In this document: in pieces, positions 1-41,469 of the stretch
How the letters are laid out: each line of letters starts with the position of its first letter
Position numbering within the stretch: position 1 is the first letter of the stretch
NCBI RefSeq assembly: GCF_001194135.2
Contig: NC_068981.1
Location: forward strand, 184,078,955-184,120,423
DNA length: 41,469 bases
Direction of reading: 5' to 3'
Source: Octopus bimaculoides
Lineage: Eukaryota
Notes under the pieces: model-generated
What the model was told of the DNA's origin: nothing
The model's database searches: none
The model's input: the letters and a program-made list of their open reading frames with translations, nothing else
Translations under genes and position numbers: made by a program

Positions 1-9
1 GATGATGAT

Positions 10-313
10 ACCGCCTGACTGGCCTTGTAGGGTTTTCGAGCGAGATCGTTGCCAGTGCCCCTGGACTGGCTCTTGTGTGGGTGGCACATAAAAGACACCA
101 TTTCGAGCGTGGCCGTTTTCGTGTGGGTGACACGTAAAAGCACCCACTACACTCTCTGAGTGGTTGGCGTTAGGAAGGGCATCCAGCTGTAGAAACTCTG
201 CCAAATTAGATTGGAGCCTGGTGTTACCATCCGGTTTCACCAGTCCTCAGTCAAATCGTCCAACCCATGCTAGCATGGAAGGCGGACGTTAAACGATGAT
301 GATGATGATGATG
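10..313 (+). mobile_element. Non-LTR/SINE family 1 with (GAT)n tail
   Basis: Shared core ggttggcgttaggaagggcatccagctgtagaaac...catgctagcatggaaagcggacgttaaa(gat)n, seen more than 10 times in the window. Confidence 0.85.
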
Positions 314-420
314 AATGTTGTTCTTCAGTTTTGTCTTACACCATCTTTTCCTTTTGTCTTTTTTCCATCTCATCACTTACATCTCCTTGTCTCTCTGTCC
401 GTCTGTCACTTTATGCATCT

Positions 421-910
421 ATTTATCTACCTTCCATCTCTTTATTTGTGTGTCATCTATTTATATATCTATCTAGCCATCCATCCATCTATCTATCTAT
501 CTATCTGTCTATCCCTCTAACTATCCATCTATCCATCCATGCATCTATTTATCTATCTATCTACCCATTTATCCTTTCTATCCATCTATCCTATTTATCT
601 ATCTGGTTATCTATCTATCTATCCATCCATCTATTTATCTGTCTGTCTATCTCTCTATTTATCTATCTATCTATCTTTCTACCCATCTATCCTATTTATC
701 TATCTGGCTATCTATCTATCTATTGATCCATTTATCTACCTTATGTCTCTATGTATCTTACTTGTCTGCCTCTTTACCACTTACCTCTTTATGTTGTTAC
801 CTATTTGTCTATCTGTGTATCTATCTACCAGTCAACCATCTATCTATTTATCTGTGTATTTATCTATCTTTTTATGTATCTATCTGTCTACCATATATTT
901 ATTTATCTGT
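421..910. repeat. Degenerate (TATC/TCTA/CATC)n tetranucleotide array in the intron upstream of the RGS exon
   Basis: Directly visible tandem repeats; source of the spurious YLSI-type ORFs. Confidence 0.95.
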
Positions 911-929
911 CTTTATCCAATTACTGCAG

Positions 930-1096
930 AAGGTTTCAGTATATTTCGAGACTACCTTACTTCTCAATACTGTGATGAAAACTTAGATTTCTGGAAAGCA
1001 GTTGAAGACTTCCGAATCGAACCTGATGACACCCAAATTCGTGCCCGGGCTGGTGCCATTTATAAAAGATTCATCATGAAGGGAGCACCACGTTGT
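930..1096 (+). CDS. RGS-domain gene, penultimate coding exon (xGFSIFRDYLTSQYCDENLDFWKAVEDF...IYKRFIMKGAPRC)
   Basis: Acceptor ttactgcAG at 928-929 and donor GTAAGT at 1097. The translation carries the RGS-box motifs ENLDFW and IYxxFIxxGAP. Upstream exons are outside the window. Confidence 0.93.
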
Positions 1097-1360
1097 GTAA
1101 GTGTCAACTTTTTCTCTTCATTAATAATAGACTCTGAGATTTTTTTTTTTTTGTCTTAATTATTGATAGAATAAGTACTAGGCTTACAAAGAATAAGTCC
1201 TGGGGTTGATTTGCTCGACTAAAAGCAGTGCTCCAGCATGGCCACAGTCAAATGACTGAAACAAGTAAAAGAGTATATATTTATATATAAATCATCTTGT
1301 TTTTCAGTTCTTTATATATTCTCTTTCTATCTCTGTTTCTCTCTTTCTCTTTATTTTCAG

Positions 1361-1525
1361 ATAAATTTGCGCTCAAAAAGTCGTGAAAAACTTGGTGAAC
1401 AGTTGAAAGGCCCAATTACCCGATCTTTCTTCGATGAAATGCAGAAAGAAATTTTAGAAGTTATGCAAAGGGACCCTTATCAGAGGTTCTTGAGATCGGA
1501 GTATTATCGAAACTTATGTACATAG
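1361..1525 (+). CDS. RGS-domain gene, last coding exon (INLRSKSREKLGEQ...FFDEMQKEILEVMQRDPYQRFLRSEYYRNLCT*)
   Basis: Polypyrimidine tract plus ttttcAG at 1359-1360, phase 0 matching the previous exon, RGS motifs xNL and MxxDxYxRFLxS, stop TAG at 1523-1525. Confidence 0.93.
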   Translation: MNLRSKSREKLGEQLKGPITRSFFDEMQKEILEVMQRDPYQRFLRSEYYRNLCT

Positions 1526-2417
1526 ATTCATATGAAGATGGTTGGAGGGGAGGGGGGGGGGCTTACTAATACCACAACTACCATTGTCATCACCACTGTT
1601 AACACTACCATCATTACTACCACCACTAGTTACTATCACTACAACTATTGCCTCCAACACAAACACTAACACTATAAACCAACAAAAGAGCCTCTATGTG
1701 GTATATCAAACTGCTAGAAATAGCAGCTTAATCTCTCTAAATTCCCCATAGCCATAAAAAAAAGGACGGCACATTTGACAATGTAGCCTTAGATGCACAA
1801 TGCCTGAAAACAAAATTGAATGATTATGGCCGGAACACCTTTTGATCATTATTCTGCTCAACTTTAACTGACATACAGCTAAAAACAACTCTCTGCTACT
1901 ATTATTATGATTGCCACTCCCAATATGACCTCTACCACTTCTCTTCTGTCAACCAGTCAAAATATGGCAGTGAACATCACTCTGAATACAATTACCAAAA
2001 CTACTCTGATGCAATAACAAATAGTCTCTATCAACATCACCATTACCATGCTACTACCAAACTACTCCTGGACCAACCAACCAGCCAACCAACCATTCAT
2101 TATGCTGAACAATCACCATCTTCATCATCACCACTACCAACCCCATCGCTATATCTATATCTATATGCTAACACACTGAGTTCGAATTCCACCGAGGTCG
2201 ACTTAGCCTCTCATCCTTTTGGAGTCAATAAAACAAGTACCAGTTGAATACTGTGGATGATGTCATCACTTAGCCCTGTCCCACAAAATCTCAGGCCTTT
2301 TGCCTCTAGTAGAAAGAAATATTACTGCCAACACAAACCAATAAGAGACCCTCTACATAGTCACCCAATCTGCTAGAAATAGCAGTCAAATCACCTTTAA
2401 ATGACATGGTTCTAGAT

Positions 2418-2747
2418 CGGTAGTTCTCAACCTCTTTGATTATTATTTTATTCTGGTATACCCCCATAGCCATTCTATGTTTAAAAACTAGTTTCACAGA
2501 TGCATCTTTCAAAACTCCTATTTTGTTCATCATACAATCACTTGTGTAGTTTGAACTATGTAAAATGTCAGAGAAAGAAACCCAGCTGTTTGTTGCAATT
2601 AACACATCTACAGCAAAACTTTTTTTGTTTTCAATAGATTCTCTAAATACTATTGTGGATCATCAATTTCCTATTTTGCTTGTATGGACCCCCAAAAATC
2701 TTATACAAATTTTCAGAGGCCACATGGTCTCTGGTAGAGAATCACTG
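2418..2747. mobile_element. hAT (Charlie-type) MITE
   Basis: Ends cggtagttctcaacc and ggtagagaatcactg resemble CAGTGGTTCTCAA TIRs. 8-bp TSD ttctagat (2410-2417) / ttctggat (2748-2755). Confidence 0.8.
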
Positions 2748-4571
2748 TTCTGGATAAGATGAAACAATGAGATGTTCACAAAGTGAATGTGTTTGACCAT
2801 CGATATATTTGGTCAAGGCTGACCTGGGGTTAAATAACAGCAACTACAACTACTACCAAAAAAATTATGACTGCAATTACCACTACGGTTTCTTTTTCTA
2901 CTCCCACCATCACCACATGAATTGTACCACCAGCAACAATCATCAGTATTTCCTTTACAACAATATCAACCACTACTAACAGCTATATCCAGTACTCCAT
3001 CTAACATCCTTACAATATGAAGTTCACCACGATCATCATCTTCACTACCTCCTCTACCATCCAACACTTGAATATTTTCAGTTACTTTCTCCATTAATTA
3101 GGTTAATCTGGCCAACCTATTTATTATTTATTATTAATTTAAGCCATCCAATCACTTAATCATTTTAAGCTCATGGATGAAGGTTTAAAATAAAAAAAAA
3201 ACAATTTTCATTTTAACTTGGTCATCAACCAGCTCACTTCATTTTGTGTTGCTAATCTATCGAAAAAGACATGACATCGTATAACCTCATTTTACAGTCC
3301 TTGATAAATCTAAAGTATTGCATTTGTACCTTATTTAACTGAAATGGTTCACACCTCTTACAATGTCTCTTTTATAGCATATGATAGAAAAAAAACCAGA
3401 TTGGAATTAACAACTAATGCAACGTTTCTCAACCAGGGCTCCCTGGAACCCTAGGATTCCACGAGAAAGACTGAGATAAGCTAATGCTAATTTCATGATT
3501 GTAATATTACAATACATGCACAACATTGTTGGTTATTGTAATATAGACATCATCCTATCAGGAAGGGTATCCACTCATAAAACATGGCTTCCAAGGGATC
3601 CCATCGAAATAAAAGGCACAGCAGACATAAAAACAATGATTAGAACTGATATATGCATATATGTCCATTTTTTAACATCCAATGTTTCATGCATAGTTGC
3701 CCCCATCTCCATATCACATTCAGAATTCTCCAGAACCTATCAAGTAATCTTGGACAATTATTGAATGCCTTATAAGATACCCTGCTCAGTTACCAAAACT
3801 AAGCTTGTTTTTGCCTTCTTGACCACCTACTGGACTTCTTTCTAGCAAAGCTCCTTCCCATTGAGTTCCAGAGCTGTTGGAAGCAGATTAATCAAAGGCT
3901 TACTGTAATCTGAGTCTTGCTCCTTAGATTTGTTAGTGAAGGTGTCTCTGAGGTGATAGTTAATCTCACTTTTGGAACAGATGAGTTAGCCCCAACAGTT
4001 GTTTCATAAACCTACAGGGGTTTACCAGAAGGGCAACTCACTACTTGGTTGTTTCCTTTGCTACTCAGTCTGTTTCTTGCAGAAGAAGCTTCACAACTCC
4101 ATCAGAGATTCCTTCTCCTCTTGGAACTACCAATAATCATGGTGGTCATTCTCCGAAAGCAATCAATCAGCATCAACTTTGGCATTGCTTCCAGGGTGGA
4201 ATCAACATCTTTGGCGGGTGGAAACTGAAAAGGTGCCCGTCATGTGTATGTGTGTAGTGAAAAGATACACATACACTTCAAAGAACGATTGTTTTCTTGC
4301 TTCTTACCCTACTTTGATAGTGGCGTTGACCAAAATATCAATCTGTTTCTGTTCCTTTTTCCTTCTTTTTGCTGTACTATTCACCATACACAACTTCTAT
4401 TGTTAACATTTTGTCAATCACTTCTTTGATTTTCTCTACTCGTTGCAACTTCTCTCACTGTCCATCTGTCTGTCCCTTATTCCTCTCATTCCATTTATGC
4501 TGTTTTACCTACAATGTATGTATATATCTATAACAAAATGTTAGCACTAAGCAGTGTTTAGGCATAAGCAA

Positions 4572-4786
4572 AATTTAGTTTAGTTAAAATATGTTTGTGA
4601 CATATTTCAACTGTTAAAAGCAAATTCCACTGCAGTTACCATGGAGAAAATATCTCTCATGGTAATATAGAAAATATTTCTCTTAATATCTCTTTTACCA
4701 TTATATATATTCTCCATGGTAACTGCAATGCATTTGCCTTTTAGCAGTTGAAATATGTCACTAACATATTTTAACTAACCTAAATT
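4572..4786. mobile_element. Fold-back MITE with imperfect inverted arms of roughly 75 bp or more
   Basis: ttagtttagttaaaatatgtttgtgacatatttcaactg... pairs with ...cagttgaaatatgtcactaacatattttaactaacctaa. Confidence 0.8.
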
Positions 4787-7417
4787 GTGTGTGTGTGTGT
4801 GTGTGTGCGTGCATGCATGAAGGCACGTGGCCTAGTGGTTAGGTGTGTTGCACTGACGAACTCACAACCTTATTATCATGAAACCATTAAACCATGCACC
4901 TTCACTAATAACATGTATAACAAGGATTATACTAATTACCAATTATATGAATGAAGTTTAGTATCATAGAAAAACAGATGTAATTAACCATTGCTCTGTT
5001 ATGTTCTGTTGATAATCTTGTTTATATGTAAATGATTAAGTAATACAGTTAATTGGTTTACAGGAAACATGAGTTTAGTTCCCTGAGGCAATATCTATAT
5101 ATGTCTCTACACACACACACACACACACATGTTCTTTCACTTGTTTCAGTCATTGGACGACAGCTACGATGGAACACCATCTTGAACGGTTGAGTCAAAT
5201 CAACTCCTGTGCTTAATTTTAAAATATGGTACTTATTCATCATCTCCTTTGCTAAACTGCTAAATTACAAGGACATAAACAAACCAACACTTGTGAATAA
5301 AGAAAGGGTCTTGAATGTCTCCCCCAAGGTGGCTCAGGGAACCTATCTGAAACATCACAGTTTCTCCTCTCTTCACATGGACCTCAATATTAACAGCAGG
5401 AACACTATAAAATTGTTGAGTGTTTCATTAGTTTGCAGTAATTGAATGAATTAGGAGATATAAATAAAGTGAAGTTTTTGAAGAAAAACACTTTAATTTA
5501 ATCAAACAAAGTGGACAGTAAGAAAATCAAGTTTGTGAGGAAAGAACAAAAACAACAACAAAAGCATTTTCAAAATTAATTTTCCATTAGAATTTCAAAC
5601 AACAAACAGTTTAAAAGAAGAACAAAATGTTTATATTCTGAAGAAGAAAAATTTTGATTGTCAAATCCTGTTAAATATCAGACAAATTATTTCACAACAC
5701 TACAGGGATTTATTGAGCCAGTATAGACAGATGAGAAATAAACCTTCGCTTGGATAAGACATGAGACCATTATACAGTTTTCTCTCAGGCATGGCTTAGT
5801 ACCAATTTTCCAGTTTGGTGGACTGTGGCAATAAATGAATTTTGTATCTACCCAATAGATCCATCTAAAGTGGGTTGTGAACCTACAACACAGTTTTGAT
5901 TCATTAGTTGTTTAGAGTGTATACAGGCCATCTTAGTTTATTATCTGTTATGCAATATCTTTTCTCAGACATATCAGTTGTCTTCTCATATCAGATGTAT
6001 ATTTAATACACAGAATATAACATACAATACCAAAAATATAACATGCAATGCAAATTAGAAGCCTGTCTCTCTCTCTTTATGACTCAATCAGAAGTGGAAT
6101 AGCAGCTCCAATGAGCTTTCATTGCAGAGTTCCCAAGACTTGTCAGACAAAGAAGAGTGGTTTTGATATCCCTAAATCAGTGACACGATTCAAATACTGG
6201 CAACTTAGTGAACAGTAAAAGCTTCTTATAACTTCAAGATTAATATAATGTAATTGTTTATTTTTAGACTGACATTGTAGCGTAGTTGTAAGAAGCCTGA
6301 ACTTATAAAACAGAATATTTTGGTCGAATATGACCGGTTTAATTGCTAAACTGTCAAATTAGGTGAGGGATTAAGGTCTATAATTAAAAGTGCCATAAAC
6401 ACATTAATATTTTGATACCAACCTGTTCAAGACTACCTTTGGTTCTAATGTACAAACTTCCTATTTTAAAGTGATTTAAATTAAAAGCTTCAGTCAAAAT
6501 TTCATGCTAATTTATGCTCCAAACACCAGCTTAATAATGATAATGTATTTTATTCAATTCTTCATTATTTTCAAAATTACTTGAAACAAAGTCAGTGTAT
6601 TTCAACAGAAACATGGCAAAGGAAAGGTTAAGGTTTATTTTTGGCTTCTTCAATTCTTGAGCTGCAAAAGGTTGATTGTCTGTTAATATCTCACATGGAT
6701 CAAGGCGGTAAGTTGGAAGAACAGTTAGCACACAGAGCAAAATGCTTAACAGTATTTCATCTGTCTTTAACATATTAAGTTCAAATGCTGCCGAGGTCAA
6801 CTTTGCCTTTCATCTTTTTGGGTTGATAAATTAAGTATCAGTTGAGCAATGGGGTCAATGTAATCAACTTATCCCTTCACTCGAACTTGCTGGCCTTGTG
6901 CCAAAATTTGAAGCCAATATCTCACATGGGTAGGTGCAGGCGTTGATGTGTGCTTAAGAAGCTTGCTTCCAAACCATTTGGTCTTAGGTTCAATCCCACT
7001 GCATAGCTCTTTGAGCAAGTGTCTTCTACTATAGCCCCAGGTCAAGCAAAGTCTTGTGAGTGGATTTGGTAGATGGAAACTAAAAGAAGCCATTGTGTAT
7101 GTATATATGTGTATGTGTACCCTTGTCTTGACTTCATGTAATGGTTGTAAATGAGCATTACCATCAACATGCAAGTGAGGTTGTTCATATCCAGTCTTCT
7201 GTAAAAAAAAAAAAAACATGTCTGGTCAAGGGAAAATATTACTTTGGTTGGAAATAGGTGAGTTGTTGACAGGAAGAGCATCCAGCTGTAGAAAATGTGC
7301 ATCAACAAGTTCTGTCTGCTTCATGCAAGCATGGAAAATTGGATGTAGAATGATGATGATGATGATGATAAAGATGATGACAGTGACAATGACGAATACC
7401 AGCTGCCATGGTTATTT

Positions 7418-7620
7418 TCATACAATTACTCCAGAAGCGCCAGAAATATCTGATGTAATAAATGATTCAAGACTCCCACTTCGGTAACTGAGAATGCGTT
7501 GCTCTATCAAAGTCTTCCAGGTATACTTCTGTTCAATATTAGGCGCTCGGAACATCAATTTCTTTAAAGAAGCCAAAGTTTTGTCCGAAGAACACATTAC
7601 ATGAAGAAGGAAGTCTGTAG
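7418..7620 (-). CDS. GEF exon 17, PH end and C-terminus (TDFLLHV...FRAPNIEQKYTWKTLIEQRI...SGVIV*)
   Basis: Acceptor ttttcacttAG, phase 1. F.A.....K..W...I PH terminal helix. Stop TGA at 7420-7418. Confidence 0.92.
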
Positions 7621-8380
7621 CTAAGTGAAAAGAGAAAGAAAAATTGAAGGAATTGATATGAAAAATGTAAATTCAAAACAGGAAGCAGAAAATGTACAAT
7701 ACTGATTTCAAATTTTGGCACAAGTCCAGCAATTTCAAAGATAAGCACCATTTGAGTGTGGTCGATACCAGTGCCGCCTGACTGGCTCCTGTGCTGGTGG
7801 CACATAAAAAGCATCATTTGAGCATGGTTGATGCCAGTGCTGCCTAACTGGTCCCCATGCCGGTGGCACGTAAAAAGCACCCACTACACTCTGGGAGTGG
7901 TTGGCATTAGGAAGGGCATCCAGCTGTAGAAACCTTGCCATATCAGATTGGAGCCTGCTGCAGCCTACCAGCTTGCCAGTCCTCAGTCAAACTGTCCAAC
8001 CCATGCTAGCATGGAAAGCAGAAATTAAACAATGATGATGATGATGATGATATTAAATCCAGGGATCAACGTTAAGACAGACAAAATGCTGCTAAACATT
8101 TTGTCAGGCATGCTAACAATTCTCCCAGCTTGCTGCCCTAAAAAAACATAGAATAATAACTAAACAGCTGCTAGGAGCTCAATCCTTGAATGTTGGGTCT
8201 CATGGAGGTGAGGTCAAGTGACCGAGACCTTTAGCAATATGCTGTGCTTGAGAAGACTTTTCAAGCCAAGTGAAATCATAGTCGCAGCCGTTGCCAGTGT
8301 CATGTAAATGGCACCTATGCCAGTGGCAACAGCAGCTGTTGCTGCTACTACTACTACTGCTGCTGCTAGTAGTAGTAGTA

Positions 8381-8433
<53 letters not shown>

Positions 8434-11400
8434 CCTACACAATACACTTTCAATACAGTAACCATAAGAGCATCACAGCAAACCACAGCACATACCCAAG
8501 GCACACAGAGCTGCGCTCGGTAGTGTAGTGAAAGCACGCTATAAAAATAAAACTACTGAATAAAAAAAAAAAATAATAACAATAACAATAATAATAATAA
8601 GTAAGAAAGATGTTTATTTAAAATCTAGTTCACTCACCATGCTTTCTCTGAGATTCGATTCCTTGCAAAGAATACAACATGAGTGGACTCTCCACAACTG
8701 TCAATCTATCATCAGCAGATTTCTCAGTTTGTAAGAGGAGATCAGAAAATAACATCAACTGCAACTGCAAGACATAAAAACATCATTACAAACAAACCAT
8801 ACAGAAAAACAAAACATATAAACGAAAACATCCAGTTCTGAATGAACAGATAAGGTTCAGCAGTTCATTTGTTATTTAATTCATGGGGTTGTGTCTTAAC
8901 CCTTTGAGCCCTGACCTCCTGAACCCTATTTGACCATATAGCTGGCTTCCAGATGCACTCCACTGGTAGAGCAGTGCTACGGTATAGAGAAAAATAAGTC
9001 ATCCACAGGTAAGCCGGTGTTACGAGCTCAAAGGGTTAATTGAAGTGGGATAACTTGTCATTTTAGACATCGTATATTATATAGTAAAAGGAATGGTTGT
9101 GTGGTGAAGAAACTCACTTTGCAACCATGATGTTTTGGGTTCAGTCCCACCTGCACAGCACCTTGGGTAAGTGCCTTCTACTATAGCCCCAGGCCAACCA
9201 AAGTCATGCGAGTAAATTTAGTAGACAGGAACTGTGTGAAAGCCCACACTCTCTTTCTCTCCATCTGTATGGCACTTACCCATCAATTAATAACCAGTGT
9301 TGGTTCGCCGGACTGGCCCTCATGCCGGTGGCACGTAAAAAGCACCCACTACACTCTAGGAGTGGTTGGCGTTAGGAAGGGCATTCAACTGTAGAAACTC
9401 TGCTAGATCAGATTGGAGTGTGGTGTAGCCATCTGGTTTGCCAGTCCCCAGTCAAATTGTCCAACCCATGCTAGCATGGAAAGCGAACGTTAAATGACGA
9501 TGATGATGATGATCTATGTCCCTGTAATTTATGTACCAGACTTTAAAAAAAAATGTACTGGGGTTGATTTGTGCAGCTAAACCCTTCAAGGCAGTTCCCC
9601 AACAAGGACACAATCCAACAACAAGTAAAATAAAAAAAAACATTACATGTTCAAACTCACCTTGTTCCAAACATCTCCATCCCACCTGAAAATCTCACCT
9701 GAATAAATGAGATGTCTTTCTTCCTGACACAACTGGAAATACTACAAAGAAAGAATAAATACCATATATTAACTCTTTAGCATTCAGTTTACTCTTTCAA
9801 ATGTAATGCTTCTTTATTCACATTCTCTTGAATTAAACATGCATTCTGGCATAGCTTTTGAGATTGAGATGTAACTGTTTTTAGAATGATATTGTAGGGT
9901 AGGTGTGAGAGGCTGAATCTGACCAGTGTTGATATAAATGGGTAGAATATTTGAGCCAAATATGGCTGGTTTAAATGCTAAAGGGTTAATGATGTCATTC
10001 TGTTCCAGCATGGCTACAGCTAACTGGAAGTGGAACTACTAAAAGACTGATTATCTCTTATGTTATAGATAAATATATATGTACTTCACACCATCACATT
10101 CAGTAAACAGTTTTGTAGAGTGAAATGCAACGTACTCAACAAGATTAAATCAAAAATCCATCATACGTCTATTTATGTAATTAATGCTGAAATGCTACAC
10201 TGCATTATCTTAAAAAAAAAAAAAAATGAGAACACTTAGATGTTGTGGTCTTAGATAAATTACCCCACCAATAAAGGATGGGTCTGTCACAGATAGAATG
10301 GTGTTTGTGCCACAAAGACAAAAAAAAAAAAAGAAAGGATACTCTGTAAAGTGGTCAGCATAAAAAAGGGCAACCAGCCTTAGAAACCTTGCCAAAACAG
10401 ATACAGGAGACCAATGCAGCTCACAGGTTATTTGGATCCAGCTAACAGTCTAACCCATGCCAGCATGAAATATGGGAATGTTAAATGATGATGATGATGA
10501 TGTGCACGCATGCACGCACACACACCATCATCATTTAACATCCATTGTCCATGCTGGCAAGAGTTGGTCAGTTTGACTGGGCTAGCACACTGGAAGGCTG
10601 CATCAGACTCCAGTCTGATTTGGCATGGTTTTTTTACAGCTGGATGCCCTTCCTAACGCCAACCACTCTGAGAGTGTAATGGGTGCTTTTACATGCCACT
10701 GGCACGGGTGCCATTTGCATGACACCGGGGTGTTTTTACGTGCCAATTTGTGTGACTCTGGTATCTGCCACGACTGCGATTTTGCTTGGTTTGATGGGGC
10801 TTCTTCTCAAGCACAACATAACACCAAAGGTCTCAGTCATTGCCTCCATGAGGCCCAACACTCGAAAAGAACTCAGCCATTTTGCCTCTGTGAGGTCCAA
10901 CACAAAGTATTAATTTCTTACATAGCTATAATGTCGCCTGTTTTTAAAGAGTTAACAAAAAGTTATATTAGGATCTTCATGTCTTTCTTAAAGTTATTAG
11001 AGTGATGTACTTCAGATAAAAATAAAAACATGGAATTAAAATCAGATAACAAATTCAGCCACTGAAGCTAACTTTTAACCTTTAACCCTTTCTTGCTTCA
11101 AATGTTGAGAGTTTGTGCCCAGCGTCGCTTTTCTGGCACTTGTGCCTGCGACATGTGCCTGCGAATTTGTTGCCAGTCCCCTAGACTGGCTCTTGTGCGG
11201 GTGGCACATAAAATACACCATTTTAAGCGTGGCCGTTGCCAGTACCGCCTGACTGGCCTTTGTGCTGGTGGCACGTAAAAGCACCCACTACACTCTCAGA
11301 GTGGTTGGCGTTAGGAAGGGCATCCAGCTGTAGAAACTCTGCCAAATCAGATTGGAGCCTGGTGCAGCCATCTGGTTTCACCAGTCCTCAGTCAAATCGT

Positions 11401-13490
11401 CCAACCCATGCTAGCATGGAAAGCGGATGTTAAACGACGATGATGATGATGAAAATGAAAATTCGGAAACTAACTTACCGGAACAGTGTTTGGGAAATAC
11501 AATTTTTTCTGAATACTTGACAGTTGCGAATCTACAGAATGACCAGAATCTTCAGAACAGTTTGATGAAGTTTGTCCAAGATTTGACTTGGATGGTTTGA
11601 GATTCCGTATGTACGATATTGATGCTTGCTCTTTCTTCACACAGACAGTATTTGAAACTTGCAATTTCCCTTCGTAATGGAAGTTTCTTGAAACGCTTAC
11701 TGCACACGTTGAGGATTTGAGTCTCTTGGAAGGATTGCCATCGAAGACTGCAGAGGAAACACCTGAGTGACTGGAATTGGTGTAAGAACTTAGAGAACTG
11801 TTAGACATTGATGATGAATGTGATGAAGATGAGGATGATGATGCCAGCTTTTGAGCCCTGATACACGTGTAATTAGTGATATAAGTCGCACAGAGTTGGA
11901 GACCTAAAACAGAAATAAATTGAGAAGATGAACTTCAGAACAAAACATATAACAGTAATTTTCAGTCAAACAAGATTTAGTGCTTTTATCTTTGATTTTT
12001 TTTTTACTTGTTTCAGTCATTAGACTGTGGCCATGCTGAGAGTAGTGGAAGAATTGAACTCGATGGCTATTTCTGACATATTTAACCATCAACAAAATGG
12101 TAAAACAGAACCATGATTAAACTTACCCTCAACAACCAGTTTCAGGTTCAAGTAGTCAGAATCCTCTTGTGGGGTGTTGCAAAATATCTCCCTAAGTGTT
12201 TGGTACATCTCTTTGATATGCTGCAATATGAAAGTAGAAAGTCCCATGGTGAATAAGATATACAGACATACAAATATATACATTATTTACATTTGATGGA
12301 TATTTGTCCTCATCTTGTTTGTTGTTAACACAACGTTTCGGCTGATATACCCTCCAGTCTTCATCAGGTGTCTTGGGGAAATTTCAAACCTGGGTTCTCA
12401 TTCCTAAGGTGTTGTTGTTGTTGTTATTGTTATTATTATTGTTGTTATCATCACATCACCATCACCACCGCCACCATTATTCAGGTCACTGCCTGGAATC
12501 AAACTCGGAATCTTGAGGTTAGTAGCCCGCGCTCTTAACCACTATGCCATATGCCCATGGGCATAATGTACATAATTCCTCATCTCTTAAATATAAAACT
12601 GTATCACATATATACATGTTGCCATGGAGGAGAATTTTCCCAAGACTAATTCCGTAGGGAAAGGTCTTCCCATGGTCAAATGTACTCAAACATGTTAAAA
12701 GTAACTTTACATGAATACATTTTATTCAATGCTGCTTTGTGCAACTTTATTTATTTAAATCTAACTTCATCAAGCTTTATGCATATCAGAAAACATACTG
12801 TTTGCTGTTGTTGTTCAAAATGAATTGTTCATTTTGGGCTGTGAAAGGTAGATTTTATGTTCATAGATGATGATGCAAAAAAAAAAAACCCCCAAAAAAA
12901 CAGTAAGATACATGTGTCCTGCGAGCCAATGTTATCATTCACAACCAATGTGTTTCCATACATGTTGTTTAGAATTTTCTCCCAAGACTATTTCAGCACC
13001 AAAAAGTCTTCCCATGTCCAAGTGCAGTTAAGACTTTAAATATGACTTCACATGAATACACTTTATTCAATGCTGCTTCATGTGACTTTATAAATACATA
13101 ATCTAAATTATAAGCAAAAGGTACAAGATAAGGGTAATTATATCAAATACCACGTTCACCTCATTAAATCAAGAATCAGCTTTGAAGTGATGTCATTTTC
13201 AGTCTCCTGTGAAAATATATCTGGCTGTTGTACTGTTTTGTATTCAAAAGACGAGAGGGAAATATTACCCTGCTTGGAAACAGGTGAGCGATGACAAGAA
13301 GAAGAGCATCAGGCAGCAGAAAAATCTGCTTTAATTAATATTGCCTGATCGATCCAGGCAAGGTTAGAAAAGTGGATGTTAAAAATGATGATGTCACAGG
13401 TACACACGTCATTATCATTTAACATTCACTTAGCCCCAAGATTCCGAGTTCGATTCCAGGCAGTGACCTGAACAACAACAACAGCAACAA

Positions 13491-13523
<33 letters not shown>

Positions 13524-14511
13524 AAAATACCTTAGGAATGAGAACCCAGGTTCGAAATTTCCCCAAGACACCTGATGAAGGCTGGAGGGTATATCAGCCG
13601 AAATGTTGTCATCATCATCATCATTTAACGTCTGCTTTCCATGCTAGCATGGGTTGGACGATTTGACTGGGGACTGGCGAACCGAATGGTTACACCAGAC
13701 TCCAATCTGATCTGGCAGAGTTTCTATAGCTGGATGCCCTTCCTAACGCCAACCACTCTGAGAGTGTAGTGGGTGCTTTTTATATGCCACCGGCACGAGG
13801 GCCAGTCCAGCAGTACTGGCAATGGCCATGCTCAAATGGTGTTTTTTACGTGCCACCTACATAGGAGCCAGTCCAATGTTTTGTTCACACGCCACCGGCA
13901 CAAGTGCCAGTAAGCTGGAAACGATCGTGCTCAAATGGTGCTTTTTACGTGCCACCAGCGTTAACAGCAAACAAGATGAGAACAAATATCCATCAAATGT
14001 AAATAATGTACATAATTCCTCATAAATTATGTGTATAACTATACATGCACATTCACAAACACGCATCATTTAACTTAGTCAATGGATTGTGGCCCAGCTG
14101 GAGTACCACTTTCAAGGGTTTAGTCTGATATCAACCTCAGTATATATTTCTATCTGGTAGTTATTTTATCAATCTCTCTTTGTTGAACTGCTAAGCAATA
14201 GAGCATATAGAGACACCACCTTAGTGACATAGGTTTTTTAAATACACACACAAACACTTGTATATGTACCTCACTTAAAAATTAAGAAGACCCTAGGGCT
14301 CCAATAAGAAGAAATAAAATACCTGAGAAGGACGGGTGATAAATGCACTGATACTGGTCTGTTTCACAGCTGAGATGCACTCCTAGAAAAATAATAATAA
14401 TAATGATAATAATAATAATAATAATAGTAGTAATAGTAACAGTAATAATAATAATAATAATAATAATAGTAATAATGATAATAATAATAGTAATAATAGT
14501 AATAATAGTAA

Positions 14512-14558
<47 letters not shown>

Positions 14559-15951
14559 ACAGCAACAACAACAACAACCCTTTCTACTATAGGCACAAGG
14601 CCTGAAATTTGAAGGGAGTGGGTAAGTCAATTACATCAACATTAATGATTAACTGGTACTTAATTCATTGACCCCGAAGAGATGAAAGGCAAAGTCAACC
14701 TTGGCGGAATTTAAATTCAGATGAAATACCTGAGTATTTTGCCCAGCATGCTAATGATTCTGCCAGCTTCCCGCCTTAATAATAATCATTTCAAATTTTG
14801 CCATAAGGGCAGCCATTTTGGTGGGAGGCGACTAGTCGATTACATCGACCTCAGTGTTTTACTGGTACTTAATTTATTGACCCCGAAAGGATGAAAGGCA
14901 AAGTCGACTTTGGTGGAAATTGAACACAGAATGTAGCGACAGGCAAAATACTGCTAAGCATTGTTAATAATAATAACAATCCTTTCTACNNNNNNNNNNN
15001 NNNNNNNNNNNNNNNNNNNNNNNNNNNNNNNNNNNNNNNNNNNNNNNNNNNNNNNNNNNNNNNNNNNNNNNNNNNNNNNNNNNNNNNNNNNNNNNNNNNN
15101 NNNNNNNNNNNNNNNNNNNNNNNNNNNNNNNNNNNNNNNNNNNNNNNNNNNNNNNNNNNNNNNNNNNNNNNNNNNNNNNNNNNNNNNNNNNNNNNNNNNN
15201 NNNNNNNNNNNNNNNNNNNNNNNNNNNNNNNNNNNNNNNNNNNNNNNNNNNNNNNNNNNNNNNNNNNNNNNNNNNNNNNNNNNNNNNNNNNNNNNNNNNN
15301 NNNNNNNNNNNNNNNNNNNNNNNNNNNNNNNNNNNNNNNNNNNNNNNNNNNNNNNNNNNNNNNNNNNNNNNNNNNNNNNNNNNNNNNNNNNNNNNNNNNN
15401 NNNNNNNNNNNNNNNNNNNNNNNNNNNNNNNNNNNNNNNNNNNNNNNNNNNNNNNNNNNNNNNNNNNNNNNNNNNNNNNNNNNNNNNNNNNNNNNNNNNN
15501 NNNNNNNNNNNNNNNNNNNNNNNNNNNNNNNNNNNNNNNNNNNNNNNNNNNNNNNNNNNNNNNNNNNNNNNNNNNNNNNNNNNNNNNNNNNNNNNNNNNN
15601 NNNNNNNNNNNNNNNNNNNNNNNNNNNNNNNNNNNNNNNNNNNNNNNNNNNNNNNNNNNNNNNNNNNNNNNNNNNNNNNNNNNNNNNNNNNNNNNNNNNN
15701 NNNNNNNNNNNNNNNAGCAGGCGCATTTGATATGATAAAGAAATATTCAGACAAATACATAACAAAAACACCAGGACTAACAAGTATATATAACATACAG
15801 AAAATTGCACTACTGGGCACTGCACACATCCTACGCAAAACACTTTCAATACAGTAACCATAAGAGCATCACAGCAAACCACAGCACATACCCAAGGCAC
15901 ACAGAGCTGCGCTCGATAGTGAAGTGAAAGCATGCTATAAAAATAAAACTA

Positions 15952-15986
<35 letters not shown>

Positions 15987-16376
15987 AGTCAGAATCATCA
16001 GGAAAATATTAAATAGTTGAAAAGAACAAACAGTATGGTATCAAAGGCTGCAGGTAGCAAGCTCACTTTGCATGCAAGACACAAGGAGTTCCAACAAAAC
16101 CAGAGTTTGAAGGCAAAGAAAAAGGGAGGAGGAGGAGAAGAAGACAAAAACAGAGAAGAAGAGGAGCAGGAAGAGAAGGAAGAGTAGGTGCAGGAGGAGG
16201 AGAACTGTTTAAAATTCACTCACAAGGCATTAGTCATCCAGGGTGGTGGGACTATAGTAGAAAACAAATGCCTGAGGTACCACATAGTGGGATTGAACCT
16301 GAAACCATGTAGTTGCAAAGTGAGCCTCTTAACCCCACAGCCATGCCTGCACCTACATGTATGCTACACACATACA

Positions 16377-16421
<45 letters not shown>

Positions 16422-17096
16422 ATGCATGTTATGCACATTTAAACTTACCTTGAGGAACATTTTGAAGTTTGCATTATTCTGAAGGTCTTTCAGGACAGTG
16501 TTGGCTTGACTGAGGCCCTGCGCATAAACCTTGTATGCTTGACAGATCATCTGAAGCTAGAAATTAAATAACAAAAACATTTCATATGACAATAACATAT
16601 CTTTTTTACAAAATAATTAATAGCAACAGAAGCAGTATGACTACCAGAAAGTAAACTGTATTCTCCAACTTAACATGAACATTACGTTAAAACACAGAAA
16701 AACTACATTATTTACCTTGAGAGGGCTTCTCATATAAACTTGTGATGCATAAAACCACTCTTATTTATATTGCTGACAAGACCTGTCTGCAATTGCCACC
16801 GGGACTGCCAGATCATGTGATTTTGCTGTTTTGAGCTCTTCAGTGACAGAAATTTAGTTGTGTTATAACAGCCAAATTTCCCATCAATGATACTCTTTTA
16901 CTTGTTTCAGTCATTTGACTGCGGCCATGCTGGAGCACCGCCTTTAGTCGAGCAAATCGACCGCCAGGACTTATTCTTTGTAAGCCTAGTACTTATTCTA
17001 TCGGTCTCTTTTGCCGAACCTCTAAGTTACGGGGACGTAAACACACCAGCATCGGTTGTCAAGCGATGTTGGGGGGACAAACACAGACACACAAAC

Positions 17097-17127
<31 letters not shown>

Positions 17128-19387
17128 TACGACGGGTTTCTTTCTGTTTCCGTCTACCAAATCCACTAACAAGGCTTTGGTCGGCCTGAGGCTATAGTAG
17201 AAAACACTTGCCCAAGGTGCCACACAGTAGGACTGAACCCAGAACGATGTGGTCGGTAAGCAAGCTACTTACCACACAGCCACTTCTGCGCCTATATAGA
17301 CTATCAGTATCAATTCTGACACTTACATTGCAAATAGCCAGTGGGCTTATTAAAAAAATCCTTGCAAGCAGAAGTGACCAAAATGGGGGTTTCTTCAAAG
17401 GATCTGTGGAGTGATGTTACTTGACAAGGTGTACAGCTCAGAGAACAGAGAACCTAACCATACCAAACCACACCTTCTCAGCAATGAAAGGTCAAAGCTC
17501 CAGTATAATGGAGATGTCACAGGAAAGAATCACAAGACAGATTCTTCAAGCTGACCAGCAGGCAGGAGTCCTAGACACAGACTACAAATAAGATGGTTGG
17601 ATATGGTTGTTGTCATTTAACGTCCACTTTCAATGCTGGCATGGGTTGGACAGTTTGACATGTTGCTCTCCAGACTCCAGCTATCTGTTATGGCATGGTT
17701 TCTATGGCTGGATTCCCTTCCTTTCTTGATGCCAATCACTTAACAGAGGGTGCTGTGTGCTTTTTACATGTCACTGCACAGGTACATGAATGCTTTTTAA
17801 GTGATACCAGCACCGGAAAACCCAAGCCTGTGTGGAAGGCAGTGATTGTCTTAATTGGTCATGCTTAAGAATCCAGTTGGAAAGTATATTAATGGTCACT
17901 TCTCAGGCACCTCCACCACTGGGTCCTATCAGCGGTGGTGTCTGAGGACTACCCCAAAGACCCAGTGGTGGAGGTGTCTGAGGACTACCTCAAGGACCCA
18001 GTAGTGGAAGTGACTGAGGACTACCCCAAGGACCCAATGGTGGAGGTGCCTGAGGACTACCCCACAACCCTTTCAAGAGTAGTAAGCAGAGAGAAGAATG
18101 AATGGATGAAGATATAGCAGGAAAATCTCACTCCAAACCTTACCCTACCATTAAAAGAAAACATTGGACAATGTAATCCTGGATATACAATGTCTGGTAA
18201 AAAAAAAAAAAAAAAAACAGTCCAAAGTGGGACACATTTAAAGAGTATGCTCTGACATCTCATTGTCACCATCCTTGTCTTTCCTCCAGCCACTCCCACC
18301 TACCCTTATATAATGTGGGGTAACCATGTATCTCCTTTATAGCAAGATACCAGTGTCTATCCCTCTATCATACGTTAACCTCTCCACACTTCCCTCTCTT
18401 CTATGACTGCACTCAGTCAAGGGAGCTTTCCCTTTGTCTTTAGAGTTACTTGGCAAACTCACTGGCGCTAATATGGGAGGGAGGGGGAGATCCCACCCAG
18501 TTCGTCTGTAAAGCGGTTGGCATTGATAAGTAGAGTGAAAGGCAACGAGCTGGCAGAATCGCTACCACACTGGGCGAAATACTTAGTAGTATTTTGTCTG
18601 CTGTTACGTTCTGAGTTCAAATTCCAGCGAGGTCGACTTTGCCTTTAATCCTTTCAGGGTCAATAAATTAAGTACCAGTTGAGTAGTGGGGTCAATGTAA
18701 TCAACTATCCCCCTCTCCAAAATTTCAGGCCTTGTGCCTATAGTAGAAAGGATTAATAAGTAGAGTGGAATTTATTAAAGCCTCTATGAGGTTGCTTGAT
18801 CAGCTACAAACAGCAACAAAATCCTCTTCATATCAACACCCTACTATATCAAGAAAGGGACACATTGGATAATGAATCTTTTACTTTTTTATCTTTAACG
18901 TGTTTCAGTCATTAGACTGTGACCATGCTGGGGCACTGCCTTGAAGAATTTTTAGTCAAATGAATCGACCCCAGTACTTACTTTATTTTTAAAAAGCCTG
19001 GTTCTTATCCTATCGGTAACTTTTGTCAAACTACTAAGTTATGGGGACTTAAACACACCAACACTAGTTAAGCAGCGGTGGGGGACCAAACACTGAGACA
19101 CGCGTGCGACAGGCTTTCTTCAGCTTTTGTCAACCAAATCCACTCACAAGGCTTTGGTTGGCTTGAGACAATTGTAGATGATGCTTGAGTTGCCACATAG
19201 TGGAACCTTGGGCAAATGTGCCTGAAAAAATGAGATGGCCATAGTTGGAACATCTTTAGCAGTAAGCCTGTTTGATCAGGACTTATATGTGGTTGTGCAA
19301 CAACATAGAACCAACAATGGCTACAACATAAAAATACAGCAACAATATCAAAGTATTATGAACAATAGCAACACCACCACCACCACC

Positions 19388-19451
<64 letters not shown>

Positions 19452-21273
19452 GCAGCAGCAGCAGCAGCAGCAGCAACATCCCCAACAACACCATTCCCAC
19501 CATCAACATCAACGACAACATTCTTACCTTAGATTTATAAATGAGGCCAACATTGTGTATGATGTTAGAATCAGTCTCTGATGTATCATCTGTTTCCGTG
19601 GAACTACAAGATGGTGTGTTGTATTGAAGCTGTTTCAGAAGATATTCTGACAATGTCACCAACTGAAAGTCAATCAATAAATTAGAAAGTTTATTAACCA
19701 CTTAATATATTATCCTGTATATTTTCATTCAGAGATGTCTGATAAATATATATTTGAATGAAAATATATGCTCACTGTACTTGTCACTTATTTCTACCCT
19801 GAAATACTTCGTCCATGATATTTCCAGTTTCCTATCATTAACGATCAGTAATTATCATTTCTACCAGTAATTTCATAATAAATCATAAACTGATCCAAAA
19901 TAATTTGTGTACTTACTCTTCCTTATAGACAAGATTCAAAACAAATAATAAAGAAATATGTTTTTGGTATGGAAACTGAAAAAAAATGTGTATGTTAAGA
20001 AGTTAACAATAAATCACCTGTTCCACACATCCCAACCCTTATATTGAATAACATTTCATATTTGATAAACTAGGATGAAGACTAAAGAAAGTATTCTTCA
20101 AATGAAATGCACAAACATACAAGTTTATCATTGTGTGGTACTTTTGGAACCAAATTAGCTTTAAATTCCAATATTAACGAACAACATAATTTTGTGCTAA
20201 TAATTATAGGCAGCAAGCTGGCAGAAACGTTAGCACGCCGGGCAAAATGCTTAGTGGTATTTTGTCTGCTGTTACATTCTGAGTTCAAATTCCATCGAGG
20301 TCGACTTTGCCTTTCATCCTTTCGGGATCAATAAATTAAGTACCAGTAATCGACTTAATACCTTTGTTTGTCCCCTCTATGTTTATCCCCTTGTGGGCAA
20401 TAAAGAAATAAGGATTATTAGCACATGAAGAAAAATGCTTCACAGCATTTCGTCTGTCTTTATGTTCTGAGTTCAAATTCCACTGAGATTAACTTCACCT
20501 TTCAGGGTTGATAAAATAAATACCAGTAGATTACTGAGATCAATGTAATCAACTTACCCCCTCTCCTGAAATTGCTGGCCTTGTCCCAAAATTTGAATAT
20601 TAATGAGCAGGTGAGAAGATTCTCTCTCCAGCTAGTCTATTATCACAAGTATCAATAAGGCAGCGTGTTGGCAGAATTGTTAGTATGTCGGACAAAACGC
20701 TCAGAAGCATTTGTTCCAGATCTTTATGTTCTGAGTTCAAATATTGCTGAGGTCGACCATGCTTTGCATCCTTTCTTTGTTGATAAAATAAATACCAGTT
20801 TCGTTGGCCTTTTACCAAAGATTATAAGAAATTACAGCAAGTATAAACCCCAAAGATATAGCTCATGTAATTAAAATGTCCTCAGAAACCCAGATAACAT
20901 CAGAGTCGTGAGACTAAGCTTGAGGCAGCTATTTTTCTATGTAGTCAGCTGATTTGCTAGAAACTGCAACTAAATCTCCCTTGAATCATACCAATTGTCC
21001 TTAAAAAATAACAGGACACTTTGGATAATGTAGTTCTAAATAGCTATACTATGTCTAAATAAAAAAAAGATGAAGATATAATTTGTATATTTTTTGATGA
21101 TATATGCCTGTTCAGACATGCCAACCAGGGGTTAAACAACATAAATAAGAACAAGAACTAACCAATTTAGAAACAGACCTTACACGAGTATTGTATCTTG
21201 AACAATCCTTCAAAATAGTGTCGTATGTTATGGATGGTTCAAATATCACAATAAAATGTACCTAGTACATGTA

Positions 21274-21320
<47 letters not shown>

Positions 21321-24266
21321 GGATGGATGTATTCACACACATATTAGAATTTTTAGCAAAATTATACAATATATCAAGATCAAGGATTTGATTAAATAGT
21401 GAATAGTTTTCTATATGAACTACTGTTCAAATTGTTATCTATAAATACAGAATGATTTCAAACTGTATTCAGATTAAATCTACCCTCCATCCTCCTGGAT
21501 TGATAAAGTAAAGTGCCAGTTAAGTACAGTACAGTCAGATGTCATTCATGAGCAAATATGACTTCGTAACATGTACCACAGTTTTGTTAATTGTTTCAGA
21601 TGTCTATGTAACCACAAGTAGACCAAGATAAGCTCTTAGCCCCTTCACTCTTCACCTAACAGAATATCTAGGACATGACAGATAGAGAGAGAGAGAAGGA
21701 CTGCACTAGCAAGAGAAAACTGGAGTATCATGAAATGAAGATCTTTGCTCAAGGATACAATGTGCCACCCAACTTGGAGATTGAATCCACAATCTTGTGA
21801 TATGAGCTGAACACCCCAATGACTAGACCAAGTACCTCCACACCAGTCAATTACTGGGTAGACTTTATATATACTCCAACCCCAAAATTTGTGCAATGTT
21901 AGAATTTAATAAATATAGAATGTAAAGCACTGACCTTTTCAATATTTTGGAAGAGTTCTGTGTGTTGTTTTTGACTGATAATACAATGCCGTAATGGACG
22001 AGAGTATTGCTCAATACCTCCATGCATAAAATCGATATATTCTCGTTCCAAATCAACCAATTGTTGGATTGCTGCTGCCCTACTTTCTGACGTATCTGGC
22101 TTTGTTAACTGCAACACACACACACATACATGGAAATATAACATCATACATTACACATTATGGTATTTACTTCAATATATACAGATACATCATCAGCTTA
22201 CATCCCCCGCTTACTTTGTATCCTTACACTCACCTCTCTCCATCCATAATTTTCATCTCTTCCTCTCTTATAGCTTCCCCCACCTATCTCTTCTATTACA
22301 CATCTATCCTCATTTATCACAGGGATTTGGTTCCAAAAATACAGTGATAAATGAATCATATCCATGTACTTTCTAAATGAAACAAATGATTCATTGAAAC
22401 CAAACTCATGGCTCATAGCAGCAAATCTTCTACCAACATGTATTCTCTTGACCATGCCTGCCTTTTTGTGAAGAGCAGTGGTTCTCGACTGGGGTTCATA
22501 TTGCTCTTGGGGATCCATATAAGATTTTGTTGTTAAAATTTATGTGCAATTTATGTGTATTTTCAATACATAAAATATTTCAACAATTTTTTAATACAAT
22601 TCCAAACAATACAGGGTCCACCATAAGTAACTATATATTTTCTTTTGCTTGTAACTTTGTTGATACTTATTCAATTTTTCTATTTCATATGTCATTTGAA
22701 ACTGAAATCTTATATTTCTATTTCTTTTTTTCCCCCCTTACTATATTCACCCTTACAATGTAGGATAGCCCTGGACCCCACCCCTAATACAACCTACCCC
22801 ATTACCTCTCGACTGTGTTATTGTTTACTCTTTTACTCTCCACTACCACCCTGTTACAACCATACATCTGTTCCTCTTATCTTACCATTTCTCTTTACCC
22901 TGTCTAGAATTATTGTACCCTTTCTTTTCTATCACCCCCCCCCCCCGTTAAAGGGGCCACTTTAGGCCCTTAGCCTTGCAAGTTAGAAAAATGATCTTCA
23001 CTAGTATCATGCAATGAAAAAAGCACCAGATACTTTTCCTAAAGAGGTAGGCATTAAGAAGCGTCACCCAACCACAGAAACCATACGAAAGTAAGCAATG
23101 GAGTATGAAGCAGTTCTTTAATTCACCAGATCCTGTTGAACCGTCCAACCTATGCCAGCATGGAAGACAGAGGTGGGTGGTGGTGGTTATGGTGATGAGG
23201 ATGATGTGTGTAAGTGTGTATAACTGTTGAAGAATTCCCTATTTTTTCCTTTTTGAGAGCTGATCTGTTACATGCCAAAGTATGTGCCAAGCATATACTG
23301 CAACATATGAAAATAGGGACAATATATTTTCACCTGACACTGTGGCACATCTGAGCACTGCAGAGAATAAGCTAATCATTATCATTAATTATGTTCTAAA
23401 TTCTGCCGAAGTTGACTTTGCTTTTTATCCTTCTGGGGTCAATCAATTAAGTACCAGTCAAGTACTGGGGTCGATGTGATCAATTGTCCCCCTCCCCACA
23501 AAAATGCAGGCCTTGTGCCTATAGTAGAAAGGATTATGTTCTTAATGGATGGGTCTCCGTCATTTGACAAGATTCAGGTGTCCAATCAACTGGTTCCTTG
23601 GTCTTTTAATTAACATGTAAATGACAGCATTTTACAAACAGGTGTCCTTACCATAATTCTCAGACAGAATCAACATGGCACTGTGTGAGAAGGCTGTATA
23701 TTTAAAATCCAGGTAGAACCCATCCAACAGGATTCTATACAATGCCTTGTTGGTGAAATTTGGTAGACAGAACCTGCACACAAGTTAATCATGCATTTGT
23801 GTGTATACATGTTTTACATCTTGATACTTAAGAGTTTGACAAATAGAGATTGATAAAATCAGTACCAGATTTAAAATAAGTACAGAGATCATATAATCTT
23901 TTCTACTCTAGGCACAAGGCCTGAACATTTTTNNNNNNNNNNGGGGGGGGCTAGTCGATTAGATCGACCCCAGTAGGCAACTGGCACTTAATTTATTAAC
24001 CCCGAAAGGATGAAAGGCAAAGTCGACCTCGGTGGAATTTGAACTCAGAAAGTAAAGACAGATGAAATACCGCTAAGCATTTCACCTGGCATGCTAACAA
24101 TTCTGCTAGCTCGCCACCTTACAGAGATCATATAACGAACTAAAACCATGAAGGCATGGCCCGAGAATGGTCACAATCTAATGACTGAAACCAGTAAAAG
24201 AATAAAAGTGTATGTGTGTGTGTGTATACACACACACACACACACAAACACATATTACATTACATC

Positions 24267-24328
<62 letters not shown>

Positions 24329-39300: not shown

Positions 39301-40276
39301 CCAGCTGTAGAAACTCTGCCAAATTAGACTGGAGCCTGGTGTTGCCATCCGGTTTCACCAGTCCTCAGTCAAATCGTCCAACCCATGCTAGCATGGAAAG
39401 CGGACGTTAAACGATGATGATGATGATGATGATACTAGTCTATTTATCACATACAGTAATATTTACTAGTTAGACTGGTCTATGTCATACCATACAGTAA
39501 CAGTAGTTAGACTACCCTATATGCCACATCATACAGTAATGTTTAGAATGGACTATATACTTTTTAATTAAACTGGCCTCTGGCATAACATGCAATAATA
39601 CTTACTAGTTAGACTGGTCTATATGCCACACTGATATCATGAGACGTTTACTGATGTCATCTTGCAACAATTCACTGAAAATAGAAAACATTATTTTATG
39701 AGAAAAAGTGTGGAAGCATTACAATCATAATTATACATGTAAAAAATATTCACCAAAGGAGAATCAGAATTAATGATTTGGATTTCTTTGACCTGTTTCT
39801 ATGAAAACAGTTATAAAAAATATTGATGATATGAGAAGCCCACACTGTTATATCATCAAACATCAAAGAGGTGCCAAATCTATAAATTCGTACAATGAAG
39901 ATATTTTACGTTTTTGGAATGCCAACATGGATATATAAATGATAGTTGGTGGTGTTTATGGTGCTGCATGGTATTATGCTCTGATACATGCAAACCAGAG
40001 AGTGAGTGGTTTCAAAAGCAGTAAGACATGCTGTAGCAGACTTACCACCAGAAACATTCTCAAGAAAGGAACTGAGCACTATAGGAAATATTTTCCTGAC
40101 TCATAGACAATTGAGTGCACAAGAGGCAGCATTTAAAATGTGTGGTTTACCTCTTAGAGGTTCTTCAAAATGGTCTGCCTTTATCAATACATGTCTAGAA
40201 TATGAAAGAAGTTCACTTGTCATTCCAAAAGCTCAACATTTTGATGAGTGAAGACATTTTGTTCAAATGTTCTCAT

Positions 40277-40311
<35 letters not shown>

Positions 40312-40639
40312 CTTCAGACAATAGCCATGATCAAATTCTGCAGCATATTTGTTACATTTCACAAACATTACAACTCTCAGTTTGTATGTTTTTTTTTTAT
40401 TTGATGTGGTTTCATATAACATACACAAATATTACACTACAACATAAACTTACATTAACAATCTACATGGCCAATTACACACCATACAACTCGTGGTTTA
40501 AAATGCTTTACTAAAGACAACAACTGTAGACAGAAATTACTTACAATGATATTTTGTCATCATAGACAGGGTTATTGGAGTCAACTACCATTTTGGTAGA
40601 ATATCTTGTCCGTTTTTGTTCATCAGGAATTAGTGATAT
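7418..40639 (-). CDS. PsGEF: C2-PDZ-DH(RhoGEF)-PH multidomain gene, 5'-partial, 17 coding exons, 2235 nt (744 aa + stop); PsGEF-like / RGS3 N-terminus-like
   Basis: All 17 exons join in frame with GT-AG sites. The domain order matches Drosophila Protostome-specific GEF. The symbol rests on architecture only; orthology was not computed. Confidence 0.85.
7744..8051 (+). mobile_element. SINE family 1 copy, (GAT)n tail
   Basis: Same core and tail as the copy at 10-313. Confidence 0.85.
8433..8600 (+). mobile_element. 5'-truncated 3' end of an RLE-type (R4/Dong-like) non-LTR retrotransposon inside (AAT)n
   Basis: Near-identical to 15829-15960 and flanked by AAT repeats on both sides. Confidence 0.7.
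8638..8764 (-). CDS. GEF exon 16, PH (LQLMLFSDLLLQTEKSADDRLTVVESPLMLYSLQGIESQRKH)
   Basis: Acceptor gtcttgcAG (alternative CAG 6 nt downstream), donor GTGAGT, phase 0 to 1. LFSDLLL motif. Confidence 0.92.
8900..9035. mobile_element. piggyBac-like MITE, 136 bp
   Basis: TTAA at 8896-8899 and 9036-9039; perfect 10-bp TIR CCCTTTGAGC/GCTCAAAGGG. Confidence 0.8.
9304..9512 (+). mobile_element. SINE family 1 copy
   Basis: Family 1 core plus (GAT)n tail. Confidence 0.85.
9661..9741 (-). CDS. GEF exon 15, PH start (YFQLCQEERHLIYSGEIFRWDGDVWNK)
   Basis: Acceptor ctttgtAG, donor GTGAGT, phase 0 to 0. R.LI..GE PH entry motif. Confidence 0.9.
9773..9985. mobile_element. piggyBac-like MITE, 213 bp
   Basis: TTAA at 9769-9772 and 9986-9989; TIR ctctttagcatt / aatgctaaaggg (11 of 12 complementary). 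Confidence 0.78.
10340..10502 (+). mobile_element. SINE family 1, diverged copy
   Basis: Degenerate core plus (GAT)n tail. Confidence 0.7.
10526..10915 (-). mobile_element. SINE family 1, long copy with extra 5' sequence also seen at about 8200-8320
   Basis: (CAT)n tail on the + strand followed by the reverse complement of the core. Confidence 0.8.
11150..11450 (+). mobile_element. SINE family 1 copy, ending about 28 nt from the exon 14 donor
   Basis: Family 1 core plus (GAT)n tail. Confidence 0.87.
11479..11903 (-). CDS. GEF exon 14, DH end, Ser-rich segment and DH-PH junction (LQLCATYITNY...SSSSSSS...IQKKLYFPNTVP)
   Basis: Acceptor ctgttttAG at 11904-11905, donor GTAAGT, phase 1 to 0. 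141 open codons. Confidence 0.88.
12127..12220 (-). CDS. GEF exon 13, DH (HIKEMYQTLREIFCNTPQEDSDYLNLKLVVE)
   Basis: Acceptor atattgcAG, donor GTAAGT, phase 0 to 1. L..I...TP....DY..L motif. Confidence 0.92.
12279..12560 (-). mobile_element. tRNA-headed repeat (family 4), copy A, with a hammerhead motif in its 3' part
   Basis: Minus strand reads GGCATATGGCATAGTGGTTAAGAGCGCGGGCTACTAACC..GAGTTTGATTCC (A/B-box-like), then a trinucleotide linker, then the CTGATGA..GAAAC module. Confidence 0.8.
12327..12372 (-). ncRNA. Putative minimal type I hammerhead ribozyme, copy A
   Basis: GACAC-CUGAUGA-A-GACUG[GAGGGUAUAU]CAGCC-GAAA-CG-UU-GUGUU. Helix I GACAC/GUGUU; helix II has one A-C mismatch; palindromic AACGUU replaces helix III. 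Confidence 0.6.
13567..13609 (+). ncRNA. Putative minimal hammerhead ribozyme, copy B, disrupted in the helix I 3' strand
   Basis: GACAC-CUGAUGA(13572-78)-A-GGCUG/CAGCC perfect helix II-GAAA(13600-03)-UG-UU-GU, then the insertion. Confidence 0.55.
13610..13959 (-). mobile_element. SINE family 1 copy nested in family 4 copy B
   Basis: (CAT)n tail and reverse-complement core. Confidence 0.87.
14323..14382 (-). CDS. GEF exon 12, DH CR3 (ECISAVKQTSISAFITRPSQ)
   Basis: Acceptor tttttctAG, donor GTATTT, phase 0 to 0. SISAFITRPSQ-H aligns with the DH LxSFLxKPxQR motif. Confidence 0.87.
14391..14578. repeat. Compound (AAT)/(AGT)/(AAC) microsatellite abutting the exon 12 acceptor
   Basis: Directly visible. 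Confidence 0.95.
14580..14989 (-). mobile_element. Two adjacent copies of tRNA-derived SINE family 2
   Basis: Reverse complement of gagttcaaattccgccgaggtcgactttgcctttcatcctttcggggtc..aagtaccag, present twice. Confidence 0.75.
14990..15715. other. Assembly gap (726 N)
   Basis: N run. Confidence 1.
15716..15985 (+). mobile_element. 3' end of an RLE-type (R4/Dong-like) non-LTR retrotransposon: ORF C-terminus, 3' UTR and (AAT)n tail
   Basis: AGAFDMIKKYSDKYITKTPGLTSIYNIQKIALLGTAHILRKTLSIQ* matches the QKxALLGTAxILRxxL C-terminus typical of restriction-like-endonuclease LINEs. The 5' part runs into the N-gap. Confidence 0.75.
16449..16556 (-). CDS. GEF exon 11, DH (LQMICQAYKVYAQGLSQANTVLKDLQNNANFKMFLK)
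   Basis: Acceptor aatttctAG (alternative CAG 6 nt downstream), donor GTAAGT, phase 0 to 0. YxxYxxGxxxA...L...F..FL DH pattern. Confidence 0.92.
16891..17293 (-). mobile_element. tRNA-derived SINE family 3, near full length
   Basis: Minus-strand head ggctgtgtggtaag..gggttcagtcc (A/B-box-like), central (TA)n; closely similar to 37584-37958. Confidence 0.82.
17902..18065. repeat. 36-bp minisatellite (about 4 units) with an inverted unit at its 5' side, within an RTE-like 3' end
   Basis: Unit GTGGTGGAGGTGTCTGAGGACTACCCCAAGGACCCA; 17902-17926 is its reverse complement. Confidence 0.9.
18540..18755 (+). mobile_element. SINE family 2 copy
   Basis: gagctggcagaatcg..gagttcaaattcc..gtcgactttgcc core. 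Confidence 0.8.
19345..19520. repeat. Compound (CAC)n(CAA)n(CAG)8 microsatellite next to the exon 10 donor
   Basis: Directly visible. Confidence 0.95.
19528..19662 (-). CDS. GEF exon 10, DH (LVTLSEYLLKQLQ...IIHNVGLIYKSK)
   Basis: Acceptor gactttcAG, donor GTAAGA, phase 0 to 0. Continues NIEK-LVTLSE. Confidence 0.9.
20210..20815 (+). mobile_element. Cluster of three SINE family 2 copies
   Basis: The gttctgagttcaaatt core recurs near 20280, 20468 and 20730. Confidence 0.75.
21935..22108 (-). CDS. GEF exon 9, DH start (LTKPDTSESRAAAIQQLVDLEREYIDFMHGGIEQYSRPLRHCIISQKQHTELFQNIEK)
   Basis: Acceptor gtgttgcAG, donor GTCAGT, phase 0 to 0. DH CR1 ExxY and LFQNIE motifs. Confidence 0.93.
23895..24120 (-). 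mobile_element. SINE family 2 copy spanning the 10-N gap
   Basis: Reverse-complement family 2 core. Confidence 0.78.
25717..25830 (+). mobile_element. Family 4 copy C, 3' module only, with a degenerate hammerhead
   Basis: CTGATGAAGGCTGGAGAGTAAATCAGCCAAAATGTTGTGGTAACAACAAACAAGATGAGGAC; GAAA has become AAAA. Confidence 0.7.
26450..26710 (+). mobile_element. RTE-like LINE 3' remnant
   Basis: RILQADPTDKKPGGRLRMKWVNDTL resembles the RTE C-terminal R..GRP..RW.D motif. The tail is shared with 17500-17600 and 18045-18115. Confidence 0.55.
27283..27485 (-). mobile_element. SINE family 1 copy
   Basis: (CAT)n tail plus reverse-complement core. Confidence 0.8.
28656..28917 (-). CDS. GEF exon 8, PDZ end plus acidic linker (NSKYKVTLDIQRP...TTSTPFPGKLDRKIFH)
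   Basis: Acceptor tgttttcAG, donor GTAAGA, phase 2 to 0. Open frame seen in the ORF track. Confidence 0.85.
30577..30682 (-). CDS. GEF exon 7, PDZ core (SPAAEACLKINDRIAKVNGKNVSRSIAVSVAKLV)
   Basis: Acceptor aaattgcAG, donor GTAAGT, phase 1 to 2. SPA..L..ND.I..VNG PDZ motif. Confidence 0.92.
30860..31350 (-). mobile_element. Decayed RTE-like LINE, post-RT coding remnant
   Basis: LCRKTKVQVFRSLVHPVLFYIYKTWTL resembles the K..VY.SLV.xVLLYG.ETWTL motif; stops and frameshifts follow downstream. Confidence 0.65.
31484..31695 (-). mobile_element. SINE family 1 copy
   Basis: (CAT)n tail plus reverse-complement core. Confidence 0.85.
32635..33245. other. Assembly gap (611 N)
   Basis: N run. Confidence 1.
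33475..33556 (-). CDS. GEF exon 6, PDZ start (ISVDRGKCGYGFSVVDGCPVRVSRVDA)
   Basis: Acceptor tttctgtAG, donor GTAGGA, phase 0 to 1. GYGF carboxylate-binding loop. Confidence 0.92.
33815..34043 (-). mobile_element. Internally deleted mariner element (229 bp)
   Basis: TIRs of about 30 bp (ttgggttgtccggaaagttttgtgccgattt / aaatcggcacgaactttccgaacaactgaa), TA TSDs at 33813-14 and 34044-45, and the transposase C-terminus FWEEGIFKLKERWRRIVQQNGSYLVD*. Confidence 0.88.
35297..35352 (-). CDS. GEF exon 5, C2-PDZ linker (LHGIPLINKDLWGMESLI)
   Basis: Acceptor tttgtttAG, donor GTAAGT, phase 1 to 0, which is exactly what is needed to bridge exons 4 and 6. Confidence 0.82.
35863..35959 (-). CDS. GEF exon 4, C2 end (CVDGWYHLLNEKVGRNKHLLVAGKLTPDLQMR)
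   Basis: Acceptor ttttttcAG, donor GTTTGT, phase 0 to 1. C2 terminal GWYxL motif. Confidence 0.88.
36060..36292 (-). mobile_element. tRNA-derived SINE (further family)
   Basis: Minus-strand head gtggaggcatgtggcttagtggttagggtg..gtttcaattc; related fragments near 4820 and 21700-21840. Confidence 0.6.
37440..37500 (-). CDS. GEF exon 3, C2 (VKDHLGSMSFGVLHLMKPNR)
   Basis: Acceptor cttttacAG, donor GTGAGT, phase 2 to 0. LGxMSFG motif. Confidence 0.9.
37584..37958 (-). mobile_element. SINE family 3, near full length
   Basis: Closely similar to 16891-17293. Confidence 0.82.
38865..39036 (+). mobile_element. SINE family 1 copy
   Basis: Family 1 core plus (GAT)n tail. Confidence 0.8.
39045..39631. 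repeat. Degenerate ~42-bp minisatellite (about 11-12 units) derived from the exon 2 3' end and donor site
   Basis: 39165-39184 is identical to exon 39611-39630, and 39463-39483 is identical to junction 39602-39622. Confidence 0.88.
39265..39432 (+). mobile_element. 5'-truncated SINE family 1 copy inserted into the minisatellite
   Basis: Family 1 core plus tail; the hexamer atacta on both sides is a possible TSD. Confidence 0.88.
39606..39674 (-). CDS. GEF exon 2, C2 (ELLQDDISKRLMISVWHIDQSN)
   Basis: Acceptor ctattttcAG, donor GTAAGT, phase 2 to 2. C2 strand RLxISVW. Confidence 0.9.
39858..40251 (+). mobile_element. Decayed Helitron-type Rep coding remnant
   Basis: INSYNEDILRFWNANMDI*...YGAAWY, TCKPE and IGNIFLTHRQLSAQEAAFKMCGLPLRGSS..FINT resemble Helitron/Helentron Rep motifs; contains a stop and frameshifts. 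Confidence 0.75.
40545..40639 (-). CDS. GEF exon 1 in window, C2 domain (ISLIPDEQKRTRYSTKMVVDSNNPVYDDKIS)
   Basis: Acceptor attttatAG, donor GTAAGT, phase 0 to 2. C2 motif T+xxxxxNPxYD. Confidence 0.9.
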
Positions 40640-41387
40640 CTATAAAATAACATAAAAACATAACCTGAAAAGAACTCATTCCTCGTAGAGAAATTATTCT
40701 GTATCCATTAGTATCTTCAGAAATAAATAAAACTAGATTGGATGAATGACAAGCCAACAAGAGAGTCACTACATAGTTGTTGTACCTGCTAGAAATAGCA
40801 GCTAAATATTCCTCAGACATTACTGTAAAGCAGTGGTTTAAAGCCTGGGCAGTATTGGGCACAAAGAAGCAGCAAATGTCAAGAAGGCCATATAGGAGTA
40901 GAGGACACTGGGTGTTCAAAGAATCCATGCCTTTTCTTAGAAAGTATTTAGCTCTTTCAAGCTGAGTGGTACATATAAAGTAGCACTCATTTGTATCAGT
41001 TTAATCACTGCTCCATTCTATTAATACCTAGTTTGTGATAAGTAAAACCTCTTCTCGAATTCCTAGTTTCTGATTTCCTATCAGTGATATCTCTATCCAA
41101 TACCTCTCAACAGTGTACATCAGTGTCACCTCTCATGTAGCTGGCCATCCATTTTAATTCATGTAGCAACTAACACTTCCGTGCATTCTCTTTGCCCTTC
41201 TCTCTATAACTCCAGCGGAACTGCTAACTCACCCAAACCTCCAACACTCATCTTGATAAGATCTGCACTAAAGTTAAAAAGGAAACTTATTTGAGCAGAA
41301 CTTTCCCTTAACACTACTTACACAATAACTACTCTCCCTTTCCCTCTGTATTTAGAAATCAGTGAGAGACAGAGACAGAGAGAAACT

Positions 41388-41422
<35 letters not shown>

Positions 41423-41469
41423 GTTATATATATATATATATATAATGTATGTATGTAAATATATGTATG

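Follow-up and report, generated by a model that had tools for sequence, protein, structure and literature searches.

The window (the whole 41,469-nt stretch of Octopus bimaculoides DNA analysed here) holds the 3' halves of two genes that lie tail to tail, an RGS gene on the plus strand and a C2-PDZ-DH-PH RhoGEF gene, referred to below as the GEF gene, on the minus strand (Table 1). Their stop codons are separated by 5,893 bp without a run of N; the only three N runs in the window are found at 14990-15715, 23933-23942 and 32635-33245. The convergent genes, their domains and their ends (RGS end at 1525, GEF stop at 7418), which a first-pass annotation had read from the letters, were borne out by exon, RNA and Pfam evidence. 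The same annotation had argued that scaffolding could not have flipped one of the genes since no N gap lies between them, and both the list of N runs and two independent assemblies agree with this. RGS UTR, intergenic DNA and GEF UTR are ordered and oriented alike in O. sinensis and O. vulgaris, and the junction is thus not an assembly artefact. A misjoin of unrelated contig ends at a repeat between the genes might have been suspected, because the RNA contigs of the two genes end at an inverted repeat with a (GT)n run beside it; with the arrangement repeated in the two independent assemblies, and with an RGS gene convergent to the GEF gene in Argonauta as well, its probability is negligible and it is effectively refuted.

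Table 1. Positions, strands and supporting evidence of the features of the two genes and of the DNA between them.
Feature	Position	Strand	Evidence and remarks
RGS penultimate coding exon	930..1096	+	Residues 54-109 of 163, first half of RGS box; tblastn of P0001, spliced RNA contigs X3/X5/X7, Pfam RGS
RGS last coding exon	1361..1525	+	Residues 110-163, stop TAG 1523-1525; holds INL Asn and DPYQRF motif; RNA contigs, RGS4 alignment
RGS 3' UTR, minimum extent, about 3.1 kb	1526..4609	+	RNA contigs continuous from coding exons to 4585 (X3, X5) or 4609 (X7)
Inverted repeat	4569..4789	.	Arms 4569-4653 and 4705-4789, 88% complementary, 51-nt loop; followed by (GT)n run
GEF 3' UTR, about 1.9 kb, to likely poly(A) site; possibly on to 4788	5475..7417	-	X26 contigs
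GEF last coding exon	7418..7620	-	End of PH and short tail, stop TGA 7420-7418; spliced X26 contig; 97% identical to P0178 residues 752-818
Two PH-domain exons	8764-8638, 9741-9661	-	Spliced X26 contig; PH-fold strands in P0178 model
Large exon of Ser-rich disordered DH-PH linker	11479..11903	-	Spliced contigs X26, X17; pLDDT below 50
Five DH (RhoGEF) exons	22108-21935, 19662-19528, 16556-16449, 14382-14323, 12220-12127	-	tblastn of P0178, AG/GT borders; 12220-12127 also in RNA contigs
PDZ-DH linker exon, acidic, low complexity	28656..28917	-	tblastn of P0178, 84% identity; canonical borders
Two PDZ exons	33556-33475, 30682-30577	-	First in spliced contigs X25/X17/X26; Pfam PDZ
C2 and C2-PDZ linker exons	40639-40545, 39674-39606, 37500-37440, 35959-35863, 35352-35297	-	Spliced contigs X25/X17/X26, CT..AC joints; Pfam C2

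Structure and products of the two genes

The RGS product is 100% identical to XP_014784321.1 (Octopus bimaculoides, 163 aa), the first 53 residues of which come from sequence left of the window. The intron at 1097-1360 has GT..AG ends, and the joint 1096->1361 was present in the RNA contigs of three runs (X3/X5/X7); the gene's introns are of phase 1 before Glu54 and of phase 0 between Cys109 and Ile110. The two window exons alone matched the Pfam RGS profile (PF00615) over positions 11-117 of 117 with E=5.6e-31. The RGS box occupies residues 37-161 of the product, behind a leader of ~50 residues, and no domain other than RGS is found in the transcript or in any annotated product (115-163 aa). 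A newer annotation of this gene lists a 115-aa product.

As the first-pass annotation had proposed, the RGS box retains the motifs of GAP contact. In the alignment to RGS4 the DEN motif, the Asn of INL and D-PYQRF are all intact (octopus/RGS4: cDENldfw/sEENidfw, ciNLrs/evNLds and rDpyqRFl/kDsyrRFl), at the positions equivalent to the RGS4 G-alpha contacts Glu87/Asn88, Asn128 and Asp163/Arg167. From the conservation of these residues, the small RGS protein would be expected to act as a GTPase-activating protein for G-alpha subunits.

The GEF gene has 17 exons in the window, running from 40639 down to 7418 on the minus strand, and the resulting 744-aa model is 96.2% identical to the O. vulgaris protein P0178. 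Eleven of the 17 exons were found in spliced RNA contigs, and a twelfth (30682-30577) was supported by a loose read end, the loose contig end at 33475 reading directly into 30682; the other five, namely the PDZ-DH linker exon and all DH exons but 12220-12127, were placed by homology to P0178 and have canonical AG/GT borders. The start of the C2 domain (about 73 aa), with the first C2 exon or exons, lies beyond the right edge of the window, and 540 nt of transcript extend upstream of 40641. Three exons guessed from the letters were discarded: one at 38553-38645, suggested by a resemblance to RGS3 ('GYIGCNPISAV'), is skipped by the RNA contigs, and neither of two DH/PH candidates (13179-13334 and 17313-17453) is used. 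A curated model of the octopus gene is a practical gain of this analysis.

When the unspliced open reading frames of the GEF gene were searched, Pfam returned sub-threshold PDZ and RhoGEF matches only. On the 744-aa model, C2 (28.8 bits, residues 7-83; profile positions 31-104 of 104), PDZ (37.4 bits, 128-200) and RhoGEF (67.8 bits, 290-475; profile positions 2-179 of 180) all scored above their cut-offs. A PH domain was not detected in the model by Pfam; the AlphaFold model of P0178, however, displays at residues 693-797 seven strands and a C-terminal helix (pLDDT 80-93), which is the PH fold, and the top Foldseek matches of this model were DH/PH tandems with 450-490 aligned columns. The earlier proposal that a PH domain follows DH is therefore supported by the structure model and by Foldseek, and not by Pfam.

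A homolog search with a 592-residue query yielded 37 proteins. PDZ and C2 were present in the best 33 of them and RhoGEF in 32 of these 33, whereas the RGS domain (PF00615) was absent from all 37. The best homologs were mollusc and annelid proteins of the same architecture, including Lottia gigantea LOTGIDRAFT_167700 (E=5.9e-134). PsGEF has been described as a protostome-specific GEF, with Drosophila CG14045/CG43976 and Lottia LgPsGEF as members (Higuchi et al. 2009, PMC2684095). Judged by its sequence, the minus-strand gene is the octopus PsGEF, orthologous to the other members of this protostome family of C2-PDZ-DH-PH exchange factors, with orthology to the fly gene resting on the limpet protein and on PMC2684095. 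Rac exchange activity was shown for Drosophila PsGEF only (PMC2684095), and the octopus protein would be a putative Rac exchange factor. Mollusc PsGEF proteins are widely mislabelled 'RGS3', a practical warning for users of annotation.

The facing 3' UTRs

The contigs that cover the RGS 3' UTR have about the depth of the coding sequence (526 vs 567/434, 127 vs 123 and 141 vs 132 in X3, X5 and X7), and its extent is a lower bound because these contigs stop inside the inverted repeat. On the other strand, X26 contigs cover the GEF 3' UTR from 7380 to 6740 at a depth of about 40 and from 6483 to 5475 at a depth of 16, and an ATTAAA hexamer (minus strand, 5497-5492) lies 17 nt before the X26 contig end. 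Contigs of X3, X5 and X7 reach 4788, although their depth there is that of the GEF introns. The raw-read RNA run X39 covered neither gene. The inverted repeat has no counterpart in the alignments to O. sinensis or O. vulgaris.

The two UTRs, of at least 3.1 kb (RGS) and at least 1.9 kb (GEF), have mapped ends at 4609 on the plus strand and at 5475 or 4788 on the minus strand, 180-870 bp apart, as read from unstranded contigs broken at the inverted repeat. One possible explanation for the persistence of the pair is that the UTRs overlap or are read through, so that antisense transcription or shared 3' regulation would couple G-protein to Rac signalling and the genes would be kept together by selection. 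In addition to the short distance between the UTRs, such a coupling would be in line with the preservation of the arrangement in four octopod genomes, and with the contigs that cover 4788-6533 and the GEF introns in runs with high RGS expression, which RGS read-through could explain. However, no contig spans both UTRs, the contigs being unstranded and their ends at the inverted repeat representing an assembly break; the two genes lie anywhere from 2.8 to 11 kb apart, depending on the species; and expression is not obviously coordinated, since X25, with its spliced GEF contigs, is not among the runs in which RGS exons were found. A special conservation of the UTRs was also rejected, as the UTR and intergenic DNA of O. 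bimaculoides and O. vulgaris are 85-94% identical, no more so than the introns (81-94%). Functional coupling is consequently considered unlikely.

Likeness to RGS3 and origin of the pair

The view that the C2-PDZ part of the minus-strand gene is RGS3-like was upheld. When the PsGEF family profile was compared with PDB, its best match was the RGS3 C2 domain at 158 bits (PKC: 85), and the RGS3 PDZ domain scored 59-63 bits; the best PDB match of the octopus GEF PDZ was also the RGS3 PDZ domain; by these scores, the C2-PDZ half of the octopus GEF is specifically RGS3-like. The similarity of PsGEF to RGS3, and the idea of an RGS3-like ancestor, have been published already (Higuchi et al. 2009, PMC2684095), and the C2-PDZ modules of PsGEF and vertebrate RGS3 share ancestry, as was known before.

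The RGS box gave a different picture. In the PDB ranking it was closest to RGS4 (86 bits), followed by RGS18 (84), RGS2 (83) and RGS1 (82), with RGS3 (76) ninth in the list; members of RZ, R7 and R12 scored 72-74 bits or lower, the margin over RZ/R7 members being only about 10 bits. The nearest named relatives outside the cephalopods were vertebrate RGS4/2/8/13/5/3-like proteins, at 34-42% identity. The R4 class of RGS proteins includes RGS3. On these matches, the octopus box is a generic R4-type box without specific likeness to RGS3.

In a neighbor-joining tree of 128 columns, the RGS gene of this locus and a longer cephalopod RGS gene formed a cephalopod-only clade with 100% bootstrap, whereas the fish C2-PDZ-RGS3 proteins formed a 100% clade of their own, apart from it. 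The affinity to RGS3 held at the level of the R4 class and failed within it, the box being neither closest to RGS3 nor in the clade of fish C2-PDZ-RGS3. Moreover, neither the RGS transcript nor any of its annotated products joins C2 or PDZ to the RGS box, and the box did not group with RGS3 in this tree, contrary to what would be expected of an RGS3 ortholog. The branch leading to the cephalopod clade is long, and shared rate or composition may therefore inflate its reading as a cephalopod-specific duplication. Some 60 residues of the long paralog beyond the RGS box align with gastropod RGS proteins, and the gene of this locus has no such alignment; given this gastropod-shared N-terminal homology of the long paralog, the gene of this locus looks like a derived short duplicate. 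Between Octopus and Argonauta its identity is 48-49%, vs 92.9% for the long paralog. It looks, on sequence grounds, like a fast-evolving, cephalopod-restricted short paralog of a longer conserved cephalopod RGS gene located elsewhere on the chromosome, the recognition of which is a further practical gain.

The convergent PsGEF/RGS pair was found 5.9 kb apart in O. bimaculoides, 11.0 kb in O. vulgaris and 2.8 kb in Argonauta, and O. sinensis has collinear DNA at this position. The neighbourhood was shared by the octopods but not seen beyond them: no RGS exon was present within +-10 kb of PsGEF in Argopecten (scallop), Liolophura (chiton), Haliotis (abalone) or Lottia (limpet), a flank of 10 kb that leaves room for a looser linkage in these molluscs. 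In the scallop, the downstream neighbour of PsGEF is a Miga gene. A literature search on RGS3 and invertebrate synteny returned nothing relevant.

Taken together, these results favor, at a probability of roughly 80%, two independent convergent genes of known families, placed tail to tail by a juxtaposition in the cephalopod lineage, and not a relic of RGS3. The genes would have been brought together before the Octopus-Argonauta split, a timing that we infer from the species holding the pair, and kept so since; that their domains, taken together, resemble RGS3 is most likely a coincidence. The suggestion of the first-pass annotation, that the pair may go back to an ancestral linkage or to an inversion that split an RGS3-like gene, was not sustained: the box is not closest to RGS3 (76 vs 86 bits for RGS4), the clade is cephalopod-only and the neighbourhood octopod-only among the loci read. 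Ancestral linkage lacks support because the R4 box is generic and evolves fast, its clade is restricted to cephalopods, and the four other molluscs have no RGS exon within 10 kb of PsGEF.

An alternative scenario is that a bilaterian C2-PDZ-...-RGS gene gained DH-PH in protostomes, and that its RGS exons were split off, inverted and kept beside PsGEF only in cephalopods. The specifically RGS3-like C2 and PDZ of PsGEF, together with the RGS3-like ancestor proposed by Higuchi et al. 2009 (PMC2684095), speak for it, as do the shared R4 class of the neighbour and RGS3 and the adjacency retained since the Octopus-Argonauta split. An RGS gene immediately beside the one gene family with an RGS3-type C2-PDZ is also unlikely a priori (roughly estimated, about 1 in 1,000 for each neighbour), which leaves some room for a historical link. 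This scenario nevertheless requires the linkage to be lost independently in several lineages, an RGS exon being absent within 10 kb of PsGEF in scallop, chiton, abalone and limpet; the box does not resemble RGS3 more than it does other R4 members, and it groups with a cephalopod paralog having a gastropod-type N-terminal extension, which points to a recent duplicate placed secondarily. We regard it as quite improbable. Slightly less probable still is that the octopod pair is a trace of the birthplace of RGS3, in which C2-PDZ and an R4 RGS gene were bilaterian neighbours that fused in vertebrates, while in protostomes C2-PDZ captured DH-PH and the RGS partner, inverted, stayed only in cephalopods. 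Were the pair ancestral, it would provide a concrete genomic intermediate for the assembly of RGS3 and for an origin of PsGEF from the same C2-PDZ stem. To our knowledge, the question of the origin of RGS3 and PsGEF, raised in 2009, has never been tested by synteny. On present evidence, two ordinary genes have come to lie side by side here in octopods specifically, and the practical value of the locus is modest.

Comparison with known systems

The octopus GEF has the C2, PDZ and DH order of PsGEF, its RGS3-like C2-PDZ and its lack of an RGS domain (PMC2684095), and PsGEF orthologs, found across the molluscs, include one from an annelid. It differs from the PsGEF described there in a Ser-rich disordered insert of ~140 residues between DH and a clear PH fold; a PH domain was not described for PsGEF in the 2009 paper (PMC2684095). 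The long isoforms of vertebrate RGS3 (C2-PDZ-...-RGS, e.g. fish XP_028313670.1) have the C2 and PDZ closest to those of the octopus GEF, and RGS3 is of the R4 class, like the neighbouring octopus box. However, what is one polypeptide in RGS3 corresponds in the octopus to separate genes on opposite strands, with DH-PH after the PDZ, and the octopus RGS transcript, unlike the long RGS3 isoforms, encodes only 163 aa without C2 or PDZ.

The closest relative of the octopus RGS protein is the cephalopod long RGS (LOC106872769 / LOC115212653, 404-474 aa); the two are 48% identical in the RGS box, fall in one clade and, in O. bimaculoides, lie on the same chromosome. The long RGS differs in an N-terminal region of ~320 residues, partly common to gastropod RGS proteins, and does not lie next to PsGEF; its gene has a range of 228 kb, and the Argonauta copy is on a different contig. 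The small R4 RGS proteins (RGS1, 2, 4, 5, 8, 13, 16, 18) resemble the octopus protein (163 aa) in size and in having the box near the C-terminus; they are its best sequence matches, and the G-alpha contact residues are conserved. Nevertheless, the octopus protein is at most 42% identical to any non-cephalopod protein, carries Cys for the usual Ser of the EFSEEN motif (QYCDEN) and has diverged quickly within the octopods.

The convergent gene pair

On the minus strand lies the octopus ortholog of PsGEF (the GEF gene). The 744-residue product modeled from its exons in the window matches residues 74-818 of P0178, the 818-aa O. vulgaris ortholog, at 96.2% identity; the coding sequence for the first ~73 residues, among them the beginning of the C2 domain, is located past the window's right edge, and an RNA contig added 540 nt to the transcript upstream. 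Pfam scored C2 at 28.8 bits, PDZ at 37.4 and RhoGEF, matched over its full length, at 67.8, and did not detect a PH domain. The AlphaFold model of P0178 (built from 22 orthologs) contains a confident PH fold of seven strands plus a helix at residues 693-797, preceded by a disordered Ser-rich insert, and the best Foldseek matches were DH/PH tandems. These data bear out the C2-PDZ-DH-PH composition read in the first-pass annotation.

The annotated O. bimaculoides product of this gene (fetched locus L001, 21782-25889; window 7418-41469) runs to 728 aa, and PDZ and RhoGEF are the sole domains given for it, compared to 818 aa with C2 in O. vulgaris; the annotated model seems to be truncated or to lack the C2 exons. 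A minus-strand ORF at 38553-38645 with a phase-compatible acceptor ('GIKHTGYIGCNPISAVHIQEK') bears a faint likeness to the real C2 exon 37500-37440 ('VKDHLGSMSFGVLHLMKPNR'). It was left out of every spliced GEF contig; the likeness may be accidental, or the ORF may descend from a duplicated exon that has decayed. A SINE-like repeat (~190-300 bp, with RNA contigs tens of thousands deep) recurs many times within introns and UTRs.

The peptide encoded by the two plus-strand exons is 100% identical to XP_014784321.1, a 163-aa protein named 'regulator of G-protein signaling 4-like', and the locus was placed on chromosome CM046601.1 of assembly GCA_001194135.2. The joint between the exons, over a GT..AG intron, is present in RNA contigs from three runs; in one run the contig extends 158 nt further 5', with sequence that is absent from the window, and the other 53 codons are located at least 5.3 kb to the left. 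The RGS-box introns are in phase 1 before Glu54 and in phase 0 between Cys109 and Ile110. Aligned with RGS4, the box retains the residues that contact G-alpha (DEN, the Asn of INL, D..Y.RF); the GAP motifs are intact, as had been noted from the sequence.

The RNA contig supports the older, 163-aa model of the RGS gene; a newer one begins at Met49 and has only 115 aa. The intron 5' of the RGS exon at 930-1096 is, over 296-929, nearly all degenerate (CTAT/CTGT)n-type microsatellite and yields long spurious plus-strand ORFs ('IYLSIYLS...').

Coordinates of the features discussed (window positions unless a locus is named)
Feature	Position	Strand	Remarks
RGS coding exons	930-1096, 1361-1525	+	Pfam RGS positions 11-117/117, E=5.6e-31
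RGS gene of Argonauta hians, compared with 930-1525	L005 43977-46857
GEF exons, first six of 11	40639-40545, 39674-39606, 37500-37440, 35959-35863, 35352-35297, 33556-33475	-	set directly by spliced RNA contigs
GEF exons, last five of 11	12220-12127, 11903-11479, 9741-9661, 8764-8638, 7620-7418	-	set directly by spliced RNA contigs
GEF exon	30682-30577	-	loose read end leading from 33475 into the exon
GEF exons, five	28917-28656, 22108-21935, 19662-19528, 16556-16449, 14382-14323	-	homology to P0178; AG/GT borders in 5/5
SINE-like repeat copies	126-314, 7743-8051, 9307-9513, 10523-10713, 11170-11458, 39192-39467	both
LINE reverse-transcriptase-like ORF	31092-31397		within GEF intron
Inverted repeat	4569-4653 / 4705-4789		85-nt arms, 88% complementary, 51-nt loop; then a (GT)n run
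N runs (all in the window)	14990-15715, 23933-23942, 32635-33245

The junction between the transcripts

RNA contigs followed the RGS transcript on to 4585-4609 with undiminished depth, and its 3' UTR is therefore at least 3.1 kb long. The GEF 3' UTR is covered down to 5475 in RNA run X26, 17 nt beyond a minus-strand ATTAAA hexamer; a contig found in runs X3, X5 and X7 extends to 4788, at a depth equal to that of the GEF introns, and could represent pre-mRNA, GEF UTR or RGS read-through. The contigs carry no strand information and stop at the inverted repeat; the two transcripts come to within 180-870 bp of each other on this mapping, and may or may not overlap.

The inverted repeat sits exactly between the converging transcripts, and the contigs of both genes end there. 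The alignments to O. sinensis and O. vulgaris contain no counterpart, and the repeat is therefore probably a MITE-like insertion confined to this species. Because both sets of contigs stop at this repeat and its (GT)n run, an assembly misjoin was considered. It was ruled out by the RGS exons, RGS UTR, intergenic DNA and GEF UTR, which are collinear and in the same orientation in O. sinensis and O. vulgaris; the orientation is thus not made by the assembly, as had been argued from the lack of an N run between the genes, which a check of the whole window confirmed.

A functional coupling of the two genes at their 3' ends would be compatible with a lineage-specific juxtaposition, but appears improbable: between O. 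bimaculoides and O. vulgaris the identity of the UTR/intergenic DNA (85-94%) equals that of introns (81-94%), with no sign of special constraint.

Origin of the RGS gene and age of the neighbourhood

The neighbour RGS is R4-like, with no particular closeness to RGS3. Compared to solved structures, it scored 86 bits for RGS4, 84 for RGS18, 83 for RGS2, 82 for RGS1, 76 for RGS3, 75 for RGS16, 74 for GAIP and ~72 for RGS7/10/17. Its nearest relative among 1.84 billion representatives was a longer cephalopod RGS located elsewhere (LOC106872769/LOC115212653, 404-474 aa, 48% identity), followed by vertebrate RGS4/2/8/13/5/3-like proteins (34-42%); true fish RGS3 proteins (C2-PDZ-RGS, PDZ-RGS) ranked ~100th. 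A neighbour-joining tree placed the long paralog in one clade (100% bootstrap) with an unnamed transcript and with the neighbour RGS from Argonauta and three Octopus species, separate from the groups of gastropod/flatworm RGS, vertebrate R4 proteins and fish RGS3. The alignment of the long paralog with gastropod RGS proteins reaches well past the RGS box, into a region that the neighbour RGS does not have. Octopus-Argonauta identity is 48-49% for the short RGS, compared to 92.9% for the long paralog and 70-94% for the adjacent GEF C-terminus, which would mean that the short gene is under relaxed or diversifying selection. These results are most simply read as showing a derived, fast-evolving short duplicate, the neighbour RGS, that originated within cephalopods. 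Every cephalopod copy of the short RGS has Cys instead of the usual Ser in the EFSEEN motif.

The stop codons of the convergent pair are 5.9 kb apart in O. bimaculoides, a spacing that the first-pass annotation had given correctly together with the GEF stop at 7418; in O. vulgaris, where they likewise lie on opposite strands, the distance is 10,993 bp. In O. sinensis the region is collinear up to the end of the fetched flank, and in Argonauta hians the strand opposite PsGEF carries an RGS gene, intact though without a gene call, whose end is 2.8 kb past the PsGEF stop. The synteny comparison covered octopods and four other molluscs. In these four (Argopecten, Liolophura, Haliotis and Lottia) 10 kb on either side of PsGEF was searched, and four RGS queries gave no RGS-like exon in tblastn at E up to 10; the downstream neighbour of PsGEF in scallop is a Miga gene.

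We therefore favour, with a probability of about 0.8, the view that two ordinary genes came to lie side by side in octopods or cephalopods only. The alternative that the pair is a relic of an RGS3-like ancestor is kept alive by the a priori improbability, roughly estimated at 1 in 1,000, of an RGS gene adjoining this of all families. The RGS box does not come from an unrelated family; it looks, however, like a generic R4 box that came out of a duplication within cephalopods, and the neighbourhood, absent within 10 kb of PsGEF in the other lineages examined, was seen in octopods only. The earlier inference of an ancestral linkage or a fission by inversion is thus unsupported, and a relic is very improbable.

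PsGEF and its likeness to RGS3

PDZ and C2 domains are present in the best 33 of the 37 GEF homologs retrieved, with RhoGEF too in all but one of these 33, and no RGS domain was found in any of the 37. The homologs are mollusc proteins, a Lottia protein among them, and one annelid protein. Compared to solved structures, the family profile scored the RGS3 C2 domain far ahead (158 bits; PKC-gamma 85) and the RGS3 PDZ domain at 59-63 bits, indicating that the C2-PDZ module is truly RGS3-like.

NCBI and UniRef widely label mollusc PsGEF orthologs (C2-PDZ-RhoGEF, no RGS domain) as 'Regulator of G-protein signaling 3' or 'RGS3-like' (P0178, P0185, P0187, P0189, P0193, P0196 and others), an annotation error spread from the C2-PDZ similarity. 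Several bivalves (Mercenaria, Solemya, Sinanodonta, Mya, Ruditapes) have extra, shorter PsGEF-like genes (homologs P0201-P0209; 528-607 aa, 30-34% identity), whose consecutive locus numbers suggest local tandem duplication.

The RGS3-likeness of the C2-PDZ half, which the first-pass annotation had recognized, is thus real but already published: the PsGEF/RGS3 similarity was described by Higuchi et al. 2009, who suggested an origin by capture of RhoGEF exons into an RGS3-like C2-PDZ gene that the bilaterian ancestor possessed (PMC2684095). In the fly, a genetic interaction connects PsGEF with Rac1, and cultured cells respond to the RhoGEF domain of PsGEF with Rac-type membrane ruffling (PMC2684095).
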